From Longimicrobiales bacterium (GTDB lineage Bacteria > Gemmatimonadota > Gemmatimonadetes > Longimicrobiales > Gaopeijiaceae): a stretch of DNA of 64,000 bases. Within the stretch, counting starts at the first letter, position 1. Each line of letters starts with the position of its first letter. The position numbers and the translations under genes were made by a program. Shown here piece after piece: positions 1-64,000 of the stretch. The stretch is from assembly GCA_965202805.1 (NCBI GenBank), contig OZ241869.1, positions 2,816,001 to 2,880,000 of the forward strand. The letters are read 5' to 3'. Under the pieces are notes generated by a model. That model saw only the letters and a program-made list of their open reading frames with translations. It searched no databases and had not been told where the DNA came from.

Positions 1-2370
1 ACCTGGCGGAAGCTGAGCAACGGCCTTCCCGAGGGTCCTGTGGGGAGAATCGGCCTCGACATCTTCCGCCGCAACTCCAACGTCGTGTATGCGACCGTCG
101 AGCACGAGGAAGGCGGCATATTTCGCTCCGAAGACAAGGGCGAAACCTGGACGAAGGTTAACAGCCTGAATCCGCGGCCCATGTACTACAGCCAGATCCG
201 CATCGATCCGAATGACGAAAAACGGATCTATGTTCTCGGCACTCAACTGTCCGTCTCCGACGATGCGGGCAGGACGTTCTTCGAGGGTGACCCCGAAGTT
301 CACTCGGACCACCATGCGCTCTGGATCAACCCGCAAAACTCCCGTCACCTGATCGACGGCAACGACGGTGGCGTCTGGGTGAGCCGCGACCGTTCGCAAA
401 GCTGGGAACACCTGAACAACTATGCCATGGGTCAGTTCTATCACGTCACGGTGGACATGCAGCAGCCCTACCGCATCTACGGCGGCATGCAGGACAACGC
501 CACATGGGGTGGACCGAGCATGGTTCGCGATCGCCAGGGCATTGCAAACGAACACTGGAGTCAGATGCTGGCATGCGACGGCATGTACGTGGCCGTCGAT
601 CCCGGCGACGGCCGCACGATATACACCAACTGCCAGAACGGCCGCATCGTCCGATATGACCAAGCGACGGGTGAACGGAAGGCGATTCAACCGCAACCGG
701 TCTCCAGCGAGGAGACACTGCGGTGGAACTGGACTACGCCGATCGTCGTGTCTTCTCACGATCCCACGACCCTGTTCACGGGAGGAAACATCCTCTACAG
801 GTCCGCCGACCGTGGCCACAGCTGGACGGCCATCAGCGAGGACCTCACAGGACAGGTCGACCGCGACGAGCTCACCTTGATGGGCGTCCCCGGCGAGGAC
901 ATCACGCTCTCGAGGAATGACGGCGTGTCGTCGTTCGGCAATATCACGGCACTCGCCGAATCGCCACGGAGTGCCGGCCTGATCTATGCCGGCACTGACG
1001 ACGGCAGGGTGCACGTGACCCGGGATGGCGGGGGGACGTGGACGGATTTGACCGGCAGAATCCCGGGCGTACCGGACATGATCTACGTGAGTCGGCTGAG
1101 GCCATCGGCGTTCGATGAAGGTACCGTGTACGCGTCCTTCGACGGGCATCGCAGCGACGACTTCAGCCCCTATGTCTTCGTCAGTACGGACTACGGCGCC
1201 TCCTGGCGGTCCATCGGGTCCGACCTGCCGACGGGCTCCGTCTACGTGATCGAGGAAGACCCGAAGAATCCGGACCTTCTCTACATCGGCACGGAGTTCG
1301 GGCTCTTCGTCTCAATCGACCGGGGATCGAACTGGACGCGCTGGAAGAACCTGCCGACCGTTGCCGTCTACGACCTGGTCGTCCATCCTCGCGACAATGA
1401 CCTGGTCCTGGGCACGCATGGCCGCAGCATCATCGTCTACGATGATATCTCGCCGCTTCAGCAGCTCAACGACGAGGTTCTCGCGTCCGGAAGCCATCTG
1501 TTCGACATGCAGCCCGGAATTCAATTCATTCCGAACGAGAACGGATGGTTTCTCGGGGGACGCAGCTACAGGGCCGGGAATCCCGAGCCCGGAGTCTACG
1601 TGCACTACTATCTGAGGGAGCCCGCGGGTGATGATGTCGACGTCACGATCCGCGACGCCGCGGGTACGGTCGTTCGTGAACTCACGGGACCGGCGGGCGC
1701 CGGAATCCATCGCGTCGTGTGGGACCTGCGCGCAGAGCCCAGCGGGCCTCCGTCCATCGGGCTTGCCGGAGCGCTGAATCTGACCGACCTGGGTCCGTTC
1801 GTGCTTCCCGGCGAATACTCCGTCCGTCTGTCGGCGGAAGGGCAGGAGCACTCGAAGCCCGTTCGCGTCCTGGGGGATCCATTGGTCGAGATGACCGACG
1901 CCGACCGCCGGAGGCTCTACACCACGCTGCTGTCGCTGACCGGGATGCAGAGGACGGCTGAATCCGCTGCGGACGCGATCGACAAGCTGAGCGGGGAGGT
2001 CCAGCGGATCTCGGAGATGCTCGCGGAACATCCGGGGCCTCCGGATGCGGTTACGGACTCCGCCGAGGATGTGAACGAGGAGATAGCGGAGCTCCGCACG
2101 CTGCTCACCGGAGCCGGCGGGAGCGGCTTCGGGTCGCAGGCGCTAAGCGATCGCATCGACCGCCTGAAAGCCGCGCTCATGGGATCGCAATCGCTGCCCA
2201 CGGCCATTCAATCGGATCAGTTCGAGATGTTCCTCGGGGAGCTGAACGATGTGGTCGGCCGGGTGAATGCCTCCATCAACAGCACGCTGCCGGACCTCTA
2301 CAGACAGCTCAACGACCATGACATCCATCCGATCCCGGGCGAACCGATCAGACCGGTTGGATCGGGATAG
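1..2370 (+). CDS. BNR/Asp-box repeat beta-propeller protein (VPS10/sortilin-like), 5' truncated by window
   Basis: Frame open from base 1; repeated S-x-D-x-G-x-[TS]-W Asp-boxes (SEDKGETW, SADRGHSW, STDYGASW, SIDRGSNW); helical C-terminus. Confidence 0.85.
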   Translation, partial: TWRKLSNGLPEGPVGRIGLDIFRRNSNVVYATVEHEEGGIFRSEDKGETWTKVNSLNPRPMYYSQIRIDPNDEKRIYVLGTQLSVSDDAGRTFFEGDPEVHSDHHALWINPQNSRHLIDGNDGGVWVSRDRSQSWEHLNNYAMGQFYHVTVDMQQPYRIYGGMQDNATWGGPSMVRDRQGIANEHWSQMLACDGMYVAVDPGDGRTIYTNCQNGRIVRYDQATGERKAIQPQPVSSEETLRWNWTTPIVVSSHDPTTLFTGGNILYRSADRGHSWTAISEDLTGQVDRDELTLMGVPGEDITLSRNDGVSSFGNITALAESPRSAGLIYAGTDDGRVHVTRDGGGTWTDLTGRIPGVPDMIYVSRLRPSAFDEGTVYASFDGHRSDDFSPYVFVSTDYGASWRSIGSDLPTGSVYVIEEDPKNPDLLYIGTEFGLFVSIDRGSNWTRWKNLPTVAVYDLVVHPRDNDLVLGTHGRSIIVYDDISPLQQLNDEVLASGSHLFDMQPGIQFIPNENGWFLGGRSYRAGNPEPGVYVHYYLREPAGDDVDVTIRDAAGTVVRELTGPAGAGIHRVVWDLRAEPSGPPSIGLAGALNLTDLGPFVLPGEYSVRLSAEGQEHSKPVRVLGDPLVEMTDADRRRLYTTLLSLTGMQRTAESAADAIDKLSGEVQRISEMLAEHPGPPDAVTDSAEDVNEEIAELRTLLTGAGGSGFGSQALSDRIDRLKAALMGSQSLPTAIQSDQFEMFLGELNDVVGRVNASINSTLPDLYRQLNDHDIHPIPGEPIRPVGSG

Positions 2371-2398
2371 GAAACAGCCGGTCCGACATTGGAATCGC

Positions 2399-4471
2399 TC
2401 AGCTGCCGCTCGCTGCCACTTCTCCGTCCTTGACCATGAAGCGCTCGAACCAGTTCCGGAGCAGGAGCTGTACCCGAATGAAATTCGTTGGTGGCCGGCT
2501 CCTGGAGTGCCAGCCGTCCGTCAGGCGGATCATGGCCGTAGGAATCCGCCGGAGCTTCAGCGCGCGATAGAACTGTTCCGTCTGCTCCATCGGCGTTCGG
2601 AGGTCCCGCTCCCCGGTCATCACCATGGTGGGCGTGGTGACGTTGCCCACGTACATGAGCGGTGACCGCTGGAGGTGCTCCGTCGGATCATCCCACGGGA
2701 GCTGCTCGAAGTCGTAGTACCAGCTCGACCCGTCCGTCGTCCCCACGAAGCTGATCCAGTTGGTCACCGGGGCCTTGGCCACAGCGGCGGTGAAGCGATC
2801 GGTGTGCCCGACGATCCAGGACGTGAGAACACCCCCGCCCGAGCCCCCGTACACGAAGAGATTGCGCTCGTCGATGTAGCCGCGGCCCAGCAGCGTGTCC
2901 ACACCCACCATGAGGTCGTCGTAGTCCATGGATGGATAGGCGTAGTTGATCGCGTTGCCGAACTCGCTCCCGTAGCCCGAGCTTCCGCGGGGATTCGTGT
3001 ATAGCACCACGTAGTCGTGAGCAGCATGGTTCTGGTTCTTGAAGTCGAACCCGGCGTTGTACATCGAGTGTGGACCACCGTGGATGCGGAGGATCAGGGG
3101 ATACTTCCGTGAAGGGTCGAACCCCGGTGGCTTGTTGATCCACCCCTGGATCTGCAGTCCGTCGACGGACGGATACCAGATCTCCTCCACCTCACCCAGC
3201 TCGACCTCGGTCAGGGCTGCGTCATTGGTGGACTTCAGTACTTCGATGTCGTCCGGCCTCTCCAGCTCGAACCGCACGATGCTGCCCGGCTCGTGGTATG
3301 CCGTTCGCGTTCCCACCACGGTGCCGTCGGAGCCGATGCCCGTGATGGCAAGCATGTGATTGCCTTCCGTAACCGCGCGCGGTTCTCCGTCCAGCGGCGC
3401 ATACCAGAGGTTGGCGGTGCCCAGGATGGAGGCCGTGAAGAAGAGGCCGCGGCTGTCGCTCGCCCAGGTCACGTTCCCCATTGCGCGCCCGAATTCGTCG
3501 GCGACCAGACGCGAGTTCGAGCCGTCGGCATCCATCACCCAGAGTCCGTTCTCCCGATACGTGTCGGTAGTGAAGGGAAAGCCCTGGTACGCCACGTAGC
3601 GCCCGTCCGGTGAAGGCACGGGATCTCCGTCCGGTCCACGGCGGCTGGTGAGCCGCTCCACCGCACCGGTGTACACATCCACTGCGTAGACTTCGGATTC
3701 CCGGTACTGGTGTTCGGCATCTTCGGCGCGGAGGCCGGAGAACAGAATGCGCGAGCCGTCTGGCGCCCATGCGGGAGAGCCGTGATCGTATGGTCCGTCG
3801 GTGACCTGTCTGGCGGTTCCGCCGTCGGCTGAGACCACGAAGATGTGCCGGAATCCGATCGGTGCCCAGCCCTGCCCGTCTCGGCGGTAGACCAGGCGCT
3901 CCACGATGCGCGGCGGGGCCGTCCACTCCGCGTTGTCGGGCGCGACCGGCATGTCGATGCTCCATGCGGCGTCGGGAGGAGCGTCCACCAGCATGTTGAA
4001 TGCGATGCTTTGGCCGTCGGGCGACCACGTGATTCCAGAGGGGCTCTCCGTGAGCCGTGTGATCTGCGAGGTGGTGCCCTCTGTGTCCATCCAGCGCACG
4101 AAGATCTGGGCACCCGACGGCTCGCCCTGCGCCACATAGGCGATGCGCGTCCCGTCAGGCGACCACAGCGGAGAGGAGCCGTCCACCAGGAAGCGGTTCC
4201 GGGTCCCGTCGGCATTCATGATCCAGACGTCGGAAACGTGTCCGTCGTGAACCTTGTCGATCCACTCCCGCTCGTAGATGACCTGCCGCCCGTCGGGAGA
4301 CAGTTGCGGGTTTCTTACGAACTCCCAGTCAAGGTACCGGTCCACGGTGAGGCGGTCCGGGAGATCCTGGGCTCCAGCCTCCGCCGGGGTCGGCAGGGCG
4401 CTCATCGCCAGGAGAGCGGTGGCGTAAACTGTGGCGCGAAGCATCGCCGTGAGGACGATCGATGGTTTCAT
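2399..4471 (-). CDS. S9 family peptidase (acylaminoacyl/dipeptidyl peptidase-like), secreted
   Basis: Signal peptide, PD40-like WSPDG repeats, IHGGPH, nucleophile GGSGGG, D-x-R-T-P and C-terminal His. Confidence 0.92.
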   Translation of the reverse strand: MKPSIVLTAMLRATVYATALLAMSALPTPAEAGAQDLPDRLTVDRYLDWEFVRNPQLSPDGRQVIYEREWIDKVHDGHVSDVWIMNADGTRNRFLVDGSSPLWSPDGTRIAYVAQGEPSGAQIFVRWMDTEGTTSQITRLTESPSGITWSPDGQSIAFNMLVDAPPDAAWSIDMPVAPDNAEWTAPPRIVERLVYRRDGQGWAPIGFRHIFVVSADGGTARQVTDGPYDHGSPAWAPDGSRILFSGLRAEDAEHQYRESEVYAVDVYTGAVERLTSRRGPDGDPVPSPDGRYVAYQGFPFTTDTYRENGLWVMDADGSNSRLVADEFGRAMGNVTWASDSRGLFFTASILGTANLWYAPLDGEPRAVTEGNHMLAITGIGSDGTVVGTRTAYHEPGSIVRFELERPDDIEVLKSTNDAALTEVELGEVEEIWYPSVDGLQIQGWINKPPGFDPSRKYPLILRIHGGPHSMYNAGFDFKNQNHAAHDYVVLYTNPRGSSGYGSEFGNAINYAYPSMDYDDLMVGVDTLLGRGYIDERNLFVYGGSGGGVLTSWIVGHTDRFTAAVAKAPVTNWISFVGTTDGSSWYYDFEQLPWDDPTEHLQRSPLMYVGNVTTPTMVMTGERDLRTPMEQTEQFYRALKLRRIPTAMIRLTDGWHSRSRPPTNFIRVQLLLRNWFERFMVKDGEVAASGS

Positions 4472-4483
4472 GAGAGGCTCCCT

Positions 4484-4521
4484 GATGCAGTAGAGACGAG
4501 AGGATGCAGTAGAGACGAGAG
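4484..4521. repeat. 19-bp exact tandem duplication GATGCAGTAGAGACGAGAG x2
   Basis: Copies at 4484-4502 and 4503-4521. Confidence 0.9.
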
Positions 4522-4545
4522 GGGTGGAGACGATCCACCCCTCTC
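4517..4545 (-). terminator. Intergenic hairpin between the two peptidase genes (terminator or RNA stabiliser)
   Basis: GAGAGGGGTGGA-gacga-TCCACCCCTCTC, 12-bp perfect stem; no U tract. Confidence 0.5.
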
Positions 4546-4578
4546 TTCATGGTCACTCGGGCCCGGATTTCGTTCCAG

Positions 4579-6672
4579 CTATTCGTCCGCAGCCCCGGGG
4601 TTCTCGATCAGCCAGTGGACGAACCAGGTCCTCAGACGCTCCAGACGATCCACGAGGAGCCACGGCTCACCGGTCCGTGACAGGCCGTGCGACGACCTCG
4701 GGTAGCGCACGAACTCCACAGGTACGCCGAGCTTCTTGAGCGACATGAACCATTGCTCAGCGTCCGCCATGGGAGTGCGCCAGTCCTGCTCGGAGTGGAT
4801 GATCAGCGTGGGCGCGGTCACGTTTTCCACATACGAAAGCGGTGAGAGACGATCGTATAGCTCGCGCTGCTCCCACGGAGGTCCGTAGAACTCGAACTCG
4901 GTCATGTTGGGGATGTCGGACGTGCCCCACCAGCTGTACCAGTTGGAAATGGATCGGCTGGTCACCGCGGCCGCGAAACGGTCCGTGTGCGCGGTGAGCC
5001 AGTTCGTGCTGACGCCACCATAGCTTCCTCCCGACACACCCACCCGGTCCGGATCGATATCCGGATACTTCTCCGTGGCGGCCTCCACGCCCGTGAGGAA
5101 ATCCTCCTCGTCCATCACATGCCAGTTGCCGCGCGTGGCATACTCGAAGTCGTGTCCGTATCCAGCAGAGCCGCGGGGGTTCGAATAGAGAACGAAGAAA
5201 CCGGAAGCCGACAGGACGTGAAAGGTCTGGAAGAAGGTGTTTCCGTACGCCCCGTGCGGCCCACCGTGGATCTTGAGGACCATCGGATACCTTTGGCCGG
5301 GCTCGTATCCCACCGGCTTGACCACCCAGCCCTCGATTACCGTCCCGTCGGCGACGGTCCACGTCAGGCGCTCCGCCGGCATACGGGTAACTTCGGCGAG
5401 CCATGAGTCATTGAACGAGGTGATCCGACGCTCATCCGTTCCGTCGGTCCGCGCAACGTAGACCTCCGACGGTGTGACCGCGTCCGTGACGGCATAGGCC
5501 ATGAACCGCCCGTCTTTTGACGTTGACACCGAGCTGACGCGGCGGTCCCCCGTGGTCACCTGTCGGACCGCGCCTCCGGAAGCGGTTACCTCGAACAGAT
5601 GACTGTTCCCACCGATGGAGGCCTCGAACCGAATCGCCCGGCCGTCGGCGGTCCAGGTCGGAGCGCCCGGCGTCAGCCGCCAGTCCGGCGTCAGATTGCG
5701 CGGATCACCCTGGAACGTCCCGTCCGCGTCCACTGCCACCACCATGAGCTCCTCTTCCCCGCCGTACACGGCGGTCGATATGTAGGCGAGAGTTCTTCCG
5801 TCCGGCGAAACCACCGGATTCGATTCGGACCCGGGATTGGAGGTGATCGGCCTGGGCTGCCCACCCGTACGGGCCACGGCGTAGATGTCCCGGATCACCT
5901 CGACCTCGGGTTCGAACTGACCCGGGTCGGCCGAAAAGAAGAGGGTCTCGCTATCCGACGACCAAGTCACCTGGCCCACGTCGACAGGAAGATCGGTGAG
6001 CTTCCGCGGCGTTCCTCCTTCCGAAGGCACGACGTAGAGTTGCTGTTTCGGAGTGGAGGAGGGGTCGGGCTGGAGCGGCAGGATGCCGTCGCTCTTGTAG
6101 CGAAAGTGGGTGATCACGCGCCCGTCGAACCGTTCGCGGTCGAGAGTGTTGGTGATCGCATTCGGAGCGATCCACCCCGCGCGCCCGTTCTCATCCTCTT
6201 GTTCCTCCGCCCGGGTGTAGGCGATCCACTGCCCGTCCGGCGACCAGGACGGCGCTCCCTCGACTCCCTCGATCCGGTAGGCCTCGCCGCCGGGGGCGGC
6301 CACGGGGACAAACCAGGTTGAGCTTGCCTCGTCGCCGCGCTCGGACTGGAAGCTGATTGCGCTTCCATCCGGTGACCAGGCGGGGGAAGAAGATTCCCGG
6401 GTCGGGTCGCTGAACCGGCGCGGATCACCGACCGGCTGTCCGTCCTCCAATCGCTGTATCCAGACTTCCCTGTGCCGTCTGTTTTCCTCTTCCACGACCG
6501 TGGTGACCACAAAGGCAACGAGGTCGCCCGCCGGCGAAACCGCGACATCCCCGACGGAGGTCATCCGGTAATAGTCCGCCGGCTCGACGCCTCGCATCTG
6601 CGCGCCAACGGAGGATGGGACGAGAATACAGAGCAGAATGGTTGTGGCGGGGCCTGCTAGCATCGTACGCAT
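4579..6672 (-). CDS. S9 family peptidase, secreted
   Basis: Start reset to MRTMLAG (GAGGAG RBS upstream); WSPDG repeats, IHGGPH, GGSYGG, DWRTP, C-terminal HG. Confidence 0.92.
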   Translation of the reverse strand: MRTMLAGPATTILLCILVPSSVGAQMRGVEPADYYRMTSVGDVAVSPAGDLVAFVVTTVVEEENRRHREVWIQRLEDGQPVGDPRRFSDPTRESSSPAWSPDGSAISFQSERGDEASSTWFVPVAAPGGEAYRIEGVEGAPSWSPDGQWIAYTRAEEQEDENGRAGWIAPNAITNTLDRERFDGRVITHFRYKSDGILPLQPDPSSTPKQQLYVVPSEGGTPRKLTDLPVDVGQVTWSSDSETLFFSADPGQFEPEVEVIRDIYAVARTGGQPRPITSNPGSESNPVVSPDGRTLAYISTAVYGGEEELMVVAVDADGTFQGDPRNLTPDWRLTPGAPTWTADGRAIRFEASIGGNSHLFEVTASGGAVRQVTTGDRRVSSVSTSKDGRFMAYAVTDAVTPSEVYVARTDGTDERRITSFNDSWLAEVTRMPAERLTWTVADGTVIEGWVVKPVGYEPGQRYPMVLKIHGGPHGAYGNTFFQTFHVLSASGFFVLYSNPRGSAGYGHDFEYATRGNWHVMDEEDFLTGVEAATEKYPDIDPDRVGVSGGSYGGVSTNWLTAHTDRFAAAVTSRSISNWYSWWGTSDIPNMTEFEFYGPPWEQRELYDRLSPLSYVENVTAPTLIIHSEQDWRTPMADAEQWFMSLKKLGVPVEFVRYPRSSHGLSRTGEPWLLVDRLERLRTWFVHWLIENPGAADE

Positions 6673-6703
6673 GGTACGCTCCTCGGAAACCGGCTTTTCG
6701 CGA

Positions 6704-7942
6704 CTATCCTCCCTGGAAGTTCGGATTGTTCGCGAGTTCCTTGAATGGCAACGGCCAGCAGGTCGTCGCGGAGTACGGTTCGTACCCGACTTTGTGATAC
6801 GGCGTCCCCGGAGACTGGACTCCGCGCAGCACAAAGGGGTCGGTGCGGAAGTAGAGCATCCGCTTCCCTTCCAGGAAAAAGTCCAGTGAGTACTGGTCCA
6901 TGAACTCGATGAAGACGCTTCGATCGTCCATTGCACCGTCGTACGGCGGCTGGCCGTTGGCTTCGCGCCGCGCTTGCACCAGGCTCAACTGGGCTGCATT
7001 CCCCTGGGCATGCGCCGCGATGTAGTCGGCTTCGAGCCTGGACGCGAGCCGGATGGGATCGTTGTAGCTCGTGTATTTCCCGGGGCTGAAGATCTCCGTC
7101 TGCCCATCCATCGCGTTGTGCTTGTTTACTTCCGGTGGAATCACGGTCACGCGAGGATCGTTCAGGTCGCGAAAATCGGGATGCACCGAGACGACCGACT
7201 GTCCGAAGGTGCGATCCCACACCCGGTTCGACAGGCGCGTGCGATTTGCGATGTCGTCCACGAAGGTGAGGTTATACACGAACCCCTCCGCTACCTGACC
7301 GGCGTCCGCGCTGGCCTCGGCCGTCCGCCCGAGCTGAAGATTGGCCCGGGCTCGTCCGACGAGACCGGCATTGACGAAGTCCTGGGCTTCCCCGGGCCCG
7401 AGTCCCCTGCTGACGTCGATGGCCTGAGAGAAGCGGTCCACGGCCGATTCGAGCATCGTGGCCGTGCTGAGTGCCGGCCCGCCGTTCACGGCTCCTTCGC
7501 AGTAGAATTCCGCCATGGCAATGTAGGACCAGCCTGTGAACAACGCGGCTCGTGCCGCGTGGATGCTGGTGGCTACCTCGGTTCCCTCAAGCTGCTCGGC
7601 GACCCGGGTTCCGAGAGCTACCGCCCGGGCGAGCTCCGGGAACTCGCTCGAGAGCGTCTGGTCCACGACGCGCGTGGCCCAGAGGTTCCCCGGCGCGTTG
7701 ATGTCCGCGCTGAGGATCTCCCCGGTGAACCATCCGCCCTCCACGATGAAGTCTCCCCATGCCTGCTTGAAGTCCTGCTGGGTGGACAACGCCAACGCAC
7801 GAGCGTCGCTCACCGGGTCGATTTCCCCGGCATTCACGGCGTTGGGATTGGGTACCGTCAGAAAGTCATCACACCCGGAGACCCCCAGGCTGACGACAAC
7901 AAGTGCGGCCGTGACCAGGCCCCGCGTTCCATTCTCTATCAT
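6704..7942 (-). CDS. RagB/SusD-like outer membrane lipoprotein
   Basis: Lipobox VSGC followed by DDFLTVPNPN; GRARANL TPR-like helices; FFLEGKR and CWPLP..E..NNPN terminus; directly after a SusC-like gene. Confidence 0.85.
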   Translation of the reverse strand: MIENGTRGLVTAALVVVSLGVSGCDDFLTVPNPNAVNAGEIDPVSDARALALSTQQDFKQAWGDFIVEGGWFTGEILSADINAPGNLWATRVVDQTLSSEFPELARAVALGTRVAEQLEGTEVATSIHAARAALFTGWSYIAMAEFYCEGAVNGGPALSTATMLESAVDRFSQAIDVSRGLGPGEAQDFVNAGLVGRARANLQLGRTAEASADAGQVAEGFVYNLTFVDDIANRTRLSNRVWDRTFGQSVVSVHPDFRDLNDPRVTVIPPEVNKHNAMDGQTEIFSPGKYTSYNDPIRLASRLEADYIAAHAQGNAAQLSLVQARREANGQPPYDGAMDDRSVFIEFMDQYSLDFFLEGKRMLYFRTDPFVLRGVQSPGTPYHKVGYEPYSATTCWPLPFKELANNPNFQGG

Positions 7943-7951
7943 GGTTCCCCC

Positions 7952-10900
7952 TCAGAATCCGAGATTCACCCGTATGCCATAGCGGCGTGCCGGGGGCACG
8001 TTGAAGAAGTCATAGGACTGGAATCCCTCTCCCAGGTCTCTCGCAGGGCCGGAGATGGCTTCGGGCGAGTGTCCGGTGTAGTCGGTCCACAAGGCAAGGT
8101 TGCGTGCCGAGAGCGTGACCGTGGCACGATCGGCTCCGAGCTGCTCTGCAAGTTGGGCAGGGAGCGAATACACCAGCGCCAGTTCCCGGAACCGGAGGAA
8201 GTCCGCCTGCTCGTACCAGGCCTCCCGGACCTCCGCCTTGTTCACTTCCTGTCCCGACTCGTTCACGAAGGGGCCAAAGCGGCGGAGCTGCTCTTCCGGC
8301 GAGAGGAAGTCCGGGTCGAACGCCGCGCGAGCCCGGACGAGCTGAATCTCGCGGTACCGGCGCTGGTTGTTGTTCACGTAGTAGTCGCCCTTCCAATCCA
8401 GCTGCGCGGCTACTCGGAGGTCGCCGAGGATCGTCATGGTTGAGGAGATGCTGCCCTCGTGCCCGGGGAATTTCCCACCGATGAACTCGAGCGTGTCCGA
8501 AACGATGACCTGGTTCCCCGCCACGTCGATACGGCGAATCTTCGGGGAGAAGAACGACGAGAGGGGACGCCCCTCGACGAAGCGTTCGAACTGTCCGAAG
8601 GCGGGAAGGTCTCCCAGATCGACGAGTTCATTGGTGAGGGTGCTCGCGGACAGGGTCACGTCCCAGGAGAAAGCGGGTGTGGTGACCACCTGGGCATTCA
8701 GCAGCGCCTCGAAGCCGCGGTTGTGCACCTCCCCGACGTTGTCGAAGGGGTCTTCCCGGAATCCGACCGAGGGCGGGAGCTCCCTCCGAAGAAGCAGATC
8801 CTTCGTCACCTTGTTGAAGTAGGTGAGTTCGAGCCCCAGCCGGTCGTCCAGGAAGCTGGCGTCCACCCCGGCCTCGAATTCCGTCCCCCGCTCGGGTCGC
8901 AGTTCGAGCTTCCCCGGGTTCAGAAGGCCGAGCCCCACCTCGACATTCCCGTCCCTGGTGGCGTACGGAACCGGATCCAGCGTTTCCAGCGTAGCTCCCG
9001 GCGGCGGAGCGCGCCCGGTTGCCCCATACGCCGCACGCAGGCGAATCGTATTGATGAAGCCCAGGCCGTCTCCGAAGAACGGTTCCTCCGAAACAACCCA
9101 CGAAGCTCCGGCCTTCGGCAGGTAGACGGCGCCTACTTCCTCTCCAAAGGAGGAGTTCCGGTCGACGCGCATGCCGACCTGGAAGAATAGCCGATCCTGG
9201 TAGCCGACCTCCCCCTGCCCGATGTACCCGAGCGACCTCTCCCTCAGGAAGCGTTGTCCCCCGGCGCTCTCGGCGGCGGCGGAAACCACGCTTGCGGAGT
9301 TGGTGGCGAGCCCCAGCCCGTCACCCCACAGGAAGTCGTCCCGGATATCGACCACCTGGACCCCGACTGCTCCGTTCGTCGACCACTGGCTGGCTTCACC
9401 GAACCGGAGAGTCGCGTTCGTGATGTAGTCCAGGGTGACGTACTGGAGGCTTCTGCGCGTCTCCCGAACCAATCCGGGATTGTGCGTGGATCGATAGAGG
9501 TTCTGATCGGTCCTGGGGATGTGGCGGACCTTCTCGTTCGATGTGTAGTCGCCACCCACGATGAGCCGATTCGAAAGCCAGTCGAAAGGCTGGAAGCCGA
9601 GCTCGAGAGTGGGCATGTGCCGGACGACATCGACCTCGTTCTTGATGGCCGCGATGGCGTCGACCTGGCGTGGACCGAGCCAGCCGTCGTTGGGCTCCGT
9701 CCCCACCGTAAGGGGGGAACCGAGGAGCGCGTTGGTCACCATCCCGTACAGGCTGTGGTTGTTGTCGGGTTGCCGGCTGTATGTCGTCAACAGCGTGTAG
9801 CCGGCGTTCAGGGTCAGGACGGGGTGCGGGGTCCACGTGACATTGACTCGGCCCGACCGCTTGTCGAAGTCACTTGCCGGGAGGGTGCCATCTTCACCCG
9901 AGGCAAACAGGGAAAGATAGTAGGTGAAGTCTCCCGTGGCCGTTCCCCCTCTCCCGGACCAGCTCAGGGACCTGTTGCTGCCCCTGCTGAAGGCGCCGTA
10001 CCGCTCCAGGGGATTGTCCGATACCACGGTGCCGACGGGCACTCCCTGACAAAGCGTGGCGCCACGGTCGATGTGCGTCTGAGCGCACACGCCCCAATTG
10101 GATGGTGGGGTGAAGTTGTCATGGGAGATGGCGTCGTACTCCGCCGTGAGGGTCTGCCGGAAGCCGCCGGCCGAGCCACGCTTCGTGATGATCTGGATCA
10201 CGCCGGCCGATGCATCCGCACCGTAGAGCGTTGCGGCAGCGGGTCCCTTTACCACCTCGATGCTCTGGATGTCCTCGGGGTTGAGGTCGTTCAGCCGGCT
10301 GGTAGCCTGTCCCCCCGTTCCGGTGCCGCTGCCGGAACCCTCCCCCGGCCGGTTCACCGATTCGATCGTGCCGTTGGCACGAATCCCGTCGATGAAGATG
10401 AGCGGCTCGTTGGAGAGGGATATCGAGGAAGAGCCCCGTATTCGAATCTTCTGTGACGATCCGGTGACGCCCGATCCGTGCGTAACGGACACCCCGGGGA
10501 TCCGGGACTGGAGGACTTCGGAAACGCTGTTGATTGGAGCCAGTTCAATCGTTTCCGCCGCGTCGACGACCGACACCTGCGCCGGCTGGGACCGGCGGAG
10601 GCTTTGACCAGCGGTACCGGTCACGACGATCTCGTCCAGTCCAATGGCTGAGACGGTCAACTCGAAATCGAGGACAGCGGTCTCGTCAAGTACGACGGTA
10701 ACGGTCCGTTCCTCCGTATGATACCCGATCCTTTCGGCACGGATCGTCACTTCACCGACCGGGACATTGATGATCACGAAGGATCCGCTGGCATTCGTCA
10801 ACGTTCCTCGCCCTGTCCCCGGGAGGTGTACCTGGACGCCGGCGAGGGGAAGTGATGTGCCGGCTGCGGTGACCCGTCCGGTAATCCTGCCCTCTTGCGC

Positions 10901-10990
10901 CTGGACCGGACCGGCCAGGGCCAGAAAGAGCAGGACGGAACCCGCCGCTGAAGAAGAAACCCGACGAGTACGACGATTACAGAACATCAT
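7952..10990 (-). CDS. SusC/RagA-like TonB-dependent receptor
   Basis: N-terminal carboxypeptidase-regulatory-like domain, EIVVTGT, plug motif DIQSIEVVKGPAAATLYGADA, C-terminal Phe. Confidence 0.93.
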   Translation of the reverse strand: MMFCNRRTRRVSSSAAGSVLLFLALAGPVQAQEGRITGRVTAAGTSLPLAGVQVHLPGTGRGTLTNASGSFVIINVPVGEVTIRAERIGYHTEERTVTVVLDETAVLDFELTVSAIGLDEIVVTGTAGQSLRRSQPAQVSVVDAAETIELAPINSVSEVLQSRIPGVSVTHGSGVTGSSQKIRIRGSSSISLSNEPLIFIDGIRANGTIESVNRPGEGSGSGTGTGGQATSRLNDLNPEDIQSIEVVKGPAAATLYGADASAGVIQIITKRGSAGGFRQTLTAEYDAISHDNFTPPSNWGVCAQTHIDRGATLCQGVPVGTVVSDNPLERYGAFSRGSNRSLSWSGRGGTATGDFTYYLSLFASGEDGTLPASDFDKRSGRVNVTWTPHPVLTLNAGYTLLTTYSRQPDNNHSLYGMVTNALLGSPLTVGTEPNDGWLGPRQVDAIAAIKNEVDVVRHMPTLELGFQPFDWLSNRLIVGGDYTSNEKVRHIPRTDQNLYRSTHNPGLVRETRRSLQYVTLDYITNATLRFGEASQWSTNGAVGVQVVDIRDDFLWGDGLGLATNSASVVSAAAESAGGQRFLRERSLGYIGQGEVGYQDRLFFQVGMRVDRNSSFGEEVGAVYLPKAGASWVVSEEPFFGDGLGFINTIRLRAAYGATGRAPPPGATLETLDPVPYATRDGNVEVGLGLLNPGKLELRPERGTEFEAGVDASFLDDRLGLELTYFNKVTKDLLLRRELPPSVGFREDPFDNVGEVHNRGFEALLNAQVVTTPAFSWDVTLSASTLTNELVDLGDLPAFGQFERFVEGRPLSSFFSPKIRRIDVAGNQVIVSDTLEFIGGKFPGHEGSISSTMTILGDLRVAAQLDWKGDYYVNNNQRRYREIQLVRARAAFDPDFLSPEEQLRRFGPFVNESGQEVNKAEVREAWYEQADFLRFRELALVYSLPAQLAEQLGADRATVTLSARNLALWTDYTGHSPEAISGPARDLGEGFQSYDFFNVPPARRYGIRVNLGF

Positions 10991-11258
10991 CCTACCTCCG
11001 CTCGAGGATGGTGAACGGCAGGAGCCGTGGAGGAAGATCGGAGGCGCCTGGAGCTTGAGCTGTTCGGCGGAATCCCGAGCGATCCAGCGAAAATAATCCG
11101 TAACTTACCACAGGCCATGCTGTGAGGACAAGAGGCCAGACGAGGAGATGTCGGAAGCAACAGACGTCAGAAGAGAATGCGCACGGATGAGCAGGCCCGG
11201 TCGCTGGTATGAGCCAGGCAAGCCAGGGCGATGAAATCGCCGCTCGCCCTGGTGCGGA

Positions 11259-11786
11259 TCAGACCACTCTCACACCACCGTGCCCTGGTATCGCGAGCGG
11301 GATGGGGTCCCCCTCCGGAAGGATTACCGCTCCGATTGTTCCGGGGCTCGTGGGGGGTGGGGTGTTCTCCCCTCCTCCCGAACCCACGGCTTCGTGGATG
11401 AGCATGCCGAGCGCGGTAGCCAGGGCGGCTGAAAGGAGGCTCGTGCGCCAGACGGACACCCGCCGCTCATCGACGCGTTCAATCTCATCCCGCAGGAACG
11501 CCATGTGATCCTGAAGAACGCGGCTCCCGCCGATGCCCGAAGTACTCGTTACCCGAGCGACGGAAAGGAGGATTTCCCGGTCGTTGACGGAGACGAGCTC
11601 TCCTTCGTACTCTCGTTCGCTCGTCATGTCAAGCTCGCTGAGGCGGAGGGCACCAGCGACGGTCAAACGAACCCTTACATCAGTTCCTGGCGATGGGACG
11701 GAAGCCAATGGAGCGTAGCTGAAACAGCCGGCAAGCAAGACCAACATTGCCGGTCCGCTTGCGTACTTCAGGATCTGCGAGGCCAT
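11259..11786 (-). CDS. Hypothetical lipoprotein
   Basis: Lipobox LAGC; C-terminal hydrophobic helix. Confidence 0.65.
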   Translation of the reverse strand: MASQILKYASGPAMLVLLAGCFSYAPLASVPSPGTDVRVRLTVAGALRLSELDMTSEREYEGELVSVNDREILLSVARVTSTSGIGGSRVLQDHMAFLRDEIERVDERRVSVWRTSLLSAALATALGMLIHEAVGSGGGENTPPPTSPGTIGAVILPEGDPIPLAIPGHGGVRVV

Positions 11787-11837
11787 CGGCAGAGTTTAGC
11801 TTCTGCCTGGTGACCATGCCAGCCTCATCGATCGAGA

Positions 11838-11920
11838 CGGAGGCGGGGGGACTCGAACCCCCAAGGGCTTGCGCCCGCCGCATTTCGAGTGCGGTGCCTT
11901 ACCAATTAGACTACGCCTCC
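11838..11920 (-). tRNA. tRNA-Ser(CGA)
   Basis: Anticodon arm CCGCA-CTCGAAA-TGCGG, long variable arm, GTTCGAG T loop. Confidence 0.9.
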
Positions 11921-11977
11921 GGACGAAACCGGGCCGATCGGCATAAGGACGGAGAATCTTCTCCAACTACTCTTCAA

Positions 11978-12051
11978 TCGGGGCGCCCGGATTTGAACCG
12001 GGGACCTCTGCGACCCGAACGCAGCGCTCTACCGGACTGAGCCACGCCCCG
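11978..12051 (-). tRNA. tRNA-Pro(CGG)
   Basis: Anticodon arm CTGCG-TTCGGGT-CGCAG. Confidence 0.95.
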
Positions 12052-12130
12052 AGAAAGGGGTGCCGCCCGCAGGCGACATACAGCCAAACTGACAGCCGGA
12101 TCCGCCATCCAGCAAGGTGATTCCCGTCCG

Positions 12131-12391
12131 GCGGACGGGGTGGGATTCGCAGCCGAGGTCCGGCGCCAGCCGGCCCGAAGGCGAGGTGAGGGCGAAGCCC
12201 GCAGCCTCCACCCCGGGTTCGAAGCCCGTCCGGCCCGCCCGCCAGATTGGCCCGCCGTCAGCGGACGGGGTGGGATTCGCAGCCGAGGTCCGGCGCCAGC
12301 CGGCCCGAAGGCGAGGTGAGGAGGCGTAGCCTCCGCAACCTCCACCCTGGGTTCGAAGCCCAGCCCGTCCGGGGCCGGGCTCCGCCCGTCA
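12131..12391 (-). repeat. Two tandem ~130-bp tRNA-linked structured repeats downstream of tRNA-Ser(GGA)
   Basis: GCGGACGGGGTGGGATTCG (tRNA 3' end, + strand) at 12131, 12261 and 12392; shared core CAGCCGAGGTCCGGCGCCAGCCGGCCCGAAGGCGAGGTGAGG. Confidence 0.9.
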
Positions 12392-12392
12392 G

Positions 12393-12476
12393 CGGACGGG
12401 GTGGGATTCGAACCCACGTGGGCGTTAGCCCACACGATTTCCAATCGTGCGCCTTAAGCCACTCGGCCACCCGTCC
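12393..12476 (-). tRNA. tRNA-Ser(GGA)
   Basis: Anticodon arm CACGA-TTGGAAA-TCGTG, long variable arm. Confidence 0.95.
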
Positions 12477-12690
12477 GAACATATGTGGCCACTACAACCT
12501 GCAGGGATACCGCTGAAAGAAACACGGCCGGTTAGACCGTAACGGAGAGCATACCGACGCGAAGCCAAAAGAAACTCGCCCGACGAACGAAGTGATGCCG
12601 AGGGCTCACGATCCAGGGCGAGTACGGCGCGCAGGGCGAGCCGGGAGTCGCCGATGCCTCACTGGCAAAACTACCGCCCCCCAGGACACT

Positions 12691-12929
12691 GGTGAGATCA
12701 CAACCGAGGACCGCGCCAGCCGGCCGAGGTGAGGCGGATGCGCAGCACCGCAACCCTCCGCCTCGGGGGTAGCGGCCAGCGACCGCGCCCGTTGGTGACT
12801 ACACAGGGTGAGGTTCGCAGCCGAGGTCCGGCGCCAGCCGGCCCGAAGGCGAGGTGAGGAGGCGAAGCCTCCGCAACCTCCACCCCGGGTTCGAATCCCA
12901 CCCCCTCCGGGGCGAGCCCCGCTCGCCAG
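12691..12929 (-). repeat. One intact (12806-12929) and one degenerate (~12691-12790) copy of the same repeat downstream of tRNA-Ser(GCT)
   Basis: Same core at 12818-12859; decayed core CAACCGAGGACCGCGCCAGCCGGCCGAGGTGAGG at 12701-12734. Confidence 0.85.
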
Positions 12930-13015
12930 CGGAGGGGGTGGGATTCGAACCCACGAGACCCTCTCGGGTCAACGCCTTAGCAGGGCGCCGCCTTAAGCCA
13001 CTCGGCCACCCCTCC
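12930..13015 (-). tRNA. tRNA-Ser(GCT)
   Basis: Anticodon arm GCGCC-CTGCTAA-GGCGT, long variable arm. Confidence 0.95.
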
Positions 13016-13018
13016 GAA

Positions 13019-13091
13019 TTGCCCCGCCTGGGATCGAACCAGGACTCTTCTGATCCAGAGTCAGACGTGTTGCCAGTTACACCACGGGGCA
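13019..13091 (-). tRNA. tRNA-Gln(CTG)
   Basis: Anticodon arm TCTGA-CTCTGGA-TCAGA. Confidence 0.95.
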
Positions 13092-13136
13092 TCCTGTCCC
13101 AATTTGTGCGCTCGCCACCCCTGCTGGCAAGCAGCA

Positions 13137-13209
13137 AGCCACCAGTCGGATTCGAACCGACGACCCCGTCATTACGAGTGACGTGCTCTACCAGCTGAGC
13201 TATGGTGGC
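13137..13209 (-). tRNA. tRNA-Thr(CGT)
   Basis: Anticodon arm CGTCA-CTCGTAA-TGACG. Confidence 0.95.
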
Positions 13210-13259
13210 GACCATGCCGACCGCCTCGCGCATCGCGCATTTCGCCGGCCAACCAGGAA

Positions 13260-13332
13260 TGGAGCCGAGGGGAATCGAACCCCTGACCTCAGCATTGCGA
13301 ACGCTGCGCTCTCCCAACTGAGCTACGGCCCC
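13260..13332 (-). tRNA. tRNA-Ala(CGC)
   Basis: Anticodon arm CAGCG-TTCGCAA-TGCTG; G3:U70 pair. Confidence 0.95.
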
Positions 13333-13367
13333 TGCCTGCCCGCTTCCGCGGATACCGTGTTGAAGCA

Positions 13368-13441
13368 TGGGCGCGAGAGGACTCGAACCTCTGACCTCTA
13401 CGATGTCAACGTAGCGCTCTAACCAGCTGAGCTACGCGCCC
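13368..13441 (-). tRNA. tRNA-Val(GAC)
   Basis: Anticodon arm CTACG-TTGACAT-CGTAG. Confidence 0.95.
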
Positions 13442-13485
13442 TCGGCCGGAACCCCGTCCTGGCCTTCACCTCCCCCGGAGGGGAA

Positions 13486-13559
13486 TACGCCCGGGAGGAC
13501 TCGAACCCCCAACCTCTTGATCCGTAGTCAAGCGCTCTGTCCAATTGAGCTACGGGCGC
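13486..13559 (-). tRNA. tRNA-Arg(ACG)
   Basis: Anticodon arm CTTGA-CTACGGA-TCAAG. Confidence 0.95.
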
Positions 13560-13611
13560 TGATTTGCCGTCCGCCTTCACCAGGGAAGGCCAGCCGTTGA
13601 TGGCCTGCAAG

Positions 13612-13695
13612 TGCCCACGACAGGACTCGAACCTGTACGCCGTTTCCGACACTGGTCCCTCAAACCAGCCTGTCTACCAATTCCAGCACGTGGGC
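13612..13695 (-). tRNA. tRNA-Leu(GAG)
   Basis: Anticodon arm CTGGT-TTGAGGG-ACCAG, variable arm. Confidence 0.95.
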
Positions 13696-13744
13696 AAATG
13701 TTCTCCATCGAAACGCTGCCGCCGCCTGGCGCCGCGGCCTGCCA

Positions 13745-13829
13745 TGCTCGGAGAGGGACTCGAACCCTCACGGGGTTAACCCCCACAGGATCCTGAATCC
13801 TGCGCGTCTACCAATTCCGCCATCCGAGC
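13745..13829 (-). tRNA. tRNA-Leu(CAG)
   Basis: Anticodon arm CAGGA-TTCAGGA-TCCTG, variable arm. Confidence 0.95.
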
Positions 13830-13857
13830 TCGCTCGCCTCGCGAACGGACTGCACCA

Positions 13858-13930
13858 TGGAGCCGAGGGGAATCGAACCCCTGACCTCCTGAATGCCATT
13901 CAGGCGCTCTCCCAACTGAGCTACGGCCCC
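13858..13930 (-). tRNA. tRNA-Ala(GGC)
   Basis: Anticodon arm CCTGA-ATGGCAT-TCAGG; G3:U70 pair. Confidence 0.95.
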
Positions 13931-13970
13931 GATCCTTCGCCGATGACCCGATTTGTCAAGAAACAAACAG

Positions 13971-14044
13971 CGGGGCTGACGGGACTCGAACCCGCGGCCT
14001 CCGGTGTGACAGACCGGCACTCTAACCAACTGAGCTACAGCCCC
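13971..14044 (-). tRNA. tRNA-Asp(GTC)
   Basis: Anticodon arm CCGGT-CTGTCAC-ACCGG. Confidence 0.95.
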
Positions 14045-14074
14045 TGTTCCGCGCTCCTCGCGCGTCCTTCCAAA

Positions 14075-14146
14075 CGCCCTCACGGGGAATCGAACCCCGA
14101 CCGCCACCTTGAAAGAGTGGTGTCCTAGCCGTTAGACGATGAGGGC
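14075..14146 (-). tRNA. tRNA-Glu(TTC)
   Basis: Anticodon arm CCACT-CTTTCAA-GGTGG. Confidence 0.95.
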
Positions 14147-14162
14147 TCTCCCCCCAGTTGTA

Positions 14163-14235
14163 CAGGCCCGGAGGGACTCGAACCCCCAACCCCCGGTTTT
14201 GGAGACCGGTGCTCTACCAGTTGAGCTACGGACCC
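14163..14235 (-). tRNA. tRNA-Trp(CCA)
   Basis: Anticodon arm CCGGT-CTCCAAA-ACCGG. Confidence 0.95.
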
Positions 14236-14278
14236 CCGCGCACACAACCGGCCATCCTCCGGCCGGTGAGCCGGTAGA

Positions 14279-14351
14279 TGGCCAGGGGCGGAATCGAACC
14301 GCCGACACCGCGATTTTCAGTCGCGTGCTCTACCAACTGAGCTACCTGGCC
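14279..14351 (-). tRNA. tRNA-Phe(GAA)
   Basis: Anticodon arm CGCGA-CTGAAAA-TCGCG. Confidence 0.95.
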
Positions 14352-14382
14352 AAAAAAACGCCCGAACCTTTTCGGTGCGGGC
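14352..14382 (-). terminator. Intrinsic terminator abutting the 5' end of tRNA-Phe
   Basis: Minus strand CGCCCGCACC-GAAAA-GGTTCGGGCG followed by T7. Confidence 0.7.
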
Positions 14383-14407
14383 GGCTGGGTCGGGAGTCTG
14401 CCGGGGG

Positions 14408-14536
14408 CTACCGGCGAGTCCCGCTTCCCCGCCCGCGAGGGCTCGACCACGTATCGGACGGAAACCAGCGAAGCGCCCGCACGCGGCCCGACCTCTGGAA
14501 GGCCCGCGGTCGACGGGTTTCGGTCGCTCCCCGCAT
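14408..14536 (-). CDS. Putative 42-aa leader peptide MRGATETRRPRAFQRSGRVRALRWFPSDTWSSPRGRGSGTRR
   Basis: GGAGGCGGAGATC-ATG start context; stop lies 25 nt before the terminator hairpin; below the ORF-track size cutoff. Confidence 0.4.
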   Translation of the reverse strand: MRGATETRRPRAFQRSGRVRALRWFPSDTWSSPRGRGSGTRR

Positions 14537-14592
14537 GATCTCCGCCTCCGTTCTCCTGTTTGTTGCCTTGCGTCAAACTGTCCTGCTACGTG

Positions 14593-14621
14593 GAAAACGC
14601 CGCCATTTCGGCGGCGCTTTC
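14593..14621 (-). terminator. Hairpin or weak terminator right after tRNA-fMet
   Basis: Minus strand CGCCGCC-GAAAT-GGCGGCG-TTTT. Confidence 0.55.
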
Positions 14622-14624
14622 AAG

Positions 14625-14698
<74 letters not shown>

Positions 14699-14709
14699 AC
14701 AAGAATCGA

Positions 14710-14739
14710 AAGGTAAAGCAAAGCCGCGAAGCGTGTCAA
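14710..14739 (-). promoter_or_regulatory. Sigma-70-type promoter for the tRNA array
   Basis: TTGACA-18 nt-TACCTT, 11 nt upstream of tRNA-fMet. Confidence 0.7.
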
Positions 14740-14849
14740 GCGGAGGTCAGCCGGACGGAAGGGCCCGTACCGGCGCCTCCCCCCGTGGTGCCAGGCCCCG
14801 ATGCTCACACCTTCGAGGCGACCCCCGGGGACGTCTCGAAGGCCCCGCC

Positions 14850-16259
14850 TTAACGGCGCCCCAACCCCGCCAGCGCCTCCGGATCGCCCTCGATTCCCTC
14901 GGCAGGTTCGAGGCCCAGCACCCGCGCCATGAAGGGATAGATGTCCACCCCCTCGATCCGGGGAAGCCGCGTGCCCGCCTCGATGCCCGGCCCCTTCACG
15001 AGGAAGATCCCGTGCATGGGTCGGAACTGCGGGTCCCATCCATGCATCCCCCGGCTGCTGCCCCGGCGCGGTCCGATGCCGACCGTGTACCCCCCATCCG
15101 GCACGACGACGAGATCGCCGAAGCGAGGATGGCCGTTCAGATGAAGTTGCGCGGGAGCCTCCCGGCTGCGGTAGACCCCTGCGCGCGGCATCCCCTCGTC
15201 GAGTTGCGTGCGCAGTTCCTCGATGCGCTCCTCGCCTCCCTCCACGAACAGGATGCCCACGGTTCCGCCGGACGTCAGCCGAGCCCCGGACAGGTCCGCG
15301 ATTTCGTCGAGCGCGTAGTGTCCCTCGGCAAGGACTTCGCTCATGCCGTGGTCGGAGACGAGCAGGACGAAGACCTGGTCGGCGTGCGGGAGTGCATCCA
15401 GACCGTCCAGGAGACGTCCGAGCGCCTGGTCCACCTGCGCGACCGCCCGCGCCAGCTCCGGGCTATCGCCAGGGCCGAATCGGTGTCCGGCATAGTCGGC
15501 CTCGGCGAAGTACAGCGAGACCATGTGGGGTCGCTCCTCGTCGGGGAGACCGAGCCAGGTCAGGACCGTGTCGACGCGCACTTCGTTGGGAATGATGGGA
15601 TCGAAGGGCTTCCAGTAACTGGGGCGGATGCCCTGCACGTCGGCTTCGGAACCGACGAAGTAGAAGGCCGCGCTCACCATGCCCTGCTTCTCCGCGGTCA
15701 CCCAGATGGGCTCGCCTCCGTACCAGCGCCCGTCCTCCACCGTCTCGCGGTCCGAGAGGGAATAGGTGCGATCGAACTCCCGGTCATGGAAGGTGTTGGC
15801 GACGAGACCGTGGGTTCCCGGGTAGAGCCCGGTTGCGATGGAGTAGTGCGCGGGAAAGGTCAGCGAAGGGAAAACCGGGATCAACCCATCGGCGCGAGCG
15901 CCCTCGGCCGCCACGCGGTCGAAGTTGGGCGTGTCGAACATCTCCATGTAGTCGTGCCGAAAGCCGTCGAACGACACCACCACCACGTAGGGCTTGTCGA
16001 GATGGCGGGGGTCGTTGCGCCCGGCGGCCAGGCCCGGCCCGGCCGTCACAGCCGCCCCAACCGATCCATCGCCTGCGGGGGCCTGCCGCACACTGGCGCA
16101 ACCTGCCAGCCATGGCGCCATAATGGCGATCCCCGCCGGGATCAGCCCCACCGCACGCAGGCGTCCTCGCCCGATCCACGATCCTCCCCGCGCACGAATC
16201 CCCTTGTAGCGCCGACGCTCTGCGGTCATCTTCACGGCTTCCGGCAGCACGGCAAGCAC
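14850..16259 (-). CDS. Nucleotide pyrophosphatase/phosphodiesterase (alkaline phosphatase superfamily) lipoprotein
   Basis: VVVSFDGFR, FPSLTFPAHYSIATG, VSDHGM and GMHGWD motifs; LAGC lipobox; start uncertain. Confidence 0.9.
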   Translation of the reverse strand: MLAVLPEAVKMTAERRRYKGIRARGGSWIGRGRLRAVGLIPAGIAIMAPWLAGCASVRQAPAGDGSVGAAVTAGPGLAAGRNDPRHLDKPYVVVVSFDGFRHDYMEMFDTPNFDRVAAEGARADGLIPVFPSLTFPAHYSIATGLYPGTHGLVANTFHDREFDRTYSLSDRETVEDGRWYGGEPIWVTAEKQGMVSAAFYFVGSEADVQGIRPSYWKPFDPIIPNEVRVDTVLTWLGLPDEERPHMVSLYFAEADYAGHRFGPGDSPELARAVAQVDQALGRLLDGLDALPHADQVFVLLVSDHGMSEVLAEGHYALDEIADLSGARLTSGGTVGILFVEGGEERIEELRTQLDEGMPRAGVYRSREAPAQLHLNGHPRFGDLVVVPDGGYTVGIGPRRGSSRGMHGWDPQFRPMHGIFLVKGPGIEAGTRLPRIEGVDIYPFMARVLGLEPAEGIEGDPEALAGLGRR

Positions 16260-16365
16260 CTCTCTCCTGGGAGGATCCGTCCGCGATCACGGGCGCGGGG
16301 AGGGGAACGAGTGCGGCGAAAAATAGCTACAAGCAGACGGCTCTTGAAGGAGGCGACGGGTCGAG

Positions 16366-16926
16366 ATGAGCGAGAAGGGGCTTGAGACCGCCACGCTGGC
16401 CGGGGGCTGCTTCTGGTGCCTGGAGGCGGTATACCTGGAGTTGCGGGGCGTGCGGCGGGTGGAATCGGGGTACGCCGGCGGACACGTGCAGCACCCCACC
16501 TACCACCAGGTCTGCACCGGTTCCACCGGGCACGCCGAAGTGGTCCGCATTGCGTTTTCGCCGGACGAAATCTCCTTCCGGGAGCTGCTCGAGGTCTTCT
16601 TCACGATTCACGACCCCACCACCCTGAACCGCCAGGGAGCCGACGTGGGCACCCAGTACCGCTCCGCCATCTTCCATCACTCGCCGGAGCAGGAGGCCGT
16701 GGCACGCGAAGTGATCGCGGGGGTGGAGAGTCAGGGCGTGTGGCGGTCGCCGATCGTGACCGAGCTGGCTCCGGCTGGCGAGTTCTTCGCCGCCGAGGCC
16801 TATCACCGGAACTACTTCGCGCGCAATCCGGGCCAGGGATACTGTCGCGCGGTGGTGGCGCCCAAGGTCGCGAAGGCACGGGCGAAGTTCTTCGACAAGC
16901 TGAGGAAGGCACCCGCCTCCGGCTGA
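16366..16926 (+). CDS. msrA: Peptide methionine (S)-sulfoxide reductase
   Basis: [31 protein letters not shown]. Confidence 0.97.
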
Positions 16927-16989
16927 CGAGAACCCCGGCAGCCCCGGATGGACCCCCGCGAATGCCGGGAGGAGTGCGTCCGCCGGCTG

Positions 16990-18300
16990 CTAGAGCAGTA
17001 CGCTGAGCGGTTTCTCCAGGGTGTCCCTCAGCGTAGCCAGGAAGCGCGCCCCCTGGGCCCCGTCGATGACCCGGTGGTCGCAGCTCATGGTCATGCGCAT
17101 GCGACGACGAACCACCACCTGACCGTCAGCCGCCACCGGCCGATCCTCGACCGCGCCCACGGCCAGGATTCCGGCTTCGGGCGGGTTGATGACCCCGGTG
17201 AACTGTTCGATGCCGAACATGCCGAGGTTCGAGATGGAGAAGGTGGACCCCGTGTACTGATCGGGCGTCAGACGCTTCGCCCGGGCCAGCGCCGCCAGCT
17301 CCTTCACCTCGTTCGAGATCTCGGCGATCGGGCGCGCGTGCGCATCCCGCACCACCGGAGTAATAAGCCCGTCGTCGATGGCCACCGCGACGCCGATGTG
17401 CACGCGGTTGTGTCTGCGGACGTGATCGCCACCCCACCACGCGTTGCACTCGGGATGGCGGGCAAGCGCGAGCGCCGTCGCCTTGATGACGATGTCGTTG
17501 AAGGAGATGCGCGCGCCCAGCTCGAGCTCGTTGAACTGCTGGCGCAGCTCGGTTGCCCGGGCCATGTCGACATCGGCCGTGAGGAAGAAGTGCGGCACCG
17601 GCCCCAGGGACTCGACCAGCCGGCGCGCGATCGTCTTGCGGATCTGCGTGAGCGGGACGTCCACGAAGTCCTCGCCCGGGACTTCCGGCACGGGCGCGGG
17701 AGCCGGCGCGGCCCCGGCGGCCAGCGCGGCCTCGATGTCCCGCTTGACGATTCTGCCTCGCGGTCCCGACCCCGTGACCGCCTCCAGACGCAGGCCGGCC
17801 TCGCGGGCCAGGCGGCGGGCGAGGGGTGACGCCCTCAGCCGTTCACCGTCCTTGCGGGCCTCGGCGGCCGGCTCCGCCCGAGCGGTCGCCTGGACCACCG
17901 GCGCGACGGGCCGCGGGCTGACTGGTGGAGGGATCGGAGGCGGCGTGGTGGTGGCCGGCGTTGCAGTTGGCGGCGCCGCCCGAGCCGGCTCCTCCTCCAC
18001 CTCGGTGTCCGGTGACGTGGCTGCCGGCGCGGCGGCCGCCACCAGCTCCGACACATCTTCGTCCTCGGCCGCGATGACCGCGATCACGTCTCCCACGGGC
18101 GCCGTCTGCCCCTGGTTCAGCAGGATGGCCCGCAACACCCCGTCGCCGCGCGCAACGAGTTCCATGGTCGCCTTGTCGGTCTCGATCTCGGCCAGCAGAT
18201 CGCCGGCGGCAACCTGGTCACCCTCCGCCTTGAGCCACTTGACGACCTGCCCCTCCTCCATGGTGGGCGAGAGGGCTTCCATGTGCACTTTGGTGGCCAT
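16990..18300 (-). CDS. pdhC: Pyruvate dehydrogenase E2, dihydrolipoamide acetyltransferase
   Basis: Lipoyl domain ETDKA, E3-binding ASPLARR..GRIVKRD, catalytic DHRVIDG. Confidence 0.95.
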   Translation of the reverse strand: MATKVHMEALSPTMEEGQVVKWLKAEGDQVAAGDLLAEIETDKATMELVARGDGVLRAILLNQGQTAPVGDVIAVIAAEDEDVSELVAAAAPAATSPDTEVEEEPARAAPPTATPATTTPPPIPPPVSPRPVAPVVQATARAEPAAEARKDGERLRASPLARRLAREAGLRLEAVTGSGPRGRIVKRDIEAALAAGAAPAPAPVPEVPGEDFVDVPLTQIRKTIARRLVESLGPVPHFFLTADVDMARATELRQQFNELELGARISFNDIVIKATALALARHPECNAWWGGDHVRRHNRVHIGVAVAIDDGLITPVVRDAHARPIAEISNEVKELAALARAKRLTPDQYTGSTFSISNLGMFGIEQFTGVINPPEAGILAVGAVEDRPVAADGQVVVRRRMRMTMSCDHRVIDGAQGARFLATLRDTLEKPLSVLL

Positions 18301-18359
18301 CGACTAGCCTCGGATGGTCAGGATCGGCGGTTGCGTCGCGTCGGATGGCGCGGCCAGGG

Positions 18360-19340
18360 TCAGTTGCGGTAGAGAACCTTCCTGCAGGCGTCCGCGACCC
18401 GTGCCGCGTCGGGTTTCGACTGCTTCTCCAGATTCCTGGCGTAGGGCATGGGCACGTCCGCCTGGGTGATTCGCTGCACCGGCGCGTCCAGGTCGTCGAA
18501 GCCCTCGTCCTGGATCAGCGCGACGACCTGCGCGCCGACGCCCACGAACGGCCAGCATTCCTCCACGTAGACGGCACGATTGGTCTTGTGGACGGAGCGC
18601 AGAATCGCCTCCATGTCCAGGGGACGGAGCGAGCGCAGGTCGAGCACCTCGGCGGAAACGTCCTCCTTCTCCAGCGTGCGTGCCGCCTGGAGCGCCACAT
18701 GGACCATCTGTCCGTGCGAGATGATGGTGACGTCCGTGCCCTCCATCTTCACATCGGCAACGCCCAGGGGTACGAAGTGCTCGCCCTCGGGAACGTCGCC
18801 GCGGGCGTTGTAGAGCAGCTCGGACTCCATCACGACCACCGGGTCGTCGTCGCGAATCGCGGCCTTGAGCAGGCCCTTCGCATCCGCCGGCGTCGCCGGA
18901 TTCACCAGCTTGACCCCGGGGGCGTGGACATAATAGGACTCGCACGCCTGCGAGTGCTGTGCGGCGAGCTGCAGGGCCGCCCCGTTGGGTCCGCGAAAGA
19001 CGATGGGCACGTGCAGCTGCCCGTTCGTCATGTAATGGGTCTTGGCAGCGTTGTTGATGACCTGGTCGAGGGCCAGGAACGCAAAGTTGAAGGTCATGAA
19101 CTCGATGACCGGGCGGAGCCCCGCCATGGCCGCGCCTACGCCCAGTCCTGCGAAGCCGAGTTCGCTGATCGGAGTGTCCACCACGCGGCTGTCGCCGAAG
19201 CGATCGAGCAGGCCCCGCGACACCTTGTAGGCGCCATCGTACTCCGCGACTTCCTCGCCCATGAGAAAAACGGAGTCGTCGCGCTCCATCTCCTCGGCGA
19301 GCGCCTCGTTGAGGGCGTCCCGGTAGGTCATGACCGCCAT
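18360..19340 (-). CDS. pdhB: Pyruvate dehydrogenase E1 beta subunit
   Basis: Start MAVMTYRDAL; DTPISE, EFMTFNF, AAQHSQ. Confidence 0.95.
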   Translation of the reverse strand: MAVMTYRDALNEALAEEMERDDSVFLMGEEVAEYDGAYKVSRGLLDRFGDSRVVDTPISELGFAGLGVGAAMAGLRPVIEFMTFNFAFLALDQVINNAAKTHYMTNGQLHVPIVFRGPNGAALQLAAQHSQACESYYVHAPGVKLVNPATPADAKGLLKAAIRDDDPVVVMESELLYNARGDVPEGEHFVPLGVADVKMEGTDVTIISHGQMVHVALQAARTLEKEDVSAEVLDLRSLRPLDMEAILRSVHKTNRAVYVEECWPFVGVGAQVVALIQDEGFDDLDAPVQRITQADVPMPYARNLEKQSKPDAARVADACRKVLYRN

Positions 19341-19341
19341 C

Positions 19342-20406
19342 TCAGCCTCCCCGCCCATCGAGGAAAAGCCTTCCGTGTACGGCCATGTCGCTGTAGACGT
19401 GTTCGTGGAGACTGTCATCGGAGGGGAGCGGCGAGCGGTCCGCGAAGTCGGCGGCGTCATCGACCAGCTCGCGCACCTCCTCGTCCATGCGCTCGAGGTC
19501 GTCCCGCGTGAGGTGCCCGCTCCGGATCAGCAGATCGCGCAGATGGGCGATGGGGTCGTCTTCGCGGACCCGCGACTCGACCTCCTCCTTGCTGCGATAG
19601 GTGCCCGATACCGGATCGGACATCGAATGGCCCTTGAAGCGATACGTCTCGGCGTCCACGAACTGGGGTCCCGCGCCGTCGCGCACGCGTTCCAGCAGGT
19701 CTTCCATCAGTCGCCAGACCGCAAGCACATCCTGGCCGTCCACGTAGTGCGCGGGAATCCCGTGCGCCCGCGATTTCTCGACCATGGGGGTCGTGGTCAC
19801 GCGGTTGAACGCCGTCCCCATGCCGTACCCGTTGTTCTCGACGACGTAGATGACCGGCAGCTTCCAGATGGCCGCCATGTTGAGCGACTCGTGAAACGAG
19901 CCCTGGTTGACGGCCGCGTCTCCCAGGAAGCAGACGCAGACGCGGTCCTCGCCGCGGTAGCGGATCGCCCAGCCCAGACCGGTCGCCAGCGGAATCTGGC
20001 CCCCGACGATGCCCCATCCACCCATGAAGTTGTGCTTCGCGGAGAAGAGGTGCATCGAGCCCCCCTTGCCGCCGGAACAGCCGCCCGCCCGGCCGTACAA
20101 CTCGGCCATCGCCGCGCGCGCGGAGATGCCCTTGGCGAGCGCAAGCGTGTGTTCCCGGTAGGCCGAGAGGGCATAGTCCTCGGGGCGAAGCGGCCCGATG
20201 AAGCCCAGCGCGACCGCTTCCTGCCCGGTATGCAGGTGGCAGAAGCCGCCGATCTTGCCGATCGCGTATGCCTCTTCCGCCTTCTGCTCGAATCGCCGGT
20301 ATATGAGCATCTCGCGCAGGAAGCGAAGCACCTGTTCGGGCGGAAAGCCTTCAATGACGGGCGGAGGGGCGGACCTGGATGCGTCCCGAACGGCGCTGTC
20401 AGGCAT
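19342..20406 (-). CDS. pdhA: Pyruvate dehydrogenase E1 alpha subunit
   Basis: GGFCHL, GKGGSMH, TPP motif GDAA..NN, YRFKGHSMSDP. Confidence 0.95.
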   Translation of the reverse strand: MPDSAVRDASRSAPPPVIEGFPPEQVLRFLREMLIYRRFEQKAEEAYAIGKIGGFCHLHTGQEAVALGFIGPLRPEDYALSAYREHTLALAKGISARAAMAELYGRAGGCSGGKGGSMHLFSAKHNFMGGWGIVGGQIPLATGLGWAIRYRGEDRVCVCFLGDAAVNQGSFHESLNMAAIWKLPVIYVVENNGYGMGTAFNRVTTTPMVEKSRAHGIPAHYVDGQDVLAVWRLMEDLLERVRDGAGPQFVDAETYRFKGHSMSDPVSGTYRSKEEVESRVREDDPIAHLRDLLIRSGHLTRDDLERMDEEVRELVDDAADFADRSPLPSDDSLHEHVYSDMAVHGRLFLDGRGG

Positions 20407-21517
20407 ATGCCACCTCCCTTCCGTCCTTTCCCTCTCTCCCGGGGCGCCTCGTCTCGATCTGCACCAGCCGGAGCCCGGGCACCTCCGCGGGCGCCGGGAG
20501 GTCCGCCTCCAGCACGTGCCGAAGCGAACCCGCTGCGCCGGCGGACACCTGGCGCGCCTGATCCCTGGCGTGATAGCTGGAGCGGACCAGGGGACCGGCC
20601 TCGACGTGCCGGAAGCCGAGTTCCTCCTGGCCGATACGCTTCCAGTCGTCGAATTCCCCGGGGGTCACCCAGCGGGCAACGGGAATGTGCTGGAGCGACG
20701 GACGGAGATACTGGCCCAGGGTGAGGATATCGACACCGGCCTCGCGGAGGTCGCTCATTGCCTGCCGGATCTCGGGTGCTCGCTCCCCCATCCCCAGGAT
20801 GATGCCCGTCTTGGTCAGGATGCGCGGCTCGAGGCGCTTGGAGGCTCCGAGAAAGGAAATCGAGCGCCAGTATCGGCCCCCGGGCCGCACGTCGGGGTGG
20901 AGCCGCTCGACGGTCTCCAGGTTGTGCCCGAGAATCGCCGGTCGAGCGGCCAGAACCGTCGCCAGGGCGTCCTCGTCGCCCTTGAAGTCGGGGATCAGCA
21001 CCTCGACCGAGCAGGCGGGAAGCCGATCTTCGATGCGGCGAATGGTCTCCGCATAGATCGCGGCGCCGCCGTCGGGCAGTTCGTCGCGGTTCACGCTGGT
21101 GATGACGACGTGTTCGAGCTCCATCGCGGCCACGGTTTCCGCGACGCGACGCGGCTCGTCGCGGTCCAGCACGGTCGGCAGTCCGTGGGCGACCGCGCAG
21201 TACTTGCAGGCGCGCGTGCAGACGTCCCCGAGGATCATGAAGGTGGCGGTGCCGGCCTCCCAGCACTCCCCGATGTTGGGGCAGCCCGCCTCCTCGCACA
21301 CGGTGTGAAGCGCCTGGCTGCGCATGAGTCGCTTCAACCGCAGGTAGTTCGGTCCCCCGGGCGAACGTACCTTGAGCCAGGACGGCTTGCGGTCGCTCGG
21401 GGAAATCGTAGCGAGGCCCTCGTGCGCGCGGATGCGGGAAGTCCCCTTGGGCCTGACGGTGCCCGTATCCTTACGCGCCGGCGCGTATCCTTTCCAGGCT
21501 TTGAGGGGCTGGCTCAA
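20399..21517 (-). CDS. lipA: Lipoyl synthase
   Basis: CEEAGCPNIGEC and CTRACKYC clusters, RSSY; TTG start at 21517 inferred from an upstream GGAG. Confidence 0.93.
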   Translation of the reverse strand: MSQPLKAWKGYAPARKDTGTVRPKGTSRIRAHEGLATISPSDRKPSWLKVRSPGGPNYLRLKRLMRSQALHTVCEEAGCPNIGECWEAGTATFMILGDVCTRACKYCAVAHGLPTVLDRDEPRRVAETVAAMELEHVVITSVNRDELPDGGAAIYAETIRRIEDRLPACSVEVLIPDFKGDEDALATVLAARPAILGHNLETVERLHPDVRPGGRYWRSISFLGASKRLEPRILTKTGIILGMGERAPEIRQAMSDLREAGVDILTLGQYLRPSLQHIPVARWVTPGEFDDWKRIGQEELGFRHVEAGPLVRSSYHARDQARQVSAGAAGSLRHVLEADLPAPAEVPGLRLVQIETRRPGREGKDGREVAYA

Positions 21518-21729
21518 CCTCGACTTCTCCGTCGCTCGTTCCCTTGAAGCGGACCCGGATCGGCCCCCTGGTATCGCAGGATTGGCTGGTCGGGGGCCGC
21601 CGGCAAAGCGGGCCCGCGAGGGGTCTCCATCTCGGGTTCCGGCGCGGCTTGCGCCTCCCGCTGCGTAGCTTGGAATGATAAAACCCCGACGCTTTCTACG
21701 GCAACGGAGCGCGCGTGCGCAACGCAGGC

Positions 21730-22905
21730 CTAGAAGCCGAATCCCCGCAGCGCTTGAGCGATGCCCATCCCCGCGTACGTGCCCAGGGCGTAGCCGAGCA
21801 GACCCACCAGAATGCCCGGCAGAATGAGGGATCGCCACCCCCCGGCCACCGCTACCGCCAGTGCGCTGCCGGGACCTCCCACGGCGGCCTGGGAAGCAAC
21901 GCACAACGTGCCGATATCCACGCGCAGGAACCGGCCCGCCAGGAAGACCAGCACTCCGTGGACGGCGACGACGAAGAGCGCGTAGAAGAGCACCTGGACG
22001 CCCACGGCGAGCACTTCCGCGATCCGCGAGTAGATGCCGATCACCACAAAGAAGAACAGCAATGCCAGGTTGCCAAGCTGCAGCGCGCCCCGTTTCGCCC
22101 CGGATGGCATGACGTACCCCGTGACAAGGGCCAGAGTGGTGAGCCAGAGCACCGGATTGATTCCGGGGGTGACGGCCGCGACGACCCGGGACGCGATCAC
22201 GATCGCGAGCCCTGCCGCGACGAGAATGGCCAGCCGATTAGTGGAAAGCGATGCGCGTGCGAAGAGCGGATGCGCGGATTGGTCGTCGGGGAGATCGGGA
22301 TCGTGGCCGGCGTGGTCCGGGACCGGGGCCGAATCGGCGCCTGGTGATGGTGGCGGTGCCGGGTAATGCCGCCCGATCCACCGGGGCAGCACCACGCACG
22401 CCGCCAGCCAGAGGCCGGTGACGACGTTGTCCGCAGCCGTGGCGCCCACAAAAAGGGCATCGGACATGTCGACTGCCCGGCTTACCGCCGTGAAGTTCAG
22501 TGATCCGCCCGAATACGTTCCCGTGAGCGCTCCCGCCAGCTTCCACGTCTCCTCGCCGATCGCGTCTCCGAACAGGAACGCCCCCGCAAACGCCCCGAGG
22601 GCCGTGCCCGCCACCGCGATGCCGAACGCGATCAGCATGGCCCCGCCGGCCTTCCTCAGGTCGGCCAGGTTGACCGCCAGGAGCAGCCACACGATGGCCA
22701 GATCGGTCGCGGTGCCGGTGATGGCCTGGTAGGTGGGCGAGGCCGGGGGCACGAGCCCCGCGTTGGAAAGAACGCCGCCGATGGCGATGGCGAGCAGGGT
22801 GGCTCCCAGCTTCCAGATCCCCGGCACCCGGCGACGCTCCAGCCACAGGGCGAGCACGACCACGCCGGCGATGGTGGCGATGAGCGCCAGAGGGGTATCG
22901 ATCAT
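21730..22905 (-). CDS. DUF819-like integral membrane protein
   Basis: About 10 hydrophobic helices; GTYSGGSLNF and ASQAAVGGP motifs. Confidence 0.8.
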   Translation of the reverse strand: MIDTPLALIATIAGVVVLALWLERRRVPGIWKLGATLLAIAIGGVLSNAGLVPPASPTYQAITGTATDLAIVWLLLAVNLADLRKAGGAMLIAFGIAVAGTALGAFAGAFLFGDAIGEETWKLAGALTGTYSGGSLNFTAVSRAVDMSDALFVGATAADNVVTGLWLAACVVLPRWIGRHYPAPPPSPGADSAPVPDHAGHDPDLPDDQSAHPLFARASLSTNRLAILVAAGLAIVIASRVVAAVTPGINPVLWLTTLALVTGYVMPSGAKRGALQLGNLALLFFFVVIGIYSRIAEVLAVGVQVLFYALFVVAVHGVLVFLAGRFLRVDIGTLCVASQAAVGGPGSALAVAVAGGWRSLILPGILVGLLGYALGTYAGMGIAQALRGFGF

Positions 22906-22974
22906 GAAAGGGCGGATCGCCAGGCGTGCCGTGGCCGCCGCTCACCGTGCGCGCTCGGATTCATCCGCGGGCTG

Positions 22975-23730
22975 TCAGCCACCGGTTCGCGTCTCGGCGG
23001 CCTGCCTCATCTCTTCGAGCGGGATGGCGTGCATGAAGTACTCCTCGAGCCCGCGCGCCTGTTCGCTGTCCCACGCCTCCAGGAATCGAGCGAAATAGGC
23101 GTTGGCTCCGTCATTGTCGCCGAGTTCGGAGGCCGCCCGTGCCGCCGCGCCCAGGAGCAGCAGGTGGCTGGGGGCGTCGGCCAGCGCCCGCTCTGCCACT
23201 TCCCGGGCCATCAGGTGATCGCCGCCCAGAGCGTGCAGCAGCGACAGGTGGTAGTGGCCGTCCGCATCCAGGGGAACCACCAGGTTGTAGGCGTCCAGGG
23301 CCATCGGCAGAAACGCCAGCGCCTCGGCGCTGTCCCCCGCGGACGCGGCGCGCATGATTCGATCGTACAGTCGATCCGCCGCCTCCCGCGGCGTCATCGA
23401 GCTCAGATCCGGAGGTGCTCCCGCGCCGGAGGTCAGGCCCGCCGCGGGGTCAGGGAGGGGAGTATCGGCCGGCTCATCCCGGCCCAGCGCCCAGTACCCC
23501 GCGCCGATGACCAAAACGCCGGCGAACACGCCGCTGGCCCAAAGCACCCTCCTGCCACCCGCGCTCGCCGGCGGCCGGCGGCGCCCGAGGGGTGCGCCGC
23601 AGAAGATGCAGAAGGACGCTCCCGCCGGGACTGTTTGCCCACAGGAGGGGCACGACAGCTCCCGCATCGCGGCCCCGCACTCCGCGCAGAACTTGCCGGC
23701 GGCGACCGCGCCGCACTCCGGGCATTTCAT
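22975..23730 (-). CDS. Double zinc-ribbon membrane protein with TPR-like C-terminus
   Basis: Four CxxC pairs, one TM helix, helical repeats; GGAGG RBS before MKCPEC. Confidence 0.8.
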   Translation of the reverse strand: MKCPECGAVAAGKFCAECGAAMRELSCPSCGQTVPAGASFCIFCGAPLGRRRPPASAGGRRVLWASGVFAGVLVIGAGYWALGRDEPADTPLPDPAAGLTSGAGAPPDLSSMTPREAADRLYDRIMRAASAGDSAEALAFLPMALDAYNLVVPLDADGHYHLSLLHALGGDHLMAREVAERALADAPSHLLLLGAAARAASELGDNDGANAYFARFLEAWDSEQARGLEEYFMHAIPLEEMRQAAETRTGG

Positions 23731-23772
23731 GATGCGCCTCCTCCGGTGCACAACGGGTTCGGCCGCCGGTGC

Positions 23773-24525
23773 CTAGAAGCCCGTCGGGAAATCCAGAAAC
23801 TCCCAGGGAATGCCGAAGCGCGCCTCCAGGTGCGAGGCGAGCGCGCGCACCCCGAGGGTCTCGGTGGCGTAGTGGCCCGCATAGTACACGTTGATGCCGT
23901 ATTCCATCGCATCGAAGTACGTATGATGCGCTCCTTCCCCGGTGACGAGGGCATCGGCACCGGATGCCGCCGCTTCGGCAATCATGGACCCGCCCGCACC
24001 TGTCACAACCGCGATCCGGTGTATCCGGTCAGGTCCTCCATCTATAAGTCGGACTGGCACTTGCAGTGACTCTGTCAACCGATCACCGAGAGATCTGCGT
24101 GTCTCCGAAGCCGTCCCGATCCAGCCTACATCAATCCCCTGAAAGGAGCCAAAACCCTCGTCAATCTCGATGTTCAGAGCGCGGGCGAGCAAGGCGCAGT
24201 TGCCGACCTCGGGATGTGCGTCCAGCGGCAGATGAGCCGAGTAGAGACCCAGTTGGTTGGAGAGGAGGGCGAACAGCTTCCGGAAACGTCTGCCGGTGAC
24301 GGGCGCTGCCCCATCCCAGAAAAGCCCGTGGTGCACGAGCAGGAGGTCGCTTCCGCGCTCGACCGCGGCGTTGATGGCGGCTTCACTGGCGTCCACCGCG
24401 GCGCAGATGCTGCCAACCCGGGCCGCCCCCTGAACCTGAAGTCCGTTGTAGGCGTTGGGGTAGTCGGGGAAGTCAGGGACGCGGAGGTATTGGTCAACAT
24501 ACTCTACGAGCGACTCCAGTTTCAT
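23773..24525 (-). CDS. Nif3-like dinuclear metal centre protein
   Basis: NGLQV, VHHGLFW, HLPLDAHPEVGN, GHYATE. Confidence 0.92.
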   Translation of the reverse strand: MKLESLVEYVDQYLRVPDFPDYPNAYNGLQVQGAARVGSICAAVDASEAAINAAVERGSDLLLVHHGLFWDGAAPVTGRRFRKLFALLSNQLGLYSAHLPLDAHPEVGNCALLARALNIEIDEGFGSFQGIDVGWIGTASETRRSLGDRLTESLQVPVRLIDGGPDRIHRIAVVTGAGGSMIAEAAASGADALVTGEGAHHTYFDAMEYGINVYYAGHYATETLGVRALASHLEARFGIPWEFLDFPTGF

Positions 24526-24594
24526 GCTCCCGGCCCTTTGCTTCCTGGCCTCTTGCACACGAATCCCCCGCGATCAGGAGGATGCATTTGAAGG

Positions 24595-24753
24595 TTTTCC
24601 ACGACCCGGGAAAAACAACAGCGGTGTGGACAACGCGCTTGCGGGAGGGACGAAGGACCTTCGGAAGAGTCGATGGTGTAATGGCTTCAGAGGTTTTCCA
24701 CAACACCGGCGGAGCACGGGAAAACCCTTTCCCGCCGGACTGAGTTATTCTCA
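24595..24753. promoter_or_regulatory. Cluster of DnaA-box-like 9-mers
   Basis: TTTTCCACG 24595, TGTGGACAA 24625, TTTTCCACA 24694, TTATTCTCA 24745. Confidence 0.55.
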
Positions 24754-24770
24754 GGCACTTCGCCCATGGC

Positions 24771-25157
24771 TCACGTCCGCGGCGAGGGGGGTTTGGCGCC
24801 CCGGCTTCCCATCTTGACGGTTCCGTTGACGGTTGCGCCCTCTTCAAGCACGATGCGCCGGGTGTCGATATCCCCGTCGACGTCACAGGACGACTGCAGC
24901 TCCAGGCGCGAAGCGATCTTCAGGCTACCCTTGAGCTTTCCCGAGATGACCGCGTCCTGGGTGGAGATGTCACCGACCACGATTCCGCCCTTTCCGACGA
25001 CAACCGCCTTTCCGGCCTCCACTCCCCCCTCGATCCTGCCTTCGATGCGGATGGTCCCCTCGGTCTTGCAGTTGCCGACTACGGTCATCCCGGGTCCGAT
25101 GATCGAAATCGTGTTGTCTGGAGACGCGGGGGGCGAAGTCGGGCGCTGTTTGCTCAT
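24771..25157 (-). CDS. Bactofilin (polymer-forming cytoskeletal protein)
   Basis: SIIGPGMTVVGN..IRIEG..IVLEEGATVNG beta-helix pattern. Confidence 0.92.
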   Translation of the reverse strand: MSKQRPTSPPASPDNTISIIGPGMTVVGNCKTEGTIRIEGRIEGGVEAGKAVVVGKGGIVVGDISTQDAVISGKLKGSLKIASRLELQSSCDVDGDIDTRRIVLEEGATVNGTVKMGSRGAKPPSPRT

Positions 25158-25218
25158 CCTGGTGTTTCCCTTACTGGTAAGTTGAGACGAATCGAGGAAA
25201 GACGGGTTCCGCCAACTT

Positions 25219-25971
25219 TCAGCGTCGGTCAAGGATTGTCAACGGATCGACAGGTTCGTTGTTTCGAAGGATTTCGAAGTGAAGGTGGGGAGCCGTCGAC
25301 CTGCCGGTCGATCCGCTCAGTGCAATAACCTCGTTCTGCCGCACCAGGTCCCCGGCCGCGACAAACGTCACGGAAGCATGAGCATACAAGCTGCCATATC
25401 CGTCGCCGTGGTCAAGGCGTACAAACCGGCCGTAGAGGGGATCCTCTCCCGCTTCGGCCACCACCGCCCCACCCGCGGCGCGGATGTAGGAGCCCGTGGG
25501 TATGGCGATGTCCAGACCCGGATGTTCCCCGACCATGCCTTCGATCAAGGGCTGAGTCACGAAACCCCTTTCGGTCAACGGCCAACTGGTGGGCCTGGTT
25601 TCGTCCGCGACCGTCCGTCCGGAGTTTCCCTCGTTACCTACCGGAGGCAGCCACAGGTCCGACAGCGCGGTTGGGCGGGCTCCAAACAACTCGGCGATCC
25701 GCAGATAGCGTGCCTCCACCGTGTCGATGTGCGTGCTCAGCGCCTGAATCCCTTCCGCCTGGACCGCAAGCGAGTCCGACAGGATGTCCACGCGATGCGT
25801 GGTCACAGCGACGCCGACCACGTAGCCCGCCGACATCAGTCCAATCAGGGCGAGCGAGGCCAGGACGGCGTGCCTGGTCGTCAGCTCATGGCTTCGGGTA
25901 TTCGCCGACCCTTCGGTCAGGAGCATGACCGTCAGACCTCGGCGGCTTGGAGACTTCCTATTCCAGAACAT
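25219..25971 (-). CDS. M23 family metallopeptidase
   Basis: HPGLD, YAH, GRSTAPHLHFE; N-terminal TM helix. Confidence 0.92.
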   Translation of the reverse strand: MFWNRKSPSRRGLTVMLLTEGSANTRSHELTTRHAVLASLALIGLMSAGYVVGVAVTTHRVDILSDSLAVQAEGIQALSTHIDTVEARYLRIAELFGARPTALSDLWLPPVGNEGNSGRTVADETRPTSWPLTERGFVTQPLIEGMVGEHPGLDIAIPTGSYIRAAGGAVVAEAGEDPLYGRFVRLDHGDGYGSLYAHASVTFVAAGDLVRQNEVIALSGSTGRSTAPHLHFEILRNNEPVDPLTILDRR

Positions 25972-26875
25972 CGGAGGCCTCCCGGCCCGACACCAGGGCA
26001 AACAGGCGTTCAAGGTCCTGGTCGTCGTGGAAGGGGATTTCGATGCGCCCCCTGCTTCCCCTCTGCCGGCGAACGACTACTCGTGTGCCGAGCGCCGCGC
26101 ACAACTCCTGCTGCAACGCATGGAGCACCGGATCCAATGCTCGCGACGACCGGGCCCGACGCTTTCGGTTGTCTGGAGCGCCTTCATTGCGAGCCGGGCG
26201 CGTCGGCGTGGTGCGGACGGCATCCTCGAGCTTGCGCACCGACCAACCGCCTTCGACCGCCATTCGAGCCAGCTCGGCAGCCCATTCCCGGTCGTCGACG
26301 GCGAGGAGCGCCCGCGCGTGTCCCGGCGTCAGCTTCTCCTCCCCGAGCAATTGCCGCACTTCGGCGGGAAGCTTCAGCAGACGGAGGATGTTGGTTACCG
26401 CGGCGCGGCTCTTTCCGACAGCCAGCGCGATGTCCTCCTGTGTGCGCTTGAACTTGTCCACCAGCACCCTGTAGCCTTCGGCCTCCTCCAGCGCGCCGAG
26501 ATTGCGGCGCTGAAGGTTCTCGACGAGCGCCAGCACAAGCATGGTTTCGTCATCTACGTCGCGAACGATGGCCGGCACTTCGCCCCACCCGAGTCTCGTG
26601 ACAGCTCGAAATCGGCGTTCTCCCGCAACCAACTCCCATTGTCCCTGCGCCGGCGCGGATCTGACGAGCACGGGCTGGAGCAATCCGTTGGCGCTGATTG
26701 AAGCCGCGAGTTCCCGGATTTCCTCTTCCTTGAACTCGCGACGGGGCTGGAACGGGTTGGGAATCACGGAATCCAGGGGCAGGCTGGCGACCTCGCCTTC
26801 CACGGGTCGATCGAGATGATCCCCCAGAAGGGCGCCCAGGCCGCGCCCGAGCCGAGTGTTCGGAGCAACGCTCAT
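25958..26875 (-). CDS. parB: Chromosome partition protein ParB
   Basis: LGRGLGALL, PNPFQPRR, GERRFRA, ENLQR, HTH, GHARALL. Confidence 0.96.
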   Translation of the reverse strand: MSVAPNTRLGRGLGALLGDHLDRPVEGEVASLPLDSVIPNPFQPRREFKEEEIRELAASISANGLLQPVLVRSAPAQGQWELVAGERRFRAVTRLGWGEVPAIVRDVDDETMLVLALVENLQRRNLGALEEAEGYRVLVDKFKRTQEDIALAVGKSRAAVTNILRLLKLPAEVRQLLGEEKLTPGHARALLAVDDREWAAELARMAVEGGWSVRKLEDAVRTTPTRPARNEGAPDNRKRRARSSRALDPVLHALQQELCAALGTRVVVRRQRGSRGRIEIPFHDDQDLERLFALVSGREASDVLE

Positions 26876-27675
26876 GAAGGTACGGGAGCCCTCGTCGTAG
26901 CAAGTCTATGTTGCGTTCGCTGAATGACTTCCCTGGCCAGCCGGAGGTAGTAGCGGGCCCCGGCGGACAGGACATCGTATACGATGATGGGCTTGCCGAA
27001 GCTCGGCGCCTCCGCCAGGCGAACGTTCCTGGGGATCGCGTTCGTAAAGACCTTGTCTCCAAAGTACTCGCGGGCTTCCCGGGCGACCTGTTTCGACAGG
27101 TTGAGCCGCTTGTCGAACATGGTCAGGAGCACGCCCTCGATCTCCAGGCCCGTGTTGAGCCCCCGCTGTACGACGCGAACCGTGTTCAGAAGCTGGCTGA
27201 GGCCTTCCAGCGCGTAGAACTCGCACTGAATCGGGATGAGTACGGAGTCGGCCGCGGTCAGGGTGTTGAGCGTGAGGAGACCCAGCGATGGGGGGCAGTC
27301 CACGAGAATGTAGTCGTAGTCGTGGCGAATCGGCTCAAGAGCCGTTCGCAGAACGGATTCGCGGGCCTCGACGCCCACCAGTTCGATTTCCGCGCCCGCC
27401 AGGTCGCGCGTGGTGCCGACCATGTCCAGGTAGGGAAAGTGAAGCTGGCGAACCCTTGATTCCTCGATCGAGCGCCCGCCGATCATGACCTCGTACATTC
27501 CGGAGACCTGGTCGTGGCCCCAGAGGCCCAACCCGCTGCTCGCATTGGCCTGTGGATCCATGTCGATGACCAGCGTGCGCTGTTCGGCCACGGCCAATGC
27601 GGCTCCCAGGTTGATCGCGGTTGTCGTCTTCCCTACACCCCCCTTCTGGTTGGCGATGGTAATGACTCTGGACAT
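26872..27675 (-). CDS. parA: Chromosome partition ATPase ParA/Soj
   Basis: NQKGGVGKTT deviant Walker A, DCPPSLG, PRNVRLAEAPS. Confidence 0.96.
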   Translation of the reverse strand: MSRVITIANQKGGVGKTTTAINLGAALAVAEQRTLVIDMDPQANASSGLGLWGHDQVSGMYEVMIGGRSIEESRVRQLHFPYLDMVGTTRDLAGAEIELVGVEARESVLRTALEPIRHDYDYILVDCPPSLGLLTLNTLTAADSVLIPIQCEFYALEGLSQLLNTVRVVQRGLNTGLEIEGVLLTMFDKRLNLSKQVAREAREYFGDKVFTNAIPRNVRLAEAPSFGKPIIVYDVLSAGARYYLRLAREVIQRTQHRLATTRAPVPS

Positions 27676-27882
27676 GGAAGCAGCGGTCAACCTTTGCCGG
27701 GGGAGGGTTTTGCACAACAGCGAGTCGTCCCGGGATCGAACTCCGGACTCAAACGAGAGTCCCATCCGAAAGCTACCCGACCCCCGGTTTGCAGAAAAGG
27801 TGGATGCGCGTCGTTCGCGGCTGGTCTCGCGCCCTCTGGCGGGTCACCCTTACATATGGATCCGGGTGCCCCGACACACCGG

Positions 27883-28287
27883 CTAGCGGTCGCGGGGCGG
27901 CTCCGATGCGGGGGGAGCGCTCGCCGAACCTGCGGCAGGGTCCGACGGCGTGAAGTAGCGCGCCTTCATTGCCTGGAAGCGACGCGCGGACTTCGCGTCC
28001 AGGTGTTCATCCAGGTAGCGGTCCAGCAGGGGAACCAGTTGTTCTCTGAGGAAGGCTCCGCGCGCCATCCATTGGTAGTACTGCCGTCCGCCGTGCCGGT
28101 AGGGACCGTACAGCTTCCCCCCCGGGAAGTTCTCCATGATCCAGTCGAAGAGCGTCTTGTGGTCCGTGTGCATGCGGAGCGTCACGTGCGGCTGCCGACC
28201 ATCTCCACCGAAATGTCCTTCCCCAACGAGGATTCCCACGAGGAACCCGACGTCGAAGTCCCGGCCTGCTCCTTGTTTCACCGTCAT
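27883..28287 (-). CDS. Stand-alone single-motif LAGLIDADG-like protein (134 aa)
   Basis: FLVGILVGEGHF motif helix followed by alternating strands and helices (PHVTLRM, LFDWIMENFPGGKLY, YYQW); ATG overlaps the mnmG TGA. Confidence 0.7.
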   Translation of the reverse strand: MTVKQGAGRDFDVGFLVGILVGEGHFGGDGRQPHVTLRMHTDHKTLFDWIMENFPGGKLYGPYRHGGRQYYQWMARGAFLREQLVPLLDRYLDEHLDAKSARRFQAMKARYFTPSDPAAGSASAPPASEPPRDR

Positions 28288-30236
28288 GTTTCCCGTGAAA
28301 CATGGCTGGCTCCACGGTGTTGTTTCACCGTCATGTTTCCCGTGGAACATTGTGAACGAACGCCCCCCTGTTTCCGGATCTCCAGGACCAGGTTCTGAAG
28401 ATCCGCCGGCGACACGCCCGAGACCCTCGAGGCCTGCGCCAGGGTGCCGGGACGGACTTGACCCAGCTTTTCGCGGGCCTCGTGCGACAGCGTCACCAGG
28501 TCCTGGTACACGATATCCCGGGGAATCCGGAATGCCGCGCGCGCGCGAAGCGCAGCCGCTCGATCCCGCTCGCGCTGCACATATCCCCGGTACTTCAGGT
28601 CGACCTCGACCGCCAACATTGCATCCTCCCAGCCAACCTCGACAAATGACGCATTGGCCGCCCGAATCAGCATCTTTGATGTCACCTCCGGCCTTCTCAA
28701 TAAATCCACCGCTCGTGAGGTGGTGCGCACCGGGCTGGATCCCGCGTCCGCCAACGCGTCGTTCACCTGCTCGGGTCGCAGGCGCGTTGAGCGGAACCAC
28801 TCGCGCAGCCGCGCTTCCGTCTCCAGGCGTTCTTCAAGCACCTTTGTCTGGCTGGGCGACAACAGACCCCGTTGGCGCGCTACCGGCCCCAGGCGGGAGA
28901 GCGCGTTGTCCTGTCTCAGCAGAAGGCGGAATTCTGCGCGCGAGGTAAAGAGCCTGTAGGGTTCATCCACGCCCTTGGTGACCAGATCGTCGATCAGCAC
29001 GCCGATGTACGCCTCGTCACGCTCAAGGACGAAGGGCGCCTTCTCCAGAGCGGCCAAACCGGCGTTGGCACCCGCTACCAACCCCTGCCCGGCGGCTTCC
29101 TCGTAGCCGGTCGTGCCGTTAATCTGCCCGGCAAAGAAGAGTCCCGCTACCGACTTCACCTCCAGCGTGTGCCGCAGCTGATGCGGAAGGAAGTAGTCGT
29201 ACTCGATCGCGTACCCGCACCGGGTCATGCGCACGCGCTCCAACCCCGGCACGGTACGCAGGAATCGGAGCTGCACTTCCGGAGGCAACGAGGTCGACAG
29301 CCCGTTGACATAGAGTTCGGTCGTGTCCAACCCCTCCGGCTCCAGAAAGACCTGGTGCCCGCGTGCGTCCGGAAACCGTACGATCTTGTCTTCGATCGAC
29401 GGACAGTACCGCGGCCCGCGGCCCGCGATGGCCCCCCCGAACCGCGCGCTCTGGTCGAGGTTTTCCTGCACGATGTCCCGGAGTTCCTCCCCCGTCCACG
29501 TAATCCAGCAGGGTCGCTCGCCCGGATACTCCTCGCGTACAAACGCCGAGAACCGCACCCCTCCCGGTTCCGACGGTTGCTCCTGCACCCTTCCGTAGTC
29601 CACGGACCGACCGTCGATGCGAGGTGGAGTGCCGGTCTTGAAACGCGCCACCTCCAGCTCCCGGCCTTCGAGCGCACAGGCCAGCGCGACCGAGCCCTCC
29701 TCTCCGGCACGCCCCCCCTCGACCCCTTTTCCAAGGCCGATATGAATGCGCCCGCGAAGAAACGTGCCCGTCGTGATGACCACGGAGGAAGCCCGGAACT
29801 CCAGCCCCGTGCGCGTCCGCACGCCGGCAATCCGGTCGCCCCGGAACACAAGGTCGGAGACCATGTCCTGAAAGAGGTCCAGCGTCGGCAGTTCTTCGAG
29901 CACCCGCCGCACCGCCAGAGCATACAGGGTCCTGTCGCATTGCGCGCGCGGACCCCACACGGCCGGTCCCTTGGAGCGGTTGAGCATACGGAAGTGAATG
30001 CGCGCCGCGTCCGTAGCCCGGCCCATCACACCGCCGAGAGCGTCGACCTCGCGCGCGACGACACCCTTCGCGATGCCCCCGATCGCGGGGTTACAGCTCA
30101 TCTGTCCGATGCGCCCAAGATCCGGGGTGATCAGCAACACGCGAGTTCCGAGGCGCGCTGCGGCGGCCGCCGCCTCTGCCCCGGCGTGGCCTCCACCCAC
30201 CACGATGACGTCGAATTCTCGATCCACGATCTGCAA
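28284..30236 (-). CDS. mnmG: tRNA uridine-5-carboxymethylaminomethyl(34) synthesis enzyme
   Basis: GGGHAG, MSCNPAIGG, GPRYCPSIEDK, GQINGTTGYEEA. Confidence 0.97.
   Translation of the reverse strand: MQIVDREFDVIVVGGGHAGAEAAAAAARLGTRVLLITPDLGRIGQMSCNPAIGGIAKGVVAREVDALGGVMGRATDAARIHFRMLNRSKGPAVWGPRAQCDRTLYALAVRRVLEELPTLDLFQDMVSDLVFRGDRIAGVRTRTGLEFRASSVVITTGTFLRGRIHIGLGKGVEGGRAGEEGSVALACALEGRELEVARFKTGTPPRIDGRSVDYGRVQEQPSEPGGVRFSAFVREEYPGERPCWITWTGEELRDIVQENLDQSARFGGAIAGRGPRYCPSIEDKIVRFPDARGHQVFLEPEGLDTTELYVNGLSTSLPPEVQLRFLRTVPGLERVRMTRCGYAIEYDYFLPHQLRHTLEVKSVAGLFFAGQINGTTGYEEAAGQGLVAGANAGLAALEKAPFVLERDEAYIGVLIDDLVTKGVDEPYRLFTSRAEFRLLLRQDNALSRLGPVARQRGLLSPSQTKVLEERLETEARLREWFRSTRLRPEQVNDALADAGSSPVRTTSRAVDLLRRPEVTSKMLIRAANASFVEVGWEDAMLAVEVDLKYRGYVQRERDRAAALRARAAFRIPRDIVYQDLVTLSHEAREKLGQVRPGTLAQASRVSGVSPADLQNLVLEIRKQGGVRSQCSTGNMTVKQHRGASHVSRET
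28287..28302. promoter_or_regulatory. parS site
   Basis: TGTTTCCCGTGAAACA, one mismatch to TGTTTCACGTGAAACA. Confidence 0.85.
28334..28349. promoter_or_regulatory. parS site
   Basis: TGTTTCCCGTGGAACA, within a 30-bp direct repeat. Confidence 0.8.
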
Positions 30237-30259
30237 CCCGCGTTTCCCGTCTCGCCTGC

Positions 30260-31723
30260 CTATTTCCCGATACAGAAGTCCCGGAACACCCGGTCGAGCA
30301 CCTCATCCAGGGTAACGGTCCCGAGGACATCCTCCAGGGCCGTCTCTGCCGGCCTCAGGTGGGTCGCGGCCACTTCGGCCGGAACCCCGTTCGCCAGGGC
30401 GCGTTCAAATGCGTCCAGCTCCTCCACCGCTCGTGTCAGACAGCGGCGGTGGCGCCTGCGGGTCACGACCGGCATGTCTGCCGGCGCCTGGACCAGCCCC
30501 CCAAAAACCATGCGCGGCAGAACGCTGCGGATCTCTTCCAGTCCCTCGCCCGTGACGACCGAGGTGACGATCCGGTCAGGCAGGGCGTTGACGTCATCCG
30601 TTCCGGCCGCGAGAGGGTGCCTTGTCCGGCCTTCTGCCCTGGAACAGCCGTTCCCCCGGGTGCCCACGTACCTGGGCGTGCCGTTGCCCGCTCGGGCCAG
30701 GTCGGCCTTTGTTTCCAAAACCAGGAACGGGCAATCGCGTTCATCCAGAAATCCCGCATCCGCATCCGAAACCCCTTCGCCCCACTCCGTGCAATACAGC
30801 ACCAGATCCGCCCGCGCCAGATAGCGGCGGGCCACTTCGATCCCCAACGCCTCGACGCGCTCCCCGGTTTCCCGGAGCCCGGCGGTATCCACAAGCCGGA
30901 ACGGATAGCCGCCCAACGACACAGTGGCCTCGAGCGCGTCTCGCGTGGTTCCCGGCACTTCGGTCACGATGGCACGGTCGTATCCAACTAAAGCATTGAA
31001 AATACTTGACTTACCGGAATTGGGACGTCCTGCCAGAACGGTCAGCGCACCCTCTCTGAGCAGCTCCCCCTCAGGTGCCGTGGCCAGCACGCCCTCCAAC
31101 CGGAGACGCACCTCCCGCGCCTCGTGGGCCACGGCCTCGAGGCTCGTCGGGGGCTCGTCCTCATCCGGAAAGTCCAGGTGGTGGACGAGCAGTGCCTCCA
31201 GTCTGACCAGAGAAGCGCGAGCCGACGTCATCCGGGCCGACAGCCCACGCTCGATCTGATGCACCGCCACCCGGTGCAGTGCCCGGCTGCGGCCCGCCAC
31301 CAGATCGGAAACGGCCTCCGCCTGCAGCAGATCCATCTTCCCGTTCAGGTAGGCCCGCCGGGTGAATTCACCGGGCTCGGCCATGCGCGCGCCCGCCTCG
31401 AGCGCGTGCTCCACCAGGAGGCCGGGGACGAGATATCCGCCGTGACAGGAGATCTCCACCATGTCCTCGCCGGTGTAGCTGGCCGGCGCCGGAAAGCTGG
31501 TGACGATTCCCCGGTCCAGGAGTTCCCCGGATTCCGGGTCGTGCAGTCCCGCCAGCATCGCTCGGCGGGCACCTGGGTCACGCAGACAGGGCGCGAGCGC
31601 GCGTCGGATGGAAAACGCGCCCGGTCCCGAGACTCGCACCACCGCGAGGGCCCCCGGCCCCGGCGGGGTCGCCGCTGCCACGATGGTGTCCGTCAATCTT
31701 GCTCCCTGTTCCGGCCTGGCCAT
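30260..31723 (-). CDS. mnmE: tRNA modification GTPase
   Basis: SYTGED, GEFTRRAYLNGK, GRPNSGKSS, GTTRD, DTAG, C-terminal FCIGK. Confidence 0.97.
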   Translation of the reverse strand: MARPEQGARLTDTIVAAATPPGPGALAVVRVSGPGAFSIRRALAPCLRDPGARRAMLAGLHDPESGELLDRGIVTSFPAPASYTGEDMVEISCHGGYLVPGLLVEHALEAGARMAEPGEFTRRAYLNGKMDLLQAEAVSDLVAGRSRALHRVAVHQIERGLSARMTSARASLVRLEALLVHHLDFPDEDEPPTSLEAVAHEAREVRLRLEGVLATAPEGELLREGALTVLAGRPNSGKSSIFNALVGYDRAIVTEVPGTTRDALEATVSLGGYPFRLVDTAGLRETGERVEALGIEVARRYLARADLVLYCTEWGEGVSDADAGFLDERDCPFLVLETKADLARAGNGTPRYVGTRGNGCSRAEGRTRHPLAAGTDDVNALPDRIVTSVVTGEGLEEIRSVLPRMVFGGLVQAPADMPVVTRRRHRRCLTRAVEELDAFERALANGVPAEVAATHLRPAETALEDVLGTVTLDEVLDRVFRDFCIGK

Positions 31724-31739
31724 CCCGGTCGGCCGTCTT

Positions 31740-33419
31740 TCAGACCTGGGAGGGTGCCTTGTTCCTCGCCTTCTGCCGCTCCCTGGCGATCCAGTACTGC
31801 TGTGGCAATGTGGCGATGTTGGCCGTCGCGTAGTAGAGGTTCAGCCCCGATGCCAACTGGAAGAAGATGAATACCATGAAGATCGGCATGAACCACAGCA
31901 TCATCTTCATCTGGGGGTTCACCTGCTCCATCGTACGCATGCTCACCCACTGAAGCAGAAACATGGACAGGCCGAGGAAGACGGGAAGCAGATACAGGGG
32001 ATCCGGGGCGGAGAGATCCGGGAGCCAGAGGAAGGAGACGCCGCGAAGCTCGATGGTATTCTGGAACACGAAGAAGAGGGTGATGAGCACCGGGAAGGGG
32101 ATGAGCATGGGCACGCATCCGGCCAGCGGATTGAAGCCATGTTCCTTGTACAGCCTCATCATCTCCTTCTGCTGCCGCTCGGGATCGTTCTTGTACTTGG
32201 CCTGGATCTCCTTGACCATGGGCGCGACGGCGGTGTTCCTCAGCTGCGCGCGCATGGCCTTCTGGTTCAGCGGAAAGAGGACGACCCGCATCATGACCCC
32301 GAACAGGATCAACACCCATCCATAGCCCCAGCCCAGCTGGTTGTGCAGGTAGATGAGGATCGTGGTGATGATCGCCGCAAACGGCTGGATGACGGGCCGC
32401 AGCCACCTCCAGCCGACCGGGTTCACATCTTCGAGGTCACCGCCGATCGTCGTCAGCCGGGTGAAGTCCTGCGGCCCCAGATAGACCCGATACGCGAACG
32501 AGTCGTCGGGCAGGAGGCTCTGCGCGGCGGTTACCGATACCCGCGGCTCCTCCCCGCCGTACAGGTCGACCGGGCGCCGCGCGAACACACCACCCAGGAA
32601 GCGCTCCGCCTCCCAGTCCTCTCCGGCCAGCAGCGCCGCCAGGAAGTACTTGCTCTTGAGCGCCACCCACAGCAGCGGGCCGTCCTCGACCCGATCGTCC
32701 TCGAAATTCCTGAGCGGCCGCTGCCGGATCCCGTCCTGGGTGTGGTTGACCACGTAGGCGAGCGCCTGTTCGTCATCGGCGGGGCGCGCCTCGTTGAACG
32801 CCAGTCCCTGGCCCAGGTCGGTAAGCAGAAGACCTCGATCGACCCCGAGAACACGCCCGCGGACGTCGATCAGATATGAGTCCGGGTCAAAACGGTATCG
32901 GATTTCGAAACCGGTCGCCCCGTCGGGACTCCGGAAGGCAAAGCCGAGCTCCTGCGGGTCACCGCCCTCGGCCAGCGTAAGTCCTTCCGCAGGAGACACT
33001 TCGAACGGCATTGCGGAGAAGTCGAGGGTGTCTCCGGCGACTGCGACCCGGTTGCCGAACGCCCCCGGTCCGTCGCGCAGGAGAAGCTGTACCGGGCCAT
33101 CGTCCGCGAACGACCTGAATCCCGGCAGGACCGCGGACTGCAACTGCGCCCCGTAGTTGCTGAACTCGAACTCGTAGAGCGGTCCCCGCACGCGGATCCG
33201 GCGCTCGGGCACCACCGGCGCATCCGGCGCGGGCACGACGCCGATCCCGACGCTCGTCGTTACCGCGGACTCGGGCGGCTCTTCGGTTTGAGGTTCGCCT
33301 TCCACGGCCGCGGGCGTGGGCGGCTCCGGGGTCGGGGGAGGCGGGAAGAGCAGGTTGGTCCCGAACAGGACGCCGATCATCAGAAAGATGGCGAGGACGA
33401 AGCGAAGTTCCGGCCTCAT
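31740..33419 (-). CDS. yidC: Membrane protein insertase
   Basis: N-terminal TM, periplasmic domain, [23 protein letters not shown]; gene order. Confidence 0.96.
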
Positions 33420-33637
33420 CGCGCGCGTCCTCGAGGCACCGGGTCAAAGCCCTTCCCTCCGAGGGGATGGCACCGGCAGAGCCGCCGCAGAGTCAGCCAG
33501 CAGCCGCGAAGGGTTCCGTGCCGTTCGAGCGCCTCCAGCGCATAGGACGAACAGCTGGGCACGAAGCGACAGGCAGGCGGCGTCAACGGAGAGATGGCCG
33601 CGCGATAGAATCGAATGCCGCTCAGCAAGAACTTCAG
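33416..33637 (-). CDS. yidD: Membrane protein insertion efficiency factor
   Basis: [20 protein letters not shown]; start probably CTG at 33637 (alternative TTG at 33628). Confidence 0.9.
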
Positions 33638-34020
33638 AGTAGCTCCTCGGTCAGCTTCACCAGTTGACTCCTGAGCTGCTGGAACGACACGCCGTACGCC
33701 TCCCGCCTCGTTCTGACCAGGAAGTCCAGTTCCCGGGGAAGGGTGTCGAGCCGCGGCAGCACCTCGATTCGGCCGATTTCCCGCAGCCGACGCCTCAAGC
33801 GGTTGCGATCCACGATGGTGTGCCCGTACTTGGGCACGATCACACCGAAGCGGGCACAGGAAGCGGCGGAAGCCGCGAGGAAGACGTCGAGTTCGGACGT
33901 CCGCCGTCGCTTCCCCCGCCTTAGCAGGCTCCGGATCTCGCCGGACCGCCGAATGCGTCTCACGGGCGGAAAGCATACTTCGGTTGGAGGCCCCGGCTCG
34001 TCGGCGGCTGCGCCGTCTAC
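33634..34020 (-). CDS. rnpA: Ribonuclease P protein component (start uncertain)
   Basis: [24 protein letters not shown] motif; lies between rpmH and yidD. Confidence 0.88.
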
Positions 34021-34166
34021 TTCGAGCCGACCTCCACGACCAGCCTGCGGCGCCCCTTCCTCCTCCGCCTCGACAGTGTCTTGCGGCCTGCCCGAGTGCT
34101 CATTCTGGCGCGGAATCCGTGGGTGTTCTTTCTCTTTCGATTCCGTGGTCTGTATGTCGGTTTCAT
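34017..34166 (-). CDS. rpmH: 50S ribosomal protein L34
   Basis: [28 protein letters not shown]. Confidence 0.97.
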
Positions 34167-34174
34167 GTGGAACG
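34159..34174. promoter_or_regulatory. parS-like site overlapping the rpmH start codon
   Basis: GGTTTCATGTGGAACG. Confidence 0.6.
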
Positions 34175-34343
34175 TTCGTGAAAGGGACCACCCGCATCCT
34201 GTCGAGCCACTCGCACCAACCACCAGACGAACGCGGGACGGGCGAGGAACCTACCGGAAATCCGCGCGGACCGTCAACCCCGCCCTGCACCGCCATGCCC
34301 GCTCGACCGGCGTCGCCCCGGGGCGCAGGCCCGCCTTCGGCGA

Positions 34344-34372
34344 TTGACTTTTCCACACTCCAGGGGTACCGT
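34344..34372 (+). promoter_or_regulatory. dnaA promoter with an embedded DnaA box
   Basis: TTGACT-17 nt-TACCGT; TTTTCCACA at 34349-34357. Confidence 0.7.
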
Positions 34373-34445
34373 TGCATCCTTCGGTTCTCCGGGGGCTTTC
34401 CGCGCAAGCCCCGGCCCTTGAATCTCCTCCCCCAGTCCTTCCTCG

Positions 34446-35834
34446 ATGGAACTCTCTGCTTCCGAAATCTGGGCTCACGCCCTGGCTGCCGCGCGGACCT
34501 ACCTGCCGGAGCAGAGTTTCCAGACCTGGCTCTCCGGCACCGAGGCGGTCGGCTTCTCCGATGGAGAGCTTCTCGTCGAGGCCCCCAGCCAATTCCACGT
34601 GGAGTGGATCGAGGACAAGTACGGCGCGCTGCTCCGCAGAAGCATCGAGCAGAGGCTGGGACGTCCGTTGTCGATCTCCTACCGTTCATCGGCTTCACAC
34701 GCCGCGCCGGCAGCCTTCGACCTGGCTGCGGACACTCCTTCCTACGCCACGACCGCGTACAGGTCCAGCATATCCGAGTCCAGGCCCCCGGTGTCCTCCG
34801 ACAAGCTGAACGAGCGCTACACCTTCGACCGCTTCGTCGTGGGCAACAACAACCAGCTGGCCGTCGCAGCCTGCCGTGCCGTCGCCGAGAAACCGGCCCG
34901 CATGTACAATCCGCTCTTCGTGTACGGCGGGGTGGGACTCGGAAAGACCCATCTCATGCATGCGATCGGCAACTACCTGCAGCAGCACGCTCCCCAGACG
35001 CACATCGCATACGTTCCCACCGAGCAATTCACCAACGAGCTGGTCACATCCATCCAGGAGGGAGCCACGCCCGGCTTCCGCCGGCGCTATAGGCATATCG
35101 ATCTGCTGCTCGTAGACGACATCCACTTCCTCGAAGGCAAGGAACGCACACAGGAAGAGTTTTTTCACACCTTCAACGCCCTTTACGACGCGCAGAAGCA
35201 GATTGTTCTGACCAGCGACCGCGCACCCAGCAGCCTGTCCGGGCTCGAGCAGCGTCTGGTGTCGCGTTTCGCGTGGGGTCTGGTGGCCGACATCAAGCCG
35301 CCGGACTACGAAACCCGGATTGCGATCGTCCGGAAGAAGTCGGCCGCCGACGGGCTCTTCCTGGAGGATGACGTGATCGACCTCGTGGCCCGGTCGTGCA
35401 CCTCGTCGGTCCGGGAGATGGAAGGCGCGATCATCAAGCTGCTCGCCTTTTCGTCCCTCACGAATCAGGAGATTACGCTCAAGCTCGCGCACGAGGCCCT
35501 GCAGGAATCCCGAATCCCGAGCGACATCCCGTCCCCGCCCATTTCGATGACCGACATCCTGAACGCGGCCGCTGCAGCATGGCGGGTGGAACCCGCAGGC
35601 CTCGTCTCGAAGCGGCGTACTCGTGACGTGACCGTGCCCCGGCAGGTCGCCATGTTCCTGATCAAGGAGATTCTCGATCCGCCCCTGACCCGGATCGGCG
35701 CGGCCTTCGGGGGGCGCGATCACTCCACGGTCATCCACTCGATCCGAAAGGTGGATCGTGACATGCAGACGGACGAGGAGTTCGCCGGGCGCGTGTCCCG
35801 GCTGCGGGATCAGATTCTCGCGGGAGGAGCGTGA
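34446..35834 (+). CDS. dnaA: Chromosomal replication initiator
   Basis: YNPLFVYGGVGLGKTHL, LLVDDI, QEEFFHTFN, GGRDHSTVIH. Confidence 0.98.
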   Translation: MELSASEIWAHALAAARTYLPEQSFQTWLSGTEAVGFSDGELLVEAPSQFHVEWIEDKYGALLRRSIEQRLGRPLSISYRSSASHAAPAAFDLAADTPSYATTAYRSSISESRPPVSSDKLNERYTFDRFVVGNNNQLAVAACRAVAEKPARMYNPLFVYGGVGLGKTHLMHAIGNYLQQHAPQTHIAYVPTEQFTNELVTSIQEGATPGFRRRYRHIDLLLVDDIHFLEGKERTQEEFFHTFNALYDAQKQIVLTSDRAPSSLSGLEQRLVSRFAWGLVADIKPPDYETRIAIVRKKSAADGLFLEDDVIDLVARSCTSSVREMEGAIIKLLAFSSLTNQEITLKLAHEALQESRIPSDIPSPPISMTDILNAAAAAWRVEPAGLVSKRRTRDVTVPRQVAMFLIKEILDPPLTRIGAAFGGRDHSTVIHSIRKVDRDMQTDEEFAGRVSRLRDQILAGGA

Positions 35835-36129
35835 AATCCATGTTCAAACCGATGGGGAGAACCGGGGAAACCTCGAGGCCTGCTCCACTCGCGACGTCCC
35901 GGCTGTGGATTCATGGAAAACCGGATGCCCTTATGCAACCGGATTCCACGGCATCCTGCCATTCCCGAGGTCGTTGGGATGAAGCAGGTTACCCGGACGC
36001 GGACGAGACGTTATCGACAACCCCACAGCCCCTACTACTACTACTTTTTACCTGTCCAAGGGTAGAACTCGAACTTCCTCTCGTGGATTCGCCCAAGAGC
36101 GCAACTCAATTACCCAGGACCCGATCCAC
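35835..36129. other. oriC: Replication origin oriC (dnaA-dnaN intergenic)
   Basis: TTATCGACA (36011) and ACCCCACA tandem boxes, GCCCC, then TACTACTACTAC DnaA-trios (36033-36044); other degenerate boxes nearby. Confidence 0.85.
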
Positions 36130-37245
36130 ATGAAACTTGCCCTGACTCGGCAGAACCTGTACCAGGGACTCTCGGCAGTCTCCCAGTCCGTCCCGGCCCG
36201 AACCACGCTGCCGGTTCTCTCCAACATTCTCTTCGATGCGACCGAAGAGGGCCTCTGGATCACGGCCACGGATCTGGATGTCACGGTTCGAACCCGCGTC
36301 CCCGCGGAGGTTCAGGAGGCAGGTTCGTTGACCGTCCCCGGGAAGAAGATCCAGGAGATCGTGCGGGCTCTTCCCGACCGTCCGGTGCTGGCGGGCACGC
36401 TGGGCAGCCAGATGGAGCTGGTCTGCGGCAAGAGCCGGTTCAAGCTCAACGGGCTGCCTGCAGATGATTTCCCGTCGTCGCCCCACCTGGACTTCGACCA
36501 GGCATGGACTACCTCCGGGGCCGACCTTCTGTCGCTCATCCGCAATACCTCCTTCGCGGTTTCGAGCGAGGAGAGCCGGCCGATCCTGAGCGGAGTGCTC
36601 TGGGAACTGCGGGGAAACGAGATGAGAATGGTGGCGACCAACGGCCACAGGCTCGCGAGGAGGGCGGTCAAGACCGAGTCGTCCGGGCCCGCGGCCTCGA
36701 ACCTCATCGTTCCCCCCTCGGCGTTGAAGCTGGTTCAGCGGCTCTTCGGTGAAGGGGATGACCTCGAGTTGGGCCGGGACGGCAACTTTCTCGGTTTTCG
36801 CTCGGGGGCAACCGAGGTGTTTACCCGGCTGATCGACGGCACCTACCCCAACTACAAGCAGGTGATTCCCAAGGACAACGACAAGTTTGCGGTGGTCGAC
36901 AAGAACAGCCTGCTTGCCGCCGTGAAGCGGATGGACGTTGTCGCGAGCGACCAGACGCACCGGATCAAGCTCAGATTTTCGGGTAGCCGGATGAACCTGA
37001 GCGTGAGCACGCCCGATCTGGGTGAGGGGTACGATGAGGTGGATCTCGGATACGAGGGCGACGACCTCGAAATCGGGTTCAACGCCAGCTATCTGATCGA
37101 GGTGCTCCAGCACATGCCCACGGATGATGTGCGGCTGGGATTCAAGGCGCCGGAGCGTGCGGCGACCGTCGAGCCGGTGCCAGCGGAGGACGCGGACGCG
37201 ATCGATTACCTCTGCCTGGTGATGCCCCTTCGGTTGCTCGACTGA
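36130..37245 (+). CDS. dnaN: DNA polymerase III beta sliding clamp
   Basis: ATDLD, SRPILSG, ATNGHRL, IGFNASY, LVMPLRL; follows dnaA. Confidence 0.97.
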   Translation: MKLALTRQNLYQGLSAVSQSVPARTTLPVLSNILFDATEEGLWITATDLDVTVRTRVPAEVQEAGSLTVPGKKIQEIVRALPDRPVLAGTLGSQMELVCGKSRFKLNGLPADDFPSSPHLDFDQAWTTSGADLLSLIRNTSFAVSSEESRPILSGVLWELRGNEMRMVATNGHRLARRAVKTESSGPAASNLIVPPSALKLVQRLFGEGDDLELGRDGNFLGFRSGATEVFTRLIDGTYPNYKQVIPKDNDKFAVVDKNSLLAAVKRMDVVASDQTHRIKLRFSGSRMNLSVSTPDLGEGYDEVDLGYEGDDLEIGFNASYLIEVLQHMPTDDVRLGFKAPERAATVEPVPAEDADAIDYLCLVMPLRLLD

Positions 37246-37793
37246 ACCGCGGCAAGGAGTTCACTCGCGGGGAACACGGTTGTCACCGCGTACCCTTCGG
37301 CCGTGATACGCTCACCGGCCCCTTCCTCCCGATCTACGAGCGCCAGGACGGCGAGCACCCGGGCACCGTGCTCCTCGACAGCCCGGATCGCCTTGAGGGT
37401 GCTGCGGCCGGTGGTCATCGCATCCTCGATGACCACCACGCATGCATCCGCGGGAAGACCACCCTCGATCCTGCGCCGGGTGCCGTACTCCTTCGCGTCC
37501 TTGCGGACGGAAAACGCATCGACGGGACGGCCCTCCTCCCAGCTCTGGCGGGCGATGGCGTAGGAGATCGGGTCGGCGCCCAACGTCAGCCCGCCGACGT
37601 GGGTGGGATCCAGATCGGCGCGCCGGAGGTAACTCAGGCATACGCGGCCAACGAGCGCCTGTCCCTCGGCGGTCATGGTCGTCGCTCGCGCGTCGACGTA
37701 GTACGTGGAACGGGTGCCGCTGGCGAGCGTGAACCCGCCTAGCCGGAGAGATCGCTTGATGAGCAGGGCGAGCAGGCGGTCGCGGCTGTCCAT
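37206..37793 (-). CDS. pyrE: Orotate phosphoribosyltransferase
   Basis: FTLASG..STYYVD, RKDAKEYG, VIEDAMTTG PRPP loop; 40-bp convergent overlap with dnaN. Confidence 0.93.
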   Translation of the reverse strand: MDSRDRLLALLIKRSLRLGGFTLASGTRSTYYVDARATTMTAEGQALVGRVCLSYLRRADLDPTHVGGLTLGADPISYAIARQSWEEGRPVDAFSVRKDAKEYGTRRRIEGGLPADACVVVIEDAMTTGRSTLKAIRAVEEHGARVLAVLALVDREEGAGERITAEGYAVTTVFPASELLAAVQSSNRRGITRQR

Positions 37794-37934
37794 GCGGGTC
37801 CTCGGCGCGGGAGAACGATAACGCGCCCCGCGCGCAGCGCCGGGGCAAAACAGGACGGAAAGCGGGTAGCGCGGTATATTGATATCCGAGTTCCGCATCG
37901 TCAAACGAGGCAAGGGGCCGGCAAAGGTATCGGT

Positions 37935-38978
37935 GTGACAAGGAGGTTCGGGCTTCCGTGGATCCGGGTGGCCATCTTGACGGCCGCGGTTTCCGCATGC
38001 GAGGAGAACGGCGTGGAGCCGCCCACGCTGCGCTTCGGCCAATCCGGTCAGTTGGTCGTGGAGGTCGTGACTCCGCGATTGTCGCTCCTGTCACCGCTCC
38101 AGCCACCCGGCATGGGAGAGTTGCGCCAGACACTCACCTGGAGGTCGACCGGCGCCTGGCAGTTGGTCGAGTCGATCGCCTACCGGGGGGTGGTGGGGAG
38201 CGAGACCACCACGCGAAGTCCGGGACTCCCGGGGACGTTCGCCGCAGCCTACGCCACGCTGGTCGCTCAGATCCAGGGGGGGACCCAACTGGATCTCTTC
38301 ACCGGCGATCTCAATCCGGACCTTGGCCGGATTTGTCCCCCCGAGGATCCGGCCCGCGATACGCTGACAACCCGCGTAACGCTGCGAATTCAGGATGAGA
38401 TTCGGGGTGAGGAGAGAGGCTGGACGCGGTGTGCGAAGGGCCCGCTTGGATCACTGAATCCGGCCGGGTCCGGGTCCAGGGCCGATCCACACGCCAGTCG
38501 GGTGATCCAGGTCTCCAGGCTCGTGCACAACCGCACCCTTGGAGAATCCGCCACCAGCGTCTACAGCCGAAGCATCCCGTTCGCGACCCTCGACCAGGGG
38601 GCAAAGCCCGGTGAACGGGGACTGGTCTCCCAGGTGTTCTTCGGAGGACCCGCCGCGGGCGATGCACCGGCCGACTGGGGGGACTTCTGGGGATGGCACG
38701 CCGGTGGGGCTTCCCCTCCGGACATCGACTGGTCGGCGGACATGGTGGTGGTCGCGGCGGACGGCCCTCGCGAGGAGGCGGGGAGCGAACTGGAGATCAG
38801 GGAGATCAGTGCCATAGGCGAGGGTGCGATCATTCAGATCGTGGAGTTCGCCCCGGGTGATTTCTGTTCGCCTGCGGCGGTGGTCCAGACTCCCTTCCAC
38901 CTCGTCATCGCGCCACGGACGGGATCGGCGATCCAATTCAGGGAAGTTGTCCGCGAGCGGGTGCCCTGTGGGCTGTGA
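37935..38978 (+). CDS. Lipoprotein with PrcB-C-terminal-like domain
   Basis: Lipobox VSAC; C-terminal W..FW..H..PPDIDW..MVVVA..G..G..LEI..C..TPFHLV pattern. Confidence 0.6.
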   Translation: MTRRFGLPWIRVAILTAAVSACEENGVEPPTLRFGQSGQLVVEVVTPRLSLLSPLQPPGMGELRQTLTWRSTGAWQLVESIAYRGVVGSETTTRSPGLPGTFAAAYATLVAQIQGGTQLDLFTGDLNPDLGRICPPEDPARDTLTTRVTLRIQDEIRGEERGWTRCAKGPLGSLNPAGSGSRADPHASRVIQVSRLVHNRTLGESATSVYSRSIPFATLDQGAKPGERGLVSQVFFGGPAAGDAPADWGDFWGWHAGGASPPDIDWSADMVVVAADGPREEAGSELEIREISAIGEGAIIQIVEFAPGDFCSPAAVVQTPFHLVIAPRTGSAIQFREVVRERVPCGL

Positions 38979-39054
38979 ACCGGGGCCACCGGCCGGACGA
39001 AACCGGAGAGCGTGCTCCTGAGCCGGAGCCAAACCGCAAACGGAGATCGCGACA

Positions 39055-40560
39055 GTGCCGCTTCGACGCCTGTACGTGCTGGTCCTGGTCGCCTTCGCGG
39101 TCATCTTCACGGCGACGAGCAGCTGGATGGCCTTCTCGGTCACCGACCGGGCGCTGGAGAGCGAGCTGGACGACAAGCTCCAGGTGACCGCGGGCGTGGC
39201 GGCGGAGACCGGCCTGGACGCGGGCAACCTGCTCCTGCTCAGCCGCGGCGCCGAAGGGAATCCGTTCTGGACCGACGCCTACGAGCGCCTGCGCAGTCTG
39301 GTCGACCGCGGATATGTGGACGCCGCCTGGATCATCCGCCGCGAAAGCCCGGCCTCTCCCGGAGAAGGCACGGTGCCCGGGGGAGAAGGAACCGTCGATC
39401 GTGTGCCCTCCTATACGGCCATCGTTTCGACCGAGTCGGCCGCCTCCGTTCCGATCATCGGGAACGACGTCTTCATCTTTTCCGGCTACGACCTGAGCGG
39501 ACTCTGGGAGGACGGATCGGCAACCTCGCCCAGCTTCGAGGGCACCGACGACGGTCGCTACTACAAGTACGGTTTCGCGCGGCTGGAGGACTCCGACCTC
39601 GCCCTCGCCGTGCTGATGCGCGCGGACTACCTCGCTCCCCTGACAAGGCTGCGAAGGTCGGTCTTCATCGCTTCCGCGATCACGGTCGTGTTGTCCGTTC
39701 TCGTGGCAATCGGCCTGGCCGCCCGCATCGCCGAGCCTCTGGAGCGGCTCAGCAGGGTGGCGCTTCGCATCCAGCGGGGCCGGATCACCCGGCCGGTAGA
39801 GGTGGAGGCGGGCGTCGAGATCGGCCGCCTCTCGCGGGCGATGGAACGAATGCGGCTGGGGATCATTCAGCGGGACGAGCAGCTCCGGCTCATGCTCGCT
39901 CAGGTCGCGCACGAAATCCGGAATCCGCTGGGCGGACTGAAGCTCTTCTCGGCCATCGCGGCCGACAGCGCCGATCGCAGGGAGCGGGCCCAGCTCTTCC
40001 GCAAGATCCAGGCGGAAGTAGACGCCCTCAACAGCATCATCACGGACTTTCTGGTGTACGCCCGCCCCCGGGCGCCCCAGCCGACGCTGCACGACATACG
40101 GGCTCCGCTCAAGGAGGCGGCCGAACTGGTTGCGACGGAGCTCGAGTCGAGGGGAGGCAGCCTCAAGGTCGATCTGCCGGATGCGCAGCTGGAGGTCGTG
40201 GCCGATTCGGGGCAGGTCAAACGCATGATTCTGAACCTGTTGCGCAACGCGGCCGACGCCGGTGACCGGGTGTGGCTCAAGGGGACCTTCAGCAACGGCG
40301 AAGTCATCGTGTCCGTGCGCGACAACGGGCCGGGCGTGCCCGAATCGTTGCGGGGGCGAATCTTCCAGCCCTTCGTTACCAGCAAGGAACGGGGCGCAGG
40401 CCTGGGACTCGCGATCGTGGCCGGCGTCGCACGAGCCCACGACGGCAGGGTCGAGCTGGTCTCCGGCGACGGCGCTGCTGGGAATGGCGCCGAGTTCCGT
40501 CTATATTTGCCGGGCTCGGAGGTGTTCCCGGTTGCGCGAAGCGAAGCGAATGCCCGCTAG
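39055..40560 (+). CDS. HAMP-domain sensor histidine kinase
   Basis: Two TM helices, HAMP, AHEIRNPL, NLLRNA, DNGPG, GAGLGL. Confidence 0.93.
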   Translation: MPLRRLYVLVLVAFAVIFTATSSWMAFSVTDRALESELDDKLQVTAGVAAETGLDAGNLLLLSRGAEGNPFWTDAYERLRSLVDRGYVDAAWIIRRESPASPGEGTVPGGEGTVDRVPSYTAIVSTESAASVPIIGNDVFIFSGYDLSGLWEDGSATSPSFEGTDDGRYYKYGFARLEDSDLALAVLMRADYLAPLTRLRRSVFIASAITVVLSVLVAIGLAARIAEPLERLSRVALRIQRGRITRPVEVEAGVEIGRLSRAMERMRLGIIQRDEQLRLMLAQVAHEIRNPLGGLKLFSAIAADSADRRERAQLFRKIQAEVDALNSIITDFLVYARPRAPQPTLHDIRAPLKEAAELVATELESRGGSLKVDLPDAQLEVVADSGQVKRMILNLLRNAADAGDRVWLKGTFSNGEVIVSVRDNGPGVPESLRGRIFQPFVTSKERGAGLGLAIVAGVARAHDGRVELVSGDGAAGNGAEFRLYLPGSEVFPVARSEANAR

Positions 40561-40707
40561 CGCCCCTGCCTGGTGCCTGCCTGCCGCCCGTTCGCCCGGG
40601 GATCGAGCGGCGCGCGCATCCCGGACTGCGCGCCATCCGTGCCTCCGGGCTCCAGCCCGTGTTCGCCTTCCTTCCACCGCCCCCTGCGGGCCCGATTATC
40701 TGGTGCC

Positions 40708-42096
40708 ATGGCGCGAGTGCTGATCATCGACGATCACGATACCATCCGTGAGGGCCTCGAGTTGCTGCTGCGCAAGCACGGCCACCGGACCTATTCGGCC
40801 GAGAACGGCAGGCAGGGGCTGGATCTGCTCAGCGAGCACGGCGCCGAGCTGGTGGTCACCGACCTCAGAATGGCGGGCATGGACGGCATCGAGGTGCTCC
40901 GGCAGGTCCGGGCGCAGGCGCCGGAGACCGATGTGTTGATGATCACGGCTTTCGGCACCGTGGACAGGGCCGTGGAGGCGATGAAGCTGGGGGCGGTCGA
41001 CTTCATCACCAAACCGTTTTCTCCGGAGGAGTTCGCGGTAAAGGTGGGCCGTCTGCTGCGCGAGCGGGAGGAGCGCGACGAGCTGCGCCGCGAGAACGTG
41101 GCGCTACGGATCGAGAACACGTCGCTGAAGGAGCAGACCGAAGCCCGCTACGGGCAGATCATCGGTGAGGCTCCCGCGATGGAGCAGGTGTTCGAATGGA
41201 TCACGCGGGTGGCTCCCAGCGAGTCGACGGTCATGATCTACGGAGAATCCGGCACGGGCAAGGAGCTGGTGGCCCGGGCCATTCACGCCAGCTCAACGCG
41301 CAGGGACGGCCCCTTCGTCCGCGTGAACTGCGGAGCCCTCGCCGAGAGCCTGCTGGACTCCGAGCTGTTCGGGCACGAAAAGGGAGCGTTCACCGGCGCG
41401 GACCGGAGGCGCCGGGGGCGCTTCGAGCTCGCAGACGGCGGGACCATCTTTCTCGACGAGATCTCCACCATTTCCACCATGACGCAGGTCAGGCTCCTGC
41501 GCGTGATCCAGGAACGCGAGCTCGAGCGCGTGGGGGGAGAGAAAACGATCCCCGTGGATGTGCGCATCATCGCCGCAACCAATACCCCCGCCGACGAGCT
41601 CCTGGCCAGCGAGGAATTCCGCAAGGACCTCTTCTACCGCCTGCATGTCGTCCCGATCGTGCTGCCACCGCTGAGGAGCCGTGCCGAAGACATCCCGCTC
41701 CTTGTGGACCACTTCATCGCAAAGCTGCGCAAACGCACCAACTCCGCGGTCCGCGGGGTCGAAGGGAAGGCGATGGACAGGCTGTCCGGCTACGCGTGGC
41801 CCGGCAATGTTCGCGAGCTCGAGAACGTGATCGAACGGGCACTCCTGCTCGCGGACGGTCCCATGATCGACGCAGGCGACCTGCCTGCCATGAACGCCGG
41901 GGACCTCGTGCCCCGAACGCACGACCTGCCCGAAGGCGGAAAGAACCTGAACGACGTGATCGAGGGTATTGAGGAGAGGCTCCTGAGGCAGGCGCTCGAG
42001 CAGGCGGGAGGCGTCAAGGCGGAGGCGGCCAGGCGGCTGGGAATCAAGTCGAGCGCCTTCTACTACAAGCTCGAAAAATACGGCATCGAAGCGTAA
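40708..42096 (+). CDS. Sigma-54-dependent response regulator (NtrC family)
   Basis: Receiver domain, GESGTGKE, GAFTGA, WPGNVREL, Fis-type HTH. Confidence 0.95.
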   Translation: MARVLIIDDHDTIREGLELLLRKHGHRTYSAENGRQGLDLLSEHGAELVVTDLRMAGMDGIEVLRQVRAQAPETDVLMITAFGTVDRAVEAMKLGAVDFITKPFSPEEFAVKVGRLLREREERDELRRENVALRIENTSLKEQTEARYGQIIGEAPAMEQVFEWITRVAPSESTVMIYGESGTGKELVARAIHASSTRRDGPFVRVNCGALAESLLDSELFGHEKGAFTGADRRRRGRFELADGGTIFLDEISTISTMTQVRLLRVIQERELERVGGEKTIPVDVRIIAATNTPADELLASEEFRKDLFYRLHVVPIVLPPLRSRAEDIPLLVDHFIAKLRKRTNSAVRGVEGKAMDRLSGYAWPGNVRELENVIERALLLADGPMIDAGDLPAMNAGDLVPRTHDLPEGGKNLNDVIEGIEERLLRQALEQAGGVKAEAARRLGIKSSAFYYKLEKYGIEA

Positions 42097-42109
42097 ACCG
42101 AGGCGGGTC

Positions 42110-43003
42110 ATGACCCTATCGGCCGCACAGGGCAACGGACGGAAGCCGGCGGGCCTGCTCCGCCTGGTGGCCCTGGCCGCAGGTGTGTGCGCGGTCCTTC
42201 CCTCGGGCGCGGCATCGCAGGATGTGGAGCAATCCGCGTATCGCGCGGCGGAGAGTGCCTACACCGCCGCGCTCAGTGCCCGCGATCTTGCGCGCGACCT
42301 TCTCGACGACGCCCTCGACGAGGTGACCGAGGCGCGGCAGTCCGGCGATCAGGCACGGTACGAGCGCGCCCTGGCGATCTATCAGGAGCAGGCGCGGGAG
42401 CTGGAACAGAGGAACAGGAATCTCGATGACGCCGGGGGCCGGCTGGACGAAGCCCGGCGCACCTACCAGTTGAGCGTGCTGGACGCGCTGGACGAATTGT
42501 ACGAGGAACTGTCCCAGATCCCGGATGCGCGCGAGCGAGACCTCATTGGTCGCCGGATCGCCGTCCTGATCGACCAGGCCGACCAGCTTGAACGCCCCAT
42601 CGAGATCGACGACGATCCGTTCCCTGAAATCAATATCGAGCCCGGGGACACGCGAGACGACATTCAGGCCAAGGCGGACCTGCTGGAGCTGTATGCGAGG
42701 AGCCATGACCTGCTGTTGCTCGACATCGACGCCCAGATCGAGTTGCTCGAACAGCGGCAGCGTCATGCCCGCATGGTGCGCGACTTCGGAGCGGATCTTT
42801 CCCGCTTCGGCGACCTCCGGGTGCCCGTGGGACGACCGGATGCGACATCGGGCAACGCGGAGGACCTGATCGGCACCGAGGAGTTGTCGCAGCGCCTCGA
42901 GGAACTGCAGCAGTCCAGGGAGTTCGTGATCGAGAGACGGGACATCGCCATGGCGCGAGCGCAGGAGTTTCGCCGGCGGATCGGGGGGGAGCAGACCGCA
43001 TGA
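42110..43003 (+). CDS. Hypothetical secreted acidic coiled-coil protein
   Basis: Signal peptide ending AAS-Q; heptad-rich helices; ATGA overlap with the next gene. Confidence 0.7.
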   Translation: MTLSAAQGNGRKPAGLLRLVALAAGVCAVLPSGAASQDVEQSAYRAAESAYTAALSARDLARDLLDDALDEVTEARQSGDQARYERALAIYQEQARELEQRNRNLDDAGGRLDEARRTYQLSVLDALDELYEELSQIPDARERDLIGRRIAVLIDQADQLERPIEIDDDPFPEINIEPGDTRDDIQAKADLLELYARSHDLLLLDIDAQIELLEQRQRHARMVRDFGADLSRFGDLRVPVGRPDATSGNAEDLIGTEELSQRLEELQQSREFVIERRDIAMARAQEFRRRIGGEQTA

Positions 43004-44154
43004 GCCGCTCCATCCACGTCGCGGCGGTACTCCTGCTGATGAGTTCAGGATGGGCTACGGCGCTCTCCGCTCAGGCGCGGCTGACGGACCTGGTCTTCAG
43101 CGGAGGGTTGGCCGTCGAGCAGTATCGCGGCGGAATACCGTCCGTGACGCTTCCCGTGGTCGACAGCGTGGACGAGGCTTCGGCGGTGAGCGTCGAATTC
43201 GGGGCCCGAGCCGTCCTGAACACCAACCCCAACGGGTTCGACGGTCTAACCCTCACGGTGGATGGCGGCGTCCGGCAGTTCGACGCCTATGGCTTCAAGC
43301 TGCGCGACTATGCGCCCCGTGTCTCAAGCGGGGTCCTCGACGCCGTTTTCCGCAGAACCACGAACCACGGCGTCCTGCAGTTCAGCGGACGGGCGGGAGG
43401 CCGCGAGGTGGTTGACCGCACGCCTACTCCCCTGTTCCTGGAGCCGGGCTACGCGAACTACGAGGGGTCGGCGCTCTTCCAGACGCGGGAGATCGGGGGG
43501 ACCTACTGGGATGCGAGCATCGAGGGCGGCCGTTCCGACTACAACGCGCAGGACATCGTGCCGCAGCTCGACCTGCTCGACCGCAACAAGATCGGCTTCA
43601 GGCTGGGTGCCTCGCAGGGACGGATGTGGAACGCGGCGAGGATGACGATGCGTTTCTACGGATCGTTTACGGAGTTCCGGTATCCGAAACAGGGCACTTC
43701 CTATCCCCCCGATCCCTTCCGCCGGGACCGGGCCTACCAGCTGGGTGCGCTCTGGCAGTATGACGGGCTCGAGTCGTCGGACGGGTTCGAGTCGCCGGGC
43801 ATCACCGCGGAGGTCGGCATCCGGGGCACGATCAACAGGTCCAACGCGAGCCGGACCGAATACAATGCAGTTTCGATGGACGCCGAAGTGTCGACTCCCC
43901 TTCCCGCGGACATGAGGCTCAACGTCACGGCGGTGCTGACCGCGAAGGACTATCTGACCGAAACCGAGTTCATCCGTCTGATTCCGGGCGAAGAGGCGGA
44001 CAATGCGTCGCGGGTTTTCGTGGGTGTCAGCAAGTACCTCACCGACGCCATCAACGCCCTCCTCCAAGTCGGCTGGACCCGGGCGGAGACGGAGATCGGT
44101 GACGCCTACTTCGAGCGCTACAGCGGGCGCTTCCTGGTACACTACCGGCCCTGA
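43000..44154 (+). CDS. Hypothetical outer membrane beta-barrel protein
   Basis: Signal peptide; alternating amphipathic strands; aromatic C-terminal strand. Confidence 0.65.
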   Translation: MSRSIHVAAVLLLMSSGWATALSAQARLTDLVFSGGLAVEQYRGGIPSVTLPVVDSVDEASAVSVEFGARAVLNTNPNGFDGLTLTVDGGVRQFDAYGFKLRDYAPRVSSGVLDAVFRRTTNHGVLQFSGRAGGREVVDRTPTPLFLEPGYANYEGSALFQTREIGGTYWDASIEGGRSDYNAQDIVPQLDLLDRNKIGFRLGASQGRMWNAARMTMRFYGSFTEFRYPKQGTSYPPDPFRRDRAYQLGALWQYDGLESSDGFESPGITAEVGIRGTINRSNASRTEYNAVSMDAEVSTPLPADMRLNVTAVLTAKDYLTETEFIRLIPGEEADNASRVFVGVSKYLTDAINALLQVGWTRAETEIGDAYFERYSGRFLVHYRP

Positions 44155-44257
44155 AGGCCGCGCGGGCCCGGTCGCTGCCGCGTCCGTCGCGGGGATCTGC
44201 TCCGCCGGCCCACGGTTCGACCAACGCCACACGCCGGCCCGCCGGAGCCGGACATGA

Positions 44258-44293
44258 CGAGGCCCCGGAAGGCAGTCGCCCTCCGGGGCCTCG
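44258..44293. terminator. Hairpin between convergent transcripts
   Basis: CGAGGCCCCGGA..TCCGGGGCCTCG 12-bp stem. Confidence 0.55.
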
Positions 44294-44336
44294 CGTGAAC
44301 GGGGACACACCCCGTATCAGCCTGGAGAAACTCCAG

Positions 44337-44409
<73 letters not shown>

Positions 44410-44433
44410 AAAACCGCCCGCTGCAGGGAGCAA

Positions 44434-44462
44434 ACCGTACCGTAAGCCCGTAAGCGTGTCAA
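44434..44462 (-). promoter_or_regulatory. Sigma-70-type promoter of tRNA-Asn
   Basis: TTGACA-17 nt-TACGGT; shares CTTGACACGCTT with the tRNA-fMet promoter. Confidence 0.7.
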
Positions 44463-45007
44463 GTTGCCCGCTCGGCGGCCTCGAAGACGCCGCGCAGCGC
44501 CGGGCCGATGTCGTGCGCCAGGTCCCACATCTCCTGAAACCGCGCCCGCACGGCGTCGCCCTGCCCGCCCCTGTGAACCACGGCGAGCGCCGGACCGCGC
44601 GATGGGTAGGGAATCTGGAACCAGTGGACACCGAGGAGCAGATCGCAGCGTCCCCGCGGACCGACGAAGACGGAAAAGTTGGGCGCCCAGTCCAGGAGGG
44701 GCGCGCAGCGAACCCGGAGGCGCTCTTCGGCGAGCAGGCGCACGACCACGCGCAGGTTGTCGCCGCGTTGGGGATCCGCCAGAATCGCCTCGGCCTCGAA
44801 CTTGAGCGCCGCCGCATTGATCTCGGTGATGAGCACGCGCAGCTCTTCCACGGAGGCCAGCTCCTCGTAGGCGAGATCGATGCCGGAGAGCCGGATCCGA
44901 TCTACCGCCGCATCGATGCGGCGGGCCTCGCGGGCGAGGTCGCGGTAGACCGTACGGAGGCTCCGGCGGGAGCGGTCGTGGATCAGTTCGCTGGGCGTCA
45001 ACTGCAT
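44459..45007 (-). CDS. Hypothetical protein, possible degenerate PLD-like fold (182 aa)
   Basis: Start MQLTPSEL; alpha/beta pattern ending RFQEMW; no HKD motif. Confidence 0.55.
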   Translation of the reverse strand: MQLTPSELIHDRSRRSLRTVYRDLAREARRIDAAVDRIRLSGIDLAYEELASVEELRVLITEINAAALKFEAEAILADPQRGDNLRVVVRLLAEERLRVRCAPLLDWAPNFSVFVGPRGRCDLLLGVHWFQIPYPSRGPALAVVHRGGQGDAVRARFQEMWDLAHDIGPALRGVFEAAERAT

Positions 45008-45105
45008 GGTACAAAGCAAGCGAAGGACCCGGGGCGGCGGAATGGCGGGATGGGACGACAGCGCCGACCCGCACGGGGCGGAGGCCCCCGGGCGGGCTGC
45101 GGATG

Positions 45106-48100
45106 TCAGCCCGGCATGCCACGTCGGCGGGCTCGTTCCTGTGCCGCTTTCAGGGCCGTTATCCGGCGGTCGATGCCCAGGTCGCTTGCGGCGTCCGCCG
45201 CCGTCCGGGCAATCTCGTCCCGCTGCGGAAGCGAATGCCGCAGCCGCAGGAGCGCCTCTTCGAACTTGAGCCGCGCCCAGTTTGCGGGCTGAGACGCCTC
45301 GATTTGATCCGCGATAACGCTTACCGCGTCCGCCCCGTCTCCCGTGACGCCCCGCAACTCGCACAGGTGCGCCTGGAACAAAGCGAACACCCAGGGATCC
45401 TCGAACCAGCGCGCGGGCGGTCTGGAGATGTGGCCTGCCATCTCGCGGGCCCGCGACAGTTCTCCCATTCGAAGCGCGGTGAGGCCGACGCCCGAATGAC
45501 TGATGATGCCCAGATGGCGACCCATTCCGGGCTGCCAGAGTCGCCGGGCGCGGGCAAAGTGCGCGGCTGCCTCGCCCAGCTCCCTCTCCTCCAACTCCAG
45601 CTCCCCCAGCTTGCATTCCAGAAAAACATGCGATTCCCAGGTCCTGACGTTGGCAAGCACCTCTCCGGCCCTGACAAACCAGCTCCTGGCCTGGTCGAGA
45701 TGCCCGACCGCGCGGTATCCGCCACCTGCGCTGACGAGCAGGTTGTAGTGTTCCACGAAATCGTCAAGGTCCCTGGCAAGCGACTCCGCCTCTTCCACGG
45801 CCGACGAGGTCTCCGGGTCGGTCATGAGCCCCCTTGCGCCCTGAATCGCGACGAGGCATGCCAGAGCCCGCAGGAGTTCATCCGGCGAGCGGTTCCGGCG
45901 AGCGATGGCGATCGCTTCGCGCGCGTGGCCGAGACCCTCGCCGAAGTCGCCTTGATGATGGAGCGCAAGGCTGGCATGAATGGCACCGCGCGACTCTGGT
46001 TCGACCTGATCCAGCAGCTTGCGCGCGTGCGCGGCCAGCGCGTCCGCCTCAAGGCCCTCTCCTTCCCTCCTGTGGATGTGGAGCTCCAGGTCGATGGCCC
46101 TGGCGGCCGCCTTCCAGTGCTTCGCCAGCTCGGCGGTGTGTCCGAGTTCGCGGATGAAGGCCAGGGCCTCCTGCGGAGAACAGGCGCCGCTGCTTGCGAG
46201 GAGATCGACGCGCTGGATGTCCGCGACAAGCGCGCTCTGGTGGCGATGGACCTTGCGAAGCTCATGCGCTGCCTCGGCCAACCGCTCCGGGCCGTCCTCG
46301 ATGTCCCGGCGCACGTAGTGAAGGCGAGCAAGGCGTTCAGCCACCCGGGCGTGAGTCCGGGGATCGTGAGTGTATCGCCGGGCGAGCGCGAAGAGCCTCG
46401 TCGCCTCCGCGAGGGCACCGGACTTCTCGGCGGCACTGGCTCCGGCCAGCACGTACCGCAGAGCCTTGATCGGAATCCCGGCATGAAGGTAGTGAATCGC
46501 CAGTTCGGCGGGAGTTGCCGAGGTGTTCGCGTCATCAAGATGACTTGCCACGCGACCGTGGACCCAGGTCCGGCGCGGGACGCTCATGCGATCGTAGACC
46601 GCATGACGGATCAGTTCGTAGCGCACGGCAAACCCGCTCGCAGCCCTCCTGACCAGCCGGGACTGCTGCAGGATGTCAAGTGCGTCCACACACGAATCGC
46701 GTGATCGGTCGCTCAGTTTCGACAGGGTTCCGACGCCGAGGGGACGCCCCATGACACTGAGAAGCTGGAGTGTACGCTCAGTATCATCATCCAGTTCCGC
46801 CAGGCGCCCCGAAAAGACATCCGATATGGATTGGGGGACGGACACGAAGTCGTCCGGATCCAGGTTCGGCAGGCGCGACCCCGCCAGGCTCAGTTTTGAG
46901 AGCTTCAGGAGGAACAGCGGGTTCTGATCGCTCAACTCGACGATCCGGTCCCGTTCTCCCTCCTCGATGCGACCTTCCGCAACGGTGTCCACCAGCTCTG
47001 CGGCCGCACCCCGGGTGAGTTCATCGAGGGTAAACTCGGCGACCTTGCACTCGAGGAGCGAATCACCGAGCAGCCGAATGAACGGATCCTTCTCGCGGAC
47101 GCCCTCCGTCCCGATTGCGAGCGTGACCGCCAGCCGCGGCGAGGGCCACCGCTGGACCAGGTAAAGGAGAACCTCGGCGAACTCCTCGTCCACCCGGTGG
47201 CAATCGTCAATGACGAAGATAATGGGCTCATTCCCGGCCACCGCGACAAGCGCCTGACGGATGATGTCAACATATCGCTGGTGGCCCTGGTCGGGTTCGA
47301 CCGCGGGCGGCTCGAAGGGGAGTGCGGTCCCCGCATGCGGCTCCGCAAGGAGGTCCAGCATCGTCGCGTGCCACGGTGCCGTGAGCCCGCTCAAGTCAGA
47401 GTCGGCGTTCGAGGATGCCAGGGTACCGAGAACCGAGTTGAGGAAGGCGCGCCGTTCGGTCTTCGAGGTCGGGTAGCGCAACACCGGGATACCGTTCAGG
47501 AGGTCGGTGGCCAGGGATTCCTCCAGAAGCCGGGTCTTGCCGGTGCCCCGCTCTCCCCGGATGACAACCAGGCGCAACCCGTCTCCGGGCCGGGGGAGCA
47601 TCGCGGTCGAGAGTTCGTCGAGCTCGTCGGAGCGCCCGATCAGTGGAGACCTGTCCAGCGCTTGTGCGGCGAACTTCGTGCTGACTCCAAAAGGCAGGTC
47701 GCGTATTTCGTCGACCAGCGACAGCGTCTCGGCTTGCGGGACCCAGTCCCGTTTATCCGATTCGGAACGCTCCACGAAACTGTCGAAGACTGCCTTGGCC
47801 TCGCCTACCCTTCCGGCCATCGCCTCCGCGCGCATCAACATGCGAAGAGCCCCTTCGTCATAGACGTTCAACGCAAGAAGAACCCGAGCCGCTTCGACAG
47901 CCTGCGTCCATCGGCTCCGGTCCATCAGGCGGGTCCATTTCCCGGCGGCATCCCGTCGGACCCGGTCTCGCAGCTTGAGCTTCGTCCTGTCCAGCCATTC
48001 CAGGAATGCCTCAGAAGGAGGTTCGGCCAGCTGCGAGAGAAAACCGCGGCTCAATAATGCCTCGGCTTCCATCAACCGACCATTCAGCATCGCCGCCTCG

Positions 48101-48453
48101 AACTGCTGGTAATCCGTCACGACCGTTCTGCTCAGGTAGAGACGGTGACGGTGCCTCACGACCACTTTCTCGGGGAGCTCCCGGTTAAGGGCATAGATCA
48201 GCTGACTGATCCGGTGTCTCAACCGACTGGAAGGCCCAGGCTTCCAGAGCAAGTCGATGACGTGTGCCGTCGACAGGCCGTCATCCGGTTCGGTCGCGAG
48301 CAAGCCGAGCAGGGCCGCTCTCAGAGGAGACAACGCAAAGGTTGAGGTGCGGGCCATCAACGCGGGACCGCCGAAGGTCATGAGCCGAAGTGTTGGGCGG
48401 GTATTATCCTGGTGGGCTTCCGTGCTTCCCGTCCCGAAAGGCCAATCTGACAT
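45106..48453 (-). CDS. SARP/BTAD + AAA (STAND) ATPase + TPR transcriptional regulator
   Basis: N-terminal wHTH (LRLMTFG, LLWK), BTAD (YDE..LM..G), LIGRSDEL, GERGTGKT, IDDCH, QNPLF, TPR-like tail. Confidence 0.85.
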   Translation of the reverse strand: MSDWPFGTGSTEAHQDNTRPTLRLMTFGGPALMARTSTFALSPLRAALLGLLATEPDDGLSTAHVIDLLWKPGPSSRLRHRISQLIYALNRELPEKVVVRHRHRLYLSRTVVTDYQQFEAAMLNGRLMEAEALLSRGFLSQLAEPPSEAFLEWLDRTKLKLRDRVRRDAAGKWTRLMDRSRWTQAVEAARVLLALNVYDEGALRMLMRAEAMAGRVGEAKAVFDSFVERSESDKRDWVPQAETLSLVDEIRDLPFGVSTKFAAQALDRSPLIGRSDELDELSTAMLPRPGDGLRLVVIRGERGTGKTRLLEESLATDLLNGIPVLRYPTSKTERRAFLNSVLGTLASSNADSDLSGLTAPWHATMLDLLAEPHAGTALPFEPPAVEPDQGHQRYVDIIRQALVAVAGNEPIIFVIDDCHRVDEEFAEVLLYLVQRWPSPRLAVTLAIGTEGVREKDPFIRLLGDSLLECKVAEFTLDELTRGAAAELVDTVAEGRIEEGERDRIVELSDQNPLFLLKLSKLSLAGSRLPNLDPDDFVSVPQSISDVFSGRLAELDDDTERTLQLLSVMGRPLGVGTLSKLSDRSRDSCVDALDILQQSRLVRRAASGFAVRYELIRHAVYDRMSVPRRTWVHGRVASHLDDANTSATPAELAIHYLHAGIPIKALRYVLAGASAAEKSGALAEATRLFALARRYTHDPRTHARVAERLARLHYVRRDIEDGPERLAEAAHELRKVHRHQSALVADIQRVDLLASSGACSPQEALAFIRELGHTAELAKHWKAAARAIDLELHIHRREGEGLEADALAAHARKLLDQVEPESRGAIHASLALHHQGDFGEGLGHAREAIAIARRNRSPDELLRALACLVAIQGARGLMTDPETSSAVEEAESLARDLDDFVEHYNLLVSAGGGYRAVGHLDQARSWFVRAGEVLANVRTWESHVFLECKLGELELEERELGEAAAHFARARRLWQPGMGRHLGIISHSGVGLTALRMGELSRAREMAGHISRPPARWFEDPWVFALFQAHLCELRGVTGDGADAVSVIADQIEASQPANWARLKFEEALLRLRHSLPQRDEIARTAADAASDLGIDRRITALKAAQERARRRGMPG

Positions 48454-48483
48454 CTCTCACTGTTGCTGGAGTCACTTGGAGGT

Positions 48484-49356
48484 CTATTGTCGAACTGCCA
48501 GCTTCCTCGCTCGTCGGGCCGCATCTCGAGGGGGCCGGAATACGCGCGGGGGTCCGGCGCCCGGGCCGATCCGGCGCAGATCATGGGCCAAGGCTCCGAT
48601 CGCCTTCTCCCTCTGCAACCAGCACTCGATCAGCCACTCCCAACCCAGACACCGTCGGGCGGTCGAGGGCCTGACTCCGATCAGCCGGTTCATCTGGTTG
48701 CTCAGAGCGAAGCCGTCGGGATAGCCCAGACCACAGGCGACGGAGTGCAGGCTCTGCGAGGAGTTCTGAAGACGAAGGACCGCGTGAAGAATCCGGGAGA
48801 ACTGCAACCAGTGGGAAGGCACCGGCAGTCCCCTTGACACGAAGCGGCGGCCCAGTGCACGCCGCGACAGGTAGATCGTCCGCGACAGGCTGGCGATGGT
48901 GGTGAGCTGTGTTGCCAACCTGACCGTGCGGCGAATGATGTCGCGCGTCCCGCGGTCGACATGCAGTCCCCTCCACGCCAGGTACTCGGTGAACTCGACC
49001 GGGAGGTCGGTCGGCGGCCGGCGAATGAGAGACTTCATGTCTTCCGGGTCGATATCCTCGTGGTGGGGAACGATGGCTGTGGGCCTGCATCGCCCGATTA
49101 CGTGGAGGAGATCGGTCTCAGCCGTCAGCGAAGATGCGGGCGGAAGAACGAGGATGAGGACGATCCCCGCCGGTCGTCGTCGCGCGATCCTCAGGTTGTG
49201 GGCCAGTTCCCCCGTCCTCAGACGCCAGATCACAGCCGACCCCTTGAGCCCTCTCTCCCGCTCGATGAGTTCGGCCAGCGTCGTCAATGGAACAAGGTGC
49301 CGGTAGGGGACGGACAGGAGCAGAAACGGTGACTGCGGTCGCTTCTTGCCGGGCAT
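48484..49356 (-). CDS. AraC-type HTH regulator
   Basis: Two C-terminal HTHs (LSRRALGRRF; SVACGLGYPD..LSNQM..G.RPS). Confidence 0.8.
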   Translation of the reverse strand: MPGKKRPQSPFLLLSVPYRHLVPLTTLAELIERERGLKGSAVIWRLRTGELAHNLRIARRRPAGIVLILVLPPASSLTAETDLLHVIGRCRPTAIVPHHEDIDPEDMKSLIRRPPTDLPVEFTEYLAWRGLHVDRGTRDIIRRTVRLATQLTTIASLSRTIYLSRRALGRRFVSRGLPVPSHWLQFSRILHAVLRLQNSSQSLHSVACGLGYPDGFALSNQMNRLIGVRPSTARRCLGWEWLIECWLQREKAIGALAHDLRRIGPGAGPPRVFRPPRDAARRARKLAVRQ

Positions 49357-49724
49357 GGGGCGTCCTCGGTGTGGTGAAGGTGACGCACAACACTAGTAGC
49401 CCGCGATCAGCGTCCTATCAGCAAGGCGTGGATGCCACTCGTCAGAAGGGGTTCCAGAGGCTGCCGTCCGGTCTCGTCACGATGCGCCCGTCCTCCCACC
49501 AGCGGGTGGCGCAGATGCTCCCAGCGGGGTGGCGCGGATTGCTCCCCGATCAGTCAGGCGAGAGAGTGATTACACAAATTACGTAAAATACGTAAACCAA
49601 GACCCCGGTCCGCCTCGCGGCTGGCGCGACGGGGTCCGAGGCCGAATGATTCCAGTCCGGGTTGCCCGCCAGCCCGGCCACCCATCCCGAAACCACGAAG
49701 CGGACGATGTCCAGGAGGTCGCAG

Positions 49725-50615
49725 ATGAACCGCAGCACAACCGTGATCGCGATTGCGTTCGCCCTCGCCCTGGGGGGCGCGGGAGAAGCGGCGTCGACGC
49801 CCCTGGGGGCCCAGGAGGTGGGTCCCGCCAACGGCTCGCTGGTGGTTGTCGGGGGCGCCATGCAGGATCTGGGCATCGTGCGCCGCTTCATCGACCTGGC
49901 GGGCGGCGCCGACGCCCCCATCGTCGTCATCCCGACCGCGGGCGGCGCGGCGGAGTACGACCAGTTCTACCCCGGCCTGCGCCAGTTCCGGGCGGCGGGC
50001 GCGACCAACCTGACGGTGATCCACACCAACGACCGCGCCGAGGCCGACAGCGAGGCCTTCGTGGCGCCGATCCGGGAGGCCGGCGGGGTCTGGTTCCCGG
50101 GCGGGCGGCAGTGGCGCATCGCCGATTCCTATCTGGACACGCGCACCGAGGAGGAGCTACACCGCGTGCTCGAGCGCGGCGGCGTCATCGGCGGTTCCTC
50201 GGCCGGCGCCTCGATCCAGGGATCGTACCTCATCCGCGGCGACACGCAGACCAACACCATCATGATGGGGGACCACGAGGAGGGCTTCGGCTTCCTGCGC
50301 AACGTGGGCGTCGACCAGCACCTGCTGCGCCGCAACCGCCAGTTCGACATGCTCGAGGTGATGGAGGCGATGCCCGGGCTGCTGGGCATCGGGATCGACG
50401 AGAACACCGCGATCGTGGTTCAGGGCGACGAATTCGAGGTGATCGGCGAGAGCTACGTCGTCATCTACGACACCGGGGCGCGGATCGACACCGGCGGCGA
50501 CTTCTACTTCCTGGCCCCGGGAGACCGGTTCAACATGGCCACCCGGGAAGCCCGGCGGCCGGCGAACATCGCGCGCCCGCTCGACCGCGTGCAGCGGCGG
50601 CCGGGAGGCCGGTAG
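49725..50615 (+). CDS. Cyanophycinase (peptidase S51) with signal peptide
   Basis: AGGAGG RBS; VIPTA, GGRQWR, GGSSAGA, VDQH..RNR, GIGIDENT. Confidence 0.9.
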   Translation: MNRSTTVIAIAFALALGGAGEAASTPLGAQEVGPANGSLVVVGGAMQDLGIVRRFIDLAGGADAPIVVIPTAGGAAEYDQFYPGLRQFRAAGATNLTVIHTNDRAEADSEAFVAPIREAGGVWFPGGRQWRIADSYLDTRTEEELHRVLERGGVIGGSSAGASIQGSYLIRGDTQTNTIMMGDHEEGFGFLRNVGVDQHLLRRNRQFDMLEVMEAMPGLLGIGIDENTAIVVQGDEFEVIGESYVVIYDTGARIDTGGDFYFLAPGDRFNMATREARRPANIARPLDRVQRRPGGR

Positions 50616-50624
50616 GCCCGAGGT

Positions 50625-53582
50625 TCAGAACACGAACCGCAGCACGAACGTGACGGTGGTCGGCGCGGGCACGCGGTCGGAGGTGCCGACGCCGTCGCCG
50701 TTCGCGCCGTCGTTCCCGGGGATCTCGACGTCCCACCATGGGATCTCCCGGTACCAGGTGAACGCGTTCGAGAGGGTGACGGTGAGCAGGGGGTCGCGGA
50801 TGCGGTCGGGGAGCGCGAAGCCGACGGGGATGGTGGCGGCGAGGCTCCGAAGCTTGAAGTAGTCGCCGTCGAACCAGTAGTCGTCGGCCCCGGCCGGCGT
50901 GCACCGCTCCCGCCAGAGATCGGGCGTGTCGGCCCTCAGGTCCAGCGAAGCCGACGGGTCGACGTAGTACGGCAGGCAGAGCGGCGAGACGACGCCCCTC
51001 GACACCGCGACGGGATTGACGAACCGGACGTTGCCGCCCCGGTACTCGCCGAGGGCCGCGACCGCGATCCCGCCCGGGATGCGGGCCGAGATCGAGGAAG
51101 CCAGAAATCGGGTCGGAAGCTGCGGACCGAGCGGCTGCCGCGCGTTGCCCTCCGCGTCGGTCAGGTAGCGGTCGGAGCTCCACGGCCCGTTGACGGCGTC
51201 CGGATCCGCGACCCGCCGGCCCCGGCTCAGGGGCGCCGGGTGCCCGACCACGAAGCGGGATTCCCGCTCGTTGAACGTGTCCGCGCCGCCCAGGTCGAGC
51301 ACCTTCGAGTGGTTCGTGCCGATCCCGAGCCCGACATCGACCGCCCAGTCCGCGGTGCTCAGAATCGCGGCGTCCAACTGAAGCTCGGTCCCCCGGTTGC
51401 GAATCCCGCCGATGTTGAGGAGCTCGCGGCGCTGGGGGATCGACTCGGCGTCGACGGTCACCGGCACCAGGGCGTCCGTGGTCGTCTGGACGTAGCGGGT
51501 GAAGGCGATGGTGAGGCGGCCGTCCAGCAAGTCCGCGTCCAGCCCGGCCTCCCACTCGGCGTTCGACTCGGGTTCCAGCACGCCGCCCGGCGCGGCGTTT
51601 GCCGGCGCGGCACCGCCCCAATACCGGACGGCCTGCAGGAACGGGCTCAGCGCGGTGCTCGAGTGCCCCCAGGCGGCGCGCAGCCGCAGCGCGCCCAGCG
51701 CCTCGGGCCAGAACGCCTCGTCGCTCGCCACCCACGCCAGCCCCACGCGCGGGTCGAGATGGAAGGAGGCGTCCCCCCGGGCCTCATGGCGGTCGACGCG
51801 CAGCCCCGTGGTGAGGAAATAGCGGTCCCGTAGCGCGAGCACGTTCTGTGCGAAGACGCCGGCGGTCGAAGCGCTGCCCGTCAGGTCGAGGGTCTCGACG
51901 TCGCCGGCCTCTCCCGTCGCCGGCAGGTCGTCGAACAGGCCCGCCCGGGACCGCGTCGTCCACCCGAGGTCGTCGGTCACGAGCTGGGCGCCGAACGACA
52001 GGGTCGAGCGCGTCTCGCCGCGCGTGAACGCCTTGACGCCGAGGTAGTCCAGCGTCCACAGGCGGCGGTCCCAGTCCCGCGTCGTGGTCGCGCCTTCCGG
52101 ACGAAAGGACCCGGGCAGGTACACGGATCGCAGGTCCTGGCGCGAGAAGTCGTAGCCCAGCGACAGGCGATGGGACGCGAGCGCGCTCCGGCTGAACGTC
52201 GTGCTGAGCCCCCCCGTGAAGCGGTCGATCCACTGGTCGTTGTGGTTGCCGAGCAGCCTCGCGATGTCGCGCGGGTCGGACGAGCCCAGGAGGTTGCGGT
52301 CCTGGCGCATCGTGCTCAGGAGGATGCTCTCCGTGCTCCGGCCCGACGCCGTGTTCGATGTCCGGAAGCTGGTGTAGGCCGCCCGGACGCGCGCTTCCAG
52401 GCTCGGCGTGAGGGCCAGCCCCAGGTTGCTCCGGAACGCGTAGCGCTCGAGCCGGTCGAGCGGGAGGGCGTAGGTGTCGTCCTGGTATTCGGCCGACGCG
52501 AAGTAGTCCACGGTCCGGGAGCCCCCGTCGACCGCGAGCCGGTACTTCCGGTACCACTGGCTCCCCGGCCAGCTGCAGCCCCCGTCGGCCGACCCGTTGG
52601 CGTCCTCCCAGCGGGGGTCGTCCGTGACGCAGTCCCCGGACGCGGCGCCTCCCTCGTAGCCTCCGCCCCACCAGGCGTCGCGCAGGAAGTGCTCGACGTG
52701 CAGGTAGTCCACCCCGTTGACCCCGAACCGCGGGACCCAGCCCGTGCCCTGCGACACCTCGGCGGTCCAGCGCGGAGGACCCCTCACGCCGCGCCTGGTG
52801 AAGATCCGGATGACGCCGTTCGACGATCCGGTCCCGAAGAGGGTGGTCGCCGCCGGCCCCTTGATCACCTCGATGCGCTCGATGTCCCCCACGCTGACCA
52901 GATCCAGCGGGCTGGTCGTGACGTTGGCGCCCCCGGGGAGCCCGACGCCGGGGCGGTCGAAGACCTCCGACGGGAAGGCGCCCTCCATCATGCGCACCCC
53001 GTCGATGTAGACCAGCGGGTGGCTGGACAGGACCATGCTGCCGTTGCCCCGCAGCCGGATCTGCCTGCCCTGGCCCGCCTCCGCGCTGCCGCCCGTGACC
53101 TCCACGCCGACGGCGGCGCCCTGCAGAAAGTCCGACAGGGTCGGCGGGCGGTCCAGCACTTCATCGATCTCGAGCCGGGCCACGGTATTGCCGACCTCGC
53201 GCCCCCGCCGGATCCCCGCCTCGCTCGTGACGACGATCTCGTCCATCGCGACCGGCTCCGGCGTCAGCGCGAAGTCCACGACCACGGCGCCGTCCTCCGG
53301 CACGCTCACCGGCCGCCGGAGCGGGCGGTAGCCGATGAGCTCGACCCGGAGGACATGGTCACCGGACGGCACCGCAAGGAGCATGAACCGTCCGTCGTCG
53401 CCGGAAAGGCCGGTGGCGGCCGAGCCTTCCAGGATCAACTGTGCACCCGGAAGCGCCGCTTGCGACTGGACGTCGCTCACGCTGCCCATGACGGTCCCGG
53501 TCTGGGCGGAAAGGCCCGGGGCCACGCTCGCCGCCAGCAGCAGCGCCGAGGCAGTCGAGGTCAGGGTACGCGGACCCTTCAA
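50625..53582 (-). CDS. SusC/RagA-like TonB-dependent receptor
   Basis: TTG start overlaps the upstream stop (TTGA); DEIVVT, DIERIEVIKGPAATTLFG, C-terminal Phe. Confidence 0.9.
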   Translation of the reverse strand: MKGPRTLTSTASALLLAASVAPGLSAQTGTVMGSVSDVQSQAALPGAQLILEGSAATGLSGDDGRFMLLAVPSGDHVLRVELIGYRPLRRPVSVPEDGAVVVDFALTPEPVAMDEIVVTSEAGIRRGREVGNTVARLEIDEVLDRPPTLSDFLQGAAVGVEVTGGSAEAGQGRQIRLRGNGSMVLSSHPLVYIDGVRMMEGAFPSEVFDRPGVGLPGGANVTTSPLDLVSVGDIERIEVIKGPAATTLFGTGSSNGVIRIFTRRGVRGPPRWTAEVSQGTGWVPRFGVNGVDYLHVEHFLRDAWWGGGYEGGAASGDCVTDDPRWEDANGSADGGCSWPGSQWYRKYRLAVDGGSRTVDYFASAEYQDDTYALPLDRLERYAFRSNLGLALTPSLEARVRAAYTSFRTSNTASGRSTESILLSTMRQDRNLLGSSDPRDIARLLGNHNDQWIDRFTGGLSTTFSRSALASHRLSLGYDFSRQDLRSVYLPGSFRPEGATTTRDWDRRLWTLDYLGVKAFTRGETRSTLSFGAQLVTDDLGWTTRSRAGLFDDLPATGEAGDVETLDLTGSASTAGVFAQNVLALRDRYFLTTGLRVDRHEARGDASFHLDPRVGLAWVASDEAFWPEALGALRLRAAWGHSSTALSPFLQAVRYWGGAAPANAAPGGVLEPESNAEWEAGLDADLLDGRLTIAFTRYVQTTTDALVPVTVDAESIPQRRELLNIGGIRNRGTELQLDAAILSTADWAVDVGLGIGTNHSKVLDLGGADTFNERESRFVVGHPAPLSRGRRVADPDAVNGPWSSDRYLTDAEGNARQPLGPQLPTRFLASSISARIPGGIAVAALGEYRGGNVRFVNPVAVSRGVVSPLCLPYYVDPSASLDLRADTPDLWRERCTPAGADDYWFDGDYFKLRSLAATIPVGFALPDRIRDPLLTVTLSNAFTWYREIPWWDVEIPGNDGANGDGVGTSDRVPAPTTVTFVLRFVF

Positions 53583-55174
53583 CCGCCGGCCCGCCCGGAA
53601 TTGGCTCGGTCGCCGCGCTGCGTCGGCCAGGGCGAGCCGGCATAGCCACCGTTCGCCGACTCCGTCTCGACGATCCCGTGTACGGTCCCCCCATCCGAAC
53701 GGGAGGAGGCGGCGGCGATGATCGTGCCATCGACACCGATGGCGGGCGATGTGCGGACGCGGACATCCGAGACGACGTCGCCGCCCGGCTGATAGTCCCA
53801 AAGGAGCCTGCCCCGGGCGTCGAGCGCCGTGACGCCGCGGCCCGAGCCGACATAGACGTTGCCGTCCGCCCCCAGGATCGGCGTGGTCCGGTACCCGGAC
53901 GTGCTTGTATGGAAGTGCCAGCGAATCGAGCCGTCGGGATTGATGGCGAACAGGCCCCTGCCCAGAACATAGATCGCGCCGTCCGGACCGATCGAAGGCG
54001 GCGAGTTGACCTGTACACGAGAGCTCTCGTTGCCCTCGATGGGGCGCCTCACCACGACGCTCCATCGCTCGCTTCCGTCGGGGTCAACCGCGTAGAGCCG
54101 TCCGTCGTAGGAGGCGACGTAGATCGTCCCGTCCGCGCCGATCGAAGGCGGCGCCCTGATCAGGTCCCCCGTCTGGAACGTCCACCGCGGCGAGCCGTCG
54201 TGGTTGATCGCATGCAAGGCATGATCGTCTCCGCCGACGTAGATCGTGCCGTCGCGCGCGACCGCGGGCGAGGAAAAGGTGAAGGTTCTGACGGGGGTCT
54301 CGTAGGTCCACCGGATCTCGCCTTGGGGATCCACCGCGTAGACGTGGTGCCCCCGGGCCACGTGGATGGTCCCGTCCAGTCCGAGAGCGGGAGACGACGA
54401 GATTCGGTCGAGGCCGTCCAGTATCCAGCGAATGGATCCGCCGGGATCCACGGCGACGAGGGCGCCGCCGGAGCCGATTGTGGAGCCGAAATACAGCGTC
54501 CCGTCCGCCCCGATGGCGGGCGTCGACCGGGTGGTGAGCCCAGGCAGATCCACGGTCCAGAGAATGCCTCCCTGAGGCGAGAGGGCGTACCAATGACTTC
54601 GTTCGCCAGGGTTGTCATCCCACCCGACGTAGATTGTGCCGTCGGCTCCGATCGCGACGCCGGCCCTGACCGATCCTCCCCTGCTCCCTTCCGGAAAGGA
54701 CCAGGCGAGCGGAAAGGACCAGGCGACGCGCGCCCGCTCCCGCACCGTGACCGTCAGCCTGCCCGTCACCCCCTGACTGGTCGCGGTGATGGTCGCCGTG
54801 CCGTCGCTCAAGCCGGTGACGGACCGAGTGGACCCGCCATTGCTCAGAATGCTGTCCCCGCTCACGGACGCGATCTCGGGCGCGGAGGACGCCCACGCAA
54901 AACGGTCGGGATCAAAGGCCGTGCGGTACAGCGTGGTGCCGTCCGCGGCCAGCGCCTCCGCAAATGGGCGGAACCGGGTGCCGAGGAAACCGATGGTTCG
55001 TTCGGATGGCGTGATCCGGATCGAGGCGACGACCGTGTCGGGGCCGGATGGAGCGACCGTGTCAGGGGCCGTGGGACCGACCGGCGCGGCGCGCTCTCCG
55101 CCGCACCCGCCGACCGACAGCCACAGGCACGCGCTCGCGGCGGGCAGGATCCACGCCCGGCACAGGGGGATCAT
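53579..55174 (-). CDS. Ig-like (Big_2) + PQQ-like beta-propeller lipoprotein, paralog P1
   Basis: Lipobox VGGC; WASSAPEIASVS..GTATITAT; repeated SP.IG.DG.IYV..L.A..PDGS.RW blades. Confidence 0.9.
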   Translation of the reverse strand: MIPLCRAWILPAASACLWLSVGGCGGERAAPVGPTAPDTVAPSGPDTVVASIRITPSERTIGFLGTRFRPFAEALAADGTTLYRTAFDPDRFAWASSAPEIASVSGDSILSNGGSTRSVTGLSDGTATITATSQGVTGRLTVTVRERARVAWSFPLAWSFPEGSRGGSVRAGVAIGADGTIYVGWDDNPGERSHWYALSPQGGILWTVDLPGLTTRSTPAIGADGTLYFGSTIGSGGALVAVDPGGSIRWILDGLDRISSSPALGLDGTIHVARGHHVYAVDPQGEIRWTYETPVRTFTFSSPAVARDGTIYVGGDDHALHAINHDGSPRWTFQTGDLIRAPPSIGADGTIYVASYDGRLYAVDPDGSERWSVVVRRPIEGNESSRVQVNSPPSIGPDGAIYVLGRGLFAINPDGSIRWHFHTSTSGYRTTPILGADGNVYVGSGRGVTALDARGRLLWDYQPGGDVVSDVRVRTSPAIGVDGTIIAAASSRSDGGTVHGIVETESANGGYAGSPWPTQRGDRANSGRAGG

Positions 55175-56763
55175 CCGCCCGTCCGCCCCGTATTGGCTCG
55201 ATTGCCGCGCTGCGTCGGCCAGGGCGAGCCGGCATGGCCGCCGTTCGCCGACTCCGTCTCGATGATCCCGTGTATGGTGCCCCCGTCCGTTTCGGAGACG
55301 GACGCCGCGATGATCGTGCCATCGACGCCGATGGCGGGCGATGCAAGGAAGTGGTCATCCCAGGGGACGCTACCCGGCTCGTAATCCCACAGCAGCCTGC
55401 CCTGGGCGTCGAGCGCCGTGACAGCAGGGCCCGAAGCAAGATAGACGCTGCCGTCCGCCCCCAGGATCGGCGTGGTCCTGTACCCGGACGTCCGTGAATG
55501 GAAGTGCCAGCGAATCGAGCCGTCGGGATTGATGGCGAACAGGCCGTCGCCTAGGAGATAGATCGCGCCGTCCAGACCGATCGAAGGCGGCGAGTTGACA
55601 CTTACAGAGGAGCCCCCGAAGCCCTCGGGGGTGCGCCTCACCACGACGCTCCATCGTTCACTCCCATCGGGGTCAACCGCGTAGAGCCGTCCGTCGTAGG
55701 AGGCGACGTAGATCGTGCCGTCCGCCCCGATCGAAGGCGGCGCCCTGATCAGGTCCCCCGTCATGAACGTCCACCGCGGCGAGCCGTCGCGGCTGATCGC
55801 ATGCAAGGCATGATCGTCCCCCCCGACGTAGATCGTGCCGTCGCTCGCGACCGCAGGCGAGGAAAAGGTGAAGGTTCTGACGGGGGTCTCGTAAGTCCAC
55901 CGGATCTCGCCCCGGGGATCGACCGCGTGGACGTGGCGGCCGCCGGCCACGTGGATGGTCCCGCCCGGTCCGAGAGCGGGAGACGACGAGATTCGGCCGA
56001 GGCCGCTCAGTATCCACCGAATGGACCCGCCGGGATCCACGGCGACGAGGCTGCCGGCGGAGTCGATGCGGGAACCGAAATACAGCGTCCCGTCAGCCCC
56101 GATGGCGGGCATCCCCCAGAAGGTGAGCCCGGGCACGTCCACGGTCCACAGAATGCCTCCCTGAGGTGAGAGGGCGTACCAATGGCTTGTTTGCGCGGGG
56201 TAGTCATTCCACCCAACGTAGATCGTGCCGTCCGCTCCGATCGCGACACCGCCCCCGATCAATATTTCCGCGGTCGCTTCCGGAAACGACCATTCGAGCG
56301 GAACGGACCAGGCGAGCCGCGCCCGTTCCCGCACCGTGACCGTCAGCCTGCCCGTCACCCCCTGACTGGTCGCCGTGATCGTCGCCGTGCCGTCGCCCAA
56401 CCCCGTGACGGTGCGAGTGGACCCGCCGTTGCTCAGAATGCTGTCCCCGCTCACGGACGCGATCTCGGGCGCGGAGGACGACCACGCAAAACGGCCGGGA
56501 TCGTGACCCGTGTGGTACAGCGTGGTGCCGTCCGCGGCCAGCGCGTCTGCAAATGGGTAGAACCGGGTGCCGAGGAAGCCGATGGTCCGTTCGGATGGCG
56601 TGATCCGGATCGACGCGACGACCGTGTCCGGGACCGAGGGAGCGACTGTGTCCGGGACCGAGGGAGCGACCGGCGCGGCGCGCTCTCCGCCGCACCCGCC
56701 GAGAACCAGCGACAGGCACGCGCTCGCGGCGGGCAGGACCCGCGCCCGGCACAGCCGGATCAT
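55171..56763 (-). CDS. Ig-like + PQQ-like beta-propeller lipoprotein, paralog P2
   Basis: Start MIRLCRAR at an ATGA overlap; LGGC lipobox; same architecture as P1. Confidence 0.9.
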   Translation of the reverse strand: MIRLCRARVLPAASACLSLVLGGCGGERAAPVAPSVPDTVAPSVPDTVVASIRITPSERTIGFLGTRFYPFADALAADGTTLYHTGHDPGRFAWSSSAPEIASVSGDSILSNGGSTRTVTGLGDGTATITATSQGVTGRLTVTVRERARLAWSVPLEWSFPEATAEILIGGGVAIGADGTIYVGWNDYPAQTSHWYALSPQGGILWTVDVPGLTFWGMPAIGADGTLYFGSRIDSAGSLVAVDPGGSIRWILSGLGRISSSPALGPGGTIHVAGGRHVHAVDPRGEIRWTYETPVRTFTFSSPAVASDGTIYVGGDDHALHAISRDGSPRWTFMTGDLIRAPPSIGADGTIYVASYDGRLYAVDPDGSERWSVVVRRTPEGFGGSSVSVNSPPSIGLDGAIYLLGDGLFAINPDGSIRWHFHSRTSGYRTTPILGADGSVYLASGPAVTALDAQGRLLWDYEPGSVPWDDHFLASPAIGVDGTIIAASVSETDGGTIHGIIETESANGGHAGSPWPTQRGNRANTGRTGG

Positions 56764-58355
56764 CGGCCCGCCCGCCCGGTATTCGCGCGATTGCCGCGTT
56801 GCGTCGGCCAGGGCGAGCCGGCGTAACCGCCGTTCGCCGACTCCGTCTCGACGATCCCGTGTATCGCGCCCCCGTGCCGATCGGAGGAGGAGGTCGCGAT
56901 GATCGTGCCATCGACACCGATGGCGGGCGAACCGAGGACATGGACACCCGAGAAGCCGTAGCCACCACCGGGCTGGTAGTCCCACAGGAGCCTGCCCTGG
57001 GAGTCGAGTGCCGTGACGGAGAGGCCCGAACCGATATAGACGTTGCCGTCCGCTCCCAGGATCGGCGTGGTCCACCACGAGGACGCATTCGTATCGAAGT
57101 GCCAGCGAATCGTGCCGTCGGGATTGATGACGAACAGGCCGTCGCCCAGGACATAGATTGCGCCGGCCGGCCCGATCGAAGGCGCCGAGTTGACATCTGC
57201 AGAGCCCTCGAGGCCCTCGGGGAGGCGCATCACCTCGACACTCCATCGCTCGCTCCCGTCGGGGTCAACCGCGTAGAGCCGTCCGTCGTAGGAGGGGACG
57301 TAGATCGTGCCGTCCGTGCCGATCGAAGGCGGCGCCCTGATCAGGTCCCCTGTCTGGAACGTCCACCGCGGCGAGCCGTCGCGGCCGATCGCATGCAAGG
57401 CATGATCGTCCCCGCCGACGTAGATCGTCCCGTCGCTCGCGACCGCGGGCGAGGAAAAGGAGAAGGTTCTGCCGGGGGTCTCGTAGGTCCACCGGATCTC
57501 GCCCCGGGGATCGACTGCGTGGACGTGGTGGCCGCCGGCCACGTAGATGGTCCCGTCCGGTCCGAGCGCCGGAGACGACAGGATTCCGTCAAGGTCGTCC
57601 AGCACCCACCGAATGGAGCCGCCGGGATCCACGGCGACGAGGCTGCCGGTCAAGCCGATTCTGGATCCGAGATACAGCGTCCCGTCCGCCCCGATGGCGG
57701 GCGTTGACCATTTGGTACTGGGGAGATCGACGGTCCAAAGTATGCTACCCTGCGGCGAGAGGGCGGACCAATGGCTTCGTTGCGTAGATGAGTCATTCCA
57801 CCCGACGTAGATCGTGCCGTCGGCTCCGATCGCGACGCCGGCCCAGATCGATCCTGTTCCGGCCCTTTCCGCAAAAGACCATTCGAGCGGAACGGACCAG
57901 GCGAGACGCGCCCGTTCCTGCACCGTGACCGTCAGCCTGCCCGTCACCCCCTGACTGGTCGCCGTGATGGTCGCCGTGCCATCGCTCAACCCTGTGATGG
58001 AAGGAGTGGACCCGCCGTTGCTCAAAGTGCTGTCCTCGCTCACGGCCGCGATCTCGGGCGCGGAGGACGACCACGCAAAACGGCCGGGATCAAAAGCGGT
58101 GCGGTACAGCGTCGTGCCGTCCGCGGCCAGCGCCTCTGCAGATGGGCGGAACCGGGTGCCGAGAAAGCCGATGGTTCGTTCGGATGGCGTGATCCGGATT
58201 GACGCGACGACCGTGTCGGGCGCGGTAGAAACGACCGTGTCAGGGACCGAGGGAGCGACCGGCGCGGCGCGCTCTCCGCCGCACCCTCCGAGAACAACCA
58301 GCCACAGGAACGCGCTCGCGGCGGGCAGGACCCGCGACCGGCACAGTCGGATCAT
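56760..58355 (-). CDS. Ig-like + PQQ-like beta-propeller lipoprotein, paralog P3
   Basis: Start MIRLCRSR at an ATGA overlap; same architecture. Confidence 0.9.
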   Translation of the reverse strand: MIRLCRSRVLPAASAFLWLVVLGGCGGERAAPVAPSVPDTVVSTAPDTVVASIRITPSERTIGFLGTRFRPSAEALAADGTTLYRTAFDPGRFAWSSSAPEIAAVSEDSTLSNGGSTPSITGLSDGTATITATSQGVTGRLTVTVQERARLAWSVPLEWSFAERAGTGSIWAGVAIGADGTIYVGWNDSSTQRSHWSALSPQGSILWTVDLPSTKWSTPAIGADGTLYLGSRIGLTGSLVAVDPGGSIRWVLDDLDGILSSPALGPDGTIYVAGGHHVHAVDPRGEIRWTYETPGRTFSFSSPAVASDGTIYVGGDDHALHAIGRDGSPRWTFQTGDLIRAPPSIGTDGTIYVPSYDGRLYAVDPDGSERWSVEVMRLPEGLEGSADVNSAPSIGPAGAIYVLGDGLFVINPDGTIRWHFDTNASSWWTTPILGADGNVYIGSGLSVTALDSQGRLLWDYQPGGGYGFSGVHVLGSPAIGVDGTIIATSSSDRHGGAIHGIVETESANGGYAGSPWPTQRGNRANTGRAGR

Positions 58356-59938
58356 CCGCCCGCCCGCCCGGTATTGGCTCGGTTGCCGCGCTGCGTTGGC
58401 CAGGGCGAGCCGGCGTAGCCCCCGTTCGTCGACTCCGTCTCGACGATCCCGTGTATGGTGCCCCCGTCCGTGTAGGAGACGGAGGTCGCGATGATCGTGC
58501 CATCGACACCGATGGCGGGCGATGCGAGGACGTAGACTCCCGAGAAGCCGTAGCCACCGGGCTGGTAGTCCCAAAGGTGCCTGCCTTGGGCGTCGAGCGC
58601 CGTGACGGTACCGCCCGAGCCGATGTAGACGTTGCCGTCCGCCCCCAGGATCGGCGTGCTCCTGAACCCGGACGTCCCTGAATGGAAGTGCCAGCGAATC
58701 GAGCCGTCGGGATTGATGGCGAACAGGCCCATGCCGAGGACATAGATCGCGCCGTCCGGACCGATCGAAGGCGGCGAGTTGACCTGTCCAGAGAAGCCCT
58801 CGTAGGTGCGCATCACCACGACGCTCCATCGCTCGCTCCCGTCGGGGTCAACCGCGTAGAGGCGTCCGTCGTAGGAGGCGACGTAGATCGTGCCGTCCGC
58901 ACCGATCGACGGCGCCGCCCTGATCAGATCCCCCGTCTGGAACGTCCACCGCGGCGAGCCGTCGCGGTCGATCGCATGCAAAGCCATATCCTCCCCGCCG
59001 ACGTAGATCGTGCCGTCGCTCGCAACCGCGGGCGAGGAAAAGGTGAAGGTCCTGACGGGGGTTTCGTAGGTCCATTGGATCTCGCCTTGGGGATCAACCG
59101 CGTGGACCTGGCGCCCGCCGGCCACGTAGATGGTCCCGTCCCGTCCGAGAGCGGGAGACGACGAGATTCGGTCGAGGCCGTCCAGCATCCACCGAATGGA
59201 TCCGCCGGGATCCACGGCGACGAGGCTGCCCCGGGAGCCGCTGTCGGAGCCGAAATACAGCGTCCCGTCAGCCCCGATGGCGGGCATCCCCCACTTGGTG
59301 AGCCCGGGTACGTCCACGGTCCAGAGAACGCCTCCCTGAGGCGAGAGCGCGTACCAATGGCTTGTTTGCGCGGGCTTGTCATTCCATCCGACGTAGATCG
59401 TGCCGTCGGCTCCTATCGCGACACCGGCCCCGATCAATATTGGCCCCACCGCGTCCGGAAAAGACCATTCGAGCGGAACCGACCAGGCGAGACGCGCCCG
59501 CTCCCGCACCGTGACCGTCAGCCTGCCCGTCACCCCCTGACTGGTCGCCGTGATGGTCGCCGTGCCGTCGCTCAACCCTGTGACGGTGCGAGTGGACACG
59601 CCGTTGTCCAGGATGCTGTCCCCGCTCACTGATGCGATCTCGGGCGCGGAGGACGACCACACAAAAAGGCCGGGATCGTGACCGGTGTCGTACAGCGTGG
59701 TGCCGTCCCCGGCCAGCGCCGCCGCTGCCGTGCCGAACCGGGTGCCGAGGAAGCCGATGGTTCGTTCGGAGGGCGTGATCCGGATCGACGCGACGACCGT
59801 GTCGGGGGTCGTGGGAGCGACCGTGTCCGGGACCGAGGGACCGACCGGCGCGGCGCGCTCTCCTCCGCACCCGCCAAGAACCAGCGAAAGGAACGCGCTC
59901 GCGGCGGGCAGGACCCGCGCCCGGCACAACCGGATCAT
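58352..59938 (-). CDS. Ig-like + PQQ-like beta-propeller lipoprotein, paralog P4
   Basis: Start MIRLCRAR by homology to P1-P3. Confidence 0.9.
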   Translation of the reverse strand: MIRLCRARVLPAASAFLSLVLGGCGGERAAPVGPSVPDTVAPTTPDTVVASIRITPSERTIGFLGTRFGTAAAALAGDGTTLYDTGHDPGLFVWSSSAPEIASVSGDSILDNGVSTRTVTGLSDGTATITATSQGVTGRLTVTVRERARLAWSVPLEWSFPDAVGPILIGAGVAIGADGTIYVGWNDKPAQTSHWYALSPQGGVLWTVDVPGLTKWGMPAIGADGTLYFGSDSGSRGSLVAVDPGGSIRWMLDGLDRISSSPALGRDGTIYVAGGRQVHAVDPQGEIQWTYETPVRTFTFSSPAVASDGTIYVGGEDMALHAIDRDGSPRWTFQTGDLIRAAPSIGADGTIYVASYDGRLYAVDPDGSERWSVVVMRTYEGFSGQVNSPPSIGPDGAIYVLGMGLFAINPDGSIRWHFHSGTSGFRSTPILGADGNVYIGSGGTVTALDAQGRHLWDYQPGGYGFSGVYVLASPAIGVDGTIIATSVSYTDGGTIHGIVETESTNGGYAGSPWPTQRGNRANTGRAGG

Positions 59939-60112
59939 CCGCCGCACGGCCATCGGGTACCGCAGGTGTGGCGGCTGAGCTTCATTCAGCTTTCTACCTC
60001 CATCGCTGAGGAGCCGGCGAAGGTGGGTCCGGCGGAGACAACTTAGGTAAACGACCCGCCGGACGACGAGAGGTGCGCACAGGACCTGCAGAAGATGATC
60101 GGCCTCCAAACA

Positions 60113-60169
60113 CCCCGGAACCCGAGGGCCGGAGTTGCTGGCAGTGCAACCCGGCCCTCGGGCTCGGGG
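60113..60169 (-). terminator. Long GC-rich hairpin, probable original terminator of the 154-aa gene
   Basis: CCCGAGGGCCGG..GTTGC..GCAAC..CCGGCCCTCGGG. Confidence 0.55.
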
Positions 60170-60194
60170 ACCGACGCCTGTCTGGAAAGGCTAG

Positions 60195-61890
60195 CTAGAT
60201 CTCGTCCATTTTATGGTCGTAAGCGCAACCCTGTCAGGCCTTTAGCGCGGGATTTGGGTGGATTTGCGAGGTGCTGGTGACGTGTAAGAGCGGTGCGGGG
60301 CGTTGTTATCGGTGCCCGCCCGCCCATGGGGGCTGGGAGTCCCTCCGACCCGCTCGAGTCGGTCTCGAAGAGGAGCCATCGAGTCGCCCCGGCGCTTAGG
60401 ACGGCTTCAGTCTTAGCCGGCTGCGGGCCAGCACCGCCAGATTGTGGGCAAGGATCGCCGACCAGACGTAGGCCCGGAAGTGATCGAGCCCCCGCCAGTG
60501 GCATCGGCGAAGGCCGAAGCACCGCTTGAGATACGAGATCGCCGCCTCGATGCCCGCGCGGAAGCGCCGCAGCTTATCGTAGACGCCGGGTGACGACGCC
60601 ATGTCCGCCACTCGCAACCCCCTCTTCCTCTCGAACACCATGTCGGTGACGCCAAGCGCCCTGGCCTCGTGCAGGTTGCGCTTGCTGGCGTAGCCGGCGT
60701 CGCAGGCGACTTGTTCCGGCACCGAACCGTAGATCTCCGCATGACGCTCGATCATCGCGAGACACCGGCTGCTGTCGGCCGGATTGCCCCGCTCGACCAC
60801 CGCATCGAGCACGAGTCCGCTCGCGCCCGTGCTGAGATTGACCTTGTGTCCGTACTGAACCTGCCGCCCGCCCTTGACGATGATGTCCGTGTGGGGCTCG
60901 AACAGACTCGCCACCTTCTCCTGCGCGGGGACCTTCTCGCCCCGCAGCACCCTGCGCTCGGTCTGGTCGACCACCCGCCCCAGCAACTCCCCGTATTGCA
61001 ACGCCTTAGACGGCCAGTCCCGCAGCGCCGGGGCCTCGCGCTCCTCGGCCGCCGCCAGCGCACCGTGCAGATACCCGAGCGTCCTTCGCGCCAGCCCCAG
61101 CAACTCCCGGTACGCCGCCACGCGCCGCTTCCCGCGACGCCGCGACGCTCTCAGCGCCCAACGCTTCGCCGCCCGGCGATGATTGTGGAACGGGAAGGCC
61201 TCGGCCCCCAGCTCGTCGCGCGCCCTAACCAGAAGCCGAGTGAGCACCCGCACCCCGTCGCAGAGCAGCTGGCTGTCGGTCGGCTTGCGGATGTGCGTCT
61301 CCGTCACCGTGCTGTCGATGCGCACCGTCCGACCCCTCTCGACCCTGCCGCCGCGGGCCTCCTCCATCAGCACCCGGTTGATGCGCTCCCACACCTCGGC
61401 CCGAACCGCACCGATGCATTTCTGCAGCGCCGACTTCTTCGGCGGCCGCAACGGATTCACCCGGGCGAAGTGCTTCGCAGACGCGGAGTCGAGCAGTGCG
61501 AACTCCAGATCCCGGTATTCCACCTGCCACAGCTGCTTCAGGATCCCGCACCGAAGGATCACCTCGCAGGGCAGCCCCGCCCGGCCTCTCCTCGACCGCC
61601 GCCCGCGGTCGACATCGGCCGCGATCCAGTCCAGGAACTCCGGATGCGCGTCCAGGAGCGCCGAGATCCGCTCCAGAGCGCGGCCCATCTCATGGTTGGG
61701 GTATCCCACGTCGAAGAAACTGCGCTGAGGAGCACGTTTTGCGCGCATCCACGGCCTCCAGGGGCTTGAAAAACCAGTCTTTCACCCCCAAAATAACCCT
61801 CCAACAGCCGCAACGCAGCAAAACTAGCCCTCTCGTAGTTCCGTTACCTCAATAACAACAGCGACTTACGAGATTACGGACGAGAACTAG
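60195..61890 (-). mobile_element. Insertion sequence, DDE type (ISNCY/IS5-related)
   Basis: Inverted ends CTAGATCTCGTCC / GGACGAGAACTAG plus an inner TCGTAAG match; CTAG is either the target duplication or the IR tip. Confidence 0.85.
60396..61748 (-). CDS. DDE transposase
   Basis: RIDSTV, YGHK, CDAGY, RAGIEAAISYLKR, HNL. Confidence 0.92.
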   Translation of the reverse strand: MRAKRAPQRSFFDVGYPNHEMGRALERISALLDAHPEFLDWIAADVDRGRRSRRGRAGLPCEVILRCGILKQLWQVEYRDLEFALLDSASAKHFARVNPLRPPKKSALQKCIGAVRAEVWERINRVLMEEARGGRVERGRTVRIDSTVTETHIRKPTDSQLLCDGVRVLTRLLVRARDELGAEAFPFHNHRRAAKRWALRASRRRGKRRVAAYRELLGLARRTLGYLHGALAAAEEREAPALRDWPSKALQYGELLGRVVDQTERRVLRGEKVPAQEKVASLFEPHTDIIVKGGRQVQYGHKVNLSTGASGLVLDAVVERGNPADSSRCLAMIERHAEIYGSVPEQVACDAGYASKRNLHEARALGVTDMVFERKRGLRVADMASSPGVYDKLRRFRAGIEAAISYLKRCFGLRRCHWRGLDHFRAYVWSAILAHNLAVLARSRLRLKPS

Positions 61891-61895
61891 CTAAG

Positions 61896-62360
61896 CTACC
61901 CTTCGCAGTCAGGATTGTACTCATCCGTCCCAAAATAGGCGGTAACGGCAAAGCCATATTTTGTAGGCTGACCGGAGTCTGCGACCGTAAATGTCAAGGT
62001 GCCATCGCCGGAGAAGTAGGCACCAGCGATCTGGTTTGACCCTAACGGACCGTCCCAGGTATCGAGTCCCCCTCCTCCCCAATAAAAGCTGTAGGGCGGT
62101 GTGCCGCCCCACGCGAGGCCATACGCCACGCAGTACTGTCCATTCTGCACTTCTCTCGGGAAGCTGATGAAGGCGGGCAAGAGCTCGTCGGCATTGACGT
62201 CCGTGGCGATCTCCGCGTCCGTGTGAACCGGACCGGCGGGGGCCCACTCCACCTGAGCGCGCGATGGCAGCATCCACGCGCCGATGACCAGCGCCGTCAC
62301 GGCGACGCCGATGACCTTGAGTCCCTTCGCTCCTCTGTTCTGCCCGGTGACCGTTTTCAT
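61896..62360 (-). CDS. Small secreted protein with Ig-like motif
   Basis: GGAGG RBS; signal peptide; GGTPPYSFYW and TLTFTVADS; two Cys. Confidence 0.7.
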   Translation of the reverse strand: MKTVTGQNRGAKGLKVIGVAVTALVIGAWMLPSRAQVEWAPAGPVHTDAEIATDVNADELLPAFISFPREVQNGQYCVAYGLAWGGTPPYSFYWGGGGLDTWDGPLGSNQIAGAYFSGDGTLTFTVADSGQPTKYGFAVTAYFGTDEYNPDCEG

Positions 62361-62471
62361 GGTCTGCCTCCCTGATTCTGGGCCGATTCCTTATGAAGCG
62401 GCCCGTGTTCGGTTGGCCGAACCGGCTCGTCCGATCCGACGATCCGAGTATCGCAACGCATGTCAGCGCTC

Positions 62472-62619
62472 CATAGAGGGAAACCCCCTGATTTCATAGG
62501 GGAAAACCCCTGAATTCATAGAGGGAAATCCCTCACTTCCATAGAGGGAAATCCCTCACTCCATAGAGGGAAAACCCTCAGGCCATAGGGGGAAACCCCT
62601 CAGGCCGGGAAATCCCCCA
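62472..62619. repeat. Six tandem 22-23-bp palindromic repeats (CATAGRGGGAAAHCCCTCA) plus a partial seventh; operator-like
   Basis: Units start at 62472, 62495, 62517, 62540, 62562 and 62584. Confidence 0.9.
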
Positions 62620-62759
62620 CCACCGAAGCGCGAGCGTGACGCTTGCATCGGCCAGTTCCGGACGGGTCGAGCGCTACCGACGGCGTGGACACCATGGGGC
62701 GGCCCGTACGGTGCTGGTACGGGCGGGTGGGCTTGCGCCGCTCCTGTGCGGTGGAGGCG

Positions 62760-62975
62760 CTAGCGTTCGCGCTCGGCCCGCAGGAGCTCTGTCTCCAGGG
62801 CGAAGCGCACGGTGTCGCGCCGCGTGTGCAAGTCCAGCTTGGCCTTCGCGCGCGTGAGATGGCCCTCAACCGTCTTGGGGCTCAGGGACATCTCCCGCCC
62901 ATCTCTCTGGCCGAAAAGCCGCTCGCGTACAGCTCGATCGCCGTACGCTCGCGCGACGAGAGCACCTCGAGGGCT
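62760..62975 (-). pseudogene. LuxR/NarL-type HTH fragment, frameshifted and lacking its N-terminus
   Basis: ALEVLSSRERTAIELYASGFSAREMG, frameshift near 62897, then EMSLSPKTVEGHLTRAKAKLDLHTRRDTVRFALETELLRAERER*. Confidence 0.8.
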
Positions 62976-63043
62976 GACCCGTCATTCTGACTTGGAGGGA
63001 CTGCTAGTACCAGGACTCCGCGGCCGCGGCCAGCGCCGCCCGT

Positions 63044-64000
63044 TCATCCTCCGACCCGCCCGGTATTCGCTCGGTTGCCGCGCTGCGTCGGCCACGGCGA
63101 GCCGGCGTAGCCGCCGTTCGCCGACTCCGTTTCGACGATCCCGTGGATGGTGCCCCCGTCCGTGAAGGAGAATGAGGTCGCGACGATCCTGCCATCGACA
63201 CCGATGGCGGGTGATGCGAGGACGCGACGCCTGGCGGGGGACAAATCCCACGCATCGCCCGGGGTGTAGTCCCACAGGACCCTGCCTTGGGCGTCGAGCG
63301 CCGTGACGGTAACGCCCGCGCTGAGATAGACGTTGCCGTCCGCCCCCAGGATCGGCGTGGTCCGGGTACCGGACGAACCTGCATGGAAGTGCCAGCGAAT
63401 CGAGCCGTCCGGATTGATGACGAACAGGCCCCCGCCCAGGACATAGATTGCGCCGTCCGGCCCGATCGAGGGCGGCGAGGCGACACGTGCATCGGAGCCC
63501 TCGTAGCCCTCGGGAGGGCGCCTCACCACGACGCTCCATCGCTCGCTCCCGTCGGGGTCAACCGCGTAGAGCCGTCCGTCGTAGGAGGGGACGTAGATCG
63601 TGCCGTCCGGGCCGATCGCCGCCGCCGACCTGATCAGGTCCCCCGTCCGGAACGTCCACTGCGGCGAGCCGTCGCGGTTGATCGCGTGCAAGGCATGATC
63701 GCCCCCGCCGATGTAGATCGTGCCGTCGCTCGCGACCGCGGGCGAGGAAAAGGCGAAGGTCGTGACGGGGGTCTCGTAGGTCCACCGGATCTCGCCCCGG
63801 GGATCGACCGCGTGGACGTGGCGCCCGGCGGCCACGTGGATGGTCCCGTCCGGTCCGAGAGCGGGAGACGACGAGATTCGTTCGAGGCCGTCCAGTATCC
63901 AACGAATGGATCCGCCGGGATCGACGGCGACGAGGGCGCCGCCAGAGCCGATTGTGGAGCCGAAGTACAGCGTCCCGTCCGCCCCGGTGCCGGGCATCCC
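63044..64000 (-). CDS. PQQ-like beta-propeller lipoprotein, paralog P5, 5' end outside window
   Basis: Collinear with the C-terminal part of P1-P4, ending SPWPTQRGNRANTGRVGG. Confidence 0.88.
   Translation of the reverse strand, partial: GMPGTGADGTLYFGSTIGSGGALVAVDPGGSIRWILDGLERISSSPALGPDGTIHVAAGRHVHAVDPRGEIRWTYETPVTTFAFSSPAVASDGTIYIGGGDHALHAINRDGSPQWTFRTGDLIRSAAAIGPDGTIYVPSYDGRLYAVDPDGSERWSVVVRRPPEGYEGSDARVASPPSIGPDGAIYVLGGGLFVINPDGSIRWHFHAGSSGTRTTPILGADGNVYLSAGVTVTALDAQGRVLWDYTPGDAWDLSPARRRVLASPAIGVDGRIVATSFSFTDGGTIHGIVETESANGGYAGSPWPTQRGNRANTGRVGG

Follow-up and report, generated by a model that had tools for sequence, protein, structure and literature searches.

Probable TLRs with a reverse-oriented core behind tRNA-Ser genes of a Longimicrobiales genus

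The tRNA-linked repeats (TLRs) of E. coli, among them rtT/rttR, have been known since 1978 (Egan and Landy 1978; Rudd 1999; both cited in PMC8144298). In the sections of PMC8144298 drawn on here, a TLR is defined by its place in a tRNA or rRNA operon, by the presence of one to five repeats per locus, and by its ending in 18-19 bp of the end of the upstream gene. By the same sections, E. coli carries 22 such repeats at ten loci, for which no known function was stated in 2021, an early rtT phenotype having later been retracted. For three rRNA-linked TLRs, transcription, processing and in vitro binding to Hfq and CsrA are described, and the repeat was suggested by the authors as a signal for RNase E; the 19 tRNA-operon TLRs have a CsrA score under 0.01 (PMC8144298). 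A strain of E. coli without all 22 TLRs exists (supplement of PMC8144298).

Here we compare with them the repeats in a 64,000-nucleotide stretch of DNA (the window) from a Longimicrobiales genome of 4.02 Mb (G000; G-labels denote genomes and L-labels the loci compared). A preliminary description of the window had noticed repeats of ~130 bp behind tRNA-Ser(GGA) and tRNA-Ser(GCT) and had named rtT as a precedent. The precedent is closer than it had claimed, since the anatomy is shared and the core is similar. The window units lie directly downstream of the tRNA in a tRNA operon, occur in one to four tandem copies per filled locus, and end in an exact copy of the upstream gene end at Ser(GGA) (19 and 25 nt), which is decayed at Ser(GCT). 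A shared hairpin core is a further criterion, taken by us from the E. coli units compared and standing outside the definition in the cited sections of PMC8144298. By the published definition together with this core likeness, the units are very probably TLRs, not members of the Rfam RtT family. The RtT model (RF00391, threshold 45) gave no match in positions 12050-12935 of the window, on either strand and at E up to 10, nor in locus L042; in the control, 11 RtT matches were obtained in three of four E. coli loci scanned. At gathering score the window yielded tRNAs only, and no described Rfam family matched the units. Weak sX4 and miRNA matches in Rfam were rejected, their sources being a tRNA and a long inverted repeat.

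What is new here is the reverse orientation of the core relative to the tRNA. In the literature within reach, which largely excluded subscription papers, we found no reverse-oriented TLR and no description of a TLR as single-stranded DNA (ssDNA), and version 3 of PMC10542128 has no rtT passage.

Anatomy and fold of the units in the window

The window carries a cluster of 17 tRNA genes at 11836-14698 (minus strand), all on one strand and without rRNA. Two of them are hosts of the repeats, namely tRNA-Ser(GGA) (12392..12476, minus strand), whose T-arm and 3' end are the copied target, and tRNA-Ser(GCT) (12929..13015, minus strand). The order at the end of the cluster, Gln-Ser(GCT)-Ser(GGA)-Pro-Ser(CGA), is kept across the genus and in the printed family loci. 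Directly behind Ser(CGA) lies a 175-aa ORF without Pfam match (11259-11786), at a place where relatives carry other genes, and positions 6704-10990 hold a TonB-dependent receptor gene and then a lipoprotein-like ORF without Pfam match. A third host locus, with units behind tRNA-Ser(TGA) (G000:C1:692959-693181; BLAST E 1.7e-24), lies outside the window. The preliminary description was right about the two window loci and had missed this third one, as well as the inverted 3'-end copy within the units. BLAST of the unit against the 4.02-Mb G000 gave significant matches at the window loci and the Ser(TGA) locus only, that is, tied to tRNA-Ser genes, and no copy was found away from them in this genome. 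Ser(CGA), whose 3' end is divergent, is without units in G000, as are its other tRNAs. At the Ser(TGA) loci (e.g., L042:675-3005) the downstream genes vary between genomes of the genus, and two G000 ORFs there have no Pfam match.

An intact unit consists, in this order, of the tRNA end, a spacer hairpin, an inverted copy of the T-arm and acceptor, a core of three hairpins, and a direct copy of the 3' end starting in the T-loop. The intact, tRNA-proximal unit GGA-1 (12262..12392, minus strand; 131 bp) scored 122.3 bits with covariance model R1, the unit itself being in the training set. Its small spacer hairpin (12376..12388, on neither strand in particular) has a 5-bp stem and a 3-nt loop, and begins with bases similar to the native flank. 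Next (12349..12371, plus strand) come the T-arm and acceptor 3' strand of the tRNA, copied in inverted form. The core (12282..12343, plus strand; ends approximate) is read on the anti-tRNA strand and is made up of a GCCA-loop hairpin (12290-12303), a CC-GAA-GG hairpin (12305-12311) and a module of stem, internal loop and GTA triloop (12313-12342). The unit is closed by a direct copy of the tRNA-Ser(GGA) 3' end from position 56 (12261..12279, minus strand). The distal unit GGA-2 (12132..12261, minus strand; 130 bp) has kept its core (module 12183-12208), its spacer and inverted arm are degraded, and an exact 19-nt 3'-end copy (12131-12149) closes it. Identity of the Ser(GGA) direct copies begins at tRNA position 56 and runs over 25 and 19 nt, with periods of 131 and 130. 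The periods, the 19-nt copies and the small stems named in the preliminary description were thus all present. A short palindrome overlapping the last 3'-end copy (12123..12139, no strand assigned) had been taken for a collapsed unit; it is likely native flank instead, as similar stretches of 8-9 nt follow in the unit-free allele of G013 and behind the last copies in G011 and G018.

Behind Ser(GCT), unit GCT-1 (12800..12929, minus strand; 130 bp) has an intact core and a decayed 3'-end copy. Its parts are a spacer hairpin (12911-12927), an inverted arm (12887-12909) matching the tRNA (12930-12952) exactly at 23/23 positions, the core module (12851-12880) and the decayed copy (12800-12817). That the same core stands at both loci was borne out by a core stretch at Ser(GCT), 12817-12859, identical over 43 nt to that at Ser(GGA). 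The decayed unit GCT-2 was also found (12683..12799, minus strand; 22.5 bits by covariance model), and a remnant similar to it occupies the same place in several genomes of the genus. A pattern for the stem-loop module occurred four times in the whole of G000, each time (4/4) inside a unit, and in one of 2100 shuffled units.

We aligned 42 units (38 proximal and 4 distal), these being the intact ones of 58 parsed units plus that of G000 Ser(TGA). An RNAalifold fold on the raw MAFFT alignment was misregistered and was rejected; the structure was hand-set on the alignment, and its pair counts lean towards it. With this structure 85.6% of the cells were paired, and changes on both sides of a pair were seen in 113 cells as against 53.5 in shuffles (0/500 reaching it) and 12-30 when the structure was slid. 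A weaker measure is the number of pairs with a both-side change, 17, which 31 of 500 shuffles attained. The earlier view of a non-coding, tRNA-linked, structured element in which pairing is kept by compensatory change was supported. In the fold, inverted arm and direct copy pair to form a long stem; there is also a short stem, and the three hairpins branch from a junction.

The preliminary description had placed this fold on the transcribed strand, and here the opposite strand is better supported, both by the loops and by folding as DNA. The loops, 3 to 7 in length, are of the T..C kind on the tRNA strand as against G..A on the anti-tRNA strand, where they read GAA, GTA, GCA, GCCA, GACA and similar at any length. 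Loops of the G..A kind stabilise DNA hairpins. Hairpins of the form C-G..A-G were present on the anti-tRNA strand in 39/39 proximal cores and on the tRNA strand in 0/39, with 199 of 3000 random 72-nt genome windows as control. With DNA parameters, 36 of the 39 proximal units gave the better fold on the anti-tRNA strand, and with RNA parameters 29 of 39 did. The anti-tRNA strand also carried the core module in 36 of the 42 aligned units of the genus; no unit had it on the tRNA strand. G-T wobbles favour the tRNA strand at column pairs 52-120 (42/42), 68-79 (8) and 56-90 (9), and the anti-tRNA strand at 51-121 (36). When the anti-tRNA strand was closed as a circle, a dumbbell was predicted, the stem of which duplicates the tRNA end. 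Judged by GC skew, the loop strand would be the leading-strand template at one locus and the lagging-strand template at the other, giving no link with the replication strand.

Orientation of the core in the genus and beyond

E. coli TLRs share with the window units an inverted segment and the order of the hairpins (a G..A loop, CC-GNA-GG, and a GCGAAGC-type hairpin). When the 39 proximal cores were aligned to 11 E. coli TLR cores, the mean z was 2.84 for the anti-tRNA strand versus -0.02 for the tRNA strand, the former being higher in 39/39, and z exceeded 2 in 29/39 cores on the anti-tRNA strand versus 2/39 on the other. In E. coli, however, the loops of the core lie only on the tRNA strand in 11/11 tRNA-linked units examined, and the core is reversed in the window genus. 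The two also differ in the start of the direct copy, which is 58-59 in E. coli and 56 in the window, and in the inverted arm, which is longer and nearly perfect in the window. An arm reading ATGAGAA recurs in the E. coli tyr/serX units and in Pro units of Gemmatimonadota, and spacers derive from the host flank, as can be seen on comparing E. coli serX with serW.

We collected repeats defined only by a duplicated tRNA end from 30 Ser(GGA) loci of the family, 20 further regions and the E. coli tyr locus. This gave 40 repeats, 38 from family genomes and 2 from E. coli, behind Pro(CGG), four Ser species, Val and the E. coli Tyr. Where the copy starts at 58-60 (n=34), the loops were on the tRNA strand in 25, on the opposite strand in 0 and tied in 9; where it starts at 52-56 (n=6), they were on the anti-tRNA strand in 4, with one tie and one opposite. 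In the units of the window genus the direct copy begins at 55-56, and in forward units of other Gemmatimonadota at 58-60. Both orientations occur within one operon in L090 and in L102.

A pattern search for the terminal module gave 82 distinct matches, which may overlap the 40-repeat set. Among these, 33 stand directly before a copy of the end of the upstream tRNA (Arg, Ser, Pro), 8 are near a tRNA or tmRNA, one is reversed beside a tRNA-Leu in a Myxococcota bin, and 40, chance matches and contig ends among them, have no tRNA called nearby. A related motif was assigned to Gemmatimonadota in 44 of 54 named loci. The core serves many targets, namely Ser, Pro, Arg and tmRNA. In the forward set the module was found in 40 of 46, a set selected by a similar pattern and hence not independent. 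The CTCA/CTCC end variants are common to both orientations. In forward units the core stands between TTCGA and A(T) of the second T-arm copy; in those of the window genus it occupies the corresponding position on the opposite strand, TTCGAA being a palindrome. A profile HMM built from 46 tRNA-strand cores did not find the window units in G000, and it missed the E. coli units as well; the link between the orientations therefore rests on the motif test and on alignments to short cores. Two Rfam scans of forward-unit spacers returned nothing.

Some loci depart from the usual arrangement. L153, L164, L166 and L190 have tRNA fragments that pass directly into the core at TTCGA^A; the junction, which occurs on one strand or the other, lacks a duplication. 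In a single case (L187:1890-2130) the 5' half of tRNA-Pro(GGG) is duplicated and its anticodon arm carries the core, inserted at GA^AT; an intact tRNA-Pro(GGG) with its own downstream repeat lies downstream of the insertion. L153:2000-3500 holds tRNA-Arg(CCG), three forward units, an antitoxin and PIN-like toxin pair (identified by eye) and the tRNA fragment joined to a core; the toxin pair is possibly cargo captured between units. In L149, L152, L175 and L185, where a core is found with a copy of a tRNA end, the 2 kb upstream contain no tRNA; these loci may be the far ends of cargo islands. At L176:1772-1990 a long ORF and a 3' segment that resemble a group II intron in a motif end just before an inverted tmRNA-end copy and a core. 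In L145, L148 and L188 the core follows tmRNA genes, regenerating the tmRNA 3' end.

Copy number and inheritance in the genus

BLAST located the unit in 17 of the genus's 19 genomes, counting G000; 42 genomes from outside the genus gave one weak match, not at a tRNA. The covariance model matched 9 of 151 genomes of the order, all 9 of them within the genus. The genus matches examined all lay behind Ser(GCT), Ser(GGA) or Ser(TGA), barring one weak match of 26 nt. Among labelled samples, those holding the best matching sequence were sponge, marine and coral metagenomes. All counts across genomes given here are of kin and are not independent.

As the preliminary description had anticipated, copy number varies among relatives, from 0 to 4 per tRNA, and empty alleles exist. 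Filled loci had 1-3 parsed copies in the 17 genomes, and 4 were counted by eye at Ser(TGA) of G009 and G012; free of units were Ser(GGA) in G013 and all three tRNA-Ser genes in G007. In a contig of run X5 exactly one 130-bp unit was skipped, with 61 letters fitting on either side. A 122-base skip in X5 was left out, its intervening letters being unknown, and the contigs of the RNA runs, which come from small shares, give no transcription, strand or ends. The filled and empty alleles and the 130-bp skip fit slippage as well as mobility, and no excision circle was seen in the contigs. Serial insertion, as first suggested, may still have built the arrays; some copy gains look like plain tandem duplication, as in G009 with its three identical tandem copies, and the Ser(GCT) arrays look old, the direct copy being decayed with arm and core intact. 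At L032:2160-2460 (G009 Ser(TGA); approximate) a fourth unit is split by an insert of ~190 bp between inverted arm and core.

For spacer and inverted arm, 32 of 38 units had their nearest relative at the corresponding tRNA in a different genome, and the units are therefore mostly inherited in place. At the one base of the inverted arm that differs, G was found in 14/14 GCT and 11/12 TGA units, and C in 10/12 GGA units; judged by this base, the inverted arm follows its own host tRNA. Core likeness between the tRNA loci of one genome was above that with permuted labels (0/500). The unit tree, with 7 of 39 inner branches starred, was weakly supported and gave only a hint of mixing between GGA and GCT units. 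Of 38 units, 30 had an inverted arm closer to the tRNA than their direct copy was, and in none was the arm the worse match; at Ser(GCT), 8.3 of 13 bases are kept in the direct copy and 11.6 of 13 in the inverted arm.

The remark that the proximal copy is better kept held across the genus, as it folded better than the second in 14 of 15 arrays. In distal units the fold is mostly gone (mean z of -0.45 versus -3.59 in proximal ones), and the inverted T-loop is kept in 5/19 versus 37/39. Selection or conversion therefore seems to maintain the proximal copy where it is.

Action and origin of the reversed units

The reading towards which we lean is that the reversed TLRs may well act as folded ssDNA lodging at the tRNA T-loop by single-strand exchange. 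Taken separately, action as folded DNA is probable, and origin by single-strand insertion at the T-loop is favoured with less assurance. A closed single strand would form a dumbbell in which the stem copies the tRNA 3' end as a duplex, the branched core capping it on one side and the spacer on the other. The E. coli orientation would result if the tRNA-like arm were exchanged with the tRNA strand, and that of the window genus if the complementary arm were exchanged. After replication either exchange would regenerate the tRNA, and older copies would be pushed outward and decay. Once in place, the units would change in number by slippage or by recombination between direct repeats, cores would be exchanged between the tRNA loci of one genome, and the proximal copy would be kept by selection or conversion. 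Against active mobility stand the lack of an enzyme linked to the units and of copies dispersed or carried by phages, the specificity of spacers and arms for their locus, and the decayed direct copy at Ser(GCT) beside an intact inverted arm, which fresh insertion would not predict.

As for the enzyme, a tyrosine recombinase acting in trans would be the first guess, by analogy with CTX attP and integron attC. Folded ssDNA, one-strand exchange and replicative resolution have a precedent in the cited parts of PMC3442271, as has recombination of folded ssDNA by one-strand exchange in those of PMC4792948. At CTX attP (with XerCD) and integron attC, a folded single strand serves as the duplex site and one strand pair is exchanged (PMC3442271, PMC4792948), and for the window units we infer the same. 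They differ in that the window target is the tRNA T-loop rather than dif or attI, and in that no phage or cassette gene is present. The attC signature is RYYYAAC...GTTRRRY with IntI; in the window genus the GTT is broken in 18 of 42 units (column 124), and an integron-integrase profile, with which 6 of the 11 tyrosine recombinases of G000 were scanned, gave none above cut-off. Arrays of the integron and CTX type are polarised, as are those of the window genus. IMEX (CTX-like) elements use dif via XerCD, and the target here is tRNA-Ser.

The absence of integrase and reverse transcriptase genes from the window was confirmed, no tyrosine recombinase or reverse transcriptase being found there. None of the 11 tyrosine recombinases of G000 lies within 385 kb of the window units. 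XerC- and XerD-like genes are present in G000, and no reverse transcriptase was found in this genome; inspection of 14 Ser(TGA) loci by eye revealed no integrase ORF. The search for IS91-type enzymes was made without a positive control. Four closely related tyrosine integrases of one subfamily are located at G000:C1:1003725, 1109278, 2045230 and 3214853, and two of these adjoin tRNA-Leu(CAA) and tRNA-Ile. No copy of the genus unit was found in phages or plasmids, and the 7 matches of a viral pattern scan were all away from any tRNA. A viral match in L031 was rejected, as it was only a tRNA-Gln end; this viral contig (L031:511-5526) packs 39 tRNA genes into 5 kb. Matches to the E. coli core came from one 'phage' record, which is a Salmonella contig, and from 29 'plasmid' records, several of them chromosome-sized.

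At the att sites of islands and prophages that target tRNA genes, integration reportedly leaves a second copy of the tRNA 3' end that starts in the T-loop (Williams 2002). Such scars resemble the window units in this copy; the units differ in having no integrase nearby and in having a covarying structured core and an inverted target copy. REP-type repeats, which are thought to act as ssDNA, are likewise small non-coding hairpin DNA in tandem arrays. REP/REPIN/BIME with RAYT and the ends of IS200/IS605 differ in that the window units are confined to three tRNA-Ser genes, and neither the dispersed copies nor the RAYT/Y1 enzyme of REP/REPIN systems was found in the genus.

A wider version of our reading can be put forward only tentatively. 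TLRs, rtT included, would then be ancient, cross-phylum, protein-free ssDNA dumbbell elements and not RNAs, with a core set on a duplex copy of a tRNA or tmRNA end, integration at the T-loop by exchange of one strand on either strand, and the arm as a swappable guide or att copy.

A rival account does without any such enzyme. A template switch at the spacer hairpin could have copied the tRNA 3' end both ways around an ancient core, the host keeping the first copy as a DNA or cruciform site and the arrays changing by slippage only. The direct-inverted-direct layout would follow, as would the mostly in-place inheritance, the identical tandem copies of G009, the 130-bp skip in X5 and spacers taken from the host flank, as in E. 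coli serX versus serW; correction within a palindrome would also leave the arm better than the direct copy, as in the 30 of 38 units. We nevertheless regard this account as unlikely, because it accounts neither for a conserved core whose junction with the T-loop is constant behind Ser, Pro, Arg, tmRNA, Lys and Tyr, across two phyla and both orientations, nor for the GA^AT insertion in L187.

Rather more doubtful is that the unit acts in the precursor RNA, whether by directing processing, by giving rise to a small RNA, or through an antisense arm that would sequester the 3' end of tRNA-Ser and delay its maturation. The units do lie inside a tRNA operon, and in predicted equilibrium folding the acceptor stem falls from 0.84-1.0 to 0-0.18 with the inverted arm; the arm is thus predicted to disrupt the tRNA cloverleaf in the precursor at equilibrium, and an RNA-level effect may exist. 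Some of the G-U wobbles favour the transcribed strand, and the rRNA-linked TLRs of E. coli are processed and bind Hfq and CsrA in vitro; the low CsrA score of tRNA-operon TLRs and the lack of a known function of TLRs, as given in the same sections of PMC8144298, speak the other way. Relative to transcription, moreover, the core runs antisense in the window genus but sense in other Gemmatimonadota and in E. coli; used both ways, it can have no single RNA function. In the transcript its loops read U..C, and the second closing pair of CUUCGG is present in only 12 of 42 units (column 98). Least probable is a HUH-type (Y1/REP-like) element whose core is cut and pasted at GA^AT with the inverted arm as a DNA guide pairing with the target T-arm, for the cores joined without duplication at TTCGA^A (L153, L164, L166, L190), the TGA^AT of L187, and a target-specific arm of which the ATGAGAA version recurs in E. 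coli and Gemmatimonadota Pro units are set against the absence of Y1 transposase from 19/19 genus genomes (the control gave a signal in 6/14), the lack of dispersed copies, and the fact that the T-loop cases are also possible by deletion between short direct repeats.

TLRs have so far been studied as RNAs, as far as the cited sections of PMC8144298 go. A back-to-front core, which in some relatives stands beside the forward form in one operon, separates function at the level of DNA from function at the level of RNA, and the reversed form names the strand and the loops to mutate, with E. coli as test bed. If the mobility model holds, the units would represent a tRNA-targeting element of minimal size, located at the sites most often used for integration in bacteria, and if the arm is a guide or att copy, a borrowed host enzyme would be retargetable by changing ~20 bases.

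Follow-up and report, generated by a model that had tools for sequence, protein, structure and literature searches.

Behind two tRNA-Ser genes of the stretch of DNA analysed here (64,000 nucleotides from a Longimicrobiales bacterium, hereafter the window), the 3' end of the gene is followed by an inverted copy of itself; this raises the question of what these repeat units are and how each of them came to carry the sequence of its own host tRNA. Both genes belong to a minus-strand cluster of 17 tRNA genes (window 11836-14698, ARAGORN), most of which lack an encoded CCA. The GC-skew minimum (C1:2852554, window about 36550) is about 22-25 kb away from the cluster, which is co-directional with replication; a third host gene of the source genome, Ser(TGA), is head-on according to the GC skew, and the orientation of the units thus follows the tRNA and not replication. 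Elsewhere in the window (4579-10990, minus strand), a TonB-dependent receptor (1012 aa), a 412-aa lipoprotein-like partner without a Pfam match, and an S9 peptidase are encoded in a row.

The units are non-coding and measure about 125-135 bp. On the tRNA strand, the host 3' end is followed first by a hairpin spacer and the inverted arm, then by GGGT(T/G) and the core of about 63 nt, and finally by a direct copy of the host end starting from CGAATCC. Their flanks are host-specific, their core is shared, and the copies of the host end follow one another in direct-inverted-direct order. The two loci comprise the following features:

12929..13015, minus strand: host tRNA-Ser(GCT), no encoded CCA (ARAGORN, Rfam, sequence)
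12930-12952, minus strand: T-arm and acceptor 3' strand of Ser(GCT) (sequence)
12910..12929, minus strand: Ser(GCT) spacer hairpin, the fold-back apex, with a 7-bp stem at 12911-12927 (sequence, folding)
12887..12909, plus strand: Ser(GCT) inverted arm, a 23/23 mirror of the T-arm and acceptor strand (sequence)
12881..12885, minus strand: eroded 5' part of the duplicated T-arm in GCT unit 1, GGGTG (GGGTT in most relatives; alignment, junction tally)
12818..12880, plus strand: hairpin core of GCT unit 1, its GNA-loop strand being the plus strand, opposite to the tRNA; inserted after TTCG on the plus strand
12804..12817, minus strand: degenerate direct duplicate of the tRNA 3' end in the Ser(GCT) unit, 10/14 (sequence)
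12701..12759, plus strand: decayed second core behind Ser(GCT), with no recognisable arm (nhmmer E 5.6e-4)
12392..12476, minus strand: host tRNA-Ser(GGA) (ARAGORN, Rfam)
12372..12392, minus strand: spacer hairpin of GGA unit 1 (sequence, folding)
12349..12371, plus strand: inverted arm of GGA unit 1, a 21/23 mirror of Ser(GGA) with the GGA-specific base (sequence)
12280..12342, plus strand: hairpin core of GGA unit 1 (core profile)
12255..12279, minus strand: direct duplicate of GGA unit 1, 18 nt of tRNA and 7 nt of trailer, identical to the host
12215..12233, plus strand: shortened arm of GGA unit 2, with a 4-nt deletion (sequence)
12150..12208, plus strand: hairpin core of GGA unit 2 (core profile)
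12132..12149, minus strand: direct duplicate of the Ser(GGA) 3' end in GGA unit 2, 18 nt identical (plus one trailer base)

According to the original prediction, the Ser(GCT) arm should be a perfect inverted copy of the tRNA end; 12887-12909 is indeed the exact reverse complement of 12930-12952 (23/23), and the 20-nt spacer between them (12910-12929) contains, as proposed, the hairpin GGCGAGC-CCC-GCTCGCC (12911-12927). The Ser(GGA) arm (12349-12371) has the reported sequence and ends in GTCCG like its tRNA, but it carries two mismatches (21/23). That each repeat should have an arm matched to its own host holds for the first units at both genes and is too strong as a general statement, since the second GGA arm is short by 4 nt and the second GCT copy has no recognisable one.

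The source genome harbors 57 ARAGORN tRNA calls (one of them, at C1:502084-502165, with the stop anticodon TTA), and an inverted copy of the 3' end within 120 nt was found only at three Ser genes, namely Ser(GCT), Ser(GGA), and Ser(TGA) (C1:693182-693266, arm 19/23 versus the host). The local scores of the inverted copy are 23, 20, and 16, respectively, and 10 or less for all the other tRNAs. The core profile retrieved six copies from this genome, two at each of the same three genes, and nothing else of note. The two tRNA-plus-trailer folds beat every shuffle (z -6.6, 0/200; z -5.0, 0/100), and no Rfam family other than tRNA exceeded the threshold at the window units; at 20 other loci, Rfam returned just tRNA and sub-threshold matches, one of them to AaHKsRNA22. 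As the ends of Ser(GCT) and Ser(GGA) differ by a single base in the arm stretch, the tracking of the host within the window hangs on one position.

A 20-nt core pattern searched over genome contigs matched 23 stretches, and the core is common to Longimicrobiales/Gemmatimonadetes records; five of the 23, from other phyla, were rejected as chance matches, being located inside coding-looking DNA with no tRNA. In the genus, the arm is present at 14/15 Ser(GCT), 13/15 Ser(GGA), 16/17 Ser(TGA), and 0/15 Ser(CGA) loci, the units being absent at some orthologous loci (GCT and GGA of G007, GGA of G013, TGA of G010). Up to three or four units per locus occur in relatives, versus two cores per locus in the source genome. 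All 42 first-unit arms scored match their own host at 19-23 of 23 positions, two of them perfectly. The diagnostic base G is shared by 11 of 13 GGA arms and by none of the 29 GCT and TGA arms. The idea that the arm tracks the resident tRNA while the core stays constant is therefore borne out in the genus, as it is in the relative G026 and in E. coli (see below), though not strictly: in G002 and G009 the GGA arm has the GCT-type base. The GGA cores of these two genomes are nearly identical to their own GCT cores, which suggests a conversion of the whole unit without re-templating. Where duplicate and host differ in the genus (n = 30), the arm pairs with the host in 24 cases, with the duplicate in five, and with neither in one. 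These loci are orthologous and hence represent few independent events.

The GCT unit of the relative G011 has the same spacer as that of the window and an arm with the same two mismatches as the window GGA arm; thus, the perfect Ser(GCT) arm of the window may be a later, host-directed correction. A tree built on 14 of the 15 genus loci (G003 was left out owing to its short flank) resolved no direction for such a re-perfection. The concerted evolution of the cores is weak, with 0.800 within genomes versus 0.797 between orthologues (GCT-GGA, 0.875 versus 0.835).

The original prediction called for a test of the co-variation of the arm at other isotypes, and co-variation was found within G026, within E. 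coli, and in a set of at least 91 loci. G026, a single-contig genome of the same family, harbors one and the same core at Cys(GCA), Pro(GGG), Pro(CGG), Ser(GCT), and Ser(TGA); four of the five arms have their own host as best match, and the fifth matches best the other Ser. At Pro(GGG), the mirror is exact over 24 nt and extends six trailer bases past the tRNA. At the two Pro loci of this genome (GGG and CGG; L263, L273), a second hairpin insert interrupts the arm itself, after GGATTCG or GGATTTG, a case of nested insertions at T-loop-like sites.

In E. coli K-12, repeats named TLRs occupy a comparable position. In the available part of PMC8144298 they are attributed to Rudd (1999) and described as repeats of no known function, with one to five copies at each of ten loci and 22 in all, whose last 18-19 bp are identical to the end of the upstream tRNA or rRNA; RtT RNA is reported as expressed and stress-responsive, with no origin given, in the accessible portions of bioRxiv 2024.07.17.603846, PMC4147364, and PMC2864571. 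A TLR was found at 13 of the 15 tRNA rows examined. Six of them have a clear inverted arm (Tyr twice, Pro, Lys twice, Ser), and the seven others are shorter units that lack it; the own host is the best match of four of the six arms and is tied best for the other two.

A generic pattern (T-arm, 20-50 nt, inverted T-arm) searched over genome contigs gave at least 120 matches, and those listed comprise 94 single tRNAs with an arm, eight pairs of convergent tRNAs, and 18 stretches without a tRNA call. The co-variation set consists of 91 of these 94 loci (three were dropped because of N or a short flank) from bacteria and archaea, in 35 isotype/anticodon classes. Among these listed matches, the arm agrees with the host at T-loop positions 57 and 59 in 167/182 comparisons (shuffled mean 106), at positions 63-65 in 161/273 (shuffled 87), and at positions 49-51 in 127/273 (shuffled 88), and none of 5000 shuffles reached the agreement observed at 57/59 and 63-65, with the proviso that the shuffle ignores lineage and that the search pattern itself forces part of the match. 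Outside the family of the window the acceptor strand co-varies weakly (193/637 versus 158 shuffled), and a downstream direct copy of at least 15/18 is present in 49 of the same 91 listed loci. Because the shuffle is blind to lineage and chance hits may be included, it is the within-genome cases that carry weight; a strict-pattern search of 10 other genomes gave few units in each, too few for within-genome tests.

As regards the hosts, tRNA-Ser is the commonest, with 19 of the 91 generic loci (among the matches listed) and nearly all the units examined in the phylum. A looser pattern applied to 301 Gemmatimonadota genomes matched in 32 of them versus two for the reversed control, and the true units among the loci examined are at Ser genes, with one at Cys. 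In another family of the class (L246-L252, Ser genes), the variable arm and the 5' strand of the T-stem of the host recur as a direct copy ahead of the core; at Ser(GGA) within this group, an inverted copy of the same segment is present too. Viral contigs contain 40 stretches with the pattern, 15 of which were parsed as tRNA plus arm; several of these are in truth a second, tRNA-like gene behind the first, and one has a duplicate. At phage tRNA-Gly(TCC) (L289:1447-2242, L309, L311, L316), a 12-nt inverted T-arm is followed by a gene for a GIY-YIG-like protein of 217-223 aa (Pfam, below the cut-off); a duplicate of the tRNA end was not found at the two of these four loci that were inspected, and we take the phage loci as no more than a lead.

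Concerning the core, its borders were tallied on the 34 cores that could be parsed in sister lineages and E. coli; no start could be parsed for another 14 units. The 30 cores of sister genera and one other family, and the four of E. coli, start mostly after (T)TCG, and all 34 end before the ATCC of the duplicate; the core, which measures 60-90 nt in units of this design, is therefore inserted within the T-loop of the direct copy, and no target is repeated around it. In the genus of the window, 32 of 36 cores start after GGGATTCG on the opposite strand, and most of the 36 rows read GGGATTCG, core, (A/C)ACCC, a junction placed symmetrically to that of the sister cores within the palindrome TTCGAA. 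In this direction, these cores start with CA(A/G)CCGAGG and end like GGCTC, just like the tRNA strand of the sister cores. The opposite-strand reading gives the better alignment for all 30 family cores, composition explaining part of this (40.0 versus 35.5 shuffled). The core of the window genus thus appears to be reversed relative to that of the sister genera, with a modest similarity for the reversed reading (median z 2.8; nhmmer E 3.1). A simple inversion between arm and duplicate was considered and discarded, as it would place the core inside the arm.

GNA triloops are a mark of stable DNA mini-hairpins. In the other lineages, 26 of them were found on the tRNA strand in 43 cores versus 5.0 in shuffles; in the genus of the window, GNA on the opposite strand accounts for 30 of the 34 inner loops that are intact. 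The stems of the core are kept by compensatory changes, as judged from the alignment of 36 units with 49 double-sided changes versus 16.2 in shuffles, a figure that relatedness inflates. G.T pairs favour the tRNA strand (53 versus 5), but 51 are confined to one helix segment without double-sided change, and the evidence on the strand is thus mixed.

Taken as a whole, we lean, by a little more than an even chance, towards the reading that the units are TLR-type non-autonomous DNA units whose flanks are copied from the target by fold-back synthesis. The original prediction had the arm either templated from the target during insertion or kept matched by conversion; copying is the simplest account, given the co-variation and the trailer mirror of G026, and a later conversion is likely as well. 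In such a mechanism, a cut or stalled strand would fold back at the trailer hairpin, copy the T-arm backwards and then turn again, and the core would enter the T-loop hairpin of either strand as single-stranded DNA. The units would then amplify in tandem via the direct repeat of 18-25 bp and be converted between near-identical Ser ends. Finally, the arm would decay or, occasionally, be re-perfected against the adjacent host by quasi-palindrome correction. In the source genome and genus-wide, the core is found at only three Ser loci, so that here it is possibly old and vertically kept rather than mobile.

A different explanation, which we consider rather unlikely, is that a function at the RNA level keeps the arm matched: the co-transcribed unit would be a small RNA or would tune the 3' processing of the CCA-less Ser precursors, the arm pairing with the tRNA end or with the duplicate. 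The maturation switch put forward in the original prediction is one version of it, and it found no support in the comparison of the loci, since the duplicate that should sequester the arm is degenerate at Ser(GCT) (10/14), leaving the arm without a good alternative partner, the arm follows the host and not the duplicate (24 versus 5 of 30), and the unit is missing at several orthologous loci. The predicted invasion of the cloverleaf fared better: folding of tRNA and trailer in silico favours it at equilibrium by 35 (GCT) and 23.5 (GGA) kcal/mol, and the arm may thus affect tRNA processing, although nothing points to two regulated states. Moreover, the units are situated within a tRNA cluster, nothing resembling a terminator was found between the tRNA and its arm, and the units are retained across the genus with compensatory changes. 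One RNA-library contig joins Ser(GGA) and its arm (12333-12479, two differences); such contigs are unstranded and of low depth, derive from relatives and from a small share of the runs, and have no silent control; stretches that they leave uncovered are uninformative, and DNA carry-over could produce the one at Ser(GGA). For the related TLRs RrA/B/F of E. coli, the available part of PMC8144298 states transcription, processing, and binding to Hfq and CsrA. Against an RNA role, on the other hand, the absences extend from the orthologous loci of G007 (GCT and GGA), G013 (GGA), and G010 (TGA) to 15/15 Ser(CGA), the core has GNA triloops and, among related genera, seems to occur on one strand or the other, and selection alone would be unable to make a matched arm of 13-24 nt at a new isotype. 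The lone Ser(GCT) gene, the sole call with that anticodon in the source genome, tolerates a perfect antisense arm 20 nt downstream; the tRNA probably escapes it by folding and being cut first.

Fold-back copying might also proceed without any dedicated enzyme, as replication accidents in which the T-arm palindrome and trailer hairpins seed tandem inversion duplications, unrelated hairpin repeats being collected later. Near-core-less forms do exist (at Lys loci of Lachnospiraceae, where 9-11 nt separate the arm from the duplicate), a few arms are pure snap-backs whose apices measure 3-8 nt (L191, TGA of G006), and the searches for an enzyme were negative. No Y1 transposase (PF01797) was found in the source genome and five relatives, all at least 95% complete; a search for a reverse transcriptase was negative; and no recurring mobility gene emerged from the longest frames beside the units at 77 of the 94 loci (one GIY-YIG, one IS240-type). 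The single GIY-YIG hit of the source genome is far from the units, in a long frame. Nevertheless, such accidents leave unexplained why five tRNAs of three isotypes have one core in common in G026, why distant lineages share a fixed junction after TTCG, and why the core shows compensatory changes; we regard them as improbable.

Least probable of all is the scar of an integrase element, with the direct duplicate as its attR site and the core as a collapsed island: the duplicate does start in the T-loop, a usual crossover site of tRNA-targeting tyrosine integrases, but no tyrosine integrase domain (PF00589) lies within about 180 kb of either locus (the source genome has 11 tyrosine-recombinase domains, the nearest PF00589 being ~187 kb and 386 kb away), and an att exchange neither makes an inverted, host-specific arm nor places a single core, newly flanked, at the ends of Cys, Pro, and Ser tRNAs.

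Returning to the units as DNA elements with target-copied flanks, we can compare them with known systems. With attL/attR duplications they share the direct repeat of a tRNA 3' end that starts in the T-loop; they differ in the inverted host-specific arm, in the same core at unlike isotypes, and in having no nearby integrase or cargo. REP/REPIN/BIME sequences and elements of the IS200/IS605 type (HUH Y1) likewise have short GNA-loop hairpins and no coding capacity. IS200/IS605-type elements insert 3' of a tetranucleotide without target duplication, and the junction pattern TTCG^AA of the units is compatible with this rule, as judged from the sequence. Unlike REP/REPIN/BIME, the units are not dispersed (six core hits at three tRNA loci), and, unlike both groups, their flanks are copied from the target and no Y1 transposase was detected in six genomes.

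The closest likeness is to the TLRs, including RtT/rttR of tyrT-tyrV (RF00391), which are likewise located directly behind tRNA genes in tandem copies; they too can have a T-arm copy that is inverted and matched to the host, and their hairpin core is flanked by GGTTCG and AATCC. The 18-19 bp of host 3' end typical of TLRs are found in both GGA units of the window (18 nt identical), are decayed at GCT (10/14) and partly so at TGA; the two cores per locus fall within the one to five copies of TLRs. As for the differences, the GNA-loop strand of the window core is opposite to the tRNA, the arm is longer, nearer to the host (19-23/23) and keeps the TTCGAA loop, which the Tyr, Pro, and Ser TLRs change to TGAGAA, and the units are confined to three Ser genes. 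The RtT model (RF00391) gave no match above threshold at the units or in the source genome; hence, window units and TLRs share a design and not a detectable sequence. No description of the inverted, host-matched arm was found in the literature searched, as far as the consulted parts extend, and Rudd (1999) may contain one.

TLRs have been left for decades without a function or an origin, according to the available part of PMC8144298. A tentative and wider proposal, which we put forward as possible while thinking it more probably wrong than right, is that TLR/RtT-type units represent one design across bacteria and archaea: a protein-less single-stranded DNA element that would target the TTCG^AA T-loop hairpin on either strand and write target-matched ends by fold-back copying. 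If true, this would amount to a new insertion mechanism that is templated by its target and carried out by a host or phage enzyme; the origin of the E. coli TLRs, which have been known since 1978, would then be accounted for. In any case, the host-matched arm, the fixed T-loop junction, and one core at several isotypes turn the origin of TLRs into a testable question. The present locus contributes to it the test of host tracking, the finding that E. coli TLRs have the same arm, the junction at TTCG, and a core that is probably reversed; to the known TLRs, the window adds a variant from Gemmatimonadota whose arm is unusually long and near-perfect and whose core is apparently reversed.
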